From IMG/VR virus record IMGVR_UViG_3300037195_001681, positions 1 through 64,000 of that record: a stretch of DNA of 64,000 bases. One strand, given 5' to 3'. Of the stretch, positions 1-64,000 are shown piece by piece. Below the pieces are notes generated by a model. The model did not search any database and was not told the DNA's origin. It was given only the letters and a program-made list of their open reading frames with translations. This DNA is from an uncultured virus (IMG/VR IMGVR_UViG_3300037195_001681). Its lineage: Duplodnaviria > Heunggongvirae > Uroviricota > Caudoviricetes > Schitoviridae. Position 1 is the first letter of the stretch. The number at the start of each line of letters is the position of its first letter. The translations under genes and the position numbers were made by a program.

Positions 1-1359
1 TTCGTGAAGATCGGCGTGGGTGACTTCTTCGCCGACAGCAGCGATATATTTCGCGAGCTTCACATAGGCTTTCTCACGGCTCAGGATGGTCTGGAAGCTG
101 CGTCCAGACTCTTCAATGAGCAGGATAGCCGACATCAGATGATCCATCTCGACTTCGGAACTCTGATCCAGGAATGCGTAGCCACCGGCCAGCTTGAGAG
201 CCTTGAAGTACCGGTGGCCGAGTTCGGCCTTGCGGATTTCTTCGTGCTCGGGAAGAGCATCGGCAGCCTTTTCGCAGGCGATTTTGTAGGTCAGCAGCTG
301 GATGGCAACATCGTCTTCGACCATCATTCGCCAGCCGAACATCGCAGGATCTGCGAGCTTGTGGAACAGATTGGAAAGGCTGTTCATCGACTGCATGTTC
401 GATGGTTGGATCAGCTTCGCATAGATCTCGGCCGGCGACATGGTCTCATGAGCCTTATTCTTCTGCTGTCCGAAACCGAATATACAGCGTCGAGCATAAC
501 CGATGTCGAGGAAAGTGTAGAAAAGATCCTCGGTCTGGCTGCCGTCGAAAAGTTTGGATGGGGTACCGAAGAGCAGCATATTGGCCGGCGTCTTGCCGTC
601 GAGCTCTTCACCACGCTGGTTGTCGTTGGTATTCTTGGTGAGCTTCTGCTTCACGAGACCCTGGTCGTAAAGCTCCAGGAATGTCGTGAGAAGCTCATCC
701 GAGCCAGTCAGGTTCGAACCGATTTCGTCGATCTGAAGATTGATCGCACCGATGCCACCGATCAGGAGCTTCTGACGAAGCTGCTTGACGGCTGGCGTGC
801 TGCCGCTGTCGAAGGTGAAAGGGAAGGCGCCAGCACGGTTGTACTCGCCAGTGATCTTGTCGTATTCTTCCTGGTCACTGGTTCCCTTCTTGACGGCACG
901 ATCGGCAGCGAGTTTCCAGAAACGCTGCTCAGCGATCGTTTCCATCGTGTCCTGCATGAAGCGATTGCGAAAGGGCTTCATAAAGTCGTTTTCGATGATA
1001 TTGATCGAGTGACCCTTACCGAAACCTGAAGTTGCCAGAGCCAAAGCGTAGATATTCACAGGAATATCTCCACGATCCTTGGTGACGATCGTGGCACGCA
1101 TGTTCGAAGCCATCTTTCCGATGAAGTAGGCAGCTTCGCAGGAGAACAGGCTGCGGTCGGAATTCTGGGTTTTGGCACAGAGAACATCGACCATTTCCTT
1201 GAGCACTGGGTGGTGCTCGACTTTGGACAGGTCGATGCCCGGGAGCTCATCTGCAACTTGAGCCACCAGCGTCCTGTTCAAGGCAGCTTCTTGGCTCGTT
1301 TCTTGCATGATTTCCTGGGTTTTCTGAACGTCTTGGGTGTTTTGTGCGCCCTCAGTCAT
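1..1359 (-). CDS. DNA primase/helicase, N4 gp43-like (5' part; runs off window start)
   Basis: Missing from the ORF track because it is truncated. Manual translation from ATG at 1359 gives MTEGAQ...HHPVLKEMVDVLCAKTQNSDR...MRATIVTKDRGDIPVNIYALALATSGFGKGHS, with a P-loop, matching N4 primases. Synteny after the gp42-like gene fits. Confidence 0.85.
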   Translation of the reverse strand, partial: MTEGAQNTQDVQKTQEIMQETSQEAALNRTLVAQVADELPGIDLSKVEHHPVLKEMVDVLCAKTQNSDRSLFSCEAAYFIGKMASNMRATIVTKDRGDIPVNIYALALATSGFGKGHSINIIENDFMKPFRNRFMQDTMETIAEQRFWKLAADRAVKKGTSDQEEYDKITGEYNRAGAFPFTFDSGSTPAVKQLRQKLLIGGIGAINLQIDEIGSNLTGSDELLTTFLELYDQGLVKQKLTKNTNDNQRGEELDGKTPANMLLFGTPSKLFDGSQTEDLFYTFLDIGYARRCIFGFGQQKNKAHETMSPAEIYAKLIQPSNMQSMNSLSNLFHKLADPAMFGWRMMVEDDVAIQLLTYKIACEKAADALPEHEEIRKAELGHRYFKALKLAGGYAFLDQSSEVEMDHLMSAILLIEESGRSFQTILSREKAYVKLAKYIAAVGEEVTHADLHE

Positions 1360-2368
1360 TGAAATATTCCTTCCTCTGTTCGCAGACGTCGAAAGCCGCG
1401 CAATAGCCGCAGGCTTTCACTTCTCCGGGGATTTCGACCACAACACCAACACCGCCCTTGCTGGCCTTGAATTGATGGGCTTCAGCGCGGTTGTCGAAGT
1501 TCTTGGTGGAGCGAGCGCCAGGCTGCTGAGCCTTAGCTGGATCGGTGTAGTATTTGAATTTGGGATCCGAGCGCCAGAGCTCTTCATCGGTGCAACGAGG
1601 CATCTGACTTTCGGGGACATTGATGTTCTGAGCCAGAAGACGGATTTTGTTACGGATCCAGTCTTCGGTTTCATCGAGTTCCAGCAGGGGAAGTGTCTTC
1701 TGTTCGACACGTTTCTGCGGATATTTGGGGTTCTGCTTGGCCTGGGCCTTCTGCCAGTCGGTGAAGATGTAATTCACCTGACAATGGTCGTCAGTGACCC
1801 GGGGAGCTTCACCATCGGTGCGATCTTGGTCGATCCAGCGATAGAGGCTCATCTGAAGCCTGTGCTCATCATCCCTGGTTCCGAATACCCAGCTCCAGGC
1901 TGAGGTACTCTTGTTATCATTCAGGATACCATCGGCAACCATGTCGAATTTGCCGCCTACGGTGTAAAGCACCCCGTCGATTTCGATTTCTCGAAGGCCA
2001 CGATTTTCCAACCAGACTGGGATGATGTCGGGGATATTTCGCATCTGTTCGGTGGTCGGATTGACCACGACACGTTTTACCACATCTTCAGGATAACCCA
2101 GACGGTGAAGGCCAAGAGAAGCTCCCTTGGTCCAGGCGCGTTCGATCGAGTCATGGATGGCATGGCCGAGCTTGCGAGCGATGAAGTCTTCGACGTCTTC
2201 GACACGTTCTTCCGGAGGAATTCGCTTGGGCAGGATGATCTGCTTGAGGGGTTTCATCAGCTGGGTGACGCTGATGTAATTCTGAACCCCTTCAACCATG
2301 TCGTATTCGTCATGGATCAGCCAGACAGCGAGAGGTAGGCTGATGCCTGAATTATTGGTGATTGGCAT
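1352..2368 (-). CDS. N4 gp42-like PD-(D/E)XK/Cas4-like nuclease
   Basis: MPITNNSGISLPLAVWL start, GKFD..DNKST nuclease motif, C-terminal CGYCAAFDVC cysteine cluster; lies between polymerase and primase. Confidence 0.8.
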   Translation of the reverse strand: MPITNNSGISLPLAVWLIHDEYDMVEGVQNYISVTQLMKPLKQIILPKRIPPEERVEDVEDFIARKLGHAIHDSIERAWTKGASLGLHRLGYPEDVVKRVVVNPTTEQMRNIPDIIPVWLENRGLREIEIDGVLYTVGGKFDMVADGILNDNKSTSAWSWVFGTRDDEHRLQMSLYRWIDQDRTDGEAPRVTDDHCQVNYIFTDWQKAQAKQNPKYPQKRVEQKTLPLLELDETEDWIRNKIRLLAQNINVPESQMPRCTDEELWRSDPKFKYYTDPAKAQQPGARSTKNFDNRAEAHQFKASKGGVGVVVEIPGEVKACGYCAAFDVCEQRKEYFND

Positions 2369-2382
2369 GATGAAATTCCTGC

Positions 2383-2766
2383 TCAGTCGAAATATTGCTG
2401 GAAGAGGGCGATCGCCATACGAAGACGATCGGGTTCGTTGGTGATGGTGTAATTCACCAGTTCATCGACGATGGTTGCCCGATTTGCATCGAGCTTGCCG
2501 GCATTGATGGCTGCCGAAGTTCGCTCACGGCAGAAGCCGTAGAACATCGAACCGATGAAGGGGACGTACGGAAGATTCATCTGGCGTTCGAGATACCAGA
2601 CAGCTTTCTTGGCTTCCTGTTGGACGCTGTCTTTCTCTCCGAGGCGCCAGGCATATTTCACGGCGAAAGCCACGTTGGTAGGCATGTGCTCGATGATTTC
2701 GGCACAGGCAGTCCCATCGTAGTATTTCGGGTTGATTGGGTCCGAGCCCACATTGGGCTGGACCAT
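2383..2766 (-). CDS. DUF3310 / SaV-like protein (T7 gp1.7-like)
   Basis: DPINPKYY...AVKYAWRLGEKD...KKAVWYLER pattern. Confidence 0.7.
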   Translation of the reverse strand: MVQPNVGSDPINPKYYDGTACAEIIEHMPTNVAFAVKYAWRLGEKDSVQQEAKKAVWYLERQMNLPYVPFIGSMFYGFCRERTSAAINAGKLDANRATIVDELVNYTITNEPDRLRMAIALFQQYFD

Positions 2767-3131
2767 CAGTTCACACCCTTGTCGGTGTTGTGGGCCTTGG
2801 AGAGATCCTGCTGGCCGGCATGGAATTCTTCGGGCAGCATGAGACCGAGATCGTTGATGCTAAGGAACACAGCGTTGAGGATATTCACGTCCTCGTTGAG
2901 GCTCTTGCGAAGCTGTACCTGAGCACCCTGCTGGGCGAGGCCGAGAAGGCGAACGTTTACCCGTCCATCGGCCGACATCATCATGGTGTTCACACGGGTA
3001 ATCCCCGATTCACCATTCGAATCGACGAAAGTGAGTTCGATGCAGGCGAGCAGGAAGTGAACGGGCACGGTTTCGTCGTTGTTGTCTCCGCTACCAGGGG
3101 TGGTGGCAAGGGGTTCGCCGAGCTGCGACAT
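2766..3131 (-). CDS. Conserved N4-like hypothetical protein
   Basis: Upstream GAGG RBS, stop/start overlap with the next gene, position directly downstream of the DNA polymerase. Confidence 0.65.
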   Translation of the reverse strand: MSQLGEPLATTPGSGDNNDETVPVHFLLACIELTFVDSNGESGITRVNTMMMSADGRVNVRLLGLAQQGAQVQLRKSLNEDVNILNAVFLSINDLGLMLPEEFHAGQQDLSKAHNTDKGVN

Positions 3132-3246
3132 ATTGAATTCCTCGTTTGGTTTTTGGTTTTGAAAGGCTCTACAGGGCGTTTAAGAACGCTCTCCAGAGAA
3201 AAGCCGGACTTTCAGCATTAGTTGATTGTAAGCTGAAAGGCCAGAA

Positions 3247-5916
3247 TTATTTCGACCCCTGGGAACCTTCCTGAAGGGATCGAAGGTGGTCGTCGATAAT
3301 CGCAAAAATCTGCGATTCTTCTGCACCGTTGGGGATGACGATTTCTTCATTCCAGGTCGGCTGGAAGATCGAAAGTTCTCCTCCAAGCTTCACTTCATCA
3401 TGCCAGATGTCAGGATGATCCTGCCATTCCACAGCCTGAATCAGGTGCTCGTTGGTGTACGTGATCGCACGAATATCATCCTTGATGAGGAAATAACCTG
3501 CATCATGGATCTGTGCTGTAGGTCGTATCTTGAGTCTGAACTCAGATTTCCTGACTTTTCCAAGAAATTCAGACCCAGCACGGCTGTTGAGAAGGCACCA
3601 GCTTTGGCCAAGAGCATTGCCGGCAGTACGACCTTCAGCTTCGGCTTCGTATGGTGTCTTGCTGGTTCCACGGATAACCTGAGCCAGAAGAGGTGTTCGA
3701 ACACGGAGACCGAAAGCTCCGGTGATGTAACCGTCGATCATTGCCTGATCGAGTTTGTCGTCCACCCAGTCGATGCTCACCTGGTAGAGCTCCTGGTAGC
3801 GAGCAACAACCTCATCGGCTTCAGCTTCACTGAAGCCGTATTTTTTCATGAGAGCGTGCTTCGTTCCCTGGTAAGTCAAAGTGAACGTCGGGTTTTTGGA
3901 TTTATCCCTGAGAGGTTTGTACTTTTTGGCGATGCTGTTGATGCTATCGACCGAAGATCCGTCGATGTCAGGCATCTTGTCGGGCCAATAAGCAAAAGCT
4001 CGAAGAGAGTGACCATCAAATCCATCAAGATAAACTTTAAGTTTGTTGGGATCCTTAGTTGTAAGTGCTGATATTCGATCCTCAAGCGAAGAGAAGTCGA
4101 CCCCGCAAAAAAGCCAACCGGGAGGTGCCTGGAAGCAGCTCTTAATCAGCTTCGCGTAGTAGAGTTTCAGCTTGTGGCCCTTACCGGTGCTCGGGAGATT
4201 TTGAAGATTTGGGCCTGATGAGCTTAGGCGGCCGGAAAGCGTTCCTCCGATATTGAAATTGCCGAACAGATAATGCCAGCAGACACCTGTTTCTGGGTCA
4301 GGTGGTCCTTCGACAGCACCAAGGATCGCCGGCATGAAGTTGGATGTCAGAATCTCGATGATGGCGAGGAGCTGAAAGTCCTCAAGGAGGCTCTTCAGAG
4401 CTGGATCGACTTCACCACTGTCAGTGCGATTGATTAGGGCTTCGATGCTTTCACCATCTGTCGAAGGCAGCTTGCTGTCGGTGAGATTGATCACGGGAAG
4501 CTGGAGCCAGTCGAAGAAAAGAGCTCGCTTCTGAGGATCGGATCCAGGGTTGAAGACCTGGGGTTCGTCGCCTGGTTTGATCTGTTTCTTCTTGAGTTTT
4601 TCGTTGCGCTTGCGAGCGTGTTCGACATCGAGGTAATCCGTCGTGAATTGTTTCACGACAGGGTGAGCCAGGATGGAAGCTCGAAGGCGATCGCGTTCGG
4701 TGGTCAGTTGCTCATCGACCTCGATCGCCCGTTCCATGTTCACCGGCATACCGGTGAGCTGCATTTGAACGATGTCCAGAACTGCTGGCTTGAAGAGCGT
4801 CTCGTAGATCTCTCGCTGATCGTCAGCATCCATCATGGGTTCGTGCTTTTCTTTCACGAACCATGTGGCGAGACCATCAATGAGATTATATTCGAGAAGG
4901 CGTGGGAGCTTGATCCTGGTGATGTCTTTCAACTCGTCACCAAGAGCGTAATTTCCGCAGTATTCTTGGGAATTACTCTTGAGATCGAGTTTATTACCTG
5001 CACAGCTGTTGACTGCGAGATAGGTGATAATCTTGGTGCAGTCCCAGTCCCGGAGCATCACTTCCAGACCGTAGAGGAGACCCTCGGTATCGAGGATGTC
5101 CTTCATGAACAGCTGGTAGATCAGGACGGTTACATCGTATGTGATGCTGTGATAGGTAGTCTTGCCCTGATAGGTCTCGAAGAAACGCTTCAGAGCAGCC
5201 CTGACGGCCGCTGAATGCTGATATGACACGAGTTCGTCGGTCACAGGATCCCGGTCGAAATAATCGACTGGGAAAGCGACCCCTTCATGCTTGTTCCAGC
5301 AAAAAGTGATGGTGCCGATTCCTGCTTCGGTGAATTTTAGGCTGAAGCCTTCAATATCGACAGTTAGCTCAGGATATTGATGGAGCTTCTCAAGCCATTT
5401 TTCGATCTCGACGAAGTCAGTCGGATAAGCAGCATGATGGATAATGTCCGAACCAGGCATCTCATAGGTGCCTTTATCGTGCTCCTGGAGAGCTGAAATG
5501 CTTCGAGCAATCTTCTCGCGAACACGATCCGGGTCGTAGAAAATGGTGCGGTGATTGGGGACATAGACCACCTTCTGAGATCCAAAGGCGGAGTCGAGAA
5601 CGTAACCGAGTGTAGCTTCGACCTTGGTGGCACCGGTGATTGCTTTGAAATAGTCGCCGTCTGCAACAATGAGATATTCGACTGAGAGATCATCGAAGGT
5701 CGGTTGGAGCATCTCTTCCACGTATGCCTTCATCTCGGCCATCGGCGTCTTCTTCTTGCCGGCTGTCTGATGGAGGGAGAGAGCGAAAGTCTCTGCACGA
5801 TCGAGATTGTGGGGGATCAGATAGGCATCTTCGAGAGCTTCGGAACGGAGCTCGGTGGTCAGGATGCAGAACTTGTACCGATCATGTTCGACTTTGTCGA
5901 AGGTCAAGTAGCGCAT
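3247..5916 (-). CDS. DNA polymerase, family A (N4 gp39-like)
   Basis: Exo I motif DIEGFS, GTLSGRLSSSGPNLQNLP, motif A DFSSLEDR, motif B RDKSKNPTFTLTYQG, motif C QIHDA. Confidence 0.97.
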   Translation of the reverse strand: MRYLTFDKVEHDRYKFCILTTELRSEALEDAYLIPHNLDRAETFALSLHQTAGKKKTPMAEMKAYVEEMLQPTFDDLSVEYLIVADGDYFKAITGATKVEATLGYVLDSAFGSQKVVYVPNHRTIFYDPDRVREKIARSISALQEHDKGTYEMPGSDIIHHAAYPTDFVEIEKWLEKLHQYPELTVDIEGFSLKFTEAGIGTITFCWNKHEGVAFPVDYFDRDPVTDELVSYQHSAAVRAALKRFFETYQGKTTYHSITYDVTVLIYQLFMKDILDTEGLLYGLEVMLRDWDCTKIITYLAVNSCAGNKLDLKSNSQEYCGNYALGDELKDITRIKLPRLLEYNLIDGLATWFVKEKHEPMMDADDQREIYETLFKPAVLDIVQMQLTGMPVNMERAIEVDEQLTTERDRLRASILAHPVVKQFTTDYLDVEHARKRNEKLKKKQIKPGDEPQVFNPGSDPQKRALFFDWLQLPVINLTDSKLPSTDGESIEALINRTDSGEVDPALKSLLEDFQLLAIIEILTSNFMPAILGAVEGPPDPETGVCWHYLFGNFNIGGTLSGRLSSSGPNLQNLPSTGKGHKLKLYYAKLIKSCFQAPPGWLFCGVDFSSLEDRISALTTKDPNKLKVYLDGFDGHSLRAFAYWPDKMPDIDGSSVDSINSIAKKYKPLRDKSKNPTFTLTYQGTKHALMKKYGFSEAEADEVVARYQELYQVSIDWVDDKLDQAMIDGYITGAFGLRVRTPLLAQVIRGTSKTPYEAEAEGRTAGNALGQSWCLLNSRAGSEFLGKVRKSEFRLKIRPTAQIHDAGYFLIKDDIRAITYTNEHLIQAVEWQDHPDIWHDEVKLGGELSIFQPTWNEEIVIPNGAEESQIFAIIDDHLRSLQEGSQGSK

Positions 5917-5936
5917 TATCTAACTCACTTGATAAA

Positions 5937-6506
5937 TTAGAAGAGAAGTCGGGTAGCTGCATATTCCTGGATTTTCGGAAGTGTCTTCCGATATTCCCTG
6001 AGAACCCTGAGTTCGTCGATTGAGCCTTCGAGGCTGTTCATTCGATCGACCTTGTAGGGCTCAGGGAGAAGATCCGCGATGCAGTCAGGGATTGCATCTC
6101 TGACGTGCTGAATGTGCTGATCGTAACTCGAAGGATGGTTGGCGATGTCCGATCTGAGCTGGTCAGAGACATGGCATTGGATCAGGCGGAAAAGCAACTG
6201 CTGAATTCGATGCTTGTCTTGTTCGATGCGATCCTGATCGACAGTGAATTCAGCCATTTCATCCCAGACGGAGAGATGGAGAGTGCGGAAATTGTTTCCA
6301 CCCGGGGGCACACTGCTGTGGCGGTAGGCTCGTCCCTGAAACATGAAACCATCCAGAGAGGTCTTGTGGGCTTCCTGGTTCAGGTCGCAGAGCCTGTCTT
6401 TCTCCCGGGAAAGCCTTCTCTCTTCTGGTTCGAAGAGAGCATCGGTCACTGTCGTGATGATGTCGAAGGCACTGCTCGTGGGGGAGGACATTTGCGTGTT
6501 AGCCAT
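5937..6506 (-). CDS. N4 gp38-like hypothetical protein
   Basis: Lies between helicase and polymerase; ends in the conserved-looking YAATRLLF. Confidence 0.65.
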   Translation of the reverse strand: MANTQMSSPTSSAFDIITTVTDALFEPEERRLSREKDRLCDLNQEAHKTSLDGFMFQGRAYRHSSVPPGGNNFRTLHLSVWDEMAEFTVDQDRIEQDKHRIQQLLFRLIQCHVSDQLRSDIANHPSSYDQHIQHVRDAIPDCIADLLPEPYKVDRMNSLEGSIDELRVLREYRKTLPKIQEYAATRLLF

Positions 6507-7824
6507 AGGTCAATCCTCCATACTTGGGAGCGAGATCGCCGAACAGGAAAATCCTGTGGCGTTCACGGCTGAGAGCCACATAGAGCATCCTAGCAACCTG
6601 GGCAGGATTGCGGCAGGTCGAGATGTCGTGGAGGTCGATGAAGGCGGTGTCGTAGGTGCTACCCTGCGCCTTGTAGACTGTTGCTGCATCGCGCTGGCGA
6701 AGATCGGGATAAGTGTTTCGAAGTTCAAAATACATCCCCCAATCTTTACGTTTACGGAAAAATTCGACGAGAGCTGCGAAATGAGCTCGATCGGTTGGCA
6801 GTGGAATGTTCTCGAAGATACCACCACTGCGGGTTTTCAGATCGGCATTTCGATAGTTGAGCCAGACTTCTTCCTGGTCGCCGTTAGCTGGAACCACAAG
6901 GGTTGATTCGACATCACCGAGACGAATAATTTCCACCTCGTCTTCGACAGAGAGCATGGCGCTCTTGAGACGTATGGCTGCATTGTTCACGAGGAGTTCG
7001 CCGACGGTGTATTCGTCCGGGAGACCGCGAAGATCCCGGATATAATCGTTGTAAGCAACGACTCTCTTGTTGGTGTAGCAGAGAATTCGGCTATCGAGGG
7101 TTTGCTGGGAGAAAGTGCTCTTCAGCTTTTCCTGCATCTCGTCATTATCCAGATGGTCGATGATACCAGGAACGATCTTGATCGGTTCGAACACACCGGT
7201 TTCGACAGTTCGACGAAGTTGAGCATGAAGAGCCTGTATCTCAGGGATCTGGGTACGCATCTGCTCGGTGAGGACATGCCACTTCATTCGACCTTCGCGA
7301 TAGATCGGGGAGGATTGTTCCTTGACTGGGGCCATTTGGCAGTGATCGCCGACATAAACGATCTTGCAGTTCTGCGTGCCTTCCTGGATCAGGGCATCGA
7401 GCTTGCTGTCGTCCATCGAGCATTCGTCGATGAAAATGATCTTGTCCTGGTGAACGGTCCAGTCGTTGCGTTTGGAGATTTTCGATTCGCCGGTGCTGTA
7501 ATCGTCTCTCACTTTGAGACGCATGAACGAATGAATCGTCTGTACTTCGCGGCCGGTGAATACCGACAGGACCTCGCTTGCCTTGTTGGTCAACGAGGTC
7601 ATGACGACTTCATCGAATTGCGGTTTCAGACCGGTCAACTCACATGCTTCATGGTAGCGAGGCATGACTTCGTCGATGAGGTGGCTGATGAGAAACGTCT
7701 TGCCGACGCCACCGCCACCCGAGATGCCCATTTCCTTGTCTTCGCTGAAGAGGAATTCGAAGAAGGCATCTGCGACGTTTTGCTGTCCGTTGTTGAGACT
7801 GCTAATTTTTTGCATTGTATTCAT
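6499..7824 (-). CDS. SF1B Dda/RecD-like DNA helicase (N4 gp37-like)
   Basis: Walker A GGGGVGKT, Walker B FIDECSM, VGDHCQMAPV, TVYKAQGSTY, YVALSR. Confidence 0.95.
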   Translation of the reverse strand: MNTMQKISSLNNGQQNVADAFFEFLFSEDKEMGISGGGGVGKTFLISHLIDEVMPRYHEACELTGLKPQFDEVVMTSLTNKASEVLSVFTGREVQTIHSFMRLKVRDDYSTGESKISKRNDWTVHQDKIIFIDECSMDDSKLDALIQEGTQNCKIVYVGDHCQMAPVKEQSSPIYREGRMKWHVLTEQMRTQIPEIQALHAQLRRTVETGVFEPIKIVPGIIDHLDNDEMQEKLKSTFSQQTLDSRILCYTNKRVVAYNDYIRDLRGLPDEYTVGELLVNNAAIRLKSAMLSVEDEVEIIRLGDVESTLVVPANGDQEEVWLNYRNADLKTRSGGIFENIPLPTDRAHFAALVEFFRKRKDWGMYFELRNTYPDLRQRDAATVYKAQGSTYDTAFIDLHDISTCRNPAQVARMLYVALSRERHRIFLFGDLAPKYGGLTYG

Positions 7825-7834
7825 CCTGAAAGAG

Positions 7835-7868
7835 AGAAACCCCGGATAAACGAATATCCGGGGTTTCT
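7835..7868 (-). terminator. Intrinsic terminator-like hairpin
   Basis: AGAAACCCCGGATA/TATCCGGGGTTTCT stem with a pyrimidine-rich 3' tail on the minus strand. Confidence 0.55.
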
Positions 7869-7890
7869 TGAAGTGATGTGAGAAAGAGAT

Positions 7891-8172
7891 TCAAAGGAGA
7901 TCTTTGGCGAGAAGATTCCGGATGTGGTCCTTGATGGAAAGATTCGGACCCAGCTTGGCTGCCAGCTTGTCCAGCTGCGCTTCGCTGAAATTTCGGAGGA
8001 CATCCTCCATGAACGCTCGCCTGGTATCGGCTGGCTCAATATTCAGACTTTTCAATCTGATAGTCACAGTGGTCGGATGACATTGGAGCTTGGTGCCAAT
8101 GGTGCCGAGGCTGAAGCCAAGGCTATTCCATTTGACGATGTCAGCATCCGAGACCTTCTGGCTGGTGCTCAT
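7891..8172 (-). CDS. Small HTH-like DNA-binding protein (N4-conserved)
   Basis: SLGTIGTKLQCHPTTVTIRLKSL helix-turn-helix-like segment followed by PADTRRAFME. Confidence 0.7.
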   Translation of the reverse strand: MSTSQKVSDADIVKWNSLGFSLGTIGTKLQCHPTTVTIRLKSLNIEPADTRRAFMEDVLRNFSEAQLDKLAAKLGPNLSIKDHIRNLLAKDLL

Positions 8173-8252
8173 GGTGGGGTAGTCCTTCCTGGTGCCTAAC
8201 TTAACTCGACCCTCCTATGAAGGAATCGAGTTAAGTTGTATAGGCTATCAGG

Positions 8253-10076
8253 TTAGATATTCTCCATCCTGGTCTGGAGGGCATCGAAATTCTTGATGCC
8301 CAAGGTACCCCAGCCGACCTTCGAGCTCTTCTTATGCTCGATCAGATCCTGGAAAGCCTGCTGACGCTTGGCCTTGGAGAGCTTCGGATTATCGGCCAAA
8401 GCAGCGAGATGTTCGGCCTTCTCACGACGGGTCATGTTCGAGAGATCGGCTTCCTTTTTCGCGGCCGGCTTCGTTGCTTTTTTCGGAGCGGTCTTCTTCG
8501 CCGGAGCCTTCTTGGCCGGGGTCTTCACCTTGGTTTCAGCCTTTGACGGATCGTTGGCGAGAATGGTCTTTTCCTCGGTTGCACTGAAGCCCAGGGCGCT
8601 CCAACCCTTCTTCTTGGCCTTCTTGAAGTCATAGAGACCAACCCAGTTCTTCTTCTCGAAGAGCTGGCGCTGTTCAGTCGAAGCCTGCTTCTTCTGAACG
8701 ACACGATCGCTGGTGGCCTTGGGATCAACAGCCGGTGCCTGTTCACGCTTGGCATCGACGTCGATCGCCTCGGTTTCCGGCGTACGGTTCTTCGGCTTGG
8801 GAGCCTTCTGGATGACACCGTCAAGCTTGGCGGCCGGAGTGATCTTCACGTCCGTTCCTCTGGCTCCACCGATGGCAACTTCTTCGATCACGCCGATATG
8901 CTGACCACGAAGAGCCATGGTGAGCATCTTCTTGGCCTCGCTACCTTCGAGCGGTTTGTTGGCCCGGAGACTGTAATGCTCGTTGGCCGGGATATTGAAC
9001 AGGATGTGGTACCCACGGGCACGCATCTTGTCAGGTTCGCCCTGGGGAACGGCAATTACATCTTCGGGATTGACCTTCACCATGGTGATAATGTCACCGG
9101 AGAAGCCGCGAAGATACCCACGACGAGCGATGTGGAGACCGGTCGAACATTGTGTACGACGGCTTTCATCGACGTTCGCCTGGGTGACATAGCTGCCGAT
9201 CTGCTGGACGACCTTGCCGGTGTGGCAATCGACGAACTTGCCCTTGGGAGCGCCATGGCTCTTGAGGACCTTGTAGGCGACGATCGAACCATCATCGGCA
9301 ATCGGAAGATCGCCACGGCTCATGAAGTTGAGCAGTTCGTCGATGGTATGACGACGCTTGTCGATCACGGCAGCGAGACGACGAACGAAGTTCGTGGCAC
9401 CTTCGGTGCTGCCTAGCTTCACTGCATGGCGCAGCTGGAGTTCGAGATGTTCGATACCCGGAACGATGGTGAGGTCTTCACCACCTTCATCGTTCGAGAC
9501 AGCCGCGATCATCGTGTGCTCTTCGGTCGTATCCGATGCACGGAATTTCGGATCGCTGACCGGCTGGGCATTGGCCATGATCTCGCCGATCGCTTCCTTC
9601 TGAGAAGGTTTCCTGGTGGTCGTGGCATCGGAAACGATCGAGGGAGCCGGTATGGGAGTGGGCGTCGGAGTGGGTGTGGAGGTGGATGCGGGATCGTCTT
9701 CGTTGTTGGGAACGACACCGATCACTGCCGGCTGGAGGTGAGGAGCTTCAGTAGCATTTTCCGAAGTTTCTTCGCCATCTTCGACGATCTGATCGAACAA
9801 GTCGGTCAGTTTGCTGCGGTGGACACGGAAGAAGCGAATGGCACCGCGAACAAGGTTTTCGAATTCGCGATACACGTCGCTGTCCGGGTCGGCCAGCTCG
9901 GTGATGTCGACATCGGCCCAGCCTTGTTCGGCGATGGGATCGGATGCCTGGTCGAGAATCTTGGCGACACGAGGATCACCCTGGGGGATATCCATGGTTT
10001 CGCCGTCCTCTTTGTAGAGAACGAGTTTCTCGGTATCGAGAACCGCCGCAATGATCCTGATGGTGGTAGAGCTCAT
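8253..10076 (-). CDS. rIIB: rIIB-like protein
   Basis: LPIADDGSIVAYK, DCHTG, CSTGLH, VKVNPEDVIAVP motifs; directly follows rIIA. Confidence 0.9.
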   Translation of the reverse strand: MSSTTIRIIAAVLDTEKLVLYKEDGETMDIPQGDPRVAKILDQASDPIAEQGWADVDITELADPDSDVYREFENLVRGAIRFFRVHRSKLTDLFDQIVEDGEETSENATEAPHLQPAVIGVVPNNEDDPASTSTPTPTPTPIPAPSIVSDATTTRKPSQKEAIGEIMANAQPVSDPKFRASDTTEEHTMIAAVSNDEGGEDLTIVPGIEHLELQLRHAVKLGSTEGATNFVRRLAAVIDKRRHTIDELLNFMSRGDLPIADDGSIVAYKVLKSHGAPKGKFVDCHTGKVVQQIGSYVTQANVDESRRTQCSTGLHIARRGYLRGFSGDIITMVKVNPEDVIAVPQGEPDKMRARGYHILFNIPANEHYSLRANKPLEGSEAKKMLTMALRGQHIGVIEEVAIGGARGTDVKITPAAKLDGVIQKAPKPKNRTPETEAIDVDAKREQAPAVDPKATSDRVVQKKQASTEQRQLFEKKNWVGLYDFKKAKKKGWSALGFSATEEKTILANDPSKAETKVKTPAKKAPAKKTAPKKATKPAAKKEADLSNMTRREKAEHLAALADNPKLSKAKRQQAFQDLIEHKKSSKVGWGTLGIKNFDALQTRMENI

Positions 10077-10097
10077 TTTCTGTTCCTTTTCAGAGAT

Positions 10098-12689
10098 TTA
10101 AGCGAGCGCGTACTGGATAATGTCGATGGCTGCCGTGCGCTCTGCAATTTCGGCTGCTGTCGGCTTCTCTTTTCCGAAAAGTTCGGAAAATGATTTGGGC
10201 GAAATTAGTTTGGTGAGGTTGGACTTCGAAATCAACTTTGCGAAATCTTCCACACCAGGGGAGAGAGGAATCTCGTTGATCCTTTTGATCAACTTTTGAT
10301 AGCCGTCCATGTGACGGAATTCCCAGGAACGTCCTTCAACGAAAGCGTCGATCAATTCCTTGTACTGACGATCTCGATCGGTGAGTACATTCAGCACACC
10401 AAATTCAATCGCGATCTCGGGATACATGAGGATCGTATTGAAGAGACCCTTCTTCTCATAACTGTGGCTGATAGCCTGACGAACTGAGTCATCATTGATT
10501 TTCTCATGAGAATATCCGAAGACCTGGCAAAGATTCGGATTATTATCGAGTTCCCTGAGAAGCTCATCGAAAATCCATTCTTTCAGTAGGGGGATACCCT
10601 GCTTGAGATTGAATTTATCCGTCTGGTTCGAAGTGGTGGTGACTGCACCACGATCACCGAAGAGCTGAGCAATGAGGGTATGACCATCTTTGTACAGGCC
10701 AGGGAACAGATTTGCACTCTGGGCACGAGGATTGAATTGCACGATGAATTCAGGGTTCTCCGTACGTTTCATGTCCTGGTAGGTCTGACTGGTCGGCAGA
10801 TACCGTTCGTAATTGATCGACTGAGTCGGACCTTTCGGTCCTTCCAGGGTCTGAAGCACTCCCGACAGAAGAGGGAGACCTTTCAGTCTGGGTTTCGTAA
10901 CCTTGGGCTTAGGAGTGGGTTGGACGATCGTCTTGGGTTCCCAGGACTGGGCCACAGTGAGATCGAGAACGGTCATACCGAGATCTTTGAAGAATTTCCT
11001 GGCTTCTTCCACCTTTTTGGTGGTGCGAGGTACTACATAAGCCAGAAAATCATGTCGGGAACCCAGCTTCTCCTTGAACTGTGGGAACTTGCCGAGACGA
11101 TCTTCGATGTCGATCCGATTGAAGGAAAGCACGATGATGTTGCGAAGGAAGGGCAGATACCCTTCGAGGCTTCGGGGGCTCAGATCAGGAGCATTGACGC
11201 ACATGACCTTTGCGCTCCAGTTGAGCCGGCGTCCGTTGACATCGGTACGCTCGTCGTTGTGGGTTGCATAGGCAAGAAGCTTCGCACCCTGGAGGTGCTC
11301 GGTAGCGTCCAGCTTCTTCATGAGAGGAGCCACGATGGTCTGGTTGAACCAGGTGGATCCCTTGGCATTGCCGACCTTCTTGTATTCGCGGCGGAAGCTC
11401 TGGATTTTGCCACGGTTCTTCGGACCACCGAAGCCCATCTTTTCCAGAGTTTCCAGTCGCATTTCGATGTCCCGGATACGGAAACCGGGAATATCAGGAT
11501 ACCGAAGGCTCATCGTCGATCGAGCCATGTCACGAACATCGGTGATGATCTCGGGCATGTCGGTCTTGGCATGACCATCTTCATCGAAGAGAGTAGGTAC
11601 CTTGTCATTCTTGGTGAGCAGGGCACCAGGACAGCCCTTGGAAGCGACATTGCTGACGTAGGTGCGTTCCAGGTCGACACAGGCATCTTCCAGCTGAGCA
11701 TCGGTCATCGAAGTGAAAGTGCTGAGCAGATCATTCAGAGCACTGATGGTGTGCTCGGTCATGGAAAGGCTCTCACGGCTGGGAGTGACCGAGATGGTAT
11801 CGGGCTTGGCTTGAAGGACCAGGTTCCAGTGGAAAGTGGACCGGTAATATCCAGCTTCTTTGCCAATTTTCTCGATGATTTCCTTGGTCTTGTCGTAGAG
11901 AGGACCGAAGCCATCATCGCGAGGAACAGGATAGACCACATTTCCGTAGCGGACGAAGATGTTGTTGTTGTCCCCACCGGAAACACCACGGACGTCCCTG
12001 ATCATCAGGAAGCCATGCTTGGCTTTGGAGAACGGGAGAGTATCGAGCTTCTCCGGGTCGGCGCCACGATTGCGATCGGTGTCGATCGTAGCGTTCATTT
12101 CACCGAATCGAGCGATCGTCTCGATGACCTGGCGGAAACGAGGGAAATCCTCGGATTTGACGGCCAGCTTGACGGAAAGACCATTATCATCGGGATCGCA
12201 AGCAACGGAAAGAAGCGGCGTGATGCTGGGTTTGCCAGCGACTTCAGCCGAGCTCTTGGAGATCGCATAGACGGTCTTCTTGCCTTGATGTCGGCTGGTC
12301 ACTTCGAAGTGATCGACATAGGCGAAGGGTGACTTCGATCCGAGACCGAAGCCACCCGTTTGCGTACCATCCAGCTTCTTGGTGGAGTTGCCATAGACGG
12401 CGTAGATCTCGTGCATATCGTCATCGTGGATGCCGACACCATGGTCACGGATCGTCAGGTAGCCATCCTTCAGCGTAATCTCGACCGGAACATCGGTCTT
12501 GCCGTTCTGAATGTGGATGTCCCAGGCATTGCAGAGGACTTCCCGTACGACGGCCAATATTTTATCCGAGTAGAGACTGTTACTGAGAATGTTGAAGAAT
12601 TCGGCACTATTGGAGATACCGAAATCCTTGGCTTCATTCTTGCCGATGACGGCATGACTGACGTGGTCCTTGACGTGGGTTACCTGCAC
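10098..12689 (-). CDS. rIIA: rIIA-like protein (N-terminal GHKL ATPase)
   Basis: LYSDKILAVVREVLCNAWD, IRDHGVGI, YGNSTK, GGFGLGSKSPFAY. Confidence 0.92.
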   Translation of the reverse strand: MQVTHVKDHVSHAVIGKNEAKDFGISNSAEFFNILSNSLYSDKILAVVREVLCNAWDIHIQNGKTDVPVEITLKDGYLTIRDHGVGIHDDDMHEIYAVYGNSTKKLDGTQTGGFGLGSKSPFAYVDHFEVTSRHQGKKTVYAISKSSAEVAGKPSITPLLSVACDPDDNGLSVKLAVKSEDFPRFRQVIETIARFGEMNATIDTDRNRGADPEKLDTLPFSKAKHGFLMIRDVRGVSGGDNNNIFVRYGNVVYPVPRDDGFGPLYDKTKEIIEKIGKEAGYYRSTFHWNLVLQAKPDTISVTPSRESLSMTEHTISALNDLLSTFTSMTDAQLEDACVDLERTYVSNVASKGCPGALLTKNDKVPTLFDEDGHAKTDMPEIITDVRDMARSTMSLRYPDIPGFRIRDIEMRLETLEKMGFGGPKNRGKIQSFRREYKKVGNAKGSTWFNQTIVAPLMKKLDATEHLQGAKLLAYATHNDERTDVNGRRLNWSAKVMCVNAPDLSPRSLEGYLPFLRNIIVLSFNRIDIEDRLGKFPQFKEKLGSRHDFLAYVVPRTTKKVEEARKFFKDLGMTVLDLTVAQSWEPKTIVQPTPKPKVTKPRLKGLPLLSGVLQTLEGPKGPTQSINYERYLPTSQTYQDMKRTENPEFIVQFNPRAQSANLFPGLYKDGHTLIAQLFGDRGAVTTTSNQTDKFNLKQGIPLLKEWIFDELLRELDNNPNLCQVFGYSHEKINDDSVRQAISHSYEKKGLFNTILMYPEIAIEFGVLNVLTDRDRQYKELIDAFVEGRSWEFRHMDGYQKLIKRINEIPLSPGVEDFAKLISKSNLTKLISPKSFSELFGKEKPTAAEIAERTAAIDIIQYALA

Positions 12690-12743
12690 TTGATCACTCC
12701 TTTTGAAGGGTTGGTGAGAAGAAAGTCAGGAAAAACGAGCAGA

Positions 12744-13622
12744 TCAGGATGGACCCTGATTCATCTGAAATTCGATGAGCTTCCTGTTCTGGATCCAGCC
12801 AACGAAGTTACCATGAGCGGCTTGGTGTTCCCAGCCAGTCCACGTATCATGTCCTGTGCTGTCAGGAGTCGCCTGATGTTCGGTCGAGCTGGCATGGATG
12901 GGCGTCGAACCGACGAGGCGATCATAGAGTTGAAGATCTTCTTCGATCGTTGTCTCACGGCCGTCATGAGTCAGATAGGAAACTCGGGCACACCGGGCCA
13001 CACTGACCCTCTTGAGGGTCTCCCAGCCGGAGGTCTGTGAGGGACTGTAGTACTGGTCTGACCATTCCTGGGCCGTGATGTAGGGCAGGTGCCAATCACC
13101 AGGTTTCAGGTGATTGGGTTGGCTGCCGGCCATGGCGTTGATCATTTCAAGGGCCAGCTGTTGGATCTCCGGTTGGGCGTCAGGATGGGCACGGAGATTG
13201 AAGAAATTGTCCCATTCAGTCGCGGTGACGACGACGTTGATGTGGGCCCATGGTTCGAGGATGCGGTTGGCAATCTGCTTGTGGAGACCGGATTCGACCA
13301 TGAACTGTGCTGTTGTAATGGCTTCTTCCATCTCCTCTAACCATGCCTCTTCCACGAGACGGCGCTCACGACCAACTAACTCCTTGCCGGCCTGCATTCC
13401 CTTCTGGTTCGCACCCCAGTAGATAGGCATCGCCGGATCACGGCGAAGATCTTCGATCATCTTCTTAACCGGGATTGCACGGCTGGAGCTGGCGTTCCGG
13501 CTGAATACACGATGCGTCATGAATTCGGCATGGATAAAGCGAGGATAGCGGAGCTGCATCGTGGTGATGCGGTGTCCTTCAGGGGACATGCTGTCGGCGA
13601 TTACTTCGGCTGTGATTGTCAT
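12744..13622 (-). CDS. thyX: FAD-dependent thymidylate synthase
   Basis: YPRFIHAEFMTHRVFSRNASSSRAIP, HKQIANRILEP, RCARVSY, HASSTEHQATP. Confidence 0.93.
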   Translation of the reverse strand: MTITAEVIADSMSPEGHRITTMQLRYPRFIHAEFMTHRVFSRNASSSRAIPVKKMIEDLRRDPAMPIYWGANQKGMQAGKELVGRERRLVEEAWLEEMEEAITTAQFMVESGLHKQIANRILEPWAHINVVVTATEWDNFFNLRAHPDAQPEIQQLALEMINAMAGSQPNHLKPGDWHLPYITAQEWSDQYYSPSQTSGWETLKRVSVARCARVSYLTHDGRETTIEEDLQLYDRLVGSTPIHASSTEHQATPDSTGHDTWTGWEHQAAHGNFVGWIQNRKLIEFQMNQGPS

Positions 13623-13640
13623 GTTAAACCTCTGATAATG

Positions 13641-13678
13641 AAAGAAAAAAGGCTACCCAGGATTGCTCCTGGGTAGCC
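13641..13678 (-). terminator. Intrinsic terminator
   Basis: GGCTACCCAGG/CCTGGGTAGCC stem followed by TTTTTTCTTT on the minus strand. Confidence 0.75.
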
Positions 13679-13701
13679 CGTTTTATCGAAGAGAATCGAG
13701 C

Positions 13702-13947
13702 TCAATCTTCCGACTGAGCTTCTTCCTGAACGATCTTGTCCTGGCCGAGCTCGGCGAGCTCCTTCTGGGCCTTCTTGATGTAACTGCGGATCGAACGGGT
13801 GGTTTCGGTCACGACAGTCGAGGAGCCGTCGTTGAATTGGATGACCGTGTTGCCTTCGTTTTCGCCGGTGCCCGGGGCGAAGGTTTTCACGTTGTCGAAA
13901 TTGACGTTGATGTCGTTGCTGTTGGCGGTGCTGAGACGAATGAACAT
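13702..13947 (-). CDS. Small protein, FlbD/SwrD-like pattern
   Basis: MFIRLST..INVNFDNVKTF..TVIQFNDGSSTVVTET..I pattern; strong RBS and its own terminator. Confidence 0.6.
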   Translation of the reverse strand: MFIRLSTANSNDINVNFDNVKTFAPGTGENEGNTVIQFNDGSSTVVTETTRSIRSYIKKAQKELAELGQDKIVQEEAQSED

Positions 13948-14050
13948 GATGCTTCCTTTCTTCAGGATGTATTTATCCTGAAGAGGTCGTTAGCAGGCGA
14001 TTCTGGGTATTACCAGAGAAAAAACACCTAGCTGACTAGAGACATCTTGA

Positions 14051-14572
14051 TCAGTTGTCTGGCTGAGGATCCATCAGAGGTTCGATCGGTCGATCGGCCT
14101 GATCCTGATATTTTCCGACATAACTGGCCGGACAAGTCAGCTCATGGAAAATAACCTGAGCAATACCGGTACCAGCAGGAATGAAGAGATCCTTGCAGCT
14201 GTGCAGCACGAGTTCGAGGGTCAAAAATCCTCGCCAGCCTGGTTCGATCACCGTGTTGAAGACGCTCAGACCATGACGAGCCCAGGTCGATTTGTCGTGA
14301 ACGACACCATAGAGATCGTCGGGCATGTGGAATTCTTCGATGGTCGAAGCGATGCAGAAGCGACCTTCTTCAACGACACCATCGACAGTGACGATCGAAG
14401 GTCCATCGTTGAGCTGGCATTTCGGTTCGAAATGCACGTTCTGTTTGAGACGAATGTCGTAGCCGACTTCGGCGAGACCATGGCTCACACCATTGTGACG
14501 CTCTTTCGTTTCAAGCATGTTCTTGATGGGAGGTGTCTGGAGCAGAGCTCTGCCATTACGAACCATCTTCAT
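14051..14572 (-). CDS. dcd: dCTP deaminase (N4 gp26-like)
   Basis: GYDIRL, VHDKSTWAR, NTVIEPGWRGFLTLE, GIAQVIFH, YVGKYQDQ. Confidence 0.9.
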   Translation of the reverse strand: MKMVRNGRALLQTPPIKNMLETKERHNGVSHGLAEVGYDIRLKQNVHFEPKCQLNDGPSIVTVDGVVEEGRFCIASTIEEFHMPDDLYGVVHDKSTWARHGLSVFNTVIEPGWRGFLTLELVLHSCKDLFIPAGTGIAQVIFHELTCPASYVGKYQDQADRPIEPLMDPQPDN

Positions 14573-14972
14573 TCTCCTTGGGATGCTTGTTCACGGGCGG
14601 TTCGAGCCTCGCAAACAGGCGCCTCGTGGGAGGAGCGTCCGTTTCGGTGGAAGGTTCCGCCGGCTTATTTTCCGAGGGCGCATTGTCCTCCTGATCGTCT
14701 TTGGTGTCAATCGAATCCGAATTCGAATCCGGCTCCTGATCCTTCTGGTTCTCCGAAGGTTCGTTTTCACGGGTTTCACCCCGCCAGTCCTGATCGAAAT
14801 AGATGCCACGGCAAACCTTGCAGGTGGCCTGTTCGAAGTTATCGCGAACAGCAAAATACCGAGTGGTATCCTTGTCAAGAGCCTGGCCGCAGAGGGTCTT
14901 GATCGGAACATGCTTGTTCTGATCAGCGATGTGGGTGGCAGTGTTGCCGATGAGTTCATCGAGGGCAGGCAT
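14556..14972 (-). CDS. Hypothetical protein with Cys/His N-terminal domain and acidic tail
   Basis: ATG at 14972 after AGAAAGG RBS; THIA..TLCG..ATCKVC. Confidence 0.55.
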   Translation of the reverse strand: MPALDELIGNTATHIADQNKHVPIKTLCGQALDKDTTRYFAVRDNFEQATCKVCRGIYFDQDWRGETRENEPSENQKDQEPDSNSDSIDTKDDQEDNAPSENKPAEPSTETDAPPTRRLFARLEPPVNKHPKENEDGS

Positions 14973-14997
14973 AATATAATTCCTTTCTGAAAAAATA

Positions 14998-16200
14998 TCA
15001 GTGTTTGATGTGAATAGTCTTACCGAAAGTCGGCGTGTGACCAATCCCCCAACCACTGTCGATGGCGACCCAGAGGACAGGAATGTCCACGGGTTTCATG
15101 GGTGCGACCTGCATATCCGAGAAGATAATCGCAGCAGTCGGTTTGACATCTTCGATCATCTTGCGGACTTCACGAAGATCAGTGCCGCCACGGCCGATGA
15201 TCTTGATCTTTTCGAAGGGATCACCTTCGGTGAATTCATCAACCTTCTGGATCTGGGTATCGAACTGAGCGATCGTCATTTTTCGGGGCTTGAAGACATC
15301 CCAGACGTACTTCAGCTCGGAGTTGAATCGCAGAATGTCCTTATCCTGGATGGAGCCAGAGACATCCTGGAAATAGAGAAGGTGTTCGAGTCGACCATCG
15401 TCTTCGAAACGGGAAGGCAGATAGATGTCCTGATGCCGGCGATTGGGGCGAGCCCAGGTGTAATCCTCTTCGGCAAGGTCCTGCATCCAGTTGTAGAGAT
15501 GCTTCTCCCAGGGAATGATTGGCGACAGGAAACGATCGACGATCATCTGAGTATTGCCGGGAATGGCACCAGGCTGGCCGGCCATCTTGGCTGACTGCAT
15601 GGCTTTCACGACGTTACCGATGAGGGATTGAGGGTTAGCCTGTTGAGGGGCGTTCTGGTGGTTGCAGTGACCGGAATGATTGCTTCCGGCTGCTCCAGGA
15701 GCTCCACCGCCACCTCCGCCACCGTTTTTCGGCAGAGCATCGTAGATGTCTTCTTCGAGTTCGATATGATCAAGATCGGGACGAAGAACCCAGTCATCGC
15801 CAATATAATACCCGGCTTTCTTCAGCTCGCGATTGATCCAGATGTCACAGGCAATATTCCAGACATCGGGACATCGGTTGCCAATACGAATGTCGTGCAT
15901 TCGAGCATTGTGCCAGAGTTCATGCATGAGCGTGGTGACACCTTCGCCCTTGCCCTGATCACGACAGCGAATGAAGTCGCTGGGAGCCCACCAGAGGTTC
16001 TCGCCATCGGTGGCAGCAGTGCCGACCGATTCGTTCCAGGAGAAGTTCAGAGAGCAAAGCAGAGGCCCGAAGAAAGCTGAATCGGGATTCTTGAAGACTT
16101 CGGATTTCACGACATCGAGCTGACGCTGCATCTCGGTGAAGTCGAACTGCGAATAATCGAAGTTATCTCCACTTTTTTGCTGCTGAGGAGCACTGGTCAT
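14998..16200 (-). CDS. DUF2201-type metallopeptidase-vWA protein (N4 gp25-like)
   Basis: TAATDG, HELWH (HExxH), WNIACD, DVSGS MIDAS, GRGGTD, IIFSD. Confidence 0.9.
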   Translation of the reverse strand: MTSAPQQQKSGDNFDYSQFDFTEMQRQLDVVKSEVFKNPDSAFFGPLLCSLNFSWNESVGTAATDGENLWWAPSDFIRCRDQGKGEGVTTLMHELWHNARMHDIRIGNRCPDVWNIACDIWINRELKKAGYYIGDDWVLRPDLDHIELEEDIYDALPKNGGGGGGGAPGAAGSNHSGHCNHQNAPQQANPQSLIGNVVKAMQSAKMAGQPGAIPGNTQMIVDRFLSPIIPWEKHLYNWMQDLAEEDYTWARPNRRHQDIYLPSRFEDDGRLEHLLYFQDVSGSIQDKDILRFNSELKYVWDVFKPRKMTIAQFDTQIQKVDEFTEGDPFEKIKIIGRGGTDLREVRKMIEDVKPTAAIIFSDMQVAPMKPVDIPVLWVAIDSGWGIGHTPTFGKTIHIKH

Positions 16201-16203
16201 GAT

Positions 16204-16533
16204 TTATTCCTTGGGAAAGAGGTTTTGGATGAGCTCATCATAGAGAGCGTCTGGGAGCATATCGGGGAAATGCTCATCATTCCGCATGATCTCATAACGA
16301 GTCATCTCATTACCGTGGACTTGGTACCAGAGACAGTCGAGTGCCTCGATGGTTTCGATCGGGTACTTGAGGTTCTTCTCCTTCAGGAAGCGATCGAGCT
16401 TGTCGACAGCAACAGCTGCCGGATCACCGCAGATGAGACGAGCTTCGTGCTCACCTGCGGGATACGGTGGTTTCCATCGAGAAGTTTGGTCGATCCTGAA
16501 GGGAAAGGGTTGATCAGTGGATGATCGTCCCAT
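16204..16533 (-). CDS. Hypothetical protein
   Basis: Exactly fills the gap between the AAA and vWA genes; AAGGA RBS. Confidence 0.55.
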   Translation of the reverse strand: MGRSSTDQPFPFRIDQTSRWKPPYPAGEHEARLICGDPAAVAVDKLDRFLKEKNLKYPIETIEALDCLWYQVHGNEMTRYEIMRNDEHFPDMLPDALYDELIQNLFPKE

Positions 16534-16543
16534 TTGAATATCC

Positions 16544-17623
16544 TTAGTTTCCGCTCAGATACTTCGTCAGCGTCTGCATGGCGACAGCGAACTTCGGATG
16601 GGTACGAAGCTTGGGCTGCTGGACCATGAGGCCACGGAAGAAGAGCACACGGAAAGCCATGTCCATGCGATTGATGTAGGTCGAGAGATCGTGGAGATTC
16701 TCTTCGTTCGCCTGGGTCATCAGGTGAGTGACGATGATCCACTTGCGCTGGGCAGCGTTGTGCCCTTCGGGGATCGGAGCGTTTTCAGGATCTCGGAGCA
16801 CGTCCTTGATCGTCACGAGCTCATCCTTCAGCTGGCAGAAGGCCACGAATTCAGCTGCTACGCCGGAAGTGATCGTGCCGGCATAGAGAGCTGTCTTTTC
16901 CTGGGTCACTTCCTTGCCCTTGATGAGCTTGTTCATGAATTCCCAGGTACGCGGGCAGCAGAAGGTTTTCTCGTCGTGATCGGGACGGAAATCCATCAGG
17001 TATTTCTCGGCAAAACCGAGGAAAGCGATGATTCGCTCATCATAATGCTCTTTCAGAGCGACGTCTTCGAGCCATTCCTGGTGGCTGACTTGCATCTCGA
17101 TATGGATAACGCGGCTCTGCATGGCCGTGGAAAGCGTCGTGGTGATGGCACGATCGGTTTCGAGATTGCCGGCCAAAGCGATCGCGACACGTTCGTGGAG
17201 CGGATATTGGCCAGTCATCTTGTCGAGGATCAGCTTGTAGGCGGCTGCCTGGACCATCTTGGTTCCCGAATTGAATTCGTCAAGGAAGAGCAGCCAGCCG
17301 TCCTTGCCATCGGGAATGGGAGTGCCCTTGATCGGGAAGAGATCACCGAAGGGCGAGAATCGGGCAATACGGGTACCATCTTCGCGAGCCAGGAATTCAG
17401 GGAGACCGGTGAAGTCTTCTGGTGCCGAGGTACTGACACGGTGATCAATCATCTCGACGTTGAATTGATTGGCGATATTGCGGAAGATCGAGCTCTTGCC
17501 AACGCCCGGGGAACCACGGACGAAGGGTACTAGACCGGCTTCGATGGCATCAATGGCCATCGCGCGGACCTGGCGAGGGGTGCAACGATAAATGTTGTTG
17601 CCGGGGTTGTCGGGATTGCTCAC
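16544..17623 (-). CDS. MoxR-like AAA+ ATPase (N4 gp24-like)
   Basis: GSPGVGKS, LFLDEFN, AGN, MQSR, CPRTWE. Confidence 0.92.
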   Translation of the reverse strand: MSNPDNPGNNIYRCTPRQVRAMAIDAIEAGLVPFVRGSPGVGKSSIFRNIANQFNVEMIDHRVSTSAPEDFTGLPEFLAREDGTRIARFSPFGDLFPIKGTPIPDGKDGWLLFLDEFNSGTKMVQAAAYKLILDKMTGQYPLHERVAIALAGNLETDRAITTTLSTAMQSRVIHIEMQVSHQEWLEDVALKEHYDERIIAFLGFAEKYLMDFRPDHDEKTFCCPRTWEFMNKLIKGKEVTQEKTALYAGTITSGVAAEFVAFCQLKDELVTIKDVLRDPENAPIPEGHNAAQRKWIIVTHLMTQANEENLHDLSTYINRMDMAFRVLFFRGLMVQQPKLRTHPKFAVAMQTLTKYLSGN

Positions 17624-17685
17624 GAAATATCTCCTGTTTTTTCAAGTTTGTTGGAAGTTTCTGAAAAGAAATAGAAAACCACGAC

Positions 17686-17724
17686 AAAAAATAACCCGGC
17701 CCCCTTTGCATGGGGACCGGGTCA
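17686..17724 (-). terminator. Intrinsic terminator
   Basis: ACCCGG-CCCC/GGGG-CCGGGT stem with a TTATTTTTT tail on the minus strand. Confidence 0.7.
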
Positions 17725-17758
17725 CTTCTGTTTCGATCAGGAATTGATCGAGCTGGGA

Positions 17759-18514
17759 TCAGCTCTTGTGAGCAGCGACGATCTTGTCGGCGATTTCGTC
17801 CTTGTTGTTGTCAGTACGAACGCCTTCGATGTCCTTGGCCAGTTCGAGAAGCTCGTCCTTGGTATGATTGTCGACGAGTTCCTTCGAGGTCATTTCCTCG
17901 ACAGGCTTGGTCTCGTCTTGATCATCTTCCGATTCAGTTTCGGCGTCCGTATCGGTTTCGTCGTTGGCTTCGGTGCCGACACGGGTTTCCGAGCTTTCGG
18001 CCACGCCGTCGTCGGTTTCACCATCGGCGTCCGGATGAGTTTCCGGATCGTTGGTAACGGCGCCGGCTTCGGCCGCTTCTTCCGTCGGCGTGACGCCATT
18101 CGGTTCGAGCTGGTCCTTGGGAAGGCCGGTATTGCCTTCACCACCCGTCTGCGACGAATATTCGGGATCGACTTCGCCGGTGCTGGTGGGAAGCTGATCG
18201 GTACCACCCGTGAGCTGTTCGCGACGAGCGTTCACCGGAGCATTGCTCGACTGGTCGAGATAGGTGAGCTTGTCGAGATCGAGGCCAGAGAAGCGGTCAT
18301 CGGAGCTGTCACGAAGGACTTCCTTGGCCTTGGTGATCAGGATGTGATCGCCGTTTTCGCCATTGAGGGTCGTGCCTTCCGCGAGGCTGAAGGTGCCGAC
18401 CTCGGTGAAGCCCTGATTTTCGGCAGGGCCGAAATCGGCGAGAGCGATGACGACACGGTTCTGGCCATTCGCTTTGTGGACGGAGTATTTGGTCCGATTG
18501 TCCTGGTCGGTCAT
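17759..18514 (-). CDS. Acidic protein: decoration-protein-like N-terminus, D/E/T-rich linker, C-terminal helix-extension-helix
   Basis: Strong codon bias; VGTFS motif shared with 22463-22702; C-terminal TKDELLELAK...NKDEIADKI. Confidence 0.65.
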   Translation of the reverse strand: MTDQDNRTKYSVHKANGQNRVVIALADFGPAENQGFTEVGTFSLAEGTTLNGENGDHILITKAKEVLRDSSDDRFSGLDLDKLTYLDQSSNAPVNARREQLTGGTDQLPTSTGEVDPEYSSQTGGEGNTGLPKDQLEPNGVTPTEEAAEAGAVTNDPETHPDADGETDDGVAESSETRVGTEANDETDTDAETESEDDQDETKPVEEMTSKELVDNHTKDELLELAKDIEGVRTDNNKDEIADKIVAAHKS

Positions 18515-18774
18515 TTGGGAATTCCCTTCATCTTTCCTGGATCATGATCACGATCATCGTGGGGACGTCTTCACCCGCCACTCGGGTGAAACGTTCACGT
18601 ACAGGAAAGGTTTCTTCATGGGAAGAGAGGGAAAATAAAGAAAATGTGGGTCCACGTTCCTGGGAGGGGGATAGGAACTGACCCATCTGGATACGGCAAT
18701 ACCCAGCCGTCGAAGAGCGGGTCCAGCCTCGGGGGCGTTGAGACTGGATCACCGAGAAAACTCGACGGGATCTC

Positions 18775-19209
18775 TCACCTCGATCCTTGGTATGAGCCAC
18801 CGTCATAGCGACGGCGTATCTGAAGTCGATCCAGGTTGAGCTGGATGGCTTCAGGGGTTGGTGTGTAATTCTTGAGCCAGAAGTCTGGATCCTGGTCGAT
18901 CATGGCAGATGTGCCGAGCATGTCGATCACATCATCGTACCAGATCTGAATCGCAGGATCCTTGCGGAGGTCCAGACCTCGACGCTTACCTTCATGCCAG
19001 AGGTCCGAGTGCCGGCGATCGAGATAGCGGATTTTGTCGTAGAAGAATCTGAGATGACCAGTGCCAAGGCGGTAGCTCTCAGGAATATCCCGATCATTCT
19101 TCTGGATCGCCCGATATATCAAGGGCCACATTCGAGGTAACTCGAAATATTCGGCCATGATGAAATTATCGGTGAGCGCAGCGACCGCGACTACGTTGAT
19201 GCGGGTCAT
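18775..19209 (-). CDS. denV: Pyrimidine-dimer DNA glycosylase / endonuclease V
   Basis: MTRIN N-terminus, AEYFELPR (catalytic Glu), YRLGTGHLRFFYDK, YTPTPEAI. Confidence 0.92.
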   Translation of the reverse strand: MTRINVVAVAALTDNFIMAEYFELPRMWPLIYRAIQKNDRDIPESYRLGTGHLRFFYDKIRYLDRRHSDLWHEGKRRGLDLRKDPAIQIWYDDVIDMLGTSAMIDQDPDFWLKNYTPTPEAIQLNLDRLQIRRRYDGGSYQGSR

Positions 19210-19356
19210 GAGAATCTCCAGGTAGAGTTTGTTATACTGGACTATCCACCTCTGACCAGTGTTGGTTGCGAGTGTCTCCGGATATTATCCTTCGTTTCGT
19301 CTCTGCCCGGTTTGACTCCGGGTTTGATAACCCAGTTGTCTCTGGAATCCGAAGAA

Positions 19357-19694
19357 ATTTAGGAGAGATATTGGCTCTTGTCACGGGATCGAACCGGGAC
19401 ACCCTGACATGATCCACCTAACATTCCACCGTTGACGTCGACGAGCGATCGCTTCGTATGGCTGTGTATTCCCCGTCGGGAAGGTGGCGCCGTGAGACTT
19501 ATGCGTCAATTCGCACTTCTTACGTCCTCTAAGCCGCCCTTGTCGGCACTTGCGTAACCGCTCCGCTACTAACTCTTTCAGTGCGCGCTGATGCTAGATC
19601 ATCGCTGAAATCGTGTTCGGTTCATCACGGAATACGAGGACTCCCTGCGCTTCACGAACTCACAGGGACATGCGGGCCAATATCTCTTCTAAAT
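19357..19694 (-). ncRNA. Unidentified ~340-nt structured RNA (candidate)
   Basis: 21-nt terminal inverted repeat enclosing at least 6 internal helices; no credible ORF; lies inside the tRNA/tmRNA array. Confidence 0.6.
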
Positions 19695-19714
19695 CTCCTC
19701 TAAATTGATTTATT

Positions 19715-19842
19715 AGATCTCCTTCGGGATGGCCGGGCTCCGCTGCACCCGTGGCTTTCGTGAGCTTGCTCTGCCTGGGCCTGGTCGTGATCAGAACCAA
19801 GAACCTGTTTGAAAGGTCAATCGGCCATCTCGAAAGAGATGT
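19715..19842 (-). ncRNA. Unidentified ~125-nt structured RNA (candidate)
   Basis: ~20-bp closing stem ATCTCTTTCGAGATGGCCG/CGGCCATCCCGAAGGAGAT; strand assumed from neighbours. Confidence 0.45.
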
Positions 19843-20020
19843 AGGGTGGGGTCCGCCTGGCTGCTGCCTCCCCCGGTGACGCGTTTACTACTCCAGGCTT
19901 TAGGGCTCGATCCAGAAGACAATCTCGAAGCCATACTAACCTACCAGCTTATATTGGATGTTTCTGGGAATATTCCCTTCGTTTCTGTCCAAGCCACATG
20001 GGAGTCTTCTAGTACGAAAC

Positions 20021-20090
20021 TGGTGCCGTCTCTCCGGCTGTCACGTCTACACCTGGACGTTCACGTCCCGCTCTGAGGGGATCGACGGGC
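20021..20090 (-). ncRNA. c4 antisense-like RNA
   Basis: Minus strand ...ACGTCCAGGTGTAGACGTGACAGCCGGAGAGACGGCACCA; the GTGACAGCCGGAGAGACGGC 3' module matches my recollection of c4/c4-2 phage RNAs. Confidence 0.5.
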
Positions 20091-20165
20091 TGCCTCCCGA
20101 GAGTATCCTCAAAAACCTGTCATGATCAACTCTCGGTTGGTACAGATCAGACAGGCAGCTGAAAC

Positions 20166-20242
20166 TGGTTAGGAAGACAGGATTTGAACCTGCGACCCTC
20201 TACTCCCAAAGCAGATGCGCTACCAGACTGCGCTACTTCCTA
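20166..20242 (-). tRNA. tRNA-Pro (UGG)
   Basis: TAGGAAG/CTTCCTA acceptor stem, TCTGC-TTTGGGA-GTAGA anticodon arm, GGTTCAAATCC T arm, encoded CCA. Confidence 0.95.
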
Positions 20243-20257
20243 AAACAGTTTATGTAG

Positions 20258-20332
20258 TGGTTGCGGGAGTAGGATTTGAACCCACGACCTACGGATTATG
20301 ATTCCGTCGTTCTACCCCTGAACTATCCCGCT
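20258..20332 (-). tRNA. tRNA-Met (CAU), initiator-like
   Basis: AGCGGGA...TCCCGCAACCA with a 1:72 mismatch; ACGGA-ATCATAA-TCCGT anticodon arm; encoded CCA. Confidence 0.9.
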
Positions 20333-20349
20333 TCACTACAAAAATTCTG

Positions 20350-20640
20350 TGAGAGTTTCTGTTGCCAGGTACCCTCGGACCCCTGTGAATTTACGCCGCC
20401 AGGCGGAGAACGGGAACGCTCTCGTCGTTGTCGTTGACGTTTAGTCGAACTGTCAGCTAACGGCTGCCAATCGGGCCGCGTTCCGCATCTCTCGGCACAG
20501 TCGATCCTGGTTCGCCCCCATCAACTACACCGCACCTGTAACGCGTCTCACAACCTAAGGTTGGGTGCGGTGTAGATGGTGGAGGCGGCGGGTACTGCCC
20601 CCGCGTCCTCGTGCTTCAATCAACAGACCGAATTACGGCC
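20350..20640 (-). ncRNA. ssrA: Circularly permuted (two-piece) tmRNA, alphaproteobacterial type; tag (A)VNDNDESVPVLRLAA
   Basis: Acceptor piece ends GGGGGCAGTACCCGCCGCCTCCACCA (20577). An intervening hairpin (20520-20576) follows. The coding piece starts GGGGGCGAACCAGGATCGAC (20519), giving a G3-U70 pair. Tag ORF 20438-20391 ends LAA-stop, then ACCTGGCAACAGAA. Outer ends are approximate. Confidence 0.93.
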
Positions 20641-21022
20641 ATTCCCAAGTGCCAACAAGGGATCTTGAGAAACTCATGTGTAGGTGGCCCTAGGTCTGAT
20701 CGTCAAGAGTTATCTTGATGAGAGCAGCCTAGGGTCGCACGCTAAATCCCTCATAGCCGACAGAGTGTTTCAGAGGAATATCCTCAGGTTTCTATTCTTT
20801 ACGGACGTAGTATCGGGATCTTTCTAACTTTATTCCGGCCTTTCACCGGCCACTACAACCAGGGTCGTCCTGGAGGCCTGACACCTACGTTCAGGACTGG
20901 GGGCGATATCGCTCATGCTCGCGGACACCTTTGACCCAGGGGCAGGGGAGGCTCTGCTTCCTCAGGCTCACCACTCGTATGGCGCAATGCCAGCAGCAGG
21001 TGACGCTGATTCGAATATAAAG

Positions 21023-21096
21023 TGGAGAAGCGACCGGATTTGAACCGGCGCACCGGGTCGTGACTCCCGAGCTCTACCGGGCTGAGCTACGCTTCT
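21023..21096 (-). tRNA. Aberrant tRNA-like element (8-nt anticodon loop AGTCACGA; Val-CAC-like or undetermined)
   Basis: Acceptor (AGAAGCG/CGCTTCT), D and T arms are intact; anticodon arm is one nt short; CCA follows the stem with no discriminator base. Confidence 0.7.
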
Positions 21097-21267
21097 CATC
21101 TCCTGGGATCAGGCATGACCTGCGAAGATCCGGGAGATGTCCTTCGGTCCCGCACGGAGCTCTGCGCTATCTTTCGACGTGGGCGCGACCTTGAACCGAT
21201 CTCACTAACCGGTGTTTAGGTCTGGCTGCTTCGGGGACCCTCAGAACCAAGAAAAGGTGAAGGTTTC

Positions 21268-21648
21268 TCAGAATATTCCGAGGAACTTGGGTTTCGCCCG
21301 TTCGACGGCGCGACGATTGTTCTCGGTGCAGGTACGCTGGATGTGCATCGCGTCCCTGAGGCGTTCGTCGGCCTTGTCCACCTGGCCGGCCTCGGCGAGT
21401 CCGAAGTTGAGGGCCGACTGGAACCACTGGAGAGGAGCAAACCCGGGGGGGATTTCCTCCTGTGGAACCTCGTCGAAATCGGGCTGGTTCGCGTGGCCCA
21501 CGCCTTCCTCCCAGGTGTCGGGGATCAACTCCGTGCAGTCGACCGGGTCGGCCAGCACCGAGTTGGTGACGCAGCCCGGCAGACAGGCCGTGAGGAGCAG
21601 GAGAGAGGGGATCAGGAAGATCTTCCTGGTGATGGTGTTAGTCATCAT
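21268..21648 (-). CDS. Lipoprotein, putative o-spanin
   Basis: Signal RKIFLIPSLLLLTAC/LPGC lipobox, Pro-rich body, overlaps the 3' end of the upstream gene; GGAG RBS. Confidence 0.6.
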   Translation of the reverse strand: MMTNTITRKIFLIPSLLLLTACLPGCVTNSVLADPVDCTELIPDTWEEGVGHANQPDFDEVPQEEIPPGFAPLQWFQSALNFGLAEAGQVDKADERLRDAMHIQRTCTENNRRAVERAKPKFLGIF

Positions 21649-21985
21649 CACATACTCCGTTGTTGCGGCAGAGGGCGTCCCTGAAGGCGTTCTGGGCCCC
21701 CGTGGCGTCCTTTGCCTCGTTGACCTGAGATTGACCCTCGGAGACTTCATCATTGATGTCGTCCTCTTCCCTCTGGTTCTCACCCAGGGTGGTCACGGCC
21801 TCGCTGCCGCTCTCAATCGCGGCGCCGGCCTGCTCCGTACCGAGCTTTGCCTCGACGTCCTTGGAGCCCACGAACAGGTCCCTGACGAACATGAAGGCTA
21901 GGATAACGAAGATCAGGATGAACACCCCGAAGACGATCTTGCCAAAAGTGGTCAGTGACTTGAAATAATTGGTGGGGTCGATCAT
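21638..21985 (-). CDS. Single-TM membrane protein, putative i-spanin
   Basis: N-terminal TM segment (IVFGVFILIFVILAFMFV), helical polar domain, C-terminal Cys pair. Confidence 0.55.
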   Translation of the reverse strand: MIDPTNYFKSLTTFGKIVFGVFILIFVILAFMFVRDLFVGSKDVEAKLGTEQAGAAIESGSEAVTTLGENQREEDDINDEVSEGQSQVNEAKDATGAQNAFRDALCRNNGVCDDD

Positions 21986-22437
21986 TGGTCGATCTCCTCC
22001 TTGATGTCCTGGGCCTCTTCACGCGAGGCCTCCACCATGCGGTCAGCGGTTTTCTTGGCGGCCTCGGCAGCGTCTTCGCCTCGACCTGTACCGGCCTCAA
22101 AGTCCTTGTACTTGATGCGGAGCCAGTCGGCACCGAATGCGATCAAGCACATGAAGAGGGCGAATCCACCCGACATGATGGCAAGATACTGCACGACGTC
22201 GAGGGCGACCTCGAAGTAGGGCGAATCGAAGGGCATACCTGCCTTGGCCTCCCTCCTCACGCCGAGGACGTAGAGGTAGATCCAGAAGCTGTTGGCTATG
22301 ATGCCACCGATGAGCGACAGGGTGCAGAGCGACTGCATCTGTCGGGGCGTGAGGTCCACCAGAAAGCCGATTGCCCGGGCAAGTGCCCGGAACGGACTGA
22401 TGATCAACCGTATGACGGGTTCGATGACATTTCTCAT
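21982..22437 (-). CDS. Two-TM membrane protein, putative holin
   Basis: ATG at 22437; two hydrophobic segments and a charged C-tail; ATGA overlap with the next gene. Confidence 0.5.
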   Translation of the reverse strand: MRNVIEPVIRLIISPFRALARAIGFLVDLTPRQMQSLCTLSLIGGIIANSFWIYLYVLGVRREAKAGMPFDSPYFEVALDVVQYLAIMSGGFALFMCLIAFGADWLRIKYKDFEAGTGRGEDAAEAAKKTADRMVEASREEAQDIKEEIDQ

Positions 22438-22462
22438 GGTGGACCCCGATATCTGGAGAAAC

Positions 22463-22702
22463 TTACGCCGTCCCGTCGACGATCGTGACGCCCTGCATGT
22501 TCTCGACGCCCTGCTTGTAGAGAGCATCGCGGACGTGATGGAACCAGACGTGATTCTCGTTGATATTCGAAGCGCCCAGCTGATCACTAGCGTCGTCGTG
22601 GGAGAAAGTGCCGATATTCGTCGTATCGGCGGGAAGAACGGCACCATCATTCTGGACGGTGGCGGTGTTGGTATCCGCGTTCCATGCGATCTGAAGATCC
22701 AT
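22463..22702 (-). CDS. N4 gp17-like capsid decoration protein, N-terminal domain only
   Basis: IAWNADTNTATV..NIGTFSH..HHVRDALYK..NMQGVTI resembles the gp17 N-terminus as I recall it; same position after RNAP2. Confidence 0.65.
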   Translation of the reverse strand: MDLQIAWNADTNTATVQNDGAVLPADTTNIGTFSHDDASDQLGASNINENHVWFHHVRDALYKQGVENMQGVTIVDGTA

Positions 22703-22732
22703 CTCAATTTCCTTTCTTGGGAGCATCTAATT

Positions 22733-22775
22733 CAAAAAATTAGCCCCCCACTCCCAGAAGGGAATGGAGGGCTAG
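22733..22775 (-). terminator. Intrinsic terminator after RNAP2
   Basis: TAGCCC-CCA-TCCC stem with an AATTTTTT tail on the minus strand. Confidence 0.65.
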
Positions 22776-22779
22776 GGTA

Positions 22780-24024
22780 TTAGCTCAGAGCATACTCGCT
22801 GTCCATGATCTGAGTGATCATATTCGGATCGAGCTTGCCAATCGTGATCGGTTGACCGATGATCTGCGAGATCAGGTTGCCGAGCAGATTGGATTCGGCG
22901 ATCAGCTTGAGTTGGAGGTTATATTGCAGACGAAGGTCGTCACCGTAGTGCGGAAGACACCGGAAACAGTCATGCACAGAGACCAGTTTGAATGGCTTCT
23001 CGGGCAGACTGCGTATCAGGGACCGGATGGCCTCTGCATCGACATGACCGATGTTCTGAGGGTAGAGATGATCGAGGATACGAGCACTCAGGTACCCTGT
23101 ATCCTGGTAGCGTTGCCAGAGGGTCAGAACCATGCGGTCGTCGTCGCCTTCGGTGCTATCACCCCAAAGCGCCGGCTGCTCTAGCAGCTGGGTGAGCTGC
23201 ACGATTTTCCGACGATTATAGTCGCAACGACGGGTGAGTTCGCGAACGATCATTCCGTCCACAGAGTGTACGACATTGGCCCCCAGCGATCGACCAGATT
23301 CGGTCGGCATATTGACGTTGTAGAACACGTCATGGGGCATATTCGCGAAGTGGACAGTCTCCTTCACCGGGGCCATGACCTTCACCTTCACATGGAAGTT
23401 GTCGGGCAGGACCCAGGCGTTTTCGCTGGCTTCGGGATCCCACATCGCCATGAAGGCTTCGTTGAGTTCCCAGGCTGCCGGAGCGTTCTCATTGAGCACC
23501 TTATAGAAGGTGTCCAACAGGGCTCCTTCACCGAAGACCTTCTTGGGCATCGCTTTGGAACCATAGAAAGCTGTCATTACGGCAGCTTTAACTGGATCGC
23601 GTTCAATTTTCGCTGTGTCGTCGATTTCCTGGAGCATACGCTCGTAAATCGCCGTATAGGCGTCCATACGGGTGATATTCCCGTCCTTGTCTTCGATATT
23701 AATGACGTTGCACATACTGGAAGCACGCGCATCGCAGGTGAGAGCCGCCAGTAACTGGAGACCAGAGCTCGTAGCGTCGAGACTGATCATATAACCGATC
23801 GGTTCTCCGCGTTCGACAGCTCGCCATGCCTGAACACCTGCATAGAACAGGGCCGGCTCTTCAGCGACCTGTACGAGAGTTTCGAGCTGATGCTGATTGG
23901 CTCGGAACCACGCAATGCGTTGGTCCCAGGTCTGTTTATCGAGAGGTCCATCCTGATCGGCACCGAAATTGTTGGCGATGTCGATCATGAGGTATTCGCG
24001 TCCGGTAAACCGTTGGAAAGTCAC
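22780..24024 (-). CDS. RNA polymerase II subunit 2 (N4 gp16-like)
   Basis: GTG start at 24024 after AAGGAG; FTGREYLMIDIANNFG, motif A LDATSSGLQ, KAAVMTAFYGS, ANVVHSVDG, motif C VHDCF. Confidence 0.95.
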   Translation of the reverse strand: MTFQRFTGREYLMIDIANNFGADQDGPLDKQTWDQRIAWFRANQHQLETLVQVAEEPALFYAGVQAWRAVERGEPIGYMISLDATSSGLQLLAALTCDARASSMCNVINIEDKDGNITRMDAYTAIYERMLQEIDDTAKIERDPVKAAVMTAFYGSKAMPKKVFGEGALLDTFYKVLNENAPAAWELNEAFMAMWDPEASENAWVLPDNFHVKVKVMAPVKETVHFANMPHDVFYNVNMPTESGRSLGANVVHSVDGMIVRELTRRCDYNRRKIVQLTQLLEQPALWGDSTEGDDDRMVLTLWQRYQDTGYLSARILDHLYPQNIGHVDAEAIRSLIRSLPEKPFKLVSVHDCFRCLPHYGDDLRLQYNLQLKLIAESNLLGNLISQIIGQPITIGKLDPNMITQIMDSEYALS

Positions 24025-24025
24025 G

Positions 24026-24523
24026 TCATTTACTCCTTGGTCTTCGATTGTTGGCTTGCTCTTTACGAGTAGCCCAACAACAATTTGAGGGGGAATAATC
24101 ACAATCATTATCTGATCGTTCAATGGTGAGATCAGGATGATACCCATTATTAAGAGCCCAGCTCTCAAAATTGGGGTAGTCATCCCAAATAGGATCAATT
24201 TTAATTCCACGACCACCATAATAATCGTAGCTACTATTATTTGGATTTAAGCACCGTTCACGAATTCCTTTCCATATTTTATAGAGTCGAGTGTGTGATT
24301 GTCCATGCGTGCGTGCGCGATCACCTGTCACTTGACGACGATTACACCCACAAGATTTAGTAGAACCTCGTCGAAGTGAATTTATTAAAACTTCATGATG
24401 ATTCCCGCATGTGCATAGACATATTGCAAAACGCATTTTGCGTTTGCAATATAGGCGACTAACTGTCTGAATTACGGTTAATTGTCCGTATTTCTGACCA
24501 ACAATTGAGATTGCATTTGACAT
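24026..24523 (-). mobile_element. Free-standing HNH homing endonuclease gene
   Basis: YGQLTV, CLCTCG, TKSCGC, RC.NP...YGGRGI, TIERSDND..YSPSNCCWATRKEQANNRR; AT-rich relative to flanks. Confidence 0.88.
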
Positions 24524-24624
24524 TATGTGCTCCTTTAGATCGAACATGACCAGCAAAGTTTTGCATGCCAAGTCCGGTGAACTTTTGCACGATGTTTCTC
24601 CTTATATTGATTAAAATTAGGTGT

Positions 24625-24963
24625 TTAGATGCAGTGCTCATAAAGATGATTAAAGAAATCACTGGCGCTGTCTTCGGGATCACCAATATTGGGAGCTTGG
24701 TTTAAGAGAGCTTGCATCTCAGACTCTTCTCCGTCAGCAACAGTCATGAACTGGTCTTCCGATAGAGAGCCTAACCAGTCGTCCAGTTTTTTCAGATCAT
24801 CGTGATAAATGCCGTCTGCTCCTAAACACTCGTCTAATTTGTTTTTCACATCTTGCACTGCACCAATATGGGTTGCGCGCAGACGATGAAGTCCACCATT
24901 ATAGGCGACCATATCCAGAGTTAGACGGGTGATATTCGGGTATGCTTTGTGATCTTGGATCAT
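24625..24963 (-). CDS. Hypothetical protein
   Basis: AAGGAG RBS; AT-rich codon usage like the neighbouring HNH gene. Confidence 0.65.
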   Translation of the reverse strand: MIQDHKAYPNITRLTLDMVAYNGGLHRLRATHIGAVQDVKNKLDECLGADGIYHDDLKKLDDWLGSLSEDQFMTVADGEESEMQALLNQAPNIGDPEDSASDFFNHLYEHCI

Positions 24964-24981
24964 GACAGTTTCTCCTTATAT

Positions 24982-25185
24982 TCAGGGATCCACTCGATTC
25001 TTGATCTCCCATTCGAGCTCGATGAATTTATCGTCGATCTCTCTTGCGAGCTTCTTGGCACGAGCAGTGGTGGTGTCGGAATTGACAACGCTGTTGAGCA
25101 GCTGGGTGAGGCTCCGGCGACCGCGAGTGACGCGACCCCGGAGACCATTGTGAAACCAGGCTCTTTTCTGGAGCTTAGTCTGCAT
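24982..25185 (-). CDS. Hypothetical basic protein
   Basis: Packs between its neighbours; ATG at 25185. Confidence 0.5.
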   Translation of the reverse strand: MQTKLQKRAWFHNGLRGRVTRGRRSLTQLLNSVVNSDTTTARAKKLAREIDDKFIELEWEIKNRVDP

Positions 25186-25408
25186 CGTTCCATCCCACTG
25201 GTTCAGGTTCAGGACCATCGTTATGGTATCTGAACCACTCTTTCATAGACGGATTGTAGAAACTCTTGGTGAGGTCGCTGACCCCCATGAGCTCCATGGC
25301 TTTGAAGAAGTCGTCGTTCTGCGCCTTCGTCTGATGTTTCTGCTGGACAGCATCACCATCAGGAGAGGTGTAGAAGACGCAGAACTTCGGTTCGAGATCG
25401 CGGGGCAT
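25175..25408 (-). CDS. Hypothetical protein
   Basis: TGATG coupling to the upstream gene; GGAGG RBS. Confidence 0.6.
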   Translation of the reverse strand: MPRDLEPKFCVFYTSPDGDAVQQKHQTKAQNDDFFKAMELMGVSDLTKSFYNPSMKEWFRYHNDGPEPEPVGWNDAD

Positions 25409-25857
25409 CAGTTGATAACCTCTTGCTCCTCGCTGACCGTGACGCTTCCGGGAGGCCCGTAGGCTTCGAAGGGATTGTCCTCGGTACAGAGATGACCGAT
25501 TGGGGTGAAGAGAACCTCAGGCTCTCCGGTTCCATGTTCTTGACCCACTAGGCAGATGACAGAAACGTCATTGCCGGTGGAGATGTCGATGCAGGACATG
25601 AGAGCCAGATCGCCTCTGGAGGCTGCGAGCTTGAGCTGCTCAAACCACTGCCTGTGATGCTCGGGAAGAGGACCAGGTTCTCTGATACTCTGGTCGAATT
25701 TCTGAAGTTTGTTGAGTTCCTCCTGAAGAACGACGAGATTGATCGTACCGTCGATGACGATGCTCTCGGTGTCGCCGAGGTTGTCGACGAAGGTATCACT
25801 CGTGTTGGATTTGATAGCTGTTTCGAGAGCAGCACAGACATTTTCAAGCGTCAACAT
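25408..25857 (-). CDS. Protein with C-terminal DUF6117-like domain
   Basis: F..L..AA..GDLALMSC.D..TG...VIC.VG...FTPIGHL...NPFEAY.PP. Confidence 0.65.
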   Translation of the reverse strand: MLTLENVCAALETAIKSNTSDTFVDNLGDTESIVIDGTINLVVLQEELNKLQKFDQSIREPGPLPEHHRQWFEQLKLAASRGDLALMSCIDISTGNDVSVICLVGQEHGTGEPEVLFTPIGHLCTEDNPFEAYGPPGSVTVSEEQEVIN

Positions 25858-26044
25858 GATCTTTTTCCTTGGGGTAAATATAGACAGCGATGCACTGGTT
25901 ACCGAGATATAAACCTCGATATTCCATATCATCGCAGCCTAAGGGTTTTCCGGAGAGAACTTCGACTCGATCAGCACGAGCCTCGTTCTGTCGACGAGTG
26001 AACATGCTGCGAGGCAACTGTTCTTCGTCTGCTTTCTTACTCAT
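25844..26044 (-). CDS. Hypothetical protein
   Basis: ATGA overlap with the RNAP1 stop codon. Confidence 0.5.
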   Translation of the reverse strand: MSKKADEEQLPRSMFTRRQNEARADRVEVLSGKPLGCDDMEYRGLYLGNQCIAVYIYPKEKDHVDA

Positions 26045-26979
26045 AGCGGAACGATCTCCTTCTCTGCGAGCTGCACGACGGCCTTGTTCCAGGGGGCACC
26101 CTGATATGTCACATGGTATCCCTGACAGTAGGTCCGGCCGCGCTTGTCGTATTTGTGAGTGAGGTAGAACTCATTGGATCCGGATACGCCTTCGTAATCG
26201 GAAACGATCATGGAAATAACTTCCATCGCGGTGCGATCGTATTTCTCGAAAGCGCGAACGCGCTTCTCGAAGTCGGCCCGGGTCTCACCGGGCTTGGGCT
26301 TGTCGAGGCTCCGCCAACGGTTCTTGATCATGAATGCGGTGTCGCCGTCGATCGAGAATCGAACGGCGTTCATCCGGTTGAGATGATCGAGACAGACGTC
26401 GCCATCGTGGTGGTTGTCCCTGAGGATCACCGATCCGCCGTTTCCGTCGGAGGTGAGCACGAAAGCAGAGTCGGTATTTCGACGAAGCTTCCGGGGACGG
26501 GTGACCATCGGCAGAGGAAACTGAAATTTCTCCAGTTCCATCTTGGTTTCTTCCGATATGTCATGACGGATAATCAGATGACCGGCACCACCAGCAGATG
26601 TAGGGTCCCAGTCACAGACATCATGCTCGACACAGAGTTTGAGCTGATCGGCGATCGCCTGGAGGTCCTGAAGATGTTGCTTCTTCGGATTGACGTGCCG
26701 GCGCAGGATGCCGACCATCGTGGAGATGGTCGTACGCTTGTGGAGCACGAGCTGGACCATCACATCGAGACCAAGATCAACGTCGATGTTCCTGGCTTCG
26801 AGATAGGCGACCACGTCGGGGCCGCCCTGTTCCTTGGCCGAGAGGAACTCGTGCCGGATGCGGGAGAGCAGCTGGTTCTTGTTGTGGAGAATCTCCAACT
26901 GGACCTGGAGGCCCAACCGGGGATCATCTTCGATTCGTTGCTCCAATTTCTGAGAGATGCGTTTGCTGATGTGGTTCAC
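26041..26979 (-). CDS. RNA polymerase II subunit 1 (N4 gp15-like)
   Basis: FQFPLPMV, DVCLDHLNRMN, FYLTHKYDKRGRTYCQGYHVTYQG..WNKAVV; GTG start after AGGAG. Confidence 0.95.
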   Translation of the reverse strand: MNHISKRISQKLEQRIEDDPRLGLQVQLEILHNKNQLLSRIRHEFLSAKEQGGPDVVAYLEARNIDVDLGLDVMVQLVLHKRTTISTMVGILRRHVNPKKQHLQDLQAIADQLKLCVEHDVCDWDPTSAGGAGHLIIRHDISEETKMELEKFQFPLPMVTRPRKLRRNTDSAFVLTSDGNGGSVILRDNHHDGDVCLDHLNRMNAVRFSIDGDTAFMIKNRWRSLDKPKPGETRADFEKRVRAFEKYDRTAMEVISMIVSDYEGVSGSNEFYLTHKYDKRGRTYCQGYHVTYQGAPWNKAVVQLAEKEIVPL

Positions 26980-27197
26980 GTTTCTTCTCCTGAAGTTAAT
27001 TCGAACTTGCACTCGTCATACTCACGGAAGATCCGTTCGATTTCGGTGCGGTTCTTGAGGACGGTGGCAGCGAGGCTGGGAGCCATACTTTCGGCGGATC
27101 CAAAGATCTTACGGGCAATCTCGGACTGAGTTGCCTGTTCGAGACTCTTATGGAGACCTCCTTTTTCGTCTTCGAATGCTTGGACAGCTTTGGGCAT
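26976..27197 (-). CDS. Hypothetical protein
   Basis: Overlapping starts/stops with both neighbours. Confidence 0.6.
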   Translation of the reverse strand: MPKAVQAFEDEKGGLHKSLEQATQSEIARKIFGSAESMAPSLAATVLKNRTEIERIFREYDECKFELTSGEET

Positions 27198-27385
27198 CAG
27201 ATGACTCCTTGATACATCGCGAGAATGAGAAAGATCATCACTCCACGCGCGATATTCGGTCTCGGGACTTCGTCTTCAAAGCCCAGAGCTGGGATGAATG
27301 TTGTGATGAAGATCACGATCAGGATGATGATTCCGATCAAGCTGATAAGGCTGAAGATCGGATTGGGCTGATAGAGCTCGTACAT
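27197..27385 (-). CDS. Small two-TM membrane protein
   Basis: Two hydrophobic stretches; TGATG coupling. Confidence 0.6.
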   Translation of the reverse strand: MYELYQPNPIFSLISLIGIIILIVIFITTFIPALGFEDEVPRPNIARGVMIFLILAMYQGVI

Positions 27386-27837
27386 CAGTAATTCCCCCAG
27401 AATCGGTGGCTGAGCTTACCCAGCCAGGGTTGCCAGTGATTGTCGAAGAAGCAGTTGGGTGGAGCGTCTTCGAACATCGGAGCGATGTCCTCGTCCTTGA
27501 GTCCCGCAAGACCACATCCGATACGAGTGACCTGGAAGGCCATTTCGGGATGCTCTTCGGCGAACTTGATAAAGTCGCGCACGTATCGCTCGATTGTGGT
27601 GAGATCGAGTGTGTTGCCTACGTGAACGCGCTTGTGGCCACCTCTACCTTTCAATTTCTGAGTGAAGTGCCCCTTGGTCGGGATCGCGTAGGATTGACCA
27701 ATATGACCATATCCGACGCCTGGCTTGGCGCCACGTTGCTGTCGAGCGAACAGAGCTGCTCCGGCTCCATGGATGCCACCGGTGTTTGATCCGAAGACGA
27801 ATATCATGTCTTCGGTAGATGGAACTGGTGTTGTCAC
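27385..27837 (-). CDS. A1S_2505-family phage protein (macro-like fold)
   Basis: IFVFGSN..GIHGAGAA..A, G.SYAIPTK, FQVTRIGCGLAG..DEDIAPMF. Confidence 0.8.
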   Translation of the reverse strand: MTTPVPSTEDMIFVFGSNTGGIHGAGAALFARQQRGAKPGVGYGHIGQSYAIPTKGHFTQKLKGRGGHKRVHVGNTLDLTTIERYVRDFIKFAEEHPEMAFQVTRIGCGLAGLKDEDIAPMFEDAPPNCFFDNHWQPWLGKLSHRFWGNY

Positions 27838-27851
27838 GGTAGTTACTCCTT

Positions 27852-28166
27852 TTATTTGATAGAAGACCACTTATCGAGAATGATCTCGGAACAAGGATTA
27901 CCAAAATCACGAATTATTCTCTGAAATGGTGTTAATTCAGGTTTCACATATCCAGGACGAATGTCATTGGGTTCGAGTCCCATCATGGCGATGGTCTCTT
28001 CAGCACGCTTGATTGCGTGCCAAGTTGCAGCACGACCCCAACGACGGTACATCCGAAAGAGATAGCGGTCGGACTCGTCGTTGATGTGCCGGCCGAGATG
28101 CTTCATCGCCAGCTGGTCGATATCCATCTGGCTTAGAGGGATTTTCTCGTCTTTCTTCTGGTTCAC
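27852..28166 (-). CDS. Hypothetical protein
   Basis: Contiguous packing in the early/middle cluster. Confidence 0.5.
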   Translation of the reverse strand: MNQKKDEKIPLSQMDIDQLAMKHLGRHINDESDRYLFRMYRRWGRAATWHAIKRAEETIAMMGLEPNDIRPGYVKPELTPFQRIIRDFGNPCSEIILDKWSSIK

Positions 28167-28462
28167 TTGAATCTTCCCTTGCGGTGATCTTTTGTGGGAT
28201 CGAGATCGAGGTAGCTCTTGTCGTCGTAGAACTTGGACTGTTTGGTATTATCCTTAGTTTCTTCGAGACGTTCCATTCCTGACCAGATACAAGCCCGTTT
28301 ATTATCGGGATCGCACATGACCAGGGTGGAGGCGAGCTGTCTCACTGCTTCGAGAGAAGGTGTTCGACCGAATCGCTTGGAGAGCGTCTTGAAGTCGAGT
28401 TTGTCGACGAGATAGGCGAAGGCCATATCGTCGATCGACATATCATCCAGGTTCGTGCTCAT
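28163..28462 (-). CDS. Hypothetical protein (similar in pattern to 27852-28166)
   Basis: ATG at 28462 after GGAG; 'MSIDDMA..L..RFGR..EAV' echoes 'MDIDQLA..RWGR..HAI' in the next gene. Confidence 0.5.
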   Translation of the reverse strand: MSTNLDDMSIDDMAFAYLVDKLDFKTLSKRFGRTPSLEAVRQLASTLVMCDPDNKRACIWSGMERLEETKDNTKQSKFYDDKSYLDLDPTKDHRKGRFK

Positions 28463-28706
28463 CGGAGCTCTCCTGGATTTCGGCATCTTCGATCTGGATC
28501 TCGATGAGGCTGGCCGAATCTTCGCAATCCATGCAGGCGCCATCGTCGAAGACGGTTGCGAGGACCCATTTCTGTTTCTCGATGTCCCATTCGACATAGG
28601 CATCGCGACGGACATCGAAGCTGCCGCATTTTGAGCAAGCGATTCTGATTGGCTTTTCGCCGTTGTGATCCCACTTGCGTTTGTCAGGTTCAATTTCTGT
28701 TTTCAC
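28443..28706 (-). CDS. Zn-ribbon protein
   Basis: CSKCGS.DV..DA..EWD...Q.W.L......CMDC. Confidence 0.65.
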   Translation of the reverse strand: MKTEIEPDKRKWDHNGEKPIRIACSKCGSFDVRRDAYVEWDIEKQKWVLATVFDDGACMDCEDSASLIEIQIEDAEIQESSDEHEPG

Positions 28707-28720
28707 GAGATTAACTCCTT

Positions 28721-29236
28721 TTATTCAGAACCGAGATCGCGAGGATTTTTCCGAGCCGGAGGCGTCGGAAAAAGACGAGTTTTCTCCTCTGGATCAGAGG
28801 GAAAATAAGGATCAGGTGAGATCCATCGTCTTCGCATATCGTATCGGTCGAAGTCTTCCCAGGTGGGAGGATTTGGATGAGGATGCTGAGCTCTGGGACC
28901 TTCAGGATGGTGACGAAGCGTCATCTCCAGCTTGCGGAGCATAGAGCTCTCTTCGAGTACCTGATCGTGTTTTCGAGCAAGCTCACCTCGAATATCCATC
29001 ATCTGATAGAGATTGATTCCGAAGGTGATGTGCTGTCGTTCGTAAATGAGAACGATCTCGAATGGATCATCGAGATCGAAAATGGGTGCCACGACCAGCA
29101 AATTACGGCTGAGCACTTGCTTGAAGACGTGCAAATTATTGTGGATCCAGGCTTTGCCTTGCTTGTCCGAATCACAGAGCAATGCCCATCTATCGAGCTG
29201 AGCTTTGGGGCTCTTCCTCACTGGTTCAAAAGGCAT
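28721..29236 (-). CDS. Hypothetical protein
   Basis: First gene after an AT-rich intergenic region; AGGAGG RBS. Confidence 0.6.
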   Translation of the reverse strand: MPFEPVRKSPKAQLDRWALLCDSDKQGKAWIHNNLHVFKQVLSRNLLVVAPIFDLDDPFEIVLIYERQHITFGINLYQMMDIRGELARKHDQVLEESSMLRKLEMTLRHHPEGPRAQHPHPNPPTWEDFDRYDMRRRWISPDPYFPSDPEEKTRLFPTPPARKNPRDLGSE

Positions 29237-29549
29237 TTCACGATACCTCCTCCTGTGATGAAATCTGATTAAATTAGGTTATTGGGTGGTCTTAGTCGAA
29301 AGTTGATAAAAGTAGAAACCTGGCTCTAAGCCATTCTACTTTCGAGTTAGATCATGTAGAGATAAATTGATATCTATCGGGTAGAAAAATGAACCCCGCG
29401 CCGACCAGTACCAGCCCTGTGGCAACCCCGAAATGGGGTGGCGAAGGGAGGTGTGTGGTCAGACACGGGGTGCATTTGGGGATCAAGAGCAACCCAACTG
29501 GAGGGAGAGGAGTCCAGCGGGTTACTCAAGATATGCCGAATTGTTGAAC

Positions 29550-29999
29550 TTATTCGGCGGTCTGGGCGGCAGCCTGCGCCGGAGCGAAGTTCAGCTGCGC
29601 GGCGTAGCGATTGTCTTCGCCGGCCGAAGCAGCTTCACGTTCGTCCGAGACGCGACGGATCTGGATCGACAGGCCGCCGGCGACGCCGATGACGATGTCT
29701 TCGCCCGGAGCGAGCTTCTCGGCTTCAGCGATCAGCTGAGCCTTGAGGTCGTTGCGGGCCGCCATGAACTGCGCGTAATCGCGGTTGTTCTGGTTGGTCG
29801 GCAGATCTTCCATGTTGTCGAGCGGAATGCCGAGCGGCAGCGACACGAAACGGTCCGAGCCGTCTTCGTTCACGCCTTCGACGACGTAGCCAACGTTCAG
29901 CCAGAACTGGGCCTTGGGCAGATCGCCGTTACCGCGAGGAGCGGTGCGGGGCGAAGTCGAGGTGCCATTCTGGGCGCCGAAAGTCTTGGAAAAGTCCAT
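29550..29999 (-). CDS. N4 gp2/Drc-like ssDNA-binding RNAP II cofactor
   Basis: PKAQFWLNVGY, FVSLPLGIPLD, ARNDL...L.PGE, IQIRRV; preceded by a hairpin promoter. Confidence 0.9.
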   Translation of the reverse strand: MDFSKTFGAQNGTSTSPRTAPRGNGDLPKAQFWLNVGYVVEGVNEDGSDRFVSLPLGIPLDNMEDLPTNQNNRDYAQFMAARNDLKAQLIAEAEKLAPGEDIVIGVAGGLSIQIRRVSDEREAASAGEDNRYAAQLNFAPAQAAAQTAE

Positions 30000-30108
30000 G
30001 ATATATATCCTTTGTCTTGGTTGAGTTAAAATGCAGGGCTTCTCACCCCTGCTGTACCGTTTGAGCTGCTCAGAACGCCGTTCCGTCACTGAGCGGGCGT
30101 AGACCCCA

Positions 30109-30130
30109 TTCAAAAGGCGCGGAGCGCCTT
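30109..30130 (-). promoter_or_regulatory. N4-type virion-RNAP early hairpin promoter (for gp2)
   Basis: Template (+) strand TTC-AA-AAGGCGC-GGA-GCGCCTT: GGA triloop closed by C-G, as in N4 early promoters. Confidence 0.85.
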
Positions 30131-30146
30131 GAGAAAACGAGAGACG

Positions 30147-30350
30147 TCAGAGGAAGCAATCGCGATTATATGGACGATCGCCGTGCCATCGACGAATGAT
30201 GCGAATGTTCTTGAAATGGGTGCAAGTGCCCCATGCCATGAAGAGAACGCCAGCAATCTGGAGTTCGATAGCGTTGTTGAAGTGATAACCTGCAAGAAGC
30301 AGGACCAAGCCCACGAGCATGGGCAGGATCGGGAGTCGGAAGGTGTACAT
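30147..30350 (-). CDS. Small membrane protein
   Basis: MYTFRLPILPMLVGLVLLLAG..., two hydrophobic segments. Confidence 0.5.
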   Translation of the reverse strand: MYTFRLPILPMLVGLVLLLAGYHFNNAIELQIAGVLFMAWGTCTHFKNIRIIRRWHGDRPYNRDCFL

Positions 30351-30366
30351 AATATTCAACCTTTCT

Positions 30367-30594
30367 TTATGATCTTTGGGGATCGAAGTTGGAAGAATTA
30401 GTGGAATTGTTGGAAATGCCCAGCTTTCGTCGGGCGTTTTCAACCATGTGCCAATGCCTGAGCATGGTCTCCACGAACTCAGGGTTCGGATTGCTGAGAG
30501 CAAGATAGTCCATGACCCGCTGGTCTTCCGATTTCGGAGGAACCAGCGAAGCGATAGGACGATCATTGCGCTCGAATTGGATCGGTTTGGTCAT
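30367..30594 (-). CDS. Hypothetical protein
   Basis: AAGGA RBS; packing. Confidence 0.45.
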   Translation of the reverse strand: MTKPIQFERNDRPIASLVPPKSEDQRVMDYLALSNPNPEFVETMLRHWHMVENARRKLGISNNSTNSSNFDPQRS

Positions 30595-31132
30595 GTTGAT
30601 GATCCTTCAGCTGCTCAGGACTGGAATGAGGCTGACGTCCCTGAGGTACATTGCCTTTGGCACGCATCCGATCGAGCGATTCCCTGATCTTGCGAGTATG
30701 GAAGGCACGATTGGCATCGGTGGTGAAGGGAGCGACGGGTTTACGGCCGTAATCGACGATGTCGTAGCCGTGTTGCTCCAGAGCGTAGAGACAGTCCCTG
30801 AAGTGGTCGATCTCTTCGGGAGGTAGACCGTCGAGGATGAGTAGGTTCCTGAGGTTCTGGAATGAGGCGGTTTCGAACGGATAGTCCCGTTCTTCTACCT
30901 CTGGTTCCTCTTCATCACTCCAGTCGTAGGACGACCGGAGATGAAGGGCCATTGCAAGAGCAGTGCTGCCGATCCCGAGGATGCAGATGCCCTGCACGAT
31001 ACGCAGGCCAAGATGACCTGCTGTGAGGAGTTCTCCGATCTCGTTGTGCTGAATTCCCACCAGCACGAAGATGATGGTGAATGCGAGGAATGTAGCGAGG
31101 AGCTGGAGTTCTGTCAGGGTGTTCTTGTTCAC
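30563..31132 (-). CDS. Early membrane protein (two N-terminal TM segments)
   Basis: AAGGAG RBS before GTG; two hydrophobic helices. Confidence 0.6.
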   Translation of the reverse strand: MNKNTLTELQLLATFLAFTIIFVLVGIQHNEIGELLTAGHLGLRIVQGICILGIGSTALAMALHLRSSYDWSDEEEPEVEERDYPFETASFQNLRNLLILDGLPPEEIDHFRDCLYALEQHGYDIVDYGRKPVAPFTTDANRAFHTRKIRESLDRMRAKGNVPQGRQPHSSPEQLKDHQHDQTDPIRAQ

Positions 31133-31326
31133 GGATATTCTCCTTTCAACATATACTGAGTTTAAGGTAGGAATTTTGGATTGAGGAATATTCCTAAAGA
31201 GACGGAATTTTGTCCATCTAAGTAGGAATATTCCCTGATGTGTATAAAGGAATTTCTATCGGATAAATTGAAGTGAGTAAGGGATTTCTCCCCTACTCAC
31301 TCCTTAGGAAGGACTTATTCCTGACG

Positions 31327-31674
31327 TTAGTCTGCGGAATTTTCCTTGATGTCCTTGTCATGTTTTTCGAAAGCAGCGTTTAATTTCTGCTCGAAGGCGT
31401 TGAAGGACTTCTGTTTCTCTTCATCGTTGCCGATGTAGGTCCGGATGGTTTCTTCACGCTTGACCTGATCCAGAGCGGAATCTTGGATGAGGTTGTTACG
31501 GAAGGTGATCATCTCGACGATCGTGGTTTCTTTGCGCTTGCGACGCGCAGTGGTGACCATATCGTTGAGGATGCCCATGGATCCAGAGATGGTATTGGCT
31601 GCCGAGGATACTGCTCCTGCGGTATCGGTGACGACGCCGAGAACAGATCCAGTAGCGGTACGAAGGGTAGCCAT
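31327..31674 (-). CDS. N4-like gp1 early protein
   Basis: MATLRTATGSVLGVVTDTAGAVS... pattern; AGGAG RBS; preceded by a hairpin promoter. Confidence 0.75.
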   Translation of the reverse strand: MATLRTATGSVLGVVTDTAGAVSSAANTISGSMGILNDMVTTARRKRKETTIVEMITFRNNLIQDSALDQVKREETIRTYIGNDEEKQKSFNAFEQKLNAAFEKHDKDIKENSAD

Positions 31675-31742
31675 AGTGTGTACTCCTAGTTGTATTGACG
31701 GCGTGATTGCCGCCAAGAGAAAGGATGATGATGCGCTGATGA

Positions 31743-31761
31743 TCCAGTAAGCGCGGAGCGC
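31743..31761 (-). promoter_or_regulatory. N4-type virion-RNAP early hairpin promoter (for gp1)
   Basis: Template (+) strand TCC-AGTAA-GCGC-GGA-GCGC. Confidence 0.8.
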
Positions 31762-31904
31762 AGAGCACATAACGAGGGGGTACCCAGTGTGTTATGACAG
31801 TGTTGCACCCGGGGGGGTGCTTGTGTTGCGGTGGACCGCATGTGTTAAATACTGCTGTCAAACTTCACTATCACCATCAGAAAAACCTGAAAATATATGC
31901 AGAA

Positions 31905-32351
31905 TCATCTGCTACATATTTTTTGGACTTTCTCTATGGTTTCTTCGATTAAGTCCTTGGTCCAAGTGCGTGATGCTGGGTGCATGATTTTCATGACCTG
32001 GACAGTGTTCGGCTCCTTAAATCCTAGCTGATCGAAGGTCTTCTGAGCCACCTTGCCGCAGACCAATATCAGGTCGATTGGTTTCTCATCGTGGAGGATC
32101 TGAAGATTTTCTTTCAGCCATTCAGGATTGGGAGTTCCATGTCCCCGGGCTGATTGAGCAAGTTCTCGGCATGAGTTGGTGACAAGGAGCTCATGATCTC
32201 CAGCGAATCGGTACAGGCGTTTACCGCTATGATTTTCAGGATTGATTTGGAAATATCGGGGAGCTTCTCTCAAATATCCTGCGTTGCTGGTTCGCTGGCG
32301 CCAGTCCCACATGGTATCGAGAACGGCGATGATCCTTTTTCGATTATTCAT
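31905..32351 (-). CDS. Uracil-DNA glycosylase-fold protein (divergent)
   Basis: SGKRL, LVTN, DLILVCGKVA, HPASR motifs in UDG-superfamily order. Confidence 0.6.
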   Translation of the reverse strand: MNNRKRIIAVLDTMWDWRQRTSNAGYLREAPRYFQINPENHSGKRLYRFAGDHELLVTNSCRELAQSARGHGTPNPEWLKENLQILHDEKPIDLILVCGKVAQKTFDQLGFKEPNTVQVMKIMHPASRTWTKDLIEETIEKVQKICSR

Positions 32352-32652
32352 CGTCTATCTTCGTCCATCTCCAATATCCCCGTTTATCAGGAATAGGTGC
32401 AATTCTGCCGGCTTTGCGTTCATATTGCAGGATCCGATCGGCAGCTCTCATGGCGATGGGATAGTTTCTGCCCCAAGGTCTCATTGTGTCCTTTCCATAT
32501 TCTGGAACACCTGCTGCAATAAGAGCTCTTCAAAGATCTTTCTGATGCCAAATCCCTATCATCACTGCATGGGCAGCTGCAATTTGGGCCTCAGTAATTT
32601 CGATACCAACCACAGAAAGTCTCTGCTTTTTCCTCTGGTTCGACGCAGTCAT
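32344..32652 (-). pseudogene. 102-codon gene with an in-frame TGA at codon 41 (32530-32532)
   Basis: Manual translation MTASNQ...HQKDL*RALIAAGVPEY...RAADRILQYERKAGRI...WRWTKIDDE; overlaps both neighbours like a real operon gene. Confidence 0.7.
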
Positions 32653-32960
32653 CGGGCGAGGCTCCTGATCTGGTGTTCCATACGGGGCCAGAAGAGTTCC
32701 TGACGGATCCAGTGGTCTTCGTTTTCCATCACTTCCCGGGCGATCTTGCGCTGGACCGCTCTTCCCAGGTGGGTAGGATTGATCGAGTTGGTCTCATCTC
32801 CGATGAGCATAAGGCGCCAGAGCACGCCGATCGTGGCGGAATTACCAAGCACCAGGCGTTCACAGACCATGCTGGCCTGTTGAGCTCTAGAGAGCACTCG
32901 AAGTGCGATCACTTCGAGAGCTTCGTCGAGAACATTATGGACCTGAGTATTTTGGGCCAT
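32649..32960 (-). CDS. Hypothetical protein
   Basis: ATG at 32960 after AGGA, downstream of a terminator-like hairpin. Confidence 0.55.
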   Translation of the reverse strand: MAQNTQVHNVLDEALEVIALRVLSRAQQASMVCERLVLGNSATIGVLWRLMLIGDETNSINPTHLGRAVQRKIAREVMENEDHWIRQELFWPRMEHQIRSLAR

Positions 32961-32991
32961 GATGAATATCCTGAAAAAGTTGATATATCCA

Positions 32992-33024
32992 AGAAAAAAC
33001 CCCGGATAATTGAATATCCGGGGT
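32992..33024 (-). terminator. Intrinsic terminator after nrdJ
   Basis: ACCCCGGATA/TATCCGGGGT stem followed by TTTTTCT on the minus strand. Confidence 0.75.
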
Positions 33025-33051
33025 CTCTTCATTTCAGCTTGATATATCCGA

Positions 33052-35067
33052 TCACCGGATGGGACAGGCGCCCGTGGCGCATTCGGCGTCCATCAGCTGA
33101 TCGTTATCGACAGCTTGAGGACCTTCCTGGTTATCCAGCTCGGCAGCCCAGTCGATTTCTTTGAGTTGACTGGTATAATCTTCGAAAGTTTTCTGATCGA
33201 CTACAGCCTGTGGAAGATAGGATGCTCCCAGATCGGCAGCAGTCTTGGTGGGATCAACACGGAACATCCACGACAGACCGACATAACTGTCCCAGTTCTT
33301 GAGCAGCCAGTCGATGATCGCCGGCACTTCTTCTGGAGCGTAGCTCACCGTCATGGACACGTTCTGGTCGCACCAGTTGTCCATGAGCAGCTTGTAGCGT
33401 TCCAGCTGGGCGATCGCCGGCTCGAAGTTGACGGGCGTTACGACACCTGTCTTGGGATCGGTGAAGTCCTCGAAATGGATCCCGTCGTTGAGGACGGGAA
33501 ATTTCACCAGAACCATGGTCTCTTCGGTCGGATGAGGTTTTACTTCGTAGCCATGATCTCGAAGCACCGGAACCATTGCTTCGCTACGTCCGAAGACGAT
33601 CGAGTTGAAGACGTACTTGCCGAGCGGCTTGTGAGCGCCTTCGCCAGGAGCATCGAGCACCTTGGAGACCGTGCCCGAGGGTTTCACACAGGTGACATTC
33701 TTCGGACGAGGCATACCGACTTCGTCAGCCATTCCCCATGCTCCCATCTGGGCTGCTGTCCGCATGGCCCGGTAATCGTGGGCCGTAAGATCGGGTCGAG
33801 CGACCACCGAAGTGATGCTCGTTCCACAGAGACGAAGGAATTCGTTGTTCTCGTGCCAGGTCCGCTGGAGGATACCATCGTCGAGGTTCACGAGCGTCTG
33901 GCGGTAATTGGCCCGGGCCGCGAGCTTGATCGCCGACAGCAGGTCGTCGAGGAAGTCGAACTGATGGACCGGGACTTCGAACAGGTTGCAGAAACCCTTG
34001 TCGGCCAAGAGGATCTCAACACAGGGATTGGCGGTACGAAACCACGGCGCCCTGCGAGCAGCTTCCTGGGCATTGATGAAGGCCGGTTCGTTTCCGCCAC
34101 TTTCCACGATGATCCCGAATATCTCTTCGAGACGGGCGCGAGTTGGTTTTTCGTCGAAGAGAATGGAATTATTCGATTGAGCTCGCTGAGACTTGGCCGG
34201 ATCGACCCAGCATCCATCCTTGAAACGAATGAAGTCGAGGATCTCGGGATCGCCTTCATCCATAAGGAGAATCTCGGCACCACGGCGACCCGTCTGGATC
34301 ACACCCAGGTGATTGAGGATGTCGGCGATGTCGAGCTTCCGGAGAAGCTGGCCGGCACGACGCGAGAGAATAGCTGCAATCTTCGGATATTCCCGAGCGA
34401 TCACCGTATCCCCGGCGCTCTTCCAGCCATAGCGTGAAAGCAGGCTGCCTTCGGGGCGCAGTTCGCTGAAGTCGAATACAAGTGTTTCAGCTGGATATTT
34501 GCCGGCCACAAGCTTGCCGATTGACTTCGCCCAGGCTTCGCCCGAATCACCAACCTTGATCGTCCAGGTGAGAGTTTCCGGATCCCAGGTCTCGACATTG
34601 TGCTCGACCCCGCCCTTCTCTTTCCGTTTCGAACGGATGACGCGAATATCCTTGATGGGTTTGGTGAAGCCGTTCAGGCAGCCGTCTTCGGGTTTCACAC
34701 CAATGCCGCATCCATTGAGCAGCAGCCAGAAGGCGTCGACGACATCGTACACGGTGCGAACGACATGACCGGAGCAGGCGAATTGGGAGAGTTCCCGGGT
34801 CTTGGCGATCTCGGTGCCACCAAGCCACATGATTCGTCCCGAGGGAATGAGCTTGCGATCGAGTGCGAGAGCGCGAAGCTGTTCGAGTTCGGCTTCCTGC
34901 TCTTCGGAAAGAGCATCCACCTTGAGAGCACGCTGCCAAAGCCAACGTTGGTGCGAGATGATCCGGTTGATCGTGTCGGCGAATGTCTCGTTGGAACCAT
35001 CTTCCTTCAGACGGGAATAGGTACGGCGATACACGGCTTGTGCCCGTGCAGACATCTGTAGACTCAT
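33052..35067 (-). CDS. nrdJ: Class II (adenosylcobalamin-dependent) ribonucleotide reductase
   Basis: RRTYSR, PSGRIMW, NPCVEI (thiyl Cys), CVKPSGTVSK, C-terminal CATGACPIR; no beta-subunit gene nearby. Confidence 0.92.
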   Translation of the reverse strand: MSLQMSARAQAVYRRTYSRLKEDGSNETFADTINRIISHQRWLWQRALKVDALSEEQEAELEQLRALALDRKLIPSGRIMWLGGTEIAKTRELSQFACSGHVVRTVYDVVDAFWLLLNGCGIGVKPEDGCLNGFTKPIKDIRVIRSKRKEKGGVEHNVETWDPETLTWTIKVGDSGEAWAKSIGKLVAGKYPAETLVFDFSELRPEGSLLSRYGWKSAGDTVIAREYPKIAAILSRRAGQLLRKLDIADILNHLGVIQTGRRGAEILLMDEGDPEILDFIRFKDGCWVDPAKSQRAQSNNSILFDEKPTRARLEEIFGIIVESGGNEPAFINAQEAARRAPWFRTANPCVEILLADKGFCNLFEVPVHQFDFLDDLLSAIKLAARANYRQTLVNLDDGILQRTWHENNEFLRLCGTSITSVVARPDLTAHDYRAMRTAAQMGAWGMADEVGMPRPKNVTCVKPSGTVSKVLDAPGEGAHKPLGKYVFNSIVFGRSEAMVPVLRDHGYEVKPHPTEETMVLVKFPVLNDGIHFEDFTDPKTGVVTPVNFEPAIAQLERYKLLMDNWCDQNVSMTVSYAPEEVPAIIDWLLKNWDSYVGLSWMFRVDPTKTAADLGASYLPQAVVDQKTFEDYTSQLKEIDWAAELDNQEGPQAVDNDQLMDAECATGACPIR

Positions 35068-35178
35068 GATATTGAAATTCCTCCAAGAAAGGGGAGACAA
35101 GCTACCCCTCCGTCGCCCTTCCTCTGACGAGGATCTGGACGGGTGAAGACATCTTGGAGGGGGAGGTTCGTTGTAACG

Positions 35179-35224
35179 AAAAACGCCCGATCCGGTCAAC
35201 GAAAATGTCGACTAAATCGGGCGC
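35179..35224 (-). terminator. Intrinsic terminator upstream of the nrdJ leader
   Basis: CGCCCGAT/ATCGGGCG stem with a TTTTT tail on the minus strand. Confidence 0.6.
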
Positions 35225-35693
35225 TGACCGAAGTCATTTGTGGGCTCACCATCCAGTGGAAAAATCATCCCATGGAGAACAAGATGACCCTTCGTAGAAC
35301 CTTCCGAAGAAGGCAAGGAGCCTGGAGGCACCCACCGCAGATGTTATTTCCCCACCGTCTGCTGGGGTTATGACAAGACCACCGGCCCGCCGGCTATATG
35401 ACATAACCGAAGGTGGTGGACCTTCCAATATCTAGTTAATCTGAATATGTTTTTTCCGGTCCCTACCAGGCACTACTTGGTCCTTCTCCTCCTCCCCTAA
35501 AAATTAGAGATTGAGCAGTGTCGCCACCCTTCTGGCCGAAGCTCGGAGGGGGGATCGTCGCGGTGCTGGCTAACCGTATTGTGGAAACGCTCAGTATGAC
35601 CTAAGAGCTGGTTTGTCCAGAGGGAGCTCATCAGGTTCTTTCAGGGCGAATAAACTCAGAAAACGCTATAACAATGGAAACGGAGTATCCACA

Positions 35694-35951
35694 ATGAGCG
35701 AAGTAAGTCAGGAAATTCACCCGGCCCCAAAGGAATTCACCGAGCATGAGATCAGCGTCGATCACATCCTACGGTTCTTTCATTATGCCCACCTGCCTCC
35801 TGCCCTCCAGGAACGCAGTCGGCCGTTCTGTGAACTGGCCCGGGTGATCATCGACACCACGGAACGCAATCCGGAACGCACCGTCGCACTGCGAAAACTG
35901 CTCGAAGCGAAGGATGCCTTCGTTCGTGCTGCCGTCGCGGGGAGGAATTGA
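35694..35951 (+). CDS. Small helical-hairpin phage protein, possibly Acb2/Tad1-like
   Basis: FFHYAHLP..LQ..S.PF..LA......NPERTVALRKLLEAKD..VRA; the gene is clear, the function is inferred. Confidence 0.6.
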   Translation: MSEVSQEIHPAPKEFTEHEISVDHILRFFHYAHLPPALQERSRPFCELARVIIDTTERNPERTVALRKLLEAKDAFVRAAVAGRN

Positions 35952-35953
35952 TC

Positions 35954-36460
35954 ATGGAACGCTTCATCGGAACCAAGCTGATCAAGGCGACACCTATGAC
36001 GCGCCTGGTCTACAATCAATATCGCGGCTGGGAGTTACCAGAAAACGAGAATGGTGAAGACGAGGGCTTCCTTGTCGAATATCTCGATGGCGGTGCTTCG
36101 AACGATGATCGTCACGAGGGTTACATCTCGTGGTCGCCGGCAGAAGTCTTCCATCGGGCATATCAGCCTTTGGACGCGATGAACTTCGGTCACGCTCTGG
36201 AAATGCTAAAGCTTGGCGAAGCAGTGAGCCGCGCCGGCTGGAACGGGAAAGGGATGTTCCTCTACCTGGTTCCGGCGCCAGCCGAAGGTTATCCGGCCCA
36301 GACGGGTGTCGCGAAGAAGTTCTTCGGCGAAAATGCCTTGGTACCTTACGGACCCTATATCGCGATGAAGACCGCGACCGGCGAGGTGGTACCGTGGCTC
36401 TGCTCGCAGACGGACGCTCTGGCGGAAGACTGGGGTGTGGTGGAGATCCACGAAGAATAA
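35954..36460 (+). CDS. DUF2829 (Tad2-like) domain protein with an extra N-terminal domain
   Basis: C-terminal MNFGHALE.LK.G..V.RAGWNGKGMF...PYIAMKT...VPW..SQTD.LAEDW; N-terminal FIGTK...GYISWSP.EVF..AY. Confidence 0.85.
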   Translation: MERFIGTKLIKATPMTRLVYNQYRGWELPENENGEDEGFLVEYLDGGASNDDRHEGYISWSPAEVFHRAYQPLDAMNFGHALEMLKLGEAVSRAGWNGKGMFLYLVPAPAEGYPAQTGVAKKFFGENALVPYGPYIAMKTATGEVVPWLCSQTDALAEDWGVVEIHEE

Positions 36461-36477
36461 ATCGGGTTTACCTCGAC

Positions 36478-36535
36478 AATCCCCGCACGAAGTGCGAGTG
36501 TCTTGCAGACACGAGTCCCGTGCGGGGATTATTTC
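36478..36535 (+). terminator. Terminator-like hairpin
   Basis: AATCCCCGCACG/CGTGCGGGGATT stem followed by ATTT. Confidence 0.55.
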
Positions 36536-36558
36536 AACTTAGTCATGAGAAACTTTGA

Positions 36559-37353
36559 ATGTCTAACCTTACTCTTCAAGAAGTCCAGGCTGCTGCACCA
36601 GCAAACATGAAGAAAGCCGTCACCCAGGAGATGGTGGACGACATCAATGGTGCGTCGAACGATCCTGAGATCGCACGAATGATCGGCGATAATTTCATCA
36701 GCTTCGTGGGCGTGATGAAGGAAGGTCGCTTCAAGATCGAGGATTATCTCTCGGCTGTGACCTATGTGAGTCACAAGCTGATGGGTGATTCGAACAAGGA
36801 AGCCTGGTGCAAGACATTCCCTCAACGTCATGCTGCCCTGACTTCGGCAGGTGCTGATTCGAAGACGATCAGCGCCCATGTTGCGTCCTATTCCAAGGGC
36901 AAGCTGGTCAACATGGTGCTCGAACAGAGCATGGTACCGAGCTGGGTGCTGAATGCTCATCTTTTCCAGGAAGCTCTGAATACCCAAGCTGATCTGATGC
37001 AAAACGCCAACAGCGAGAAGGTACGGTCCGATGCAGCCAACTCGATCCTGACGCATCTGAAACGTCCTGAAGCCGTAAAGGGTCAAATTGACCTCAACGT
37101 CAAGGACAGCTCCGGGATGAACGAGCTTAGAGAAGTTCTGGGTGATCTGGCTGCTCAGCAGCGACAGGCGATTGCCCAAGGTGCCCCGATTCGTGAAATC
37201 ACGGATGCCCGGATCATCAAGGAAGACGATGTTCCCGGGGAGACGATCGAACATAAGGCTTTACCAGTACCAACGCCTGCACCATCAGCTGCACCTATTC
37301 CCGCACCTTCCAAGCAGCCAGACGGCTCGCCACGAGAAAGTCTGTTCCGATGA
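36559..37353 (+). CDS. N4 gp69-like protein (probable terminase small subunit)
   Basis: FKIEDYLSAVTYVSHKLMG, SEKVRSDAANSILTHLKRPE; overlaps the terminase large subunit start. Confidence 0.8.
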   Translation: MSNLTLQEVQAAAPANMKKAVTQEMVDDINGASNDPEIARMIGDNFISFVGVMKEGRFKIEDYLSAVTYVSHKLMGDSNKEAWCKTFPQRHAALTSAGADSKTISAHVASYSKGKLVNMVLEQSMVPSWVLNAHLFQEALNTQADLMQNANSEKVRSDAANSILTHLKRPEAVKGQIDLNVKDSSGMNELREVLGDLAAQQRQAIAQGAPIREITDARIIKEDDVPGETIEHKALPVPTPAPSAAPIPAPSKQPDGSPRESLFR

Positions 37354-38969
37354 GCACTGCCGAACAGAACACCACTCGATCGCTTCCAAAGAAGACACTC
37401 GATGAGTGGTTGGATGAAGTCAGCTATGGTGAGCTGAATAGTACGTCCTATATTCCAAGTGACTTTGCACTTACCTTCATGAATTTCATTAAATTGGTGA
37501 ATGGTGAGCAAGGCGAATCACACAAGACACCACCTGTCCACCTGAAGATGCTCGACAAGGTGGCAGAGCAGGAAAGCGATTATATCGCGAATCTCGTGTT
37601 CCGTGGTGCAGCAAAAACCACAATATTCATGGAATATCTGGTTCTGTTCGTCGCTCTTTTCGGAGCTCTCCCGGGATTAGGAGATGTGACGGGGATGATC
37701 TACGTCTCCGACTCAATGGACAACGGCGTGAAGAGCGCAAGGAAAAACATCGAATTTCGCTACCAGAACAGCGAATTTCTCCAAGAATGGATCCCTCACG
37801 CAGTCTTCACTGACAATTATCTGGAATTCCAGAACAAGGATGGTCATCGCCTGGGCTGCAAGATGTTCGGTGCGAAAACCGGTCTTCGTGGTACGAAGAT
37901 CTTCGGTAAGCGTCCGGTACTATGCGTGCTTGATGACCTTGTGTCGGATGACGATTCGAAGTCCAAGGCTGCGATGCTCGCGATCAAGGACACCGTCTAC
38001 AAGGGCGTGAACCATGCTCTCGATCCGACTCGGCGCAAGGTGATTTTCAACGGAACGCCTTTCAATACTGAAGATATTCTGATCGAAGCAGTCGAATCTG
38101 GCGCCTGGGATGTGAACGTCTGGCCAGTCTGCGAACGCTTCCCATGTGAACGAGAAGAGTTTTCTGGTGCCTGGGAAGATCGTTTCACATACGATTATGT
38201 GAAGGCGCAATATGAAATGGCGGTGAAAACCGGGAAGGTAAATGCCTTTATGCAGGAGCTCATGCTCCGCATCACCTCCGAAGAGGAGCGTCTGATCCAG
38301 GACAGCGAAATTCAGTGGTATTCGCGCCAGCGCCTGATGCAGGTCTATTCGACCTACAATTTCTATATCACCACCGATTTCGCCACTTCGGCTAAACAAA
38401 CTGCCGATTTCAGTGCGATCTCGGTCTGGGCATACTCATCCAATGGTGACTGGCTCTGGGTCGATGGGATCCTGGAACGTCAGACGATGGATAAGAATAT
38501 CAACGATCTGTTCCGTCTGGTTCAGTTTTACAAACCTCAACAGGTCGGGATCGAAGTCTCGGGCCAGCAAGGTGCGTTCATTCAATGGCTCCAGAACGAA
38601 ATGATTGCACGCAACGTGTGGTTCAATTTTGCATCGAGTGAGAAGAGCAACGCACCAGGAATTCGGCCGGAACGAGACAAGCTGACAAGGCTGAATCTGG
38701 TTGTTCCCTGGTTCAAAGCCGGCAAGGTCTTTTTTCCTCTTGAGATGAAAGACAGCGTGATCATGGGCAATGCCATGTCGCAAATTCGTCTTGCAACACA
38801 GTCTGGTTTGAAAGGCAAAGACGACTTTCTGGACACGATCTCAATGTTAGGTTATTTGAAGCCCTGGAAGCCCTCCGAGACCAACCCAGTCACCTCTCAA
38901 GAAATGGACGTGTGGGATGACATGGGTGTCGATCAGGAGCAAAGCGGACTATCCTCCTATATCGTATAA
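37350..38969 (+). CDS. terL: Terminase large subunit (N4 gp68-like)
   Basis: FRGAAKTT, VLDDL, NGTPF, nuclease motifs TTDFATS and KDDFLDTISML. Confidence 0.96.
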   Translation: MSTAEQNTTRSLPKKTLDEWLDEVSYGELNSTSYIPSDFALTFMNFIKLVNGEQGESHKTPPVHLKMLDKVAEQESDYIANLVFRGAAKTTIFMEYLVLFVALFGALPGLGDVTGMIYVSDSMDNGVKSARKNIEFRYQNSEFLQEWIPHAVFTDNYLEFQNKDGHRLGCKMFGAKTGLRGTKIFGKRPVLCVLDDLVSDDDSKSKAAMLAIKDTVYKGVNHALDPTRRKVIFNGTPFNTEDILIEAVESGAWDVNVWPVCERFPCEREEFSGAWEDRFTYDYVKAQYEMAVKTGKVNAFMQELMLRITSEEERLIQDSEIQWYSRQRLMQVYSTYNFYITTDFATSAKQTADFSAISVWAYSSNGDWLWVDGILERQTMDKNINDLFRLVQFYKPQQVGIEVSGQQGAFIQWLQNEMIARNVWFNFASSEKSNAPGIRPERDKLTRLNLVVPWFKAGKVFFPLEMKDSVIMGNAMSQIRLATQSGLKGKDDFLDTISMLGYLKPWKPSETNPVTSQEMDVWDDMGVDQEQSGLSSYIV

Positions 38970-38995
38970 TGTAAACAAAGAGTGGTTTCCAACTC

Positions 38996-39712
38996 ATGAT
39001 ATTGTCTGATATTCTCGATAAACTCGCCAAAGGCGAACTTTCGAATTTGTCTATAGCTGAAGGTGGTGTGATCAAAGAAACCGAGATCGTTAAGATCATC
39101 GGTTATATTGACGAGTCACTCACCCGTTTGCACTCAAGGTTTACCCTTAGGCAAAACGATGTTCTTGTGGAAATGCATGAAGGTATCTCCACGTATGAGC
39201 TTAAAGCTGAGTATGCCATGTCTTACGAAGGATCGATCGAGGTCCCCAAAAAGTATATAGTCGACATCGGTCCAAAGAAATTTGAAGATGATGTCATCAG
39301 GATTACTGGTGCCTACGACTCTCTCGGCAATGAACTCGAACTCAATAACAAACTTGCTCCGTTTGGAATATTTACTCCTAGAGCGAAAACTTTACAGGTT
39401 CCTGGACCAATACCTGGACAAAGCCTTTCGGTAATTTATCAAGCAAAACACCCAAAATTACCTACATCAACTGAAGAAGATGCAGAATTTCTTTCTACTG
39501 AGATTGAAATACCCGAGACACTCACGGGGGCTCTAACAGCCTACGTTGGTTTTCTCACTTTCAATTTCCTGGGTGGTCAGGATAATTTGGCACGTTCTTC
39601 CGTGTTTATGCAGCTTTATGACAAAATTTGTCTGGAAATTGATGAGAAGGACAGTATGGGTACGCAGACTGCTGATCATGTCGACAAATTCAATATGAGG
39701 GGTTTTACCTAA
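38996..39712 (+). CDS. N4 gp67-like head-tail adaptor
   Basis: GELSNL, LTRLHSRF, LSVIYQAKHP, C-terminal KFNMRGF; synteny. Confidence 0.8.
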   Translation: MILSDILDKLAKGELSNLSIAEGGVIKETEIVKIIGYIDESLTRLHSRFTLRQNDVLVEMHEGISTYELKAEYAMSYEGSIEVPKKYIVDIGPKKFEDDVIRITGAYDSLGNELELNNKLAPFGIFTPRAKTLQVPGPIPGQSLSVIYQAKHPKLPTSTEEDAEFLSTEIEIPETLTGALTAYVGFLTFNFLGGQDNLARSSVFMQLYDKICLEIDEKDSMGTQTADHVDKFNMRGFT

Positions 39713-42579
39713 TGTCAGATATCAAGACAATTAACGACCCCTCGGGTCTGAACGCAGAATTGGTCGAAAGGTTGGTCGGTATGACTGCCTATGAGATCGT
39801 GAAAAGAGTAGCGATAGCTCTTCCGGAAATCACGATCGTTGCGGAAAATTCTACTGAATTAGAGAATCTCAAAGGCGCTGCTGAAGCAGCTGCCACGTTG
39901 GCAGGTCTCTATTCAAATGCCGACACCGATCAAGAAATTGAAGGTGCATCTTCTCCGGATGATAGAGGTGCGAAGTACTGGAATATTTTGTCAGAGCAAA
40001 TCGCTACTGATGTAGCTAACACTCTTGATAATGCTATGGAGCTCCGAAATGGTATCGAGGAAAGTCTGGAGCTGACGCAAATTGCGATGCAAATCGCAAT
40101 GGACCTTGGCAACGCTCCTCTTTATGCCAGCCTTGCAGATCCGGATCTTCCGATTGCAGATGGTAACCAGGGATGGATGATTATCCCAGGTGGTGTCGAC
40201 GAAGGTATTTATCAGGATGATGGTGCCTGGACAAAAAAGTACGATACTCAAGCAGTAAGAGCGACAATTGAAGCAGATCGTGCTGAGACGGCAGCTAATG
40301 AAGCTGAGGCATCAGTACAATCAATTGAGCCTAAAGTAGCTTATGGTCGTGCGATCGTAACTGGTCGAATTACCGCACTCACTTGGTCAACCGATCTCGA
40401 AACGGCGGCTCCGACAGTGACCATCGGATCGGGTATTCTCTACGAAGAAAACAACGCCGGAAATCCAAAAGAAACAATCGCGGCTTTCGGGCCGACTGAG
40501 CTCCTAGATAGAGAAGCCATCATTGTCGACTTCGACAATGGAGCAACCGATGGTAACGGTCATTATATTCCCGAGAAGGTTAATATTGCCTCGGGTTTTC
40601 AGACCGGTTGGCAGACTGCTCGCCGCTATATTCTTGTTGGCAAGGGATCCGGTCGAACCGTCTATGGTGAGTACTCTCTCGTCAATGAGCTTCTAAATAC
40701 TAATACGATTGAGGAACGGATTCTTTCACCCCAGTCGACCCCTATTGATATCACACGCTATGGTCTCTCCGAGCAAATCGGTAACGAACACCTCGCACCT
40801 CCGACGACGGACGTGACCCCGGCCGACGATAATGAGTCGTTCACTCTCGCCGCTGGTACGGGTCGATTGTACTTCCGAGCTGATTCGACGTACTACTTTC
40901 CCAGGGTCGTCCCGAATGAACCTTTCGCCGTTTGGATGCGGATTCTTTCGGGCGTTCCAGCCTCTGCTTTTGTTACATTTTACACAGCAGCAAATGCAGC
41001 TATTGGAACCGCTATCCCCCTGACTCAACTGGGTCCGTTCCTCGTTTATGAGGACAACGCCCCAGCTGACGCGGATTATATTCGTCTCGACATAAACAAT
41101 GTCGGTAAAGCAGACCCTCTAGTCATAACCCGACCGAGGATTGCGACCCAGACGGGAAAGAGCCCGAACGGGCTCCGGTCGCGAGATGCCTTTGCTTTCG
41201 ACATGATGAGAACAGCCTACGAAGACGGCGAAGATCTCGAAGACGTTTGGCCAGAGAACCCTGTCGTGGGTAAGACGACTGGCGGCGGAGCTGCGCCAGT
41301 GGCTCAAGAGAATGGAACCTTTGTTGCTCCAGCAGACACTATCTCTTACGCTCGGAAGACCCCGACGAATTACCCGGTTGGGACGAAGTTGAGTTGGCTC
41401 GTTCATACCTCTGACCCGGTTATTGATTTCATTGCCGTTCGCCATCAGGGGCCGTCCACATCAGAGAGCCAACTCCTCCTCCCGCTCGGGAACGGGTGGT
41501 ACTACGGCGTCACGACTATCGGGGCCGGTATCGGCGGAAACGCGACTCACGTCCAAGTTGAGATTGATAACCGCATAGGGTCGTATCTCCCGAACGGAGA
41601 TGTGACGATTGATCGAATTGTCCTAATCGAAGGCGAAGTTCTCCCCTCGAAACTCCCGAGTCGTGCTGCCTCGTTAGCCAACGATTACGACCCCGAGGAG
41701 ATAGTTCTCACTCAAGAAGCCGGAGCGGTTAATGTCTTCTGTAAAGGAGCTAATCCGACCTCGGCGAAGTACCTCCGTCACCGGGTCGAATACTTCCAGA
41801 ACCTCGCCGGAAACAACAGCGATAGTTGGCGTTGGTCTTTCACCCATGAAGCAACACGAACCGGGGACGAAGCTTTTACTATTGGGAACCGTCTTCTCAA
41901 CGGCGGCGAGAACTGGCTTGCGGTTCGCGAGGCCGGGAAGACCGACTTCATGGGCGGAGCGGCCCACGGTGATCAGAAAGCCTCTATCCTTCTCGTCTTT
42001 GTCGACGGCGTCAAAATAACACTCGACGGTGCAACGACTTATCGGGGTCGACGGGTCGAATTCATTATGACAAGTAAGCTTCTCGAAGCCGATGTCGCTC
42101 CGAACCCGGACGTCGAGACTTTCGACGTTATTACCTCGTTCAAGGTCGAAGCGGGAGATCTCTATCTCAAAAATCGGCTCGTTACACTTCGTGACGTAGA
42201 TATGGTAAACTTCTACCTCGCAATGCTGAGCTTTGAGCGTCATCTTGGGGGTAATACAAACGCAGCTCTCCTCTCAGAAAATGCTTATTGGTCTCCTGAT
42301 TTTGTTGAATGGGACATATCGTCAGAAGGTCATAATGCTCCATCTACCGACGCTTCCCGCATTATGTTGTCGGGACCGTCTGGATACTCAGTCGACGTGG
42401 AGGTTCTTGAAGGATGGGATAAACCTGAAAGAACCAGTTTTGTGCAGGATACATCTCAATATAATAAACTCTATTTTTCTCCACTTGGTAATTATAATTC
42501 AGCTGGTCCGGGGTACAGTCTGGTAATTGGTGATGAAATTGAGATGTTAACTCGATACCGAATTAACACAATTAATTAG
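39712..42579 (+). CDS. Tail fibre / receptor-binding protein
   Basis: N4-like N-terminal anchor (AYEIVKRVA..L.EI..VA), long beta-rich body, position after gp67. Confidence 0.7.
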   Translation: MSDIKTINDPSGLNAELVERLVGMTAYEIVKRVAIALPEITIVAENSTELENLKGAAEAAATLAGLYSNADTDQEIEGASSPDDRGAKYWNILSEQIATDVANTLDNAMELRNGIEESLELTQIAMQIAMDLGNAPLYASLADPDLPIADGNQGWMIIPGGVDEGIYQDDGAWTKKYDTQAVRATIEADRAETAANEAEASVQSIEPKVAYGRAIVTGRITALTWSTDLETAAPTVTIGSGILYEENNAGNPKETIAAFGPTELLDREAIIVDFDNGATDGNGHYIPEKVNIASGFQTGWQTARRYILVGKGSGRTVYGEYSLVNELLNTNTIEERILSPQSTPIDITRYGLSEQIGNEHLAPPTTDVTPADDNESFTLAAGTGRLYFRADSTYYFPRVVPNEPFAVWMRILSGVPASAFVTFYTAANAAIGTAIPLTQLGPFLVYEDNAPADADYIRLDINNVGKADPLVITRPRIATQTGKSPNGLRSRDAFAFDMMRTAYEDGEDLEDVWPENPVVGKTTGGGAAPVAQENGTFVAPADTISYARKTPTNYPVGTKLSWLVHTSDPVIDFIAVRHQGPSTSESQLLLPLGNGWYYGVTTIGAGIGGNATHVQVEIDNRIGSYLPNGDVTIDRIVLIEGEVLPSKLPSRAASLANDYDPEEIVLTQEAGAVNVFCKGANPTSAKYLRHRVEYFQNLAGNNSDSWRWSFTHEATRTGDEAFTIGNRLLNGGENWLAVREAGKTDFMGGAAHGDQKASILLVFVDGVKITLDGATTYRGRRVEFIMTSKLLEADVAPNPDVETFDVITSFKVEAGDLYLKNRLVTLRDVDMVNFYLAMLSFERHLGGNTNAALLSENAYWSPDFVEWDISSEGHNAPSTDASRIMLSGPSGYSVDVEVLEGWDKPERTSFVQDTSQYNKLYFSPLGNYNSAGPGYSLVIGDEIEMLTRYRINTIN

Positions 42580-42597
42580 ACCAAATGGAAAAATTAA

Positions 42598-43317
42598 ATG
42601 ATTAACATCAAAAAAACTCAAAAGAACCTTCAAAATTCCGGTTATTCACCTGGTTTAATTGATGGAATTTGGGGTCGAATGACAGCTACAGCTTGTTTGG
42701 CCCACCAATCAGCTCGTCGTCCAGATGCGATGATGCTTGCAGTAGGGCGTGCTCTGGGTTCGGAAGCTCTCGAAGGAGGTCTTCTTGAAAACCGTTACCG
42801 TCTCTCGGAATTCCTGGCTCAGACCAGTCACGAGACCGGTGGGTACCGTCGATTTGAAGAAAACATGAAATATTCAGCTCGACGTCTGATGAAGGTCTGG
42901 CCAACTCGATTTCGTTCTTTGGCTCAAGCTATTCCGTTTTCGTGGGATCCAAGCGATCCCGATCGTGAGGACATCGCTTTGGCCAACAAGGTCTATGGCG
43001 GTCGCATGGGAAACGAAGCCGACGGTACTGACGACAATGACGGGTGGGATCACCGTGGCGGTGGTCTCATGCAGCATACAGGCGCCGAGGAATACGAGCG
43101 TCTGCGCGAGATCGGTATCACACCTGAGCAGATCCATGGCGGTGATCCTCTCGCCATGGTTCAGGCAGCTCTGAGCTACTGGAACTATATCGGGGCAAAC
43201 GGTCGCTGCGATCGAGGTGAATTCAAAAGTCTTCGTCGTCGAATCAATGGGGGGTACAATGGTCTCAACGAAGTGACTCGTGGCCGAGCACGCAGTCTTT
43301 CTGTGATCGTTGATTGA
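42598..43317 (+). CDS. Endolysin, GH19 catalytic domain with N-terminal PG-binding motif
   Basis: QKNL...GY.PGLIDGIWGRMT; FLAQTSHETGG, EEN, ANKVYGGRMGN, RGGGLMQHTG, INGGYNGL. Confidence 0.9.
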   Translation: MINIKKTQKNLQNSGYSPGLIDGIWGRMTATACLAHQSARRPDAMMLAVGRALGSEALEGGLLENRYRLSEFLAQTSHETGGYRRFEENMKYSARRLMKVWPTRFRSLAQAIPFSWDPSDPDREDIALANKVYGGRMGNEADGTDDNDGWDHRGGGLMQHTGAEEYERLREIGITPEQIHGGDPLAMVQAALSYWNYIGANGRCDRGEFKSLRRRINGGYNGLNEVTRGRARSLSVIVD

Positions 43318-43330
43318 GCCGAGAAAAACC

Positions 43331-43702
43331 ATGCTGAATTTCATGAAAGAAATCCTGCCTGTTATTCAGGTAATGCCGATATTCGTTTTCCTCATACTCT
43401 CAGGGATCTGCTGGAATTCGTTTGTCCGTGCCTGTAAGGGAAACCCCACACCACATGATATGATCAAGTTACCCTTGTTCTTCCTGGGTCTCGATATTGC
43501 ATTCAATATCAGCTGGTTCATGTGGATCGTAGGTATACAGGATCCAGCCAGTCTGACAATCGGTATGGGTCGGATACTTGGAATTGCTCTCCATCTGGGA
43601 GTGGCAACTGGATTAATATTTGCAGTGAGATCTCTGAAATTTTTCAAGTTTGAGAAAAATCAGGAATCGAATAATGCAGAGATTGGTAGGGAAGACCAAT
43701 AA
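43331..43702 (+). CDS. Three-TM membrane protein (holin candidate)
   Basis: Three hydrophobic segments and a charged C-tail; directly after the endolysin. Confidence 0.55.
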   Translation: MLNFMKEILPVIQVMPIFVFLILSGICWNSFVRACKGNPTPHDMIKLPLFFLGLDIAFNISWFMWIVGIQDPASLTIGMGRILGIALHLGVATGLIFAVRSLKFFKFEKNQESNNAEIGREDQ

Positions 43703-44229
43703 TGTTGATTGAAGGTGGTCTTCTGGAAGCAGGGTCGATGTTTTCGAGCTTTGCTCAGGTAGGTCTGGGCGGGATCATTGTCGCTGCCATCTTTGCGCTT
43801 TCACGCAGCTGGCCGACGATCGTCAAGATCAAGAGCGAAGGTGATGCAGCCGTACGAGCTTCAGAAGCTGAATCGAGATCAGCCGATCGAGCTCGTATTC
43901 AGAGCCTCGAAGCTCGATGTGATGCTTTGTCCTCGAAGCTGGATAAGCTCACAGAGCAGCATCATGAACAAATGGAAGAACAGCGGGTTGCTCATGCCGC
44001 AGAACTTCAGGTGATGCGTCACCAGCTTTCGAACGAAACTCAAATGCTCGATGCTCTGTTGCGTCAGCTGAAGATCAATCCAGATAGGGTCCAGGAAGCT
44101 GCTGACACAATCATTGCAGAGCGAGCTGATCGTCGTCGTGCGATCGCTATCGAGAAAGGGGCAATGGCAGGTCGAAGCCTGAATAATCCAAGCTCGAACG
44201 AAAAAGAAAAAGAAAAACCCAAAAATTGA
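43702..44229 (+). CDS. Membrane-anchored coiled-coil protein (lysis-associated candidate)
   Basis: N-terminal hydrophobic helix, heptad-rich body; TAATG coupling. Confidence 0.55.
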   Translation: MLIEGGLLEAGSMFSSFAQVGLGGIIVAAIFALSRSWPTIVKIKSEGDAAVRASEAESRSADRARIQSLEARCDALSSKLDKLTEQHHEQMEEQRVAHAAELQVMRHQLSNETQMLDALLRQLKINPDRVQEAADTIIAERADRRRAIAIEKGAMAGRSLNNPSSNEKEKEKPKN

Positions 44230-44323
44230 AAGCAGGAAGTTGCTTTCAGTTCGAACCTGCTTCAGTTATTCAGCCAGGTGAACGCCGAAACAATCAGATC
44301 AACCAGAGAGTCGGATCCAGAGC

Positions 44324-46675
44324 ATGAACCCGCAAATGCCAGCTGCCCAGATCTCCCCAGCTCCGGGTCCGGACAAGGATCCATCTCAGTCGAATAAACT
44401 GACGAGCTGGAAGAACGAACCCACGATTGCTTCACTGAAGTCTGATTTGGAGATGGCAAAACCATCTCACGATGCCCTTGTGCGAAACATGGATCGCTGG
44501 GGTGAACTGATGGCAGTGACCGGGGCAGCCCGCCCCAAGAAAGTCAAGGGTCGTTCAAATGTCCAGCCGAAGCTGATTCGTCGTCAGGCAGAATGGCGAT
44601 ATTCGGCTCTATCAGAACCTTTCCTTGGTTCAGAAAAAATGTTCAAGGTCGAACCCTCGACCTTCGAAGATGTGCAGGCAGCTCGACAAAACGAGATGCT
44701 TCTGAATTACCAATTCCGAACCAAGCTCAATCGGGTGAAGCTGATCGACGATTACGTGCGATGCACGGTCGATGAAGGCAGCTGTGTGCTTCGCACCGGT
44801 TGGGAACGTGTGACCGTCCAAATTGAAGAAGAAGTACCGGTCTTCGACTTCCATGAGATTACCACTCAGGAAGAGCTCGATCTCTTCAAACAGGCGATGG
44901 AAGCTCGCCAACAGGATCCAAGGACTTTTGCTGAACAGGCGCCGGCAGAAATGGTGGCTGCTCTCGAATATTTCGATGATGAAGGCACGCCGACTGTTGC
45001 TGTGGAAAACGGCACCCAGAAGGTGAAAGTTGAACGAGCTGTTGAAAATCGTCCAACAGTCGATGTGCTCAATCCACGAAATGTTTTCGTCGATCCGTCG
45101 TGTCAGGGTGACATCGACAAGGCTCTGTTCGTCATCGTTTCATTCGAGACCTCGCAGGCAGAGCTCAAGAAAAATCCGAAGCGGTACAAGAACCTGGATA
45201 AGGTGAACTGGGAAACCAGCACGCCGATTACGGAAAACGATCACACCTCTTCGAACAACCAAGATGTGAATGGTACCAATTTCCAGGATAACCTCCGGAA
45301 AAGGGTGATTGCCTACGAATATTGGGGTTTCTACGACGTCGATGGAAATGGGACGCTGAAGCCATTCGTGGCTACCTGGATCGGAAGTACGATGATCCGG
45401 ATGGAGGAAAACCCATTCCCGGATGAAAAGCTGCCCTTCGTCGTAGTCTCGTACCTGCCAATCAAGCGTGAGCTTTTTGGTGAGCCAGACGCTGAACTTC
45501 TGGAAGACAACCAGAAAATTCTGGGTGCTGTAACCCGAGGGATGATCGACCTCATGGGTCGATCGGCGAACAGTCAGCAGGGCTTTGCCAAAGGAATGCT
45601 CGATCCGCTGAACAGGCGTCGATACGAACAGGGTCAGGACTATGAATTCAATCCGAATATTCCGGTCCAAAATGGACTGATCGAGCACAAATACCCGGAA
45701 ATTCCGGGCTCTGCAATCACGATGGTCGAGCTCCAGAACCAGGAAGCTGAGGCTCTCACGGGTGTAAAAAGCTTCTCTGGTGGTATCTCTGGACAGGCTT
45801 ACGGTGAAGTTGCTGCCGGTATCCGTGGTGTGCTCGATGCAGCTTCGAAGCGAGAGATGGCGATCCTTCGTCGTCTAGCGAAAGGCATCGTGGATGTCGG
45901 TGTGAAGTTCACCGCCATGAACTCGATTTTCCTTTCCGAAAAGGAAGTGGTCCGGGTCACAAACGAAGAATTCGTCGAGATCAAGCGGGAAGATCTGAAG
46001 GGTAATTTCGACCTGAAAGTCGATATTTCCACCGCTGAAATCGACGATATGAAGGTCAAGGACATTGGGTTTATCCTTCAGACTGTGGGTCCGGATCTGG
46101 AACCACAGATGAAGATGATGATGCTCGCTGAAATGGCTGAGCTGAAGCGGATGCCCAAGTTGGCCAACGATTTCCGTAACTGGAAGCCTACTCCGGATCC
46201 TCTGGTGGAAGAGCTCAAGCAGCTCGAAGTCGAGGAAAAGAAGATGAAGGTCCTCGAACTTCAGTCCAAAATTCGGCTTAACGAAGCCAAGGCAGCCGAA
46301 GCGTTGGCAAACAAGGATCAAAAAGATCTGGACTATGTCGAGCAGGAAACCGGGACCAAACACGAACGCGATCTGGAACGTCAGCAGGGTCAGGCCGAAG
46401 GCAACAAGGAACTGGAGATCACTAAGGCTCTCGTCCGTCCTCGCAAGGAAGGTGAAGGTGAGCCGGATGTCGAAGCTGCAATCGGCTATGACCAGCTGAG
46501 CGATGCTCTCGATGGGAAAACGCCATCGGCTATCTTGGAACAGGGAGCACCCCCAGCACCAACGATCAGTGCTCGGGATCAGATGGTCGATGCCGGTGAT
46601 CCGCGATATTCGATCGGATCTCGTTTCTTTGATCCCCAGGCAGATCCCTCGACCAATCAGAACTTGAATTTCTGA
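44324..46675 (+). CDS. Portal protein (N4 gp59-like)
   Basis: LTSWKNEPT, PKLIRRQAEWRYSALSEPFL, IRGVLDAASKREMAILRRLA. Confidence 0.95.
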   Translation: MNPQMPAAQISPAPGPDKDPSQSNKLTSWKNEPTIASLKSDLEMAKPSHDALVRNMDRWGELMAVTGAARPKKVKGRSNVQPKLIRRQAEWRYSALSEPFLGSEKMFKVEPSTFEDVQAARQNEMLLNYQFRTKLNRVKLIDDYVRCTVDEGSCVLRTGWERVTVQIEEEVPVFDFHEITTQEELDLFKQAMEARQQDPRTFAEQAPAEMVAALEYFDDEGTPTVAVENGTQKVKVERAVENRPTVDVLNPRNVFVDPSCQGDIDKALFVIVSFETSQAELKKNPKRYKNLDKVNWETSTPITENDHTSSNNQDVNGTNFQDNLRKRVIAYEYWGFYDVDGNGTLKPFVATWIGSTMIRMEENPFPDEKLPFVVVSYLPIKRELFGEPDAELLEDNQKILGAVTRGMIDLMGRSANSQQGFAKGMLDPLNRRRYEQGQDYEFNPNIPVQNGLIEHKYPEIPGSAITMVELQNQEAEALTGVKSFSGGISGQAYGEVAAGIRGVLDAASKREMAILRRLAKGIVDVGVKFTAMNSIFLSEKEVVRVTNEEFVEIKREDLKGNFDLKVDISTAEIDDMKVKDIGFILQTVGPDLEPQMKMMMLAEMAELKRMPKLANDFRNWKPTPDPLVEELKQLEVEEKKMKVLELQSKIRLNEAKAAEALANKDQKDLDYVEQETGTKHERDLERQQGQAEGNKELEITKALVRPRKEGEGEPDVEAAIGYDQLSDALDGKTPSAILEQGAPPAPTISARDQMVDAGDPRYSIGSRFFDPQADPSTNQNLNF

Positions 46676-46764
46676 CGAAACTGGGAATAGAGGCTTGATT
46701 CATTGATCAGATGGTGAGAGTAACACCATTTGAGATAACACAAACCCCAGATAAGGAATAAACG

Positions 46765-47100
46765 ATGTCAGATCTCGCAGAACTCAATCAGCAGCTCGAT
46801 AATGCGAAGGCAGTCGCCGGGCAGAAAGACAAGATGGAGCGGCTGATGAAAAATCGCGATTTTAAGGAGCTCATCGTCGATGGCTTCATGCGCGATGAAG
46901 CAGCCCGTCTGGTCAGTCTGTCGGCCGATCCGAATCTCAACGCCAAGGATCAGCATGACTGTCTGTCGATGGCCCAGGCCGGCGGTCACCTGAAGCGTTA
47001 CGTCAATGTGATGATCCAGCAGGGTCACACGGCGGAACGTGAGATTCCGAACATCGAAGCTGCACTCGAAGAGATGCGCTCGGAAGGGGAGGACGACTAA
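46765..47100 (+). CDS. N4 gp58-like protein
   Basis: RLMKNRDFKELIVDGF...AARLV; between portal and scaffold. Confidence 0.8.
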   Translation: MSDLAELNQQLDNAKAVAGQKDKMERLMKNRDFKELIVDGFMRDEAARLVSLSADPNLNAKDQHDCLSMAQAGGHLKRYVNVMIQQGHTAEREIPNIEAALEEMRSEGEDD

Positions 47101-47101
47101 G

Positions 47102-48508
47102 ATGTCGACGGCAACCGAAGCTCCGAAGGACGAGGCGGTCAATCCGCTGTCCATGTCGGACGAGGATTTCCAGAACCAAACCGAACCAAGTTCGGAAGAA
47201 ATTCAGGAAAAGCCCGAAAATCCGGATAATGGCGCTGAAGCTCCGTCCGAAGGATCGGAGCAAGAGCAGCAGCCTGCTGATGACAAATCGGACAAGTCGG
47301 GTGAATCGGATGAACCCGCTCCCGAGGACGGCGGTGACAAGGGTAATGAGCCCGATCCGAAGAAATCGGAAGAAGAACCGAAGCCGAAAACTCCGGCCGA
47401 AATTGCAGCTGAAAATGCTGCCAAGGCCGAAGAAGAAAAGGGCAAGGCCGGCAAGCCTGAGAAGGGCGAAAAGGTCGAAGAGCCTCCGAAACAGGAGCAG
47501 AAAAAGGAGGATACTCCTCCTTCTGGTTCAGAGGATAAGTCGGATAAGTCGAAAGAAAAGTCGACTCAAACCGATGAAAAGTCGGATAAGGAAAAATCCG
47601 ACAAATCCGAATCCGATGAGAAAGCTCCCGATCTCAAGGCTTTCCACGAACAAATCACTGCTCCGTTCATGGCGAACGGAAAGCAGATCCAGGTTCGTGA
47701 CGCGAAAGAAGCCATTCAGCTCATGCAGATGGGCGCGAATTACACGCGCAAAATGCAGGAGCTCGCTCCCCACCGTAAGGTACTTACGATGCTGGGGAAC
47801 CATGGTCTTCTGGATGAGTCGAAACTTTCTCTGTATATTGCTCTGGACAAAGGGGATCCAGAAGCGGTAAAGAAGTTCATCGTCGACAAGGGGATCGACC
47901 CCCTCGACATCGACACGAATACCGAATCGACATATCAGGAAGGCAGTTACCAGGTTACCGATCAGGAAGTAGCGTTCCGCACCCAACTCGACGACGTGAT
48001 GTCGACCGATACCGGGAAGGAAATGCTCGCCGACATCAACAAGTCCTGGGACCAAGTCTCCAAAGATGTGTTGTGGCACCAGCCCGAGCTGATGTCGATA
48101 ATCCAGGAACAGCGTGAAAGTGGTATCTACGCCATGATCACCGAGGAAATGGACCGACGTCGCACCATGGGGCAACTGCCCGCAAATACACCGTTCCTCG
48201 AAGCCTATAAGGACATCGGAGACGAACTGCACCAGCAAGGGGTTTTTACCTCCGAGGAAGCAGACGATCCTTCGATCAAGCCTGAGCAGGGAAGCGATCC
48301 GGCTCCAAGCGCAGACCCCAAGCCCGAAAAGGGTGCGGTTGTCGCGACAAGGCCGGCCTCTCCCAGGCCATCCGTGGACAATGGTGACAAAGCTGGAGCC
48401 GCCGCAACGACGCGGAGTGCTCCAGGTAAAGCCAAGGAAGCCACAAACTTCCTGTCCATGAGCGATGACGATTTCATTGCAGCTGCACAGCTCGAAGGAA
48501 GAGTCTGA
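47102..48508 (+). CDS. N4 gp57-like protein (probable scaffold)
   Basis: LSMSDEDF/LSMSDDDF at both termini, PFMANGK, LMQMGANYT; directly upstream of the major capsid gene. Confidence 0.85.
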   Translation: MSTATEAPKDEAVNPLSMSDEDFQNQTEPSSEEIQEKPENPDNGAEAPSEGSEQEQQPADDKSDKSGESDEPAPEDGGDKGNEPDPKKSEEEPKPKTPAEIAAENAAKAEEEKGKAGKPEKGEKVEEPPKQEQKKEDTPPSGSEDKSDKSKEKSTQTDEKSDKEKSDKSESDEKAPDLKAFHEQITAPFMANGKQIQVRDAKEAIQLMQMGANYTRKMQELAPHRKVLTMLGNHGLLDESKLSLYIALDKGDPEAVKKFIVDKGIDPLDIDTNTESTYQEGSYQVTDQEVAFRTQLDDVMSTDTGKEMLADINKSWDQVSKDVLWHQPELMSIIQEQRESGIYAMITEEMDRRRTMGQLPANTPFLEAYKDIGDELHQQGVFTSEEADDPSIKPEQGSDPAPSADPKPEKGAVVATRPASPRPSVDNGDKAGAAATTRSAPGKAKEATNFLSMSDDDFIAAAQLEGRV

Positions 48509-48578
48509 CCTCAATCGGTTAAACGCCTGCTCAGGAATATATGAAGAAACCTGAGGGCAAACGAGGGAAACCTTTCCA

Positions 48579-49799
48579 ATGTTGAATTACAACGCACCTG
48601 GTGACGGCCAGAAGAGCACGATCGACGGCTCCGGCTCGGATCAGATGAACACCTTCTTCTATCTGAAGAAGGCGATCATCCAGTCGCGCAAAGAGCAGTA
48701 TTTCATGCCCCTGGCATCGGTCACCAATATGCCGAAGCACTACGGCAAGACCATCAAGGTCTTCGAATATGTGCCTCTGCTCGACGACCGCAACATCAAC
48801 GACCAGGGCATCGACGCCAATGGTGTGACGATCGCGAACGGCAACCTTTACGGTTCCAGCCGTGATATCGGCACAATCACGTCGAAGCTGCCGACCCTCA
48901 CCGAGAACGGTGGCCGCGTGAACCGCGTGGGCTTCACCCGTATCGCGCGGGAAGGCTCGCTCCACAAGTTCGGCTTCTTCATGGAATTCACCCAGGAAAG
49001 CATGGACTTCGACAGCGATTCGGAGCTGATGGATCACCTGAGTCGCGAGCTCATGAACGGTGCCGTCCAGCTGACCGAAGCGGTGCTTCAGAAGGATCTG
49101 CTCGCCGCTGCCGGTGTCGTGGTCTACGCCGGTGCCGCCACTTCGGACGACGAAGTGAACGGCGAAGAAGTTGCCGGTCCTCCGGTCGTTCCGGCTTCGA
49201 TCGTTTCGTATTCGAACCTGATGCGCCTCGATCAGATCCTGAACGACAACCGCACGCCGAAGCAGACGACCGTCATCACCGGTTCGCGTATGGTCGACAC
49301 CAAGACCATTCCGGCCGGTCGCGTGATGTTCATCGGCACCGAGCTCGTTCCGCTGCTCAAGGGCATGAAGGACCTGTTCGACAACCAGGCGTTCATTCCG
49401 GTCCAGCATTACGGCGATGCCGGCACAGTGCTCAATGGTGAAATCGGCACGATCGATACGTTCCGTATCGTTCTCGTACCCGAAATGCTTCACTGGGCAG
49501 GCGCCGGTGCAGTCGTGGCTGACAACCCGGGATATCGCAGCTCGACGGTCGGCGGTGATGAACGCTACGACGTCTACCCGATGCTCGTTGTCGGCGAAGA
49601 CAGCTTCACCACCATCGGTTTCCAGACCGACGGCAAGACGGTGAAGTTCTCGGTCATGACGAAGATGCCGGGTAAGGAAACGGCCGATCGCAACGATCCG
49701 TACGGCGAGACGGGCTTCAGCTCGATCAAGTGGTACTACGGCTTCATGGGCAAGCGCCCCGAGCGTATCGCGGTCGTGAAGACGGTTGCACCGCTCTAA
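48579..49799 (+). CDS. Major capsid protein (N4 gp56-like)
   Basis: [61 protein letters not shown]. Confidence 0.98.
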
Positions 49800-49836
49800 T
49801 ATCTGTGGTTAGTGCGAACTGACCTGCGGAGAACCA

Positions 49837-49870
49837 TGAGGGGGAGGGGTGATTCCCTCCCTCTTATTCC
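49837..49870 (+). terminator. Terminator after the major capsid gene
   Basis: GAGGGGGAGGG/CCCTCCCTC stem followed by TTATT. Confidence 0.6.
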
Positions 49871-49903
49871 ATCAAACAGGCAACACCGAAGAGGAAGAAT
49901 GAG

Positions 49904-50677
49904 ATGAGCGATCAGGAAAACCAGACCCCCCAGGATCAGGAAAACCAGGCGGGCGATTCGAATACTCCGGATACTCCGGAAAATCAGACGAATGGTCAGG
50001 GCGATCAGAACGAACAGGATGATCCCAAGAGCCAGGTCGACGAACTCGCATTGCTGAAAAGCCGTGCGAAAATGATGAACATCCCGTTCTCCAACAATAT
50101 CGGCCTGGATACGCTGAAACAGAAAATCCAGGATGCTCTGGACGGCAAGGCGAACACCGAAAACACCGCTCCGGTGGAACCAGCCAAGGCGAATCCGCTC
50201 GAAGCGGGTGGTGCCCAGATGGCTGCTGCCACGCACGAAGCGGAAGGTAATGCTCAGGGTGATCAGGTCGAAAAACCCGAGAAAGTACTCAGCCTTCGCG
50301 AAAAGCTTCGTCTCGAAAACATGCGCCTCGTCCGGTGCCGGATTACCAACCTCGATCCGAAGAAGAAGGATCTTCCCGGGGAAATCGTGACCGTCGCCAA
50401 TGACTATATTGGCACAGTTCGAAAATTCGTCCCCTTCGGTGAACATACCGAAGAAGGTTTTCACATCGAATATTGCCTCTACAAGATGCTGAAGAACCGC
50501 AAGTTCCTCAACATCCGATCGACCCGTGATCGTCGTACCGGCACCCAAAAAGTCAGCCAGAGCTGGGCACCGGAATTCGCAATCGAAGTTCTGCCGCCTC
50601 TGACGAAGGAAGAGCTGCATAAGCTCGGCCAGGCTCAGATCGCGGCCGGCAGCCTCGACACCGAAATGGCAGCATAA
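49904..50677 (+). CDS. N4 gp55-like protein
   Basis: LKSRAKMMNIPFSNNIG, RCRITNLDPKKKDLPGEI, FAIEVLPPLT.EEL. Confidence 0.85.
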   Translation: MSDQENQTPQDQENQAGDSNTPDTPENQTNGQGDQNEQDDPKSQVDELALLKSRAKMMNIPFSNNIGLDTLKQKIQDALDGKANTENTAPVEPAKANPLEAGGAQMAAATHEAEGNAQGDQVEKPEKVLSLREKLRLENMRLVRCRITNLDPKKKDLPGEIVTVANDYIGTVRKFVPFGEHTEEGFHIEYCLYKMLKNRKFLNIRSTRDRRTGTQKVSQSWAPEFAIEVLPPLTKEELHKLGQAQIAAGSLDTEMAA

Positions 50678-50722
50678 GGGTAGTTAACCAAATAGGTTAG
50701 CCTAATATCAGGAGTTTCCGGT

Positions 50723-51781
50723 ATGTCTGATGCAAGTGATTTGGCAATTACGTTGCACGACGCCCTGATTGCAGGGATCGACTTCGACATCAGCGTACCG
50801 GACTTCTCCGGTCCAGAATTCCAGGCACCCGAAAAAACGGGTCCTCTCTATGATGCGATCCAGAAGATCAGCCCGGATGATCTGACGGTCGGAGAGGACA
50901 GCGTCACCGGCGACGGAATGTTCGATCGTCTCATGAAGGCGTATCACTCGCACCTTCGCAAGGAATACGATGCCAATCGTATCTCTGGTCAGGAGTACAC
51001 CAAGGCATATATTGCTCTGACCGAAGCAGCGATGAGCAATGCCACCCAATTTCTTCTGGCTCGGGAACAGTCACACTGGCAGGCTGTGGGCGCGCAGATT
51101 GCAGCTCGTATCGCCGAGATCCAATCGGTCACTGCACGGGTCGAGCTGGAAAGCGCCAAGATGCGTCTGGAAGTCGTGCGTCTCGAAGCATTGACCCAGC
51201 AGGTCACGTTCGCCCTGAACAAGATCCGTCTTGCAAACGAAGACGTCCAATATCGCTCGTCTGTTTTCAATCTCGAACAGATTCTGCCGAAAAACGTCCT
51301 GATGCTCGATGCCCAGCGTCTCCAGGTGGAGAAGCAGACCGAGCTGACGCAGACCGAAGTGGATCTGGGCGCTCAGAAGCTTGCACTGCTCACCAAGCAG
51401 GTTGCCGGCCAGGAAGCTCAGAACAACCTGACACTCAAACAGGTCGAAAATCTCCAGGGAGAAATCGACCTCTTCCCGATCAAGGAAGACCTGCTCAGCG
51501 AACAGCTTGAAGTGCAGCGTGCTCAGACGCTCGACACCCGCAGCGACGGTACGACTCCAATCGCTGGTTCGGTCGGTAAGCAAAAAGAGCTCTATTCGCA
51601 GCAGATCACATCCTATCAGCGTGATGCCGAGATCAAGGCTTCGAAGCTGTTCACGGATGCTTGGGTGACGATGAAGACGCTCGATGAAGGTCTGGCGCCT
51701 CCGACGCAGTATTCGAACGCCAATCTCGACGATATTCTCTCTACGATCGCGACCAACAACGGATTGGTTGTCGCACCGTAA
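50723..51781 (+). CDS. N4 gp54-like virion structural protein
   Basis: G.G.FD.LM...HL..EY...RI.G.EY; GSVGKQKELYSQQITSYQRDAE. Confidence 0.85.
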   Translation: MSDASDLAITLHDALIAGIDFDISVPDFSGPEFQAPEKTGPLYDAIQKISPDDLTVGEDSVTGDGMFDRLMKAYHSHLRKEYDANRISGQEYTKAYIALTEAAMSNATQFLLAREQSHWQAVGAQIAARIAEIQSVTARVELESAKMRLEVVRLEALTQQVTFALNKIRLANEDVQYRSSVFNLEQILPKNVLMLDAQRLQVEKQTELTQTEVDLGAQKLALLTKQVAGQEAQNNLTLKQVENLQGEIDLFPIKEDLLSEQLEVQRAQTLDTRSDGTTPIAGSVGKQKELYSQQITSYQRDAEIKASKLFTDAWVTMKTLDEGLAPPTQYSNANLDDILSTIATNNGLVVAP

Positions 51782-51796
51782 AAGGAGACCCAAAAT

Positions 51797-54544
51797 ATGG
51801 GCCTCTTTGGTTCAAAAAAGACCTATGTTGCGTCGACCATCTACAATATGGCCGGCGACATCAAGGATCGTCCCAGCTACCTGAAAACGCTCATGGCGAG
51901 CCAGGCCATTGTTGGCCGGGCTCCCAGTTATACGGATGCCATCAAAGATGGTTATCTTAATGGTCCAGGTGTGCGCCTGAAGAATTATGGTGCATGGGGA
52001 GCAGAGCCAGGAAATTTTCCGACTGTTGGTCTGATCAGAGGAGATTACCGGGGAAATACCCGAATTACTCCCGAAGACATCGAAGAGCTTATTCCACTCG
52101 CAGTAGGGCAATCTGTGAAACTTCAGAGGACGGAACTCGGCACAGCCGATTATTCGTACTGGAGCGAACAGTGGATGCTGGAAAACCATCCAGATCTTTT
52201 CGACAGTGCCTGGAAGTCTGATTTCGACGAAGCAACGAACACCGTCACGGTCACATTCGAAGACCTGACCACAGCACAGTTTCAACCTGCAGATTTTGAT
52301 CCGCAGGGTACATACCTATATGTGCTCTATAACTTGGTTGAAGGACCAAAAGAAGGAGATATTGAACAAGGGAATGTGATCATTGGTCCATTCCCTTCGA
52401 CTTCTGGTTGGACTCTTGTCGAAGAAACTACGACACCCACGAATGTGCCCTTGACCGAGACGGTGGAAACGACTGTCAGTTACTCGGACGGACGTCCTGA
52501 CGAGACATCGAATTCGAGCACCAATTCCTCTGGTTCCTACGATCACTATCGAGCGACCTACACCCAGGAAAATTATCACGGGGACACCAAGGATTATGAT
52601 GGCTTTGGACAACCTGAACTGGTTGAACCTGAAGATGATGTGATTTCCAGCACCGGAAAAACGCTCTATCTCTTCAGAGATGGATATGTCGATTCGAGCG
52701 AGAACACTCAGGTCACGACCGAAGAAATTGACGATGGAAACGGTGGTACGATCACGAAGACCACAACCACTGTGACCACAACCGAAACGCTCAGAGTGGA
52801 AGAGTCATACCGTTACGACGAAGTCGAGAGAATCCTCTGGACCTTCTTGCCGGCACAGATCCTGATCTACCGAATCGGATCAGGCGGATCTCCAACGATC
52901 GACTCCAAGCTTTCGAGCTCAGCTGACAGTGGATATTTTCTACCTTTTATTCCAGTAAGACTGGATAATGAAATGGTAGACGAGAATTTCTCGGGCAATC
53001 CTGATGCCTATGATGAAGCTCGCCGCGCCTACTGGAAAATGACCGGCAGCCGAAAATACGCAAAAGAGCTCCTCACACAGATCGACGAACATGAGAACAT
53101 AGACGACATGGACTTCGTCTACGTGATGCTCGGAGCCTCGTTGAACACGAAAGAAAATGCAGCCCGACGGTATATCTTCGAGTTCTTTGAAAAGATCCGG
53201 GTAGCTCAGACTTCCGGAGCCTCGGAATATAACGAATGGTTCTCTGGACAGGAACAGTTCGGAACGGATAATGCTGCCTGGATTGAATGGCGTCTGGCAC
53301 AGAAAGACCCGGGAAACCCCCTGTATGGTCAACCCATGCCGACGACAGGACGCAGTTATGCGCCCCCTCGTAATGAGGTTCGGATCAAGGGGACCGGGAC
53401 ACTTCAAACGAACATGGACATGTTGATCAAGTGGAATTCGATGACGAAATCCACCGGCATAGGACAGGTGAAACCTGGTGCAAAGATCGGCGATGCCTTT
53501 ATCGACTTCGTTGGTCAGGATGAAGCGTTTTCGATCGGGTACAACAATGGCGTCCCAATCAGCCTGGATCCAATGAAGATGGACCGGCTGCTTGTGTCTC
53601 TCCAGACAGGAGCGAGTACCTGGGCTTTGCTCAGTATTGTTGGGCTTGAACACAAAAATTACATCTATAACGGAAAAGCCGTCGAGATTACGGCCGAAGA
53701 AGCCATGGATGATACGGAGGAATCAGGCTTCCTGGTTCCAATTCATCTGGACGTTTTCCGTGATATGCCGATGGTCGCGAAGACTCAGATGTCCACGGCC
53801 TGCTGCTATGTGGTGATCAACACCTATGTGGTGAAGAAAACAGGATTCTTTGGATCGACCTTTTTCAAGATCCTGCTGTTCGTGGCGGTGGTCGCGATCA
53901 CGGTTGCCACTGGTGGTACGGGTGCCGGCAGTATCGGTTTGTTGGGTGCGAACGCAGCTGTAGGTGCAGCGATCGGTCTCAGCGGTTTCATCGGAGTGCT
54001 CGTAGGAGCCTTAGCCAACGCTCTTGCAGCGATGGTGGTGATCAAGATTGTGCAGAGTGGGGCGACTGCCTTGCTTGGTGACAAGATCGGTTCGATCATT
54101 GGTGCTGTCATGTCGATCGCAGTTCTCCAGGTGGGAACGGCGCTCCAAGGAGGTTTCTCCCTGGCTCAGGTGATGGGTCAGATGGGAAGCGCAGTGAATA
54201 TTCTAAATATGACCGTAGCGACCAGCAATGGTATTGCCGGTTATATTCAGGGTGAAGCCAACGAAACTCTGAAAGATATTGAAGATCTCCAGGCTCGATT
54301 CAAAAAAGAATCTGAGAGGATCAACGAGCTCTACGAAAGAGAGTTCGGATTGTATCGAGCAATTCTCGATCCATTGGAGCTGGTGAATCGCGAAGAACTC
54401 GCCTATGAGGGTGCTGTCGAAGGACTGGATGCGTTCCTGGATAGGACCCTCATGACCGGCATCGACGTTGCAGAACTTTCCAACGCATTGGTGTCGGATT
54501 TTGCCGATATTACCCTGTCAACGATCATTGGTTCGGAAGGATGA
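51797..54544 (+). CDS. N4 gp53-like virion protein
   Basis: MGLFGSKKTYVAST.YN.AGD, FIPVRLDN, EESGFLVP, C-terminal TM-rich region, FLDRTLMTG. Confidence 0.85.
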   Translation: MGLFGSKKTYVASTIYNMAGDIKDRPSYLKTLMASQAIVGRAPSYTDAIKDGYLNGPGVRLKNYGAWGAEPGNFPTVGLIRGDYRGNTRITPEDIEELIPLAVGQSVKLQRTELGTADYSYWSEQWMLENHPDLFDSAWKSDFDEATNTVTVTFEDLTTAQFQPADFDPQGTYLYVLYNLVEGPKEGDIEQGNVIIGPFPSTSGWTLVEETTTPTNVPLTETVETTVSYSDGRPDETSNSSTNSSGSYDHYRATYTQENYHGDTKDYDGFGQPELVEPEDDVISSTGKTLYLFRDGYVDSSENTQVTTEEIDDGNGGTITKTTTTVTTTETLRVEESYRYDEVERILWTFLPAQILIYRIGSGGSPTIDSKLSSSADSGYFLPFIPVRLDNEMVDENFSGNPDAYDEARRAYWKMTGSRKYAKELLTQIDEHENIDDMDFVYVMLGASLNTKENAARRYIFEFFEKIRVAQTSGASEYNEWFSGQEQFGTDNAAWIEWRLAQKDPGNPLYGQPMPTTGRSYAPPRNEVRIKGTGTLQTNMDMLIKWNSMTKSTGIGQVKPGAKIGDAFIDFVGQDEAFSIGYNNGVPISLDPMKMDRLLVSLQTGASTWALLSIVGLEHKNYIYNGKAVEITAEEAMDDTEESGFLVPIHLDVFRDMPMVAKTQMSTACCYVVINTYVVKKTGFFGSTFFKILLFVAVVAITVATGGTGAGSIGLLGANAAVGAAIGLSGFIGVLVGALANALAAMVVIKIVQSGATALLGDKIGSIIGAVMSIAVLQVGTALQGGFSLAQVMGQMGSAVNILNMTVATSNGIAGYIQGEANETLKDIEDLQARFKKESERINELYEREFGLYRAILDPLELVNREELAYEGAVEGLDAFLDRTLMTGIDVAELSNALVSDFADITLSTIIGSEG

Positions 54545-54607
54545 TGATTTTCTTGGATCAACCAGAATAATGGTGCATAGAACGCAGATGCACCGCAGGA
54601 GGCTGAA

Positions 54608-55162
54608 ATGAGTGGTTACGGTGGATATGGGAGCATGGCTGCCTGGGGACAGCCTCAGGGCTATGGTGGTGTGAATATCTTCGCTCCACCTCCTTTCATG
54701 GGTCCTGATGGTCCAGCTGCTCCGCCGATTACAATGAACACTGCTTCTTCGACGGGAACGCTTCCGACCCAGACGGCAGCCATCAATCCGGCAATCGCAT
54801 CGTCAGGGAATGTTTCTCCTGTTCTGCCGGGTGTGACGGGAACAGTCGGAGCAGCCGGAGCCGTTCCTGGTGCAGGTGGAAGCGCCGGCAAACTGGGTCT
54901 GAACTTCGATACGGCCCAGCTCGCTTTGTCTGGTCTGACTGCAATCGGAAATCTCTGGGCTGCTTTTCAGTCCCAGAAGCTCGCGAAGAAGCAGTTCGAA
55001 TATACGAAGCGAGTGACCGACACAAATCTGTCGAACCAGATCCAGCAGTACAATGACGGAATCGTCGACCGGGCGAACAACCGTGCAATCGTTGAAGGGC
55101 GGGACGCTGCCTACACGAAGAAATTCATCGACACACGAAAGCTGAAAGAATGGGGCGGATGA
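54608..55162 (+). CDS. N4 gp52-like ejection protein
   Basis: GNLWAAFQSQKLAKKQF...NLSNQIQQYN; no cysteine. Confidence 0.8.
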   Translation: MSGYGGYGSMAAWGQPQGYGGVNIFAPPPFMGPDGPAAPPITMNTASSTGTLPTQTAAINPAIASSGNVSPVLPGVTGTVGAAGAVPGAGGSAGKLGLNFDTAQLALSGLTAIGNLWAAFQSQKLAKKQFEYTKRVTDTNLSNQIQQYNDGIVDRANNRAIVEGRDAAYTKKFIDTRKLKEWGG

Positions 55163-55215
55163 ATATAACAGCTTTGTACGATCATTCTTCGTATTGATGC
55201 ACAGGAATAACGAAA

Positions 55216-57297
55216 ATGGCTTTGACCTGGCGAAATGTTGCTGCACCGGACTTCAGTCCAGCCATGCGTGGTCAGGAGATCTTCGCACGGCTGCTGAGTG
55301 ATGGTTTTGCCAGCGCCCAGCGTGGACTGGACCGTTATGACGACTCGATCAGCGAGCAGGTCAATAACGCGATCCAGCTTCGTATTGCAGGCGCCGACGA
55401 TACCGATGCAGCCAAGGCGATCCTGGCTGGTCTCCAGACCGATCCGAACGCCAAGCGTATTTCGGATCAGACGCTCAACCTGGCGATGGCTCGCCCGGAT
55501 GCTCTGACGCAGCAGGCGTTCAATGAAGGACGCCTGGATGATTCGATCTATAATCGTCAGCGCGTTCGTGGTTTTGACGCTGCCGAGGACCGATTCGCAA
55601 AGCTCTATGCCGATCGTCAGGCTGCCTATGCCAAGGGAACCGAAGAAGGTCAGGCATGGGATGCGGCCAATCCGAACGCCATGGACGGTCTCAGCCTCGC
55701 AGCAACTCGTCAGAATGTTCAGGACGCTTCGGCTGCTACCATGGGTGCTCTGGATATTACCGGAAAAGAGCTAAGCAATGAAGGTGCTCGCCTGGGTATT
55801 AAACAGGCTGAGTTCGACTATGATACTGGTGTCTGGAGGTTTGGTAACGAAAAAGCCGATCGTGCAGACGTCGAAGCAGCCCAAGGATTCATGGCGAATT
55901 TCCAGGGCAGTGGTTACACGCTCGAAGATCTCAATGGTCAGTTGGCTTCGTCGGGTCTTAGCCCGGGTGCTCAGGCGATCGTTCGTGCCCAGACCGGACA
56001 GAATATTCCCGGTTCCTATGGGGATTATGGTGGCTCTGCTGGTGGTGGAGCAGGCGGATCTGTAACCGGTCACGGTGGTGTTTCTGCTTATGATGTGCTC
56101 AATTATCAAGCACGAGGTCAAGGTTTTGAAAGTGTACCTTCCAGCGTAAAAACTGTCGGTGATGCAATGGCTTTTGGTAAGTCAATGCTAAACGACATGT
56201 ATTCTCGCGGGGTTCCTCGTGGAACAGGTTCTAGTGCAATGGGACTGTACCAGATTACCCAAAGTACTATGGCGGAATTTGGTGAACAAGCCCTTGGTAA
56301 GAATTGGAGAAAAGCTGATTGGCGTGATCCTGAAACTCAGGATCGCCTAGGAAGAGCTATCTTTGAAGGTAAAGGCGGTGTTCGCGGTAGTGCTCAGCGT
56401 CTGGCTGACAGATGGGCAATGTTCAAGGGTAAGCCTCAGCTTGCTGCTCAAGTTGCTCGTATGCCCTGGGAACAGGCACGAGAAATCATCGCCAAAGGTG
56501 AATCTGGAGCAAGTCCAGCTGCTCTCCTTCTGGCTCAAACTGTTTCAGGTGCTTCAGCCAATCAGCAGTATCAACAGACGAACAGCGCGAGCGGAATTGC
56601 GACGTCGATCCAGCCGTACATGCGGGATACGGCCCCACTGGCTACCGTTGTTACTCGTCTGACCAAGGAAGGTCCTCTCAAAGGAGCGACGACGCAATTC
56701 GTTTCGGGTCAGATCCAACGAATCAAACAGCAGGCTGCCACTGGTCGTAATCCCGTACGTCTGACCGATGCTGCGGCTGGTGAGATCCTGGTGAACAGCC
56801 TGGCTGCAAACGACAACTGGTTCGGGAATTTTTTCAATCCCAGCGATCCAGCTGCGAATGGAGACTGGAAAATCGACCCGAAGCTTCTTCGGAGCAATAT
56901 CGACCAAGTTCGTCCAGGAGCTCCGGATAATACGCTGGTCGCAAATCAGTCGATGGAAGTCCTTGCTGGGCAGGTCCAGGCCACGCGAGCTGCCTGGGAA
57001 GCTGCTTCGCAGCGTCTGGCGGGAGCCCAGCAACAGGCTGCTCGTAACCCAAGGTTCGATTCTGCGATCCTGGGGCGTCTCATCATGGAAGAACGCCAGG
57101 CTCGGGCTGCGTGGCAGAACGCCATCGAAATGCAGCAGTCCTCGGCTGTGGAAACCGGTGCAGCGCCGGCTCCACGTCAATCGGCTCTACCTCGTCGACA
57201 GGCTCAGCCAAGGCCGGCCCCAAGGCGTGAAGAGCGTCCGATCGGAACTCGGTACTTGCCAAGGTATCGTCCGGGTGTATCTGGTCCTAAGATCTAG
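55216..57297 (+). CDS. N4 gp51-like ejection protein with an internal lysozyme-like domain
   Basis: MALTWRNVAAPDFS start; SSAMGLYQITQSTM...PETQDRLG muramidase-like motif; no cysteine seen. Confidence 0.8.
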   Translation: MALTWRNVAAPDFSPAMRGQEIFARLLSDGFASAQRGLDRYDDSISEQVNNAIQLRIAGADDTDAAKAILAGLQTDPNAKRISDQTLNLAMARPDALTQQAFNEGRLDDSIYNRQRVRGFDAAEDRFAKLYADRQAAYAKGTEEGQAWDAANPNAMDGLSLAATRQNVQDASAATMGALDITGKELSNEGARLGIKQAEFDYDTGVWRFGNEKADRADVEAAQGFMANFQGSGYTLEDLNGQLASSGLSPGAQAIVRAQTGQNIPGSYGDYGGSAGGGAGGSVTGHGGVSAYDVLNYQARGQGFESVPSSVKTVGDAMAFGKSMLNDMYSRGVPRGTGSSAMGLYQITQSTMAEFGEQALGKNWRKADWRDPETQDRLGRAIFEGKGGVRGSAQRLADRWAMFKGKPQLAAQVARMPWEQAREIIAKGESGASPAALLLAQTVSGASANQQYQQTNSASGIATSIQPYMRDTAPLATVVTRLTKEGPLKGATTQFVSGQIQRIKQQAATGRNPVRLTDAAAGEILVNSLAANDNWFGNFFNPSDPAANGDWKIDPKLLRSNIDQVRPGAPDNTLVANQSMEVLAGQVQATRAAWEAASQRLAGAQQQAARNPRFDSAILGRLIMEERQARAAWQNAIEMQQSSAVETGAAPAPRQSALPRRQAQPRPAPRREERPIGTRYLPRYRPGVSGPKI

Positions 57298-57337
57298 TCG
57301 ATAAAGACTTGATAAAGGCTCGATAGAGACAGAAAAT

Positions 57338-60300
57338 ATGGCCAGCAATTTCGACCGAGTATTCGGAAACTATGGAAATTCGAGCATGTTCGATCAGATG
57401 GTCGAACCATACCTGAAGGATACGCTCCTTCGGGGTGCTCCTCGTGAGGATGTTCGAATTCCGACGAAACTCGACAATGTCGCGATTGCAAGCGAGCGGA
57501 AGAAGCAAGAAGTCCAGAAACTCTCCAATCCATATCGGATCGGCGCAGTGAGGAACACTGGCACCGGCCTATCGACGATCGAGAACCCAGTGCAGAGGGA
57601 TATGGCTGTCCTAAATGCCTGGGACATGATCGGGAAATATGGACCTGATGCAGCTTCACTGATCAGTCAGGCTGCGGCTGGTCAGAATATGTTCGAATTC
57701 GATCGACGCTCCAGTGGGCCAGAAGCACCTCTGAAAACGATCGGTGATGCTGCTTTGGGCGTCGGACAAGGTTTCGCGAACGCTTTCCTGGGAATCGGTT
57801 CACTGGCTCTGGGTGGTGTTGATGCACTGACCGGAACGGAGATGGGCACATGGTCGGCCAGAAAACTGGGAGACATGAACGAGTTCATCGACGAGCAGAA
57901 GTCGGACGCAAACGAAATCGCCAAGCGTACCTATGCCACGATGAACGAGCTCGATCAGGCAGATAATCAGGAGCTGTTCGAAGAAGATCGGATTCGTGAT
58001 GGCGAATTTGTCGCGAGTCTTCGAAGGTTCGGCCGAGACACTGTTGATACTCTTGGTAATATCTGGGAAAATCCAGAAATTACCAGTGATATTGTCTCGC
58101 AGGGTGCAGGTTCTCTGCTTGCTGGTGGTCCGCTTTCCAAGGGTCTCAAGTCCATTGGCCGGAAAGCTCTGGAAACGGCAGTGCGTATTCGTCCAGCTAC
58201 TTTGGCCAGCACGACTGCCGCCCGGGTCGCAGACATTGGTGGACGTTCTGCGATGCCTCTGGCGATTGGTGCCATGGAGGCTGGTGGAGCATATCAGCAG
58301 ACAGTCAATGAAGCTCTGAATCTCCTAAACGATCGTGATGATCTGACCGACGCTGAAAAGGCTGATTTGGCTAATAAGGCTGGTCTTCAGGCTGCTTCGA
58401 TCCAGGCACCTGTTGGCACCCTCACTGGTGCTCTGGTGTCGAAATTCGAAGCCAGTCCCTTGGCTGCCCGGGGAGTGGTTTCTGCCACGAAGAATATCGG
58501 CAAAGAAGGGGTCGAAGAAACTGCACAATCGGCTTCGGGTCAGCTGGCGCAAAACCTTGCAATTCGAAACAACGTCGATCCGTCGAGGGATCTCAGCGAA
58601 GGTGTGGGTGAGCAGGCTGCTTCGGGTCTGGTTGGTGGTGTGGGCGCTGCTGGTGTGGTCCAGGTTCCTGGAACCGCTCTCCGTACGACGGTTCAAGCTG
58701 CAAAGCTCACTGGACGGACTGCTGCAAGGGTTGCAGGTGCAACCGCAAGCGCCGTCATGCGCGGTATTGAAGACCGAAATAAACGGGTTCTGGAGAAGAT
58801 CGAAGAAGAGTCCCCTGTGGCAGCTCCGAAGATGGATGCTGCGATCGACGCGGCTCGCGAAGCTGCACCGAATATTTCGACTGAAGCACAGGAAACTATC
58901 AATTCAGCTGATTTTACTCCAGAAGAGCGCCAGTCGGTTGTCGATCATTTCGACCGGGTTCTGAGCTTCGACCCAGAAACGGAAGCTGCTCAGGCTCCCG
59001 ATGCAATCAAAACCGAAGTCGCGGAAGCAACGGATCGGTTCGATGCTGTTCGTCGTGTGGCGAGCATTGCAAAGGACGAGAGCCAGACACCTGAGAAACG
59101 TCTCTCGGCCGGCCTGTATCTCATGGAAACGCTTCGCAACAATGAAGCGATGCTCGAAACGGTACCTGAAGAAGCTTTGTCGAAGCTGCCTCAGGATGAT
59201 CCTGCCGTCACCCAGATCGAGGACTACCAGAGCGTTCTGGGATCGTTGTCGCGTCATCCATTGGTGCGAGATGCCATCAACGAAGCTGTGAAGCTGTCGG
59301 AAAATCTCTCCGAAGATCAGGTCTCGGATGAGCGTATTTCTACGCCTGAAGGTCAAGAAACGGCGAAAAATGCTGTGCGTCTGGCTTCCTTGGCTCCAGA
59401 GAAAACGAAGCCTGAAGTGAACAAGAAGATCCTGCTCCATTCGGTGCAGGGCAAAGTGACGCTGACAGCGAATGAGCGTGGTCACCTGAACACGGCAAAT
59501 GCGGTCCACGAAGCCAGTGCTCGTCACAATCAGCGGAGTGAAGAGCTCGATCTGACACCAAGCGAAATCGTTTCGCAGGAGATCCAGACAGACAAGAGCA
59601 ATCCGTCAACTCTCCACAAGTCGGCGATCGCTCACATGGAAGGGGTCCAGGCTGCGATCGAAGCCGACAACGCTCCTCTTGCTCAGCGTCGGATGCGTCA
59701 TTTCATGGCGTTCGCTCAGAGTATGCAGAACAAGGTTCGTGCTCTGAATGAGAGCCTCATCGCCGGGGATGCGAGCGACAAGAAGCGTACGAAATATCAG
59801 GCATATAATCCGCGAATCGGCGAATTCTTCGATTCGCCTGGAGCATATCTGATCGGTTCGTCTCCTGGTTCGATCGCTCAGGCTCAGCAGACGGCCGTCG
59901 ATGCCGAAGCAGTCGCGTATATTGCGAATGAGATGGTGAAGTCTTTCACTCAACTGGGTGTGGATCCGGTCGAAGTGGTCGAACTGCACCCTTCGATGAC
60001 CCAGACGAGCGCCCGTGAGGCTGCTCGCGATTATCGTGTGGCAAAGAAGGAAGACACGCTGTCTGAATTCTTGTCGCTGTCGGAAGCAACCAACCCGAAT
60101 AAGCCAGTGTCGGAAGCCCTGTCGAAGAGCCGGGCTGAACAGGTCGAGCCTGAGGTTACGGAAGATCGTCCCAGTCAGGATCCACAATCGAAGTTGGCTC
60201 CTGAAAGGAAAAATTCTCAAGCCAAGGATGCCGAAAATCCTCAGCAGCAGTCCGATACGGAAGCCCAGACGGATGAAGTGACGCCTGCCCGAGACCAGTC

Positions 60301-63300
60301 AGCTGAGAAACCTCAGTCTGGCACTGAGCAATCGCGTCCAGTATCTGAAGAAGCTCCGAAGGAGGTTCCAGAAACTCCAGATATTCAGGAGAATGAAGAT
60401 CAGCAGGATCGACCAGACCAGCTGCAAGATCAGCAGGAAGCTGAGCAGGAAGATCGTCCAACGGGAGAGAAGGTTCGTGGGATCGAAGCGGCATTTCCCA
60501 ATCTCCTTGGTTCGGGTAATTCCGGGGATACAGCCCAGGAAAATCTGTTCAAGTCGTCGTTCGATATTCCGGCCAAGGAGCCGATCTCGCGACTGACTGG
60601 AACGGAAGATACGCTCTCTCTGGTTCGCGGAGCTCTGCGATCACCAACTGCTTTCCGCAAAATGGTTGGTGATGGTCGGCAGGAAAGTGTTGCCGGTCGT
60701 ATCACGACCGCAATGGCCAAGGCTTACGATCGTCTCCTGGCCTCCACGTCTGACGTCGTGGCGACAATGGATGATCGTCTGAGCAGTATTTTCAAAGAAA
60801 GAATTCAGAAAAAGAAGAAATTCGATCTAGGCTTCGAAGAGCTTCGAGCGATGAACATCGCTGAACAGAACGGTGAGTTAGTCAGCTATAACGCTTCGCT
60901 GCGTGACAGTGCGATCCTGGCAGGTCTTCAGTGGTTGCTGACGAGTGACCAGCGCCGGCGTCCGATGGATGCTGAAGACGTGGCCAAGATCCTGGCTGTC
61001 CCTGTGCATGAAGTCACAACCGAACAGGTCGAACGCTTCAATCAGGGCGCATACCTGGCTGCTTCGGTGAATGAGCTGGGTGAGGTGATCACTCGTTTCT
61101 GGGGTGTCACCCCGAATTCTTCAGCTCCATACGGAGTAACTCGTGGTATTCCCGAAGGTGTCGGCAAGGAAGTCCTGGCTGCAATGAACGAAGCCGGTCT
61201 CGTGAAAATCAACGAGATCAAGGAAAACGGCAAGACCTACTACCAGGTCGAATCCCTGGCAGAACAGAAGCTGGGTTCCGAGCTCTATTCGGAGCTGATG
61301 GCATGGCCATCGGCAATCGAAGTCGCGTCGATCGTCGAGCCGGAAGAAACGACTTTCCTGGGCTCACCGCCTCCGACTGTGCCGAAAACCCAGCTGCGAA
61401 ATCCGCTGGTCTCGTTGACGAGACAGCAGCGTGAAATGGCAGAGAACGAGCAGGCAACGCCTTATCGTCTGAATCTTCCGATGATCTCTCTTCTGGAGGA
61501 TCTCGGAGAAGAAGCGAGTGTGGCTCTGTTCGGTCATGGAAATCTTACCGAAGATGCCATGAATGTGAACCACCGCAGGTCGCTGGAAAGCATCAATCTC
61601 ACCGTGCGATCGGCTTATAAGTCGATCATGGCCCGGCTCTCGGAAGCATCTTCGTGGGGTCAGGCAAACGGCGTCGAGGATGCAGGACAGGTTCCGATCC
61701 ATTACGCCTACGAGTTCACGAGTGTGAACCGTCTCCAGATGGTTGGTGCTCATAATCCGCAAGCCAACAAGCTGACACGCGAAGCGATCCTTCCAACGTG
61801 GTCGGAATTGGATCTGACCAATCCGGAACAGCGCAGCAGCTTTTTGCTGGGTATTGCTCAGGCATGGGGTGTAAAAGTCCATAAAATGCCTCGCAAGGAA
61901 GCCATCAAGGAAGTAAGAAAGATGGCTTCCGAGAGTGGACAAATGGCCCCAGCTCTCGAATTGCTGTCTGGTCGGAATGCCGGCCAGGTCTTCAGCGATG
62001 AGGACATCCAGGTTCTGCGCGATTCGCTCGGCAAGGGTGGGCCAGTGCCGGCTGTGGCGCTTCACGCTGCAATGGAATTTGTTCGCTATCAGAACGGATC
62101 CAAGGAAGACCGATCGAATTTCCGTACCAGTCTCTATGTCGAGGCGGATGGTATTACCGATGGTCCGATTAATGCCATGGTCCATGCGGCCCGTGGCACG
62201 TTCAATGACAACTGGTTGAATGTCGTCCGTAAAGGCGGCCTGTTCCTGGGAAGCCCCGGGATGACTGCCAATGCTTCGACCGACAAGGTCGATTTGTACG
62301 AGCACACGACAGGTTTCCTTCGTCAGGCAATGTCCCGGATGCGTTCGGAATTTGCTTCGAACCCAGAAACCGGTGCAGTCGCCCGTCAGATGGACGTGCT
62401 TTTGCGGATGATGGCTCAGCTTCTTCCGGACATCACGATCAACGACAAGGGTGAACTCGTTGTCGAACGTGGTCTGGTGAAGAACCCTCTGACCGTCACG
62501 ATCTACGGCGCCGGTCCATCGGGGATTGCCTCGAAAATCACGGAAGCTTTGCTGGGAGCTGTTTATGAACGTGAGAGCCAGAAGGTCGCGTTCCTGAAGG
62601 ATCGGCCGAAGGCTTCGAAGCAGGAAATCGCTGAGCATCTGTTCGGTCAGCTGGCGACGACTCCTGAGCGTGCTCTTGAGCTCTACGACGAATATAATTC
62701 GGAAATGAGCAAACTTGTTGATCAAAGGGTAGAAATTACCCAGGAAGGTCTGCGTCTGAATGAAGACGCCCGTCCTCGCGATAACACCGGCAAGCTCATC
62801 GAAAATCGCAGTATGCGTGATGGACCCCAGGGTTTCACCCTGTTGCCTGGACAGGTGAGCAATATTCAGTCGAATGTTCTGCGGTTGCTGGTTCGCCCGA
62901 TGCGAGAAGCGATCGAGGCTTCCATCGGTGAAACCACGCAAGGTGTAGATGCTCTTCGTCGATCGACGCAGGTGCAGAGCATTTATCTGGAGCACGCTTT
63001 CCGACGTGCAGTCCAACAGAAGCTGGACGAAAAGAAGAAAGCGGATCCGAGTTTTCGAAAATCGGACTTCCTGACGAACAAGGAATTGACTGAGATTTAC
63101 GATAGTCTCAATCACCTTGCTCCATATATTCGTACCGGAAATCAGAACATGCTGGTTTCGGGAAGCAAGAAAGCACCGATCGGAGAGAATGACTCTTCGG
63201 TCAGCTTCAGCCGTACACTGGACGGTCGTCTGGCAACGCCGGCCTCGATCTTCGGTCCTTCGAACTCGGGTGTCTCAGGGATCCCTTATGTGATCATCGG

Positions 63301-64000
63301 GACCGGTGATGGACTGATGATGCAAATTGCATCAACCATGGCTGGTGCTCCGGAAGGCACACTGAAGATTTTCGACGGTATGAACATGCCTCTCGACAAG
63401 ATCGAAGAGCAGAGCCGTTCGGTCAATGAAGCCGTCTATCGTGGATGGATGGAAAATCCGCTTGAAGCCGTGGCCACGAGCTACAGCGACTTCGTGAAGG
63501 ATGCTGACGTCGAAACGATCAGCTNNNNNNNNNNAGAGGATCGCTCTGAGCGAAGCCCTGCTTGGTCCAGGCAAGACGGAAGCCACGAACGAAGAGATCA
63601 TCGAGATGATCCGTTCGCTGGATACCGAAATGTCTCAAATCGCTCGTGAGAGCCAGGCTCGAAAGAACGCCCTCGCCCGGGTCCAGATGACTGTGGATCA
63701 CATGGCTTCGGCTGAAGCATCGTATGATGCCGAAGGAAATCTGCTGTCGCTCGAAGGTCTGACGGATCAGGAGATTCTGTCTGTTCTCAATGAGCTCTAT
63801 GCTGAAGAGCTCAATAAATTGAGTAAAGCAGAAGATACCAAAAAGAAAACCGAAGAAAATACCCAGAAGGGTAGGATCTTCGGTGAAATTGAAGCCGTGC
63901 CCGCTTCAGATCTCCCAAGGTTCATCGCTCAACTCAATGTGAACCAGGATCAGAAAAAGCTGATGCTCGAAGCTGCCCGGGCTCTGAAGGACACGGATTG
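57338..64000 (+). CDS. Virion-encapsidated RNA polymerase (N4 gp50-like), truncated by window end; assembly gap at 63525-63534
   Basis: NRLQM, EADGITDGP, RGLVKNPLTVTIYGAG, LKIFDGMN motifs; no cysteine seen. After the N gap another frame continues (RIALSEALL...RKNALARVQMTVDHMAS) towards the window end. Confidence 0.96.

Follow-up and report, generated by a model that had tools for sequence, protein, structure and literature searches.

A 336-nt segment in the genome of an N4-like phage belongs to a real structured RNA family that is not in Rfam 15. This segment, module A, lies within a gene-poor island of 2.75 kb on the minus strand (positions 18520–21265 of the window, the whole 64-kb stretch of phage DNA that was analysed). 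An earlier note had read the island as a region of many RNAs. One of the units it could not name is indeed a real, uncatalogued RNA family, but neither its count of structured RNAs nor its c4 call held. A multi-RNA region is partly supported, in that the RNA genes and denV share a strand and the units are bracketed by flanking sequences that pair. Taken as a whole, the best explanation, to which we assign a probability of about one half, is that the island is an accessory RNA-gene cluster of a marine N4-like (Schitoviridae-type) phage, presumably one with an alphaproteobacterial host, and that module A acts in trans as a stable RNA with a tRNA-like elbow (Table 1).

Table 1. Features of the island, listed from its upstream edge in the direction of transcription.
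Feature	Positions	Strand	Description or support
Punctuation motif, copy 1	21263–21295	-	GAAAC, imperfect AATATT-centred palindrome, GAAAC; island upstream edge
S_a	21097–21262	-	Two hairpin units, each closed by a local stem, preceding the non-canonical tRNA; weak candidates
Non-canonical tRNA	21024–21096	-	ARAGORN ("tRNA-???"), Rfam tRNA model, fold
S_b	20741–21023	-	ORF-free spacer; z -0.02 and +0.39; structured RNA unsupported
Punctuation motif, copy 2	20767–20792	-	Inside S_b
tmRNA leader hairpin	20672–20740	-	Stable; z -4.44
Two-piece (circularly permuted) alpha-type tmRNA gene	20348–20710	-	ARAGORN (tmRNA*), Rfam, inverted repeat I2
tRNA(CAU)	20258–20332	-	CCA encoded; A1.A72 mismatch; ARAGORN, Rfam, inverted repeat I5, fold
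tRNA-Pro(UGG)	20166–20242	-	CCA encoded; ARAGORN, Rfam, fold
S_c	19844–20165	-	ORF-free spacer; z -1.64, -0.24 and +1.55
Punctuation motif, copy 3	19960–19985	-	Inside S_c
Module B	19714–19843	-	Candidate RNA of ~130 nt; inverted repeat I3, z -3.50
Module A	19358–19693	-	Member of uncatalogued structured RNA family; homologues, covariation
S_f	19210–19350	-	Linker from module A to denV; z -1.65
Punctuation motif, copy 4	19274–19298	-	Inside S_f
denV-like pyrimidine-dimer DNA glycosylase gene	18775–19209	-	144 aa
S_g	18515–18774	-	Clusters of stable hairpins in the gap from denV to the next gene

Homologues and covariation of module A

Beyond the window copy we identified six full-length and two partial homologues (seven full-length sequences in all), which are found in cultured phages (Agrobacterium phage JP1 and Rhizobium phage RHph_Y1_11), in IMG/VR contigs (L004, L005 and L006) and in metagenome contigs (L008, L012 and L013). 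Family members are ~280–370 nt long and are closed by a helix of 15–20 bp, P1. Module A had no match to any Rfam 15 family, either in the window at E values up to 10 or among the homologues at E values up to 10 and 1.

Covariation among the homologues was strong. In our alignment, A2, 93.5% of 310 cells are paired, compared with 79.5% in shuffled alignments, and double changes are present in 18 of 37 pairs, compared with 9.7 in the shuffles; for neither measure did any of 500 shuffles reach the observed value. Sliding the 3′ partners by 1–3 columns reduced pairing to 31–50%, and RNAalifold reported a compensatory change in 17 of 32 pairs. P1 forms in all seven full-length sequences, with a sequence that is largely different from one to the next. 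Its 5′ strands are not fully free, as most contain a purine-rich GAAG-like word, which could reflect protein binding and not just pairing. The 27 G.U cells, summed from the A2 pair table, place the RNA on the minus strand. The model rests on seven to nine sequences, and P8 was too variable for alignment.

The window copy carries every element by which we define the family. From the 5′ end these are a P1 of at least 15 bp, the P1–P2 joining segment (J1/2) CCGCAUGU, the hairpin P2, a CCYCG-YAUU-CYCC junction and the invariant UUACGCAAGU of the P3/P4 junction; towards the 3′ end they are a P6 loop ACAAGGN, a P7 loop AAUURA, and GGGUGU followed by a hairpin with UUCNAYC. In the window copy, P1 is an 18-bp helix within an inverted repeat that reaches 19351–19700, P6 is the D-arm-like hairpin GCCG-ACAAGGG-CGGC, P7 is a hairpin with loop AAUUGA, P8 is a variable domain, and GGGUGU leads into P9, a T-arm-like hairpin (CCCGG-UUCGAUC-CCGUG) that is paired in only 82.9% of cells across the alignment. 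Its departures from the family, CCGU/GCGG in P4 and GAUGAA for GCAAGA, are both common to L005.

The neighbors of module A vary. In L004 only 4 nt separate it from the preceding tRNA-Pro and 12 nt from the further tRNA-like gene that follows, a spacing that fits excision of module A from a tRNA-type precursor. In both L004 and L012 the gene immediately preceding module A is tRNA-Pro(UGG). In the window, tRNA-Pro(UGG) is 470 nt and a genuine tmRNA 650 nt upstream, and L012 has the same order as the window (tmRNA, tRNA-Pro, module A, denV). JP1 and RHph_Y1_11 have no tRNA within 2–3 kb of their copies, and a smaller RNA family described below has no tRNA within 400 nt at any of 14 loci; the link to tRNA clusters is therefore limited to about half of the members of the module A family.

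Other contents of the island

The three tRNA-shaped genes and the permuted tmRNA that the earlier note had claimed were all found both by ARAGORN and by Rfam models, the tRNAs scoring 66.1, 62.6 and 45.0 bits. As had also been proposed, the acceptor stems of two tRNAs are extended by flanking helices, one of 6 bp for tRNA-Pro(UGG) (AAACUG/CAGUUU, 20162–20167 with 20246–20251) and one of 7 bp for tRNA(CAU) (UGUAGUG/CACUACA, 20253–20259 with 20334–20340), each of which overlaps the encoded CCA. The third gene (45.0 bits) has the overall cloverleaf of a tRNA and no encoded CCA. In place of a 5-bp anticodon stem and a 7-nt loop with U33 it has a 4-bp stem (CGGG/CCCG) around 8 nt (AGUCACGA), where the model has 9, so that its anticodon is ambiguous, and ARAGORN could assign none. 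The two-piece tmRNA gene scored 121.3 bits with alpha_tmRNA (gathering score 50, model positions 1–355) and 88.8 bits with tmRNA_permuted (gathering score 47), as expected of the alphaproteobacterial two-piece class (RF01849 / RF04321). Its order is permuted, with an acceptor piece ending in CCA, an intervening segment that forms a hairpin with 24-nt arms, and then the coding piece. ARAGORN predicts the tag (A)VNDNDESVPVLRLAA, in a frame that ends in ...LAA and a stop, and in the Rfam alignment the acceptor stem (GGGGGCG with CGCCUCC-A-CCA) includes G3.U70. The two-piece tmRNA is apparently functional.

Consistent with the claim of a single credible protein gene, denV was the only ORF in the 2.75 kb with family support (Pfam PF03013, Pyr_excise, E 4.7e-7; phrog_1183, E 1.1e-30), and the listed differences from a related strain (run X7 contigs) fall mostly at multiples of three. 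The ORFs at 18528–18806 (minus strand) and 19846–20076 (plus strand) had no Pfam or PHROG match. The RNA genes and denV are on the minus strand, as are the flanking genes. The closest IMG/VR relative by RNAPII (61% amino acid identity) has no tRNA or tmRNA downstream of its RNAPII gene, and the related strain has swapped segments of the island, both of which favor an accessory nature for the island. Contigs of that strain retain denV, module A, module B, part of the tmRNA and the non-canonical tRNA; S_b and part of S_g are replaced, and 212 nt are inserted between modules A and B. The single polycistronic precursor that was earlier inferred for the island is putative, and the accompanying idea of a translation-takeover or anti-defence toolkit is speculation.

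Six or more unnamed structured units had been counted in the island, of which one, module A, is solid; the count was too high. Because coding controls within the window reach z-scores of -1.7 to -3.4, modest negative values are background here. The stretches that exceed the coding background are module A (by covariation), module B, 18520–18640, 18641–18774, 20672–20740 and 21097–21141. Long closing stems, another of the features claimed, are present around module A (19351–19375 with 19676–19700; 25 nt, 88%) and module B (19714–19735 with 19822–19843; 22 nt, 86%). Module B folds into a ~21-bp closing helix around three hairpins (0 of 200 shuffles fold equally well); it is a single-sequence candidate for which no homologues were found elsewhere, and a related-strain contig spans 19717–19886 with 8 letters different. 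Within S_a, 0 of 200 shuffles matched the fold of 21097–21141 (z -2.87) and 9 of 200 that of 21142–21240 (z -2.18), and a run X7 contig differs over 21020–21256 by 8 letters and 10 gap positions. S_g contains stable folds at 18520–18640 (z -4.35) and 18641–18774 (z -3.53) and a palindrome, GGGAATTCCC, at 18517–18526 directly ahead of the start codon of the next gene. It is not conserved, a related-strain contig joining 18593 to 18731 with 1538 other letters between, and it is probably a UTR or terminator structure.

The picture of structured modules standing back to back throughout the island does not survive these comparisons, as S_b and S_c fold near the shuffled level. S_c has one modest three-way fold at 20086–20162 and is otherwise unsupported; together, S_b and most of S_c amount to ~600 nt that fold no better than shuffles. 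In run X7 contigs, 20740 is joined to 21020 with 91 other letters in place of S_b, and 19886 is joined to 20163, skipping 276 nt. For about one-fifth of the island, then, fold stability does not exceed that of shuffled sequence, and the related strain has other sequence in place of half of this fifth, a caution that gene-free sequence next to phage tRNAs is not all RNA. The c4-like RNA was likewise not borne out. The c4 RNA model itself had no match in the window, and the sole hit, to c4-a1b1 (c4 antisense RNA / a1b1 targets, clan CL00128) at 19296–19338 on the plus strand within S_f, scored 13.9 bits, far below the gathering score of 46.7 (E 4.6).

A script scan of the 64-kb window also revealed a composite motif of 26–33 nt (GAAAC, an AT-centred hairpin, then GA(A/G)AC) with four copies, all on the minus strand of the island, which they split into units. 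These copies might just as well serve as promoters, as terminators or as sites of processing.

tRNA likeness of module A and competing explanations

Two hairpins give module A its resemblance to tRNA. The 4-bp hairpin with loop ACAAGGN is D-arm-like (with analogues of A14, G18 and G19) and the hairpin with loop UUCNAYC is T-arm-like (with analogues of U54, U55, C56 and A58). Hairpins of both kinds are shared with a second uncatalogued phage RNA family, of ~115–135 nt. Apart from module A, the three tRNAs are the only places on the minus strand of the 72-kb genome that contain the T-loop word GGTTCNANYCC. The covariance model of the smaller family matches the T-hairpin of module A with 21.1 bits (E 0.02); one true tRNA T-arm was listed at 8.8 bits, the other two being absent at E values up to 10. 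The elbow idea rests on invariant nucleotides, which are beyond the reach of covariation, and this invariance is partly ascertainment, since most homologues were found with DNA patterns containing ACAAGG and the smaller family with a pattern containing the T-loop as well as ACAAGG. Moreover, six or so nucleotides part P9 from P1, so the coaxial stack of acceptor stem and T-arm in a true tRNA is not reproduced.

Our best guess from these features is that module A is a processed, stable RNA that mimics tRNA. It would be released from a tRNA/tmRNA-type transcript as a free-standing, trans-acting RNA, its ends held in P1, a stem that may be processed in the manner of RNase III substrates, may protect the ends, or may do both. 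Docking of the D-like loop with the T-like loop would give this much larger scaffold a tRNA-like elbow, and the RNA could then engage a reader of tRNA shape, be it a tRNA-binding enzyme or nuclease, RNase P or the ribosome. A broader version, which we regard as doubtful, is that module A and the smaller family constitute a new class of phage tRNA mimics. These would present the elbow on a stem-closed scaffold to a host reader (an anticodon nuclease or other tRNA-directed defence, RNase P, a modification enzyme or the ribosome) and, together with the phage's own tRNAs, anticodon-less tRNA look-alikes and tmRNA, would make up a kit with which translation is shielded or redirected in the infected cell.

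Several known RNAs invite comparison. In tmRNA, too, the tRNA-like domain is part of a far larger RNA and combines an acceptor-like terminal helix with a T-arm and a reduced counterpart of the D-loop; in contrast, P1 of module A has neither an encoded CCA nor the G.U alanine identity pair, P9 is not contiguous with P1, there is no conserved tag frame, and ARAGORN and both Rfam tmRNA models ignore module A. Species 1 and 2 of the T4 tRNA cluster (rnaC/rnaD) are stable RNAs of about 120–140 nt that are co-processed with tRNAs and whose function is not known; in size they come closer to the smaller family. The non-coding bacterial Y RNA-like RNAs (YrlA), which occur in phages too, have their 5′ and 3′ ends in a long helix and, at the other end, D- and T-arm-like hairpins that mimic tRNA, and bacterial Y RNAs are marked by GNCGAAN0-1G near the 5′ end, a putative site for Ro60, and by a Ro60 (TROVE) gene at most ~2 kb away (PMC4201824). 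Compared with YrlA (RF02553), module A has a terminal helix and hairpins of both kinds but is three times longer and has its arms in the order D then T, as in tRNA, whereas in the Rfam consensus the YrlA T arm is 5′ of the D arm. The YrlA model did not match module A in the window or at 5+4 homologue loci (its sole window match, 19 bits versus 69, was on the true tRNAs); GNCGAAN0-1G is absent from the window copy and present in one of nine P1 strands, that of L004; and there was no TROVE/Ro60 gene among the 51 window ORFs scanned, which include the island flanks and lie outside the structural-gene block at 42598–63649.

This Y RNA comparison bears on the proposal that module A is a divergent group I intron, RNase P RNA, bacterial Y RNA/YrlA or tmRNA-like RNA that the Rfam models have missed, which we consider very unlikely. 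In its favor, module A contains a T-loop and a GNRA-type loop (GCAA), has junctions of several helices and is closed by a long helix, which in Y RNAs likewise goes together with D- and T-like arms, and ACAAGGGCGGCUUA of module A loosely resembles the CR-IV/V words of RNase P RNA, with AAGUC nearby (E. coli M1). None of these families, however, matched at E values up to 10. The candidate P4-like pairing of RNase P (AAG(U)CU/GGCUU) is broken in JP1, L012, RHph_Y1_11 and L004, while ACAAGGN is a hairpin loop with a covarying closing pair (GC, UA and CG are seen). The flanks of module A are intergenic and pair together, rather than being split exons as for a group I intron. GOLLD and ROOL are large multi-helix RNAs of phages and prophages (about 580–800 nt) whose function is not known and which are often next to tRNA genes. 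Module A, found in alphaproteobacterial phages, is smaller, yet at 280–370 nt, with at least eight helices and many conserved junction nucleotides beside phage tRNA genes, it might itself be an "ornate" RNA, either a ribozyme or a self-assembling RNA-only particle in which the tRNA-like hairpins are structural. In support of such a comparison, GOLLD, ROOL and OLE are reported to assemble into homo-oligomeric complexes (PMC12286853). Module A matched neither GOLLD, ROOL nor any ribozyme family in the window or among the homologues at the E values given above, and we judge this explanation unlikely.

That module A is a cis-acting leader (a riboswitch or attenuator) for the downstream gene, denV in the window, is suggested by a denV-like ORF after it in the window (141 nt) and L012 (17 nt) and by a Shine-Dalgarno-like AAGGAG immediately after P1 in RHph_Y1_11. 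The downstream partners differ, however, in five of the seven full-length members. In L004 the partner is a tRNA-like gene, in G001 it is non-coding sequence that runs towards a convergent gene, and in the others it is an unrelated small ORF. These neighbors, and a distance to the next ORF that varies from 14 nt to about 140 nt, argue that module A is not cis-regulatory; in addition, the long P1 closes it off from downstream sequence and a terminator/antiterminator alternative is not evident. We therefore find a leader function highly improbable. We give even less credence to the notion that the stem-closed units are MITE-like mobile DNA with terminal inverted repeats, for which the island is a landing pad, although inverted repeats of 15–25 bp bracket modules A and B, the insertions and replacements in the related strain fall exactly between units, and module A is found in unrelated phage backbones. 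Its interior is conserved while its terminal repeats vary between members yet stay complementary, the opposite of the pattern in a transposase-recognised TIR family. Internal helices covary, G.U pairs are strand-specific, and there are no target-site duplications or multiple copies in the genome.

Significance of the module A family

Bacteria and phages rarely have complex folded RNAs above about 250 nt in length, and the long folded RNAs that are known have mostly proved to be ribozymes, ribonucleoprotein scaffolds or, lately, RNA-only cages. The module A family has clear covariation, is absent from Rfam 15 and is present in two cultured phages with laboratory hosts, A. tumefaciens for JP1 and R. 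phaseoli for RHph_Y1_11, so that its expression, processing, partners and knock-outs are directly testable. Module A has look-alikes of the D- and T-arms and repeatedly neighbors tRNA-Pro, tmRNA and tRNA-like genes that lack an anticodon, and in this it bears on the question of why tRNA islands, and small stable RNAs without an explanation, are found in phages.

Module A and its relatives

When the island was compared by blastn with 50,697 phage records, the matches were to tRNAs and, over 73 nt at 85% identity, to an intergenic region of Agrobacterium phage JP1 that carries no annotation; a narrower query additionally found Rhizobium phage RHph_Y1_11. The window and these two phages have in common, within module A, the blocks CCGCAUGU, CCYCGYAUUCYCCG, GGRGUUACGCAAGUNCCGACAAGGNCGGNUUAGGGG, CGAAUURACG and GGGUGUCCGGUUCNAUCCCGG, and each region is bracketed by mutually pairing flanks. 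Pattern scans of IMG/VR placed module A on three contigs (L004, L005 and L006, the last cut by the contig end), and six stretches from metagenomes comprised three new members (L008, L012 and the partial L013), the window's own contig (L009) and two chance matches. A scan of 185,579 species-representative genomes gave one stretch, a chance match within a coding region, and a scan of viral contigs with the pattern GGNGTTACGCAAGTNCCGA gave 19, three on already known contigs and 16 chance matches, at least 13 of which were one tail-fibre-like coding sequence. Blastn with four family members against the phage records found only JP1 and RHph_Y1_11, and blastn found no copy among 72,556 plasmids. No Rfam family matched at the element in the collected loci, and our literature searches found neither a description of these RNAs nor a paper naming JP1, RHph_Y1_11 or Sulfitobacter phage vB_SupP_AX.

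Covariation argues strongly for module A as a true family of structured RNAs, a reading to which we assign a probability of about 0.9. RNAalifold applied to a nine-sequence MAFFT alignment predicts helices P2, P3, P4, P6 and P7, with compensatory changes in 17 of 32 pairs. When the T-like hairpin P9 was added to these, giving 37 pairs, 93.5% of cells were paired (79.5% in shuffled alignments, sd 1.4), 18 pairs had changed on both sides (9.7 in shuffled alignments), and the covariation score was 0.390 (0.140); none of 500 shuffles reached any of the three observed values. With partners slid by 1-3 columns, pairing was 31-50% and 1-8 pairs had changes on both sides. Helices P1 and P8 were left out of these counts, because MAFFT sets some rows one column out of register there, and were checked by script. 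The closing helix P1 forms in all seven full-length members (15-20 bp, by script) from widely different sequences, most of which keep a GAAG-like purine run in the 5' strand. The base of P8 covaries by eye (CCACC/GGUGG, UGCC/GGCA, CGGA/UCCG, UCCG/CGGA, CUGG/CCAG and UUCG/CGAA), and its interior is too variable for alignment. The pair table holds 27 G.U cells in all, which would be A.C mismatches on the opposite strand, and the sense strand of the RNA is therefore the minus strand, as for the tRNAs. Two further pairings, one resembling P4 of RNase P and the other a pseudoknot of joint J1/2 with the CACGGCG block, were each inconsistent among members by eye and were rejected.

The neighbours of module A differ from locus to locus. 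The metagenome contig L012 has the same order as the window, namely an alpha-type tmRNA (109 bits), tRNA-Pro(UGG), module A and a denV-like ORF. The contig L004, a provirus by the IMG/VR classification, carries module A 4 nt downstream of tRNA-Pro(UGG), and 12 nt beyond module A comes a tRNA-like gene ('tRNA-???', 339-415, minus). The acceptor stem, D-arm, T-arm and CCA of this gene are normal; in its anticodon arm a 6-bp stem carries a GACG tetraloop, and it therefore cannot decode. On L006 a tRNA-Thr lies upstream. Between their tRNA-like genes, L004 and L006 both repeat AGTTTCGCCCGAATGGGCA, which reads as a GCCC-GAAU-GGGC hairpin and may serve these genes as a terminator or a processing signal. 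Around the copies in JP1 and RHph_Y1_11 there is no tRNA within 2-3 kb. In the N4-like contig G001, whose copy is 76% identical to that of the window, the neighbours are a 293-aa ORF on one side and, on the other, the end of the virion RNA polymerase gene, which is convergent with it; downstream (L014 1180-1260, minus) are two T-arm-like hairpins, GGCCGGUUCGAUUCCGGC and CCGGGGUUCGAGUCCCUGG, neither of which ARAGORN or Rfam called a tRNA. Since the downstream genes vary among members, a cis-regulatory role is unlikely.

Likeness to tRNA and a second RNA family

From its sequence, P6 resembles a D-arm, with a 4-bp stem, a covarying closing pair (GC, UA or CG) and the loop ACAAGGN, and the P9 loop (UUCGAUC or UUCUAYC) follows the T-loop pattern; the search patterns themselves account in part for the invariance of ACAAGG and of the T-loop. 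Over the genome's whole minus strand, the word GGTTCNANYCC is confined to the three tRNAs and module A. A 29-nt exact match to vB_SupP_AX led to an intergenic element of about 130 nt in that N4-like phage (L003 2987-3116, minus), in which the D-like hairpin, GGGUGU and T-hairpin are the same as in module A. A gapped pattern matched 36 IMG/VR stretches, 20 of which (14 distinct sequences) are of the same kind, the remainder being chance matches in coding sequence. This small family, of about 115-135 nt, comprises the vB_SupP_AX element and, from IMG/VR, L045, L047, L051-L058, L062, L067, L071 and L073. Its order is closing helix, CCACUAGG, D-arm-like CCGACAAGGNCGG, GGGUGU, 9-bp T-hairpin, RCGCG and closing helix. 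The alignment of 15 sequences has 22 consensus pairs, 11 with a compensatory change, and in its predicted fold the T-hairpin directly abuts the 3' strand of the closing helix, an arrangement that would form an acceptor/T-arm-like stack. Rfam matched none of the family, and none of the 14 loci has a tRNA within 400 nt. One of them, on a 156-kb viral contig, carries about 200 nt upstream of the family member a sub-threshold YrlA-like match (L062 56-173, plus; 34.8 bits against 69, E 1.2e-4).

A covariance model of the small family matches the T-hairpin of module A (21.1 bits, E 0.02), and elsewhere in the window gives only a weak match of 8.8 bits on the T-arm of the odd tRNA, the one with a non-canonical anticodon arm; the T-arms of the other two tRNAs are not among the matches listed. 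The two families thus have a module in common, whether by descent or by exchange. That module A mimics the tRNA elbow is a tentative reading, somewhat less probable than its opposite, and its use as a decoy or anti-defence tool is unlikely.

Other units of the island

All four genes called by ARAGORN lie on the minus strand, in agreement with the three tRNA-shaped genes and permuted tmRNA of the earlier note: tRNA-Pro(UGG), tRNA(CAU), the tmRNA and one tRNA with an unreadable anticodon. At gathering thresholds Rfam gave alpha_tmRNA (121.3 bits), tmRNA_permuted (88.8 bits) and three tRNA hits, and nothing else in the 64-kb window, and a permissive scan of 18400-21400 added only chance-level hits. 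The proposed mixture of known and nameless RNAs stands for the tRNAs and tmRNA, which match, and for module A, which matches no family; the c4-like RNA falls away, its match being c4-a1b1 on the plus strand, with 13.9 bits where the cut-off is 46.7. Matches to ar14, YrlA, an IRES and others were far below gathering scores and lay on tRNAs or unrelated sequence. The flanking helices said to extend two acceptor stems are real (6 bp for tRNA-Pro, 7 bp for tRNA(CAU)), and both take in part of the encoded CCA. The tmRNA looks functional, with an acceptor helix GGGGGCG/CGCCUCC, a G3.U70 pair and a tag ending in LAA. For tRNA(CAU), the identity features leave initiator tRNA, elongator Met tRNA and tRNA-Ile2 as candidates. 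Between 18515 and 21267 denV is the only ORF with family support, as had been noted; the differences listed for it in a related strain fall mostly at multiples of three, the pattern that selection on a gene would give.

Thermodynamic support across the island is uneven (table). Coding controls gave z -1.7 to -3.4, so thermodynamics alone cannot rank the units, and the local 120-nt scan is insensitive, module A being near zero in short windows. Of the many structured units that had been proposed, module A is real and its helices covary in homologues, but the count was inflated, pieces of the ORF-free stretches S_b and S_c giving z -1.64 to +1.55. When G001 and every collected locus were compared with the island by blastn, only module A, tRNAs and tmRNA pieces were shared.

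A composite motif (GAAAC, a 4-5-bp hairpin centred on AT-rich letters, GA(A/G)AC) occurs four times in the island, and no further AT-centred copy was found in the window. The copies divide the island into odd tRNA and S_b, tmRNA and two tRNAs, modules B and A, and denV. N4 early promoters are DNA hairpins from inverted repeats, as described in PMC4496689, so a promoter role is conceivable by analogy; a terminator or processing site fits as well, and the RNAs could come from the single polycistronic precursor of the earlier note or from several. Related bare palindromes, GGAATATTCC, and the palindrome GGGAATTCCC occur at other places.

Features in the window, with folding z-scores and cover by contigs of sequencing run X7 (S_a, S_b, S_c, S_f and S_g are the stretches outside the named genes and modules)
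Feature	Position	Strand	Observation
AAA ATPase ORF	16544-17623	minus	matches N4 gp24-type ATPases in 822 phage records, <=55% identity
Intergenic, ATPase gene start to end of 251-aa ORF	17640-17799	minus	z -6.5, most negative of local folding scan
Palindrome GGGAATTCCC	18517-18526		directly ahead of start codon
S_g piece	18520-18640		z -4.35
S_g piece	18641-18774		z -3.53
denV	18775-19209	minus	Pfam Pyr_excise E 4.7e-7; phrog_1183 E 1.1e-30
S_f			z -1.65
Module A	19358-19693	minus
Module B	19712-19845	minus	z -3.50, 0/200 shuffles
S_c pieces			z -1.64, -0.24, +1.55
tRNA(CAU)	20258-20332	minus	A1.A72 mismatch atop acceptor stem; only two G-C pairs at anticodon stem foot
tmRNA leader hairpin	20672-20740		z -4.44
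S_b pieces			z -0.02, +0.39
Odd tRNA	21024-21096	minus	anticodon arm aberrant, as in L004 'tRNA-???'
S_a piece	21097-21141		z -2.87
S_a piece	21142-21240		z -2.18
Composite motif	21263-21295, 20767-20792, 19960-19985, 19274-19298	minus
RNA polymerase ORF	22780-24219	minus	single-subunit domain, like N4 RNAPII
Bare palindromes GGAATATTCC	31184-31195, 31225-31234
Tad2-like ORF	35948-36460	plus	Thoeris anti-defence 2, PF11195, E 8.6e-26 (strong)
X7 cover	18402-18593
X7 cover	18731-19700		denV, S_f, module A; 52 other letters
X7 cover	19717-19886		module B; 8 other letters
X7 cover	20343-20525, 20589-20663, 20677-20740		tmRNA pieces
X7 cover	21020-21256		odd tRNA and S_a

Variation of the island and standing of its RNAs

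The identity of the flanking genes marks the phage as N4-like. The RNA polymerase ORF is followed on the same strand by a family-A DNA polymerase, a helicase, a ThyX-type thymidylate synthase and a dCTP deaminase; the Tad2-like ORF is located where two gene blocks diverge. The genome record has 72,189 bases and a completeness rating of 98%, and the sequencing runs containing the stretch are marine metagenomes, with no RNA run listed in our survey. Two runs of one wastewater study contain contigs identical or near-identical to 19418-19647 (module A), 19698-19891 (module B) and 20416-20530 (tmRNA); their RNA-Seq label is a guess, such contigs cannot show transcription, and the uncovered parts mean nothing.

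Contigs of run X7, placed at 80% likeness, represent a related strain, with an identity of roughly 90-95% in the placed pieces. There 1538 letters stand in place of 18594-18730, 212 letters are inserted between modules A and B, S_b (20741-21019) is replaced by 91 letters, and one joint skips 19887-20162 (S_c), the letters between being not known; joints at this likeness in metagenomes can mislead, but here contigs of 51.7 kb and 20.6 kb carry the pieces in colinear order. The IMG/VR relative whose RNAPII is nearest (61% aa) has ordinary ORFs, and neither tRNA nor tmRNA, over the 7 kb that follow the RNAPII gene. Taken together, the replacements and this relative mark the island as accessory and assembled from exchangeable pieces.

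Among known RNAs, module A is most like the non-coding ones that are closed by a stem and mimic tRNA, namely the Y RNA-like YrlA, the tRNA-like domain of tmRNA and the stable RNAs, unexplained in role, from the tRNA cluster of T4; GOLLD and ROOL occupy the same genomic niche. Module A belongs to none of these, since every testable feature of membership was lacking. The earlier note was partly right in what it observed, and its mechanism, one precursor cut into many RNAs that possibly serve translation takeover or anti-defence, is a plausible proposal; we rate module A as a new phage RNA family, tRNA-like or ornate in kind.

Follow-up and report, generated by a model that had tools for sequence, protein, structure and literature searches.

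What does an N4-like phage encode just upstream of its denV gene, where no long open reading frame (ORF) is found on the gene strand across positions 19210-21166? The locus lies in a 64,000-nucleotide stretch of DNA (referred to throughout as the window) that belongs to the 72,189-base record of an uncultured virus, assigned to the N4-like phages by PHROG matches to virion RNA polymerase, small RNA polymerase, rIIA, rIIB, DNA polymerase, portal, major head protein, and terminase; the DNA sequencing runs that contain the stretch are marine metagenomes. Reading along the minus strand, the order is a tRNA-like gene (21024-21096), a tmRNA, tRNA-Met, tRNA-Pro(UGG), a spacer of approximately 465 nt, the RNA considered here, and denV. 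A first-pass annotation had proposed, from the letters of 19357-19694, a multi-domain RNA of about 340 nt closed by a 21-bp stem, perhaps a new or permuted large noncoding RNA class, with words recalling the raiA-motif RNA.

We find that positions 19351-19700 of the minus strand constitute a real, selected RNA gene of many helices, free of long ORFs, with only one of 61 aa overlapping the 3′ end of the RNA. The minus-strand letters agree with those transcribed in the first-pass annotation, and the closing stem that it described is real and longer than claimed: the two arms of the stem, P1, run to 25 nt each and are 88% complementary, with one A.C mismatch and two G.U pairs when read by eye. 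The minimum free energy of the element is -118.4 kcal/mol (z = -2.41), a stability equaled by none of 100 shuffled sequences. Within the window, ARAGORN calls four genes, none of them at the element, and a promoter and terminator scan yielded chance-level matches only. In a wastewater library labeled RNA-Seq (the label is a guess, and the material may be DNA), contigs cover only 19418-19647 and 19698-19800. The features discussed below are collected in Table 1.

Table 1. Features of the minus-strand RNA element and its neighbors, in window coordinates.
Feature	Position	Strand	Evidence
tRNA-Pro(UGG), nearest same-strand upstream gene	20166..20242	-	Rfam, ARAGORN
Two-piece (permuted) tmRNA	20348..20710	-	Rfam alpha_tmRNA 121.3 bits, tmRNA_permuted 88.8 bits; ARAGORN
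Endonuclease V / pyrimidine-dimer glycosylase (DenV), downstream	18775..19209	-	phrog_1183, E 1.1e-30
Whole RNA element, large ("maxi") form, ~350 nt	19351..19700	-	Limits set by 25-nt inverted repeat; homologues bounded by own stems
P1 5′ strand, closing stem	19676..19700	-	Stem of unrelated sequence in every homologue; 12/16 aligned pairs change both sides
P1 3′ strand, closing stem	19351..19375	-	25-nt inverted repeat and covariation
Conserved single-stranded junction CCGCAUGU	19668..19675	-	Kept in 8/9 large forms
P2 hairpin, 7 bp, loop AGUUCGUGAAG	19643..19667	-	Both-side changes in 5/7 pairs
Domain closed by P3 (GUCCUC/GAGGAC) with P4, variable arm P5, invariant GUUACGCAAGU, P6	19524..19641	-	Covariation in P3, P4
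P6 hairpin GCCG-ACAAGGG-CGGC, 4-bp stem	19533..19547	-	Loop invariant in all large forms
P7 hairpin GUGCG-AAUUGA-CGCAU	19501..19516	-	Both-side changes in 4/5 pairs; 100% of cells paired
Conserved linker AAGUCUCACGGCG	19488..19500	-	Homologue alignment
P8 (CCACC/GGUGG) around 64-nt segment	19414..19487	-	Both-side changes in 4/6 aligned pairs
T arm UGU-CCCGG-UUCGAUC-CCGUG-ACA	19379..19401	-	tRNA-like T stem-loop, one C.U mismatch, 3-bp extension

The RNA belongs to no family in Rfam 15. Scanning positions 19100-19950 on both strands with cmscan against 4227 families gave nothing at the element at E<=10, and a scan of the whole window at the gathering scores likewise placed no match there; the models for raiA, ROOL, GOLLD (the latter two RF03087 and RF01998, respectively), RNase P, SRP, introns (groups I and II), tRNA, and YrlA thus all fail at the element. 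This agrees with the earlier statement that RNase P and SRP signatures are lacking, and it leaves the suggested raiA resemblance without a match, full or local: the likeness to raiA comes down to both being structured bacterial or phage RNAs of more than 200 nt and unknown function, and raiA RNA is known from Firmicutes and Actinobacteria, not from phages of Alphaproteobacteria.

Homologues are nevertheless to be found among phages. Eight further large forms were identified, two of them in the cultured Agrobacterium phage JP1 and Rhizobium phage RHph_Y1_11, where blastn against the phage records places them in gene-free gaps; counting the window, the large form is represented by seven full-length sequences, spanning 274-359 nt, and two partial ones. 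Three family members searched with blastn against 50,697 phage records returned only JP1, RHph_Y1_11, and a T-arm match in Sulfitobacter phage vB_SupP_AX. A pattern search for the invariant core (GUUACGCAAGU followed by its hairpin) gave 4 loci in viral contigs, with true members in three contigs; 12 loci in metagenome records, four of them true members (one is the window's own sequence and one is cut); and 10 loci among 185,579 species genomes, one genome per species, none of which is a family member. Looser core patterns added no members among the viral contigs, including one that produced 15 new loci, all negative. With a covariance model of the 5′ domain (R1), 10 matches in 30 sources score 104-164 bits, counting the window itself (140.7 bits) and the duplicate L025, and everything else scores at most 18 bits; two genomes serving as taxonomic centers gave nothing. 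One copy, in contig G005, is partial, its 3′ half being absent from the opposite end of that contig as well. The family is phage-specific.

Comparison of these homologues supports a defined secondary structure. An alignment of the seven full sequences (MAFFT followed by RNAalifold, with the T arm placed by hand) yields ten helices. Across them, 88.3% of cells are paired and both sides change in 33 of the 59 pairs; none of 500 shuffles attains the observed value of any measure. Slid controls on the same alignment leave 35-49% of cells paired, and part of the advantage over them arises by construction, since the structure was derived from the same seven sequences. For the 5′ domain, aligned across nine sequences, 94.6% of cells pair and both sides change in 17 of 32 pairs. 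The compensatory changes are many and are spread over ten helices. The suggestion of a new class in the first-pass annotation is supported by the absence of any Rfam match at E<=10 and by the compensatory changes in homologues; the suggestion of a permuted raiA-like RNA is not supported.

The individual helices differ in how they are conserved. P1 has a free sequence, and the two strands of each homologue's own stem pair near-perfectly. Both-side changes occur in 3 of 6 pairs of P3 and in 2 of 5 pairs of P4, and the P5 arm within the P3 domain comes and goes among homologues; the window, L006, and RHph_Y1_11 have it. The segment inside P8 is variable and poorly alignable. Parts invariant among large forms are CCGCAUGU, CGyAUUC, GUUACGCAAGU, GCCG-ACAAGGn-CGGC, the P7 loop AAUUrA, CACGGCG, and the T arm; numerous unpaired nucleotides are invariant. 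Two tertiary contacts would be conceivable, one between GAAU of the P7 loop and AUUC in the junction, with invariant bases, and one between the P2 loop and UCUCAC, which is not preserved in every member. About a third of the helices proposed in the first-pass annotation prove wrong. Those that the homologues uphold are TCCCTGTG/CGCAGGGA (P2), GCCG/CGGC (P6), the long-range pairing CCACC/GGTGG (P8), and the T-loop hairpin CGG-TTCGATC-CCG, extended by TGT/ACA; TTTCAG/CTGAAA survives as a variable arm, the closest relative, L006, having a hairpin of different sequence at the equivalent place. Three others (CGTG/CACG, TTACG/CGTAA, and TTGACG/CGTCAA) clash with the covariation-supported helices P4, P3, and P7, and the complementarity of the proposed long-range pair GTATTC/GAATAC is limited to the window and L006.

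The element is also conserved independently of its surroundings. The related N4-like contig G004 carries the RNA at 75.8% identity across 327 nt, with flanks that do not match at the nucleotide level, and the position of the RNA with respect to the virion RNA polymerase gene differs from that in the window. No flanking protein is common to the window, JP1, and RHph_Y1_11. Run X7 holds a marine variant, nearly identical, in which the element differs at a single position of 338: C has become U, and a G-C pair is now G.U. Just outside the stem of this variant, 16 bases (19701-19716) are swapped for 212 others. Purifying selection on the element is evident; the occurrence in unrelated phage backbones at differing positions indicates that the element does move.

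The large form turns out to be one of three size classes. The match in vB_SupP_AX is a 29-nt identity to the window at the T arm, and it lies in an unannotated element of 133 nt that carries CCG-ACAAGGG-CGG and a terminal stem; as a blastn query against the phage records, this "mini" form finds only itself. A joint pattern of D loop and T arm gave 15 viral loci with 11 distinct sequences. The T-arm signature alone gave 38 loci; 33 are superfamily members, and just two are tRNA genes (both tRNA-Leu): 29 minis (13 known from the 15 joint-pattern loci, 13 new and strong, and 3 weaker), two large forms, and two "midi" forms (L110 and L116), with three loci unassigned. The relatives thus collected comprise the two midi forms, which are shorter than the large form, and 28 mini forms of 120-160 nt. 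No Rfam family, YrlA included, matches the minis at E<=1, and a search of the window's own record with the mini model (R2) found no mini elsewhere in it.

The minis fold into P1, a helix CACUAGGnn/nnCC-AA-CAG, a D-like hairpin, and a T arm that is extended by GUGU/rCGC and abuts the P1 3′ strand. Aligned with MAFFT, 12 sequences give 92.4% of cells paired and both-side changes in 19 of 33 pairs; the corresponding values for 28 sequences, in an alignment fitted to the model, are 90.5% and 25 of 33. The midi forms have the junction (in both of them CCGAAUGU), P2, P7, P8, and the T arm, and are without P4, P5, and GUUACGCAAGU; they score 45.6 and 47.1 bits (L110 and L116, respectively) with R1, and L110 also matches R2 at 24.5 bits. 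Many minis, moreover, have a UGAAGC-loop hairpin comparable to P2. Common to forms of every size are a 10-25-bp terminal stem that is free in sequence, a hairpin whose loop has the D-loop-like ACAAGG, and a canonical T arm, GG-UUCGAUC-CC, and the window displays the same three features in their general form (terminal stem of free sequence, RYAAGG-loop hairpin, and GG-UUCnAnC-CC near the 3′ strand of the stem). Matches of R2 to the large forms are local and confined to the T arm (E 0.1-0.3); the case for whole-molecule homology, and with it for the superfamily, therefore rests on these shared modules and on the bridge provided by the midi forms.

The RNA, then, carries a tRNA-like T module and a D-like module on a long terminal stem. 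All of the large forms compared (7 of 7) and all of the minis (28 of 28) keep the three inner pairs of the T arm and its loop pattern UUCnAnC unchanged, and the equivalent of P6 covaries in all 4 of its stem pairs across the 28 minis. Judged by its loop, P6 would resemble a D arm in our reading, with an A..GG spaced like A14, G18, and G19 of tRNA. The T stem-loop has equivalents of G53-C61 and of U54..A58, and it stacks beside the terminal stem as in tRNA and tmRNA. These modules, the site in a tRNA/tmRNA cluster, and the varied positions in unrelated backbones are what one might expect of a tRNA or tmRNA gene that has decayed or holds an intron, or of a selfish mobile cassette, in either case an RNA that does nothing for the phage. 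We give that explanation next to no credence. Neither ARAGORN nor the Rfam models for tRNA, tmRNA, and group I/II introns call anything at the element; its stem has 10-25 bp rather than the 7 of an acceptor, and it lacks an anticodon arm, a CCA end, and a tag reading frame. Purifying selection with compensatory changes in ten helices speaks against decay, as does the marine variant whose single change keeps its pairing.

The genomic neighborhood gives further indications of how such an RNA may be made. A tRNA gene lies within 500 nt upstream in 4 of 9 large forms: tRNA-Pro(UGG) stands 5 nt upstream in G003 and 80 nt upstream in L030, as it also precedes the RNA in the window, and tRNA-Thr is upstream in G005. 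JP1, RHph_Y1_11, L024, and G004 have no tRNA nearby. In G003 the RNA ends 13 nt ahead of another tRNA-like gene and so has tRNA genes on both sides, an arrangement that would fit processing from tRNA transcripts. On the downstream side, a same-strand gene begins 20-150 nt past the stem in the window, JP1, RHph_Y1_11, L024, and L030, and two of the six loci with a scanned downstream ORF, the window and L030, have a DenV-family gene there, a layout compatible with a cis-acting leader (a riboswitch, or a processing or stability element) for the following gene, here denV. The remaining downstream genes are unrelated to DenV (a phrog_20531 protein, hypotheticals, and rIIA after a tRNA), the closing stem of 10-25 bp hides both ends and is ill suited to an expression platform, and the terminator scan found no terminator-like site on the element's strand. 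Together with the placement between tRNA genes in G003 and the relocation of the RNA in G004, this makes a leader function very improbable in our estimation.

The combination of a long terminal helix with a tRNA-like module recalls the bacterial Y RNAs, the partners of the protein Ro60. As defined by Chen and colleagues, candidate Y RNAs lie on the same strand as, and within 4 kb of, a Ro60 gene, and several Y RNAs per locus, T arms within them, and co-transcription with a tRNA are among the features that they describe (Chen et al. 2014, PMC4201824). Records bearing minis encode TROVE (Ro60) in 2 of 28 cases, G006 and G412, and in both contigs the mini lies on the same strand no more than approximately 1.1 kb from the TROVE gene. 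On one strand of G006 are found a YrlA-like match (34.8 bits, E 1.7e-4), the mini 185 nt downstream of it, and an ORF with TROVE and vWA approximately 1 kb further on; in G412 the order, again on one strand, is a YrlA-like match (34.5 bits), the TROVE ORF, and the mini, 56 nt past the stop codon. Both YrlA-like matches are below the gathering score of YrlA (RF02553), 69 bits, and are elements separate from the minis. A rough post-hoc estimate of the chance that mini and TROVE would be adjacent in both contigs is ~2e-4. The placement of the minis in these two contigs fits both the positional definition of Chen and colleagues and the occurrence of multiple Y RNAs at one locus.

A general dependence on Ro60 is another matter. 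The other 26 of the 28 mini records have no Ro60 gene on the same strand within 4 kb, nor does the window, whose whole 72-kb record contains no TROVE; TROVE was found in none of seven large and midi records, the window's own among them (G000, G003, G005, JP1, RHph_Y1_11, G423, and G425). Eleven TROVE-less carrier records are estimated to be 90-100% complete. Among sampled genomes of two likely host orders, TROVE occurs in 15 of 201 and 9 of 201, many of the matches being weak, and a search of 24 TROVE-bearing alphaproteobacterial genomes with R2 (137 candidates scored per genome) revealed no mini. A viral Ro60 contig, L080, has its Ro60 gene within an array of at least 20 tRNA genes and shows neither a mini nor a YrlA match. 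Among the large forms, L004 alone (GACGAAG) has an exact copy of the Ro60-binding motif GNCGAAN0-1G, which belongs in the 5′ strand of the terminal helix; near-matches that keep a GAAG core occur in 7 of the 11 forms of large or midi size, among them the window (UAGAAGAG), and the G006 mini has the near-match AACGAAG, while the motif is absent from the G412 mini. Taken together, the near-complete carriers that lack TROVE, the rarity of TROVE in likely hosts, the apparent lack of conservation of the motif in P1, and the TROVE genomes without minis count against a general dependence on Ro60.

Comparison with characterized Y RNAs shows both kinship and distance. Like YrlA, the phage RNA has a long helix formed by its ends, and on this helix sits a tRNA-like module made up of a T arm and a D-like arm. 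However, RF02553 matches neither the window nor the minis; the order in YrlA is T, capped acceptor, and D, whereas the phage RNA has the D-like arm followed by the T arm, as in tRNA, and no capped acceptor stem. Most carriers, this phage among them, have no Ro60 gene, and the 5′ domain of the large form, approximately 150 nt, has no counterpart in YrlA. As described for Deinococcus radiodurans, Yrn1 likewise has a terminal stem in the acceptor position and a T arm near the 3′ side, and Yrn2 is co-transcribed with a tRNA (PMC4201824). Yrl1 and Yrl2 of Thermus phage phiLo are, according to their description, phage-encoded and bind host PNPase by themselves, even without Ro60 (PMC12135203), which offers a route independent of Ro60. 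Compared by description, these four RNAs have approximately 100-200 nt and lie beside Ro60, whereas the window RNA has approximately 350 nt and no Ro60 in its genome.

A different kinship would be with ROOL and GOLLD, phage and prophage RNAs described as "often near tRNA islands" and as having no known protein partner (bioRxiv 10.1101/2024.12.08.627333). The window RNA, next to its tRNA/tmRNA cluster, sits at such a site, and like those RNAs it is phage-borne, large, intricately folded, and without a conserved protein neighbor (JP1, RHph_Y1_11, and the window). It might be a protein-independent RNA cut from tRNA-island transcripts and acting by its own tertiary or quaternary structure, for instance by assembling with copies of itself or by enclosing or binding tRNAs or ribosomes, its T arm serving only as an internal tertiary motif. 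The restriction of the family to phages (with no members among the species genomes), the tRNA genes close upstream of several large forms, and the many invariant unpaired nucleotides are in keeping with such an RNA. Yet no covariance model of ROOL or GOLLD matches, even locally; at 275-360 nt against roughly 580-800 nt, the phage RNA is generally half their size or less; and it has explicit tRNA-like modules. Its minimal relatives, at ~120 nt, consist of little other than a stem and these modules, two of them being beside Ro60, which points to protein partners, and none of 11 mini loci has a tRNA within ~450 nt. We regard the ROOL/GOLLD-like alternative as unlikely.

We favor, with middling confidence, the reading that the locus is the gene of a stable, trans-acting RNA, a Y-RNA-like tRNA mimic that would serve as a scaffold and that operates here without a phage Ro60. 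In this mechanism, the D-like loop, whose contact bases are invariant, would dock on the T loop and so present a mimic of the tRNA elbow on a rod-like stem, in the manner of bacterial Y RNAs. The RNA would be cut from the transcript of the tRNA/tmRNA cluster, with the closing stem shielding its ends, and would act as a scaffold or decoy for host proteins that recognize tRNA or Y RNA, and for Ro60 where that is present. Without Ro60, the partners could be PNPase, enzymes that modify the T arm, or tRNA-targeting nucleases, and their engagement would shift RNA decay and quality control in the infected cell. The additional 5′ domain of the large form (P2-P7) may add a second binding surface.

A more specific version of the Y-RNA-like reading appears to us possible but doubtful: the window RNA would be the large form of an undescribed, phage-specific Y-like superfamily in which the minis are true Ro60 partners wherever the phage brings Ro60, and in which the 5′ domain of the large form allows action free of Ro60, by recruiting or blocking host PNPase or another factor that recognizes tRNA or takes part in RNA decay or defense. 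Should this hold, the RNA would be part of a phage "RNA quality-control island" together with the tRNAs and the tmRNA.

We rate the family as a putative Y-RNA-like tRNA mimic with an entirely new 5′ domain. Among the RNAs of bacteria and phages, large and intricately folded ones of unknown function are rare, and past cases have led to new biochemistry; with approximately 40 natural sequences, strong covariation, three size classes, and cultured carriers (two of the large form and one of the small), this one is open to experiment now. The link to Ro60 loci suggests that Y-RNA-like tRNA mimics in phages are more diverse than the YrlA model captures, and that most of them act without a phage Ro60. 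The family thereby bears on the role of the tRNA-like module of Y RNAs, and on how phages manipulate RNA decay, tRNA metabolism, and tRNA-directed defenses in their hosts.

The mini form of the superfamily is present, unannotated, in a cultured N4-like roseophage, Sulfitobacter phage vB_SupP_AX (Table), where it has a gp43-like gene on one side and, on the other, a gene whose annotation is virion RNA polymerase. In the window, the virion RNA polymerase gene contains a run of 10 N (63525-63534).

In run X7, the marine metagenome carrying a near-identical relative, 212 other bases stand in place of the 16 bases at window 19701-19716, just upstream of the closing stem of the large form. In the window itself the 5' strand of the stem is nearly duplicated just upstream; the two sequences are AATTTAGAGGAGAT and its neighbour ATTTAGAAGAGAT, seen in inverted repeats I3 and I6. 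Directly 3' of the RNA, two carriers encode a DenV-type pyrimidine-dimer glycosylase (window 18775-19209, minus strand; locus L030 916-1326, plus strand). UV is reported to induce the bacterial Ro60/Y RNA system; the association of DenV with the RNA may be mere synteny. The window, in an N4-like phage, also carries a complete tmRNA gene flanked by tRNA-Met and tRNA-Pro, with the tag peptide VNDNDESVPVLRLAA (ARAGORN), and ARAGORN predicts genes for tRNA-like molecules with abnormal anticodon loops both here and beside a homologous RNA.

Table. Coordinates of RNA features in the window and related loci
Feature	Location	Strand	Evidence and context
Mini superfamily member, 133 nt	L003 1412-1544; OQ722443.1 about 61960-62092	+ (on L003)	
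Two-piece tmRNA, circularly permuted, alphaproteobacterial type	window 20348-20710	-	Rfam, 121.3 bits
'tRNA-???', two-base anticodon	window 21024-21096	-	ARAGORN
Second 'tRNA-???'	L057 7279-7355	-	ARAGORN; directly downstream of homologous RNA (record G003)
YrlA-like RNA, sub-threshold	L078 6012-6129		34.8 bits (gathering score 69); beside phage Ro60 gene
YrlA-like RNA, sub-threshold	L119 587-653		34.5 bits (gathering score 69); beside phage Ro60 gene

In L080, an IMG/VR contig, a phage Ro60 gene (TROVE plus Ro60-type vWA) sits inside an array of at least 20 tRNA genes, and neither a YrlA match nor a mini RNA was found in the 7129 bases examined. The two sub-threshold matches, which come from two viral contigs (loci L078 and L119), seem to be phage Y RNAs missed by the Rfam YrlA model. 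Finally, three viral loci (L093, L099 and L106) bear the exact T-arm signature, with no tRNA gene by ARAGORN and no match to the covariance models of the large-form 5' domain (R1) or the mini form (R2); they may represent additional architectures of the same superfamily.
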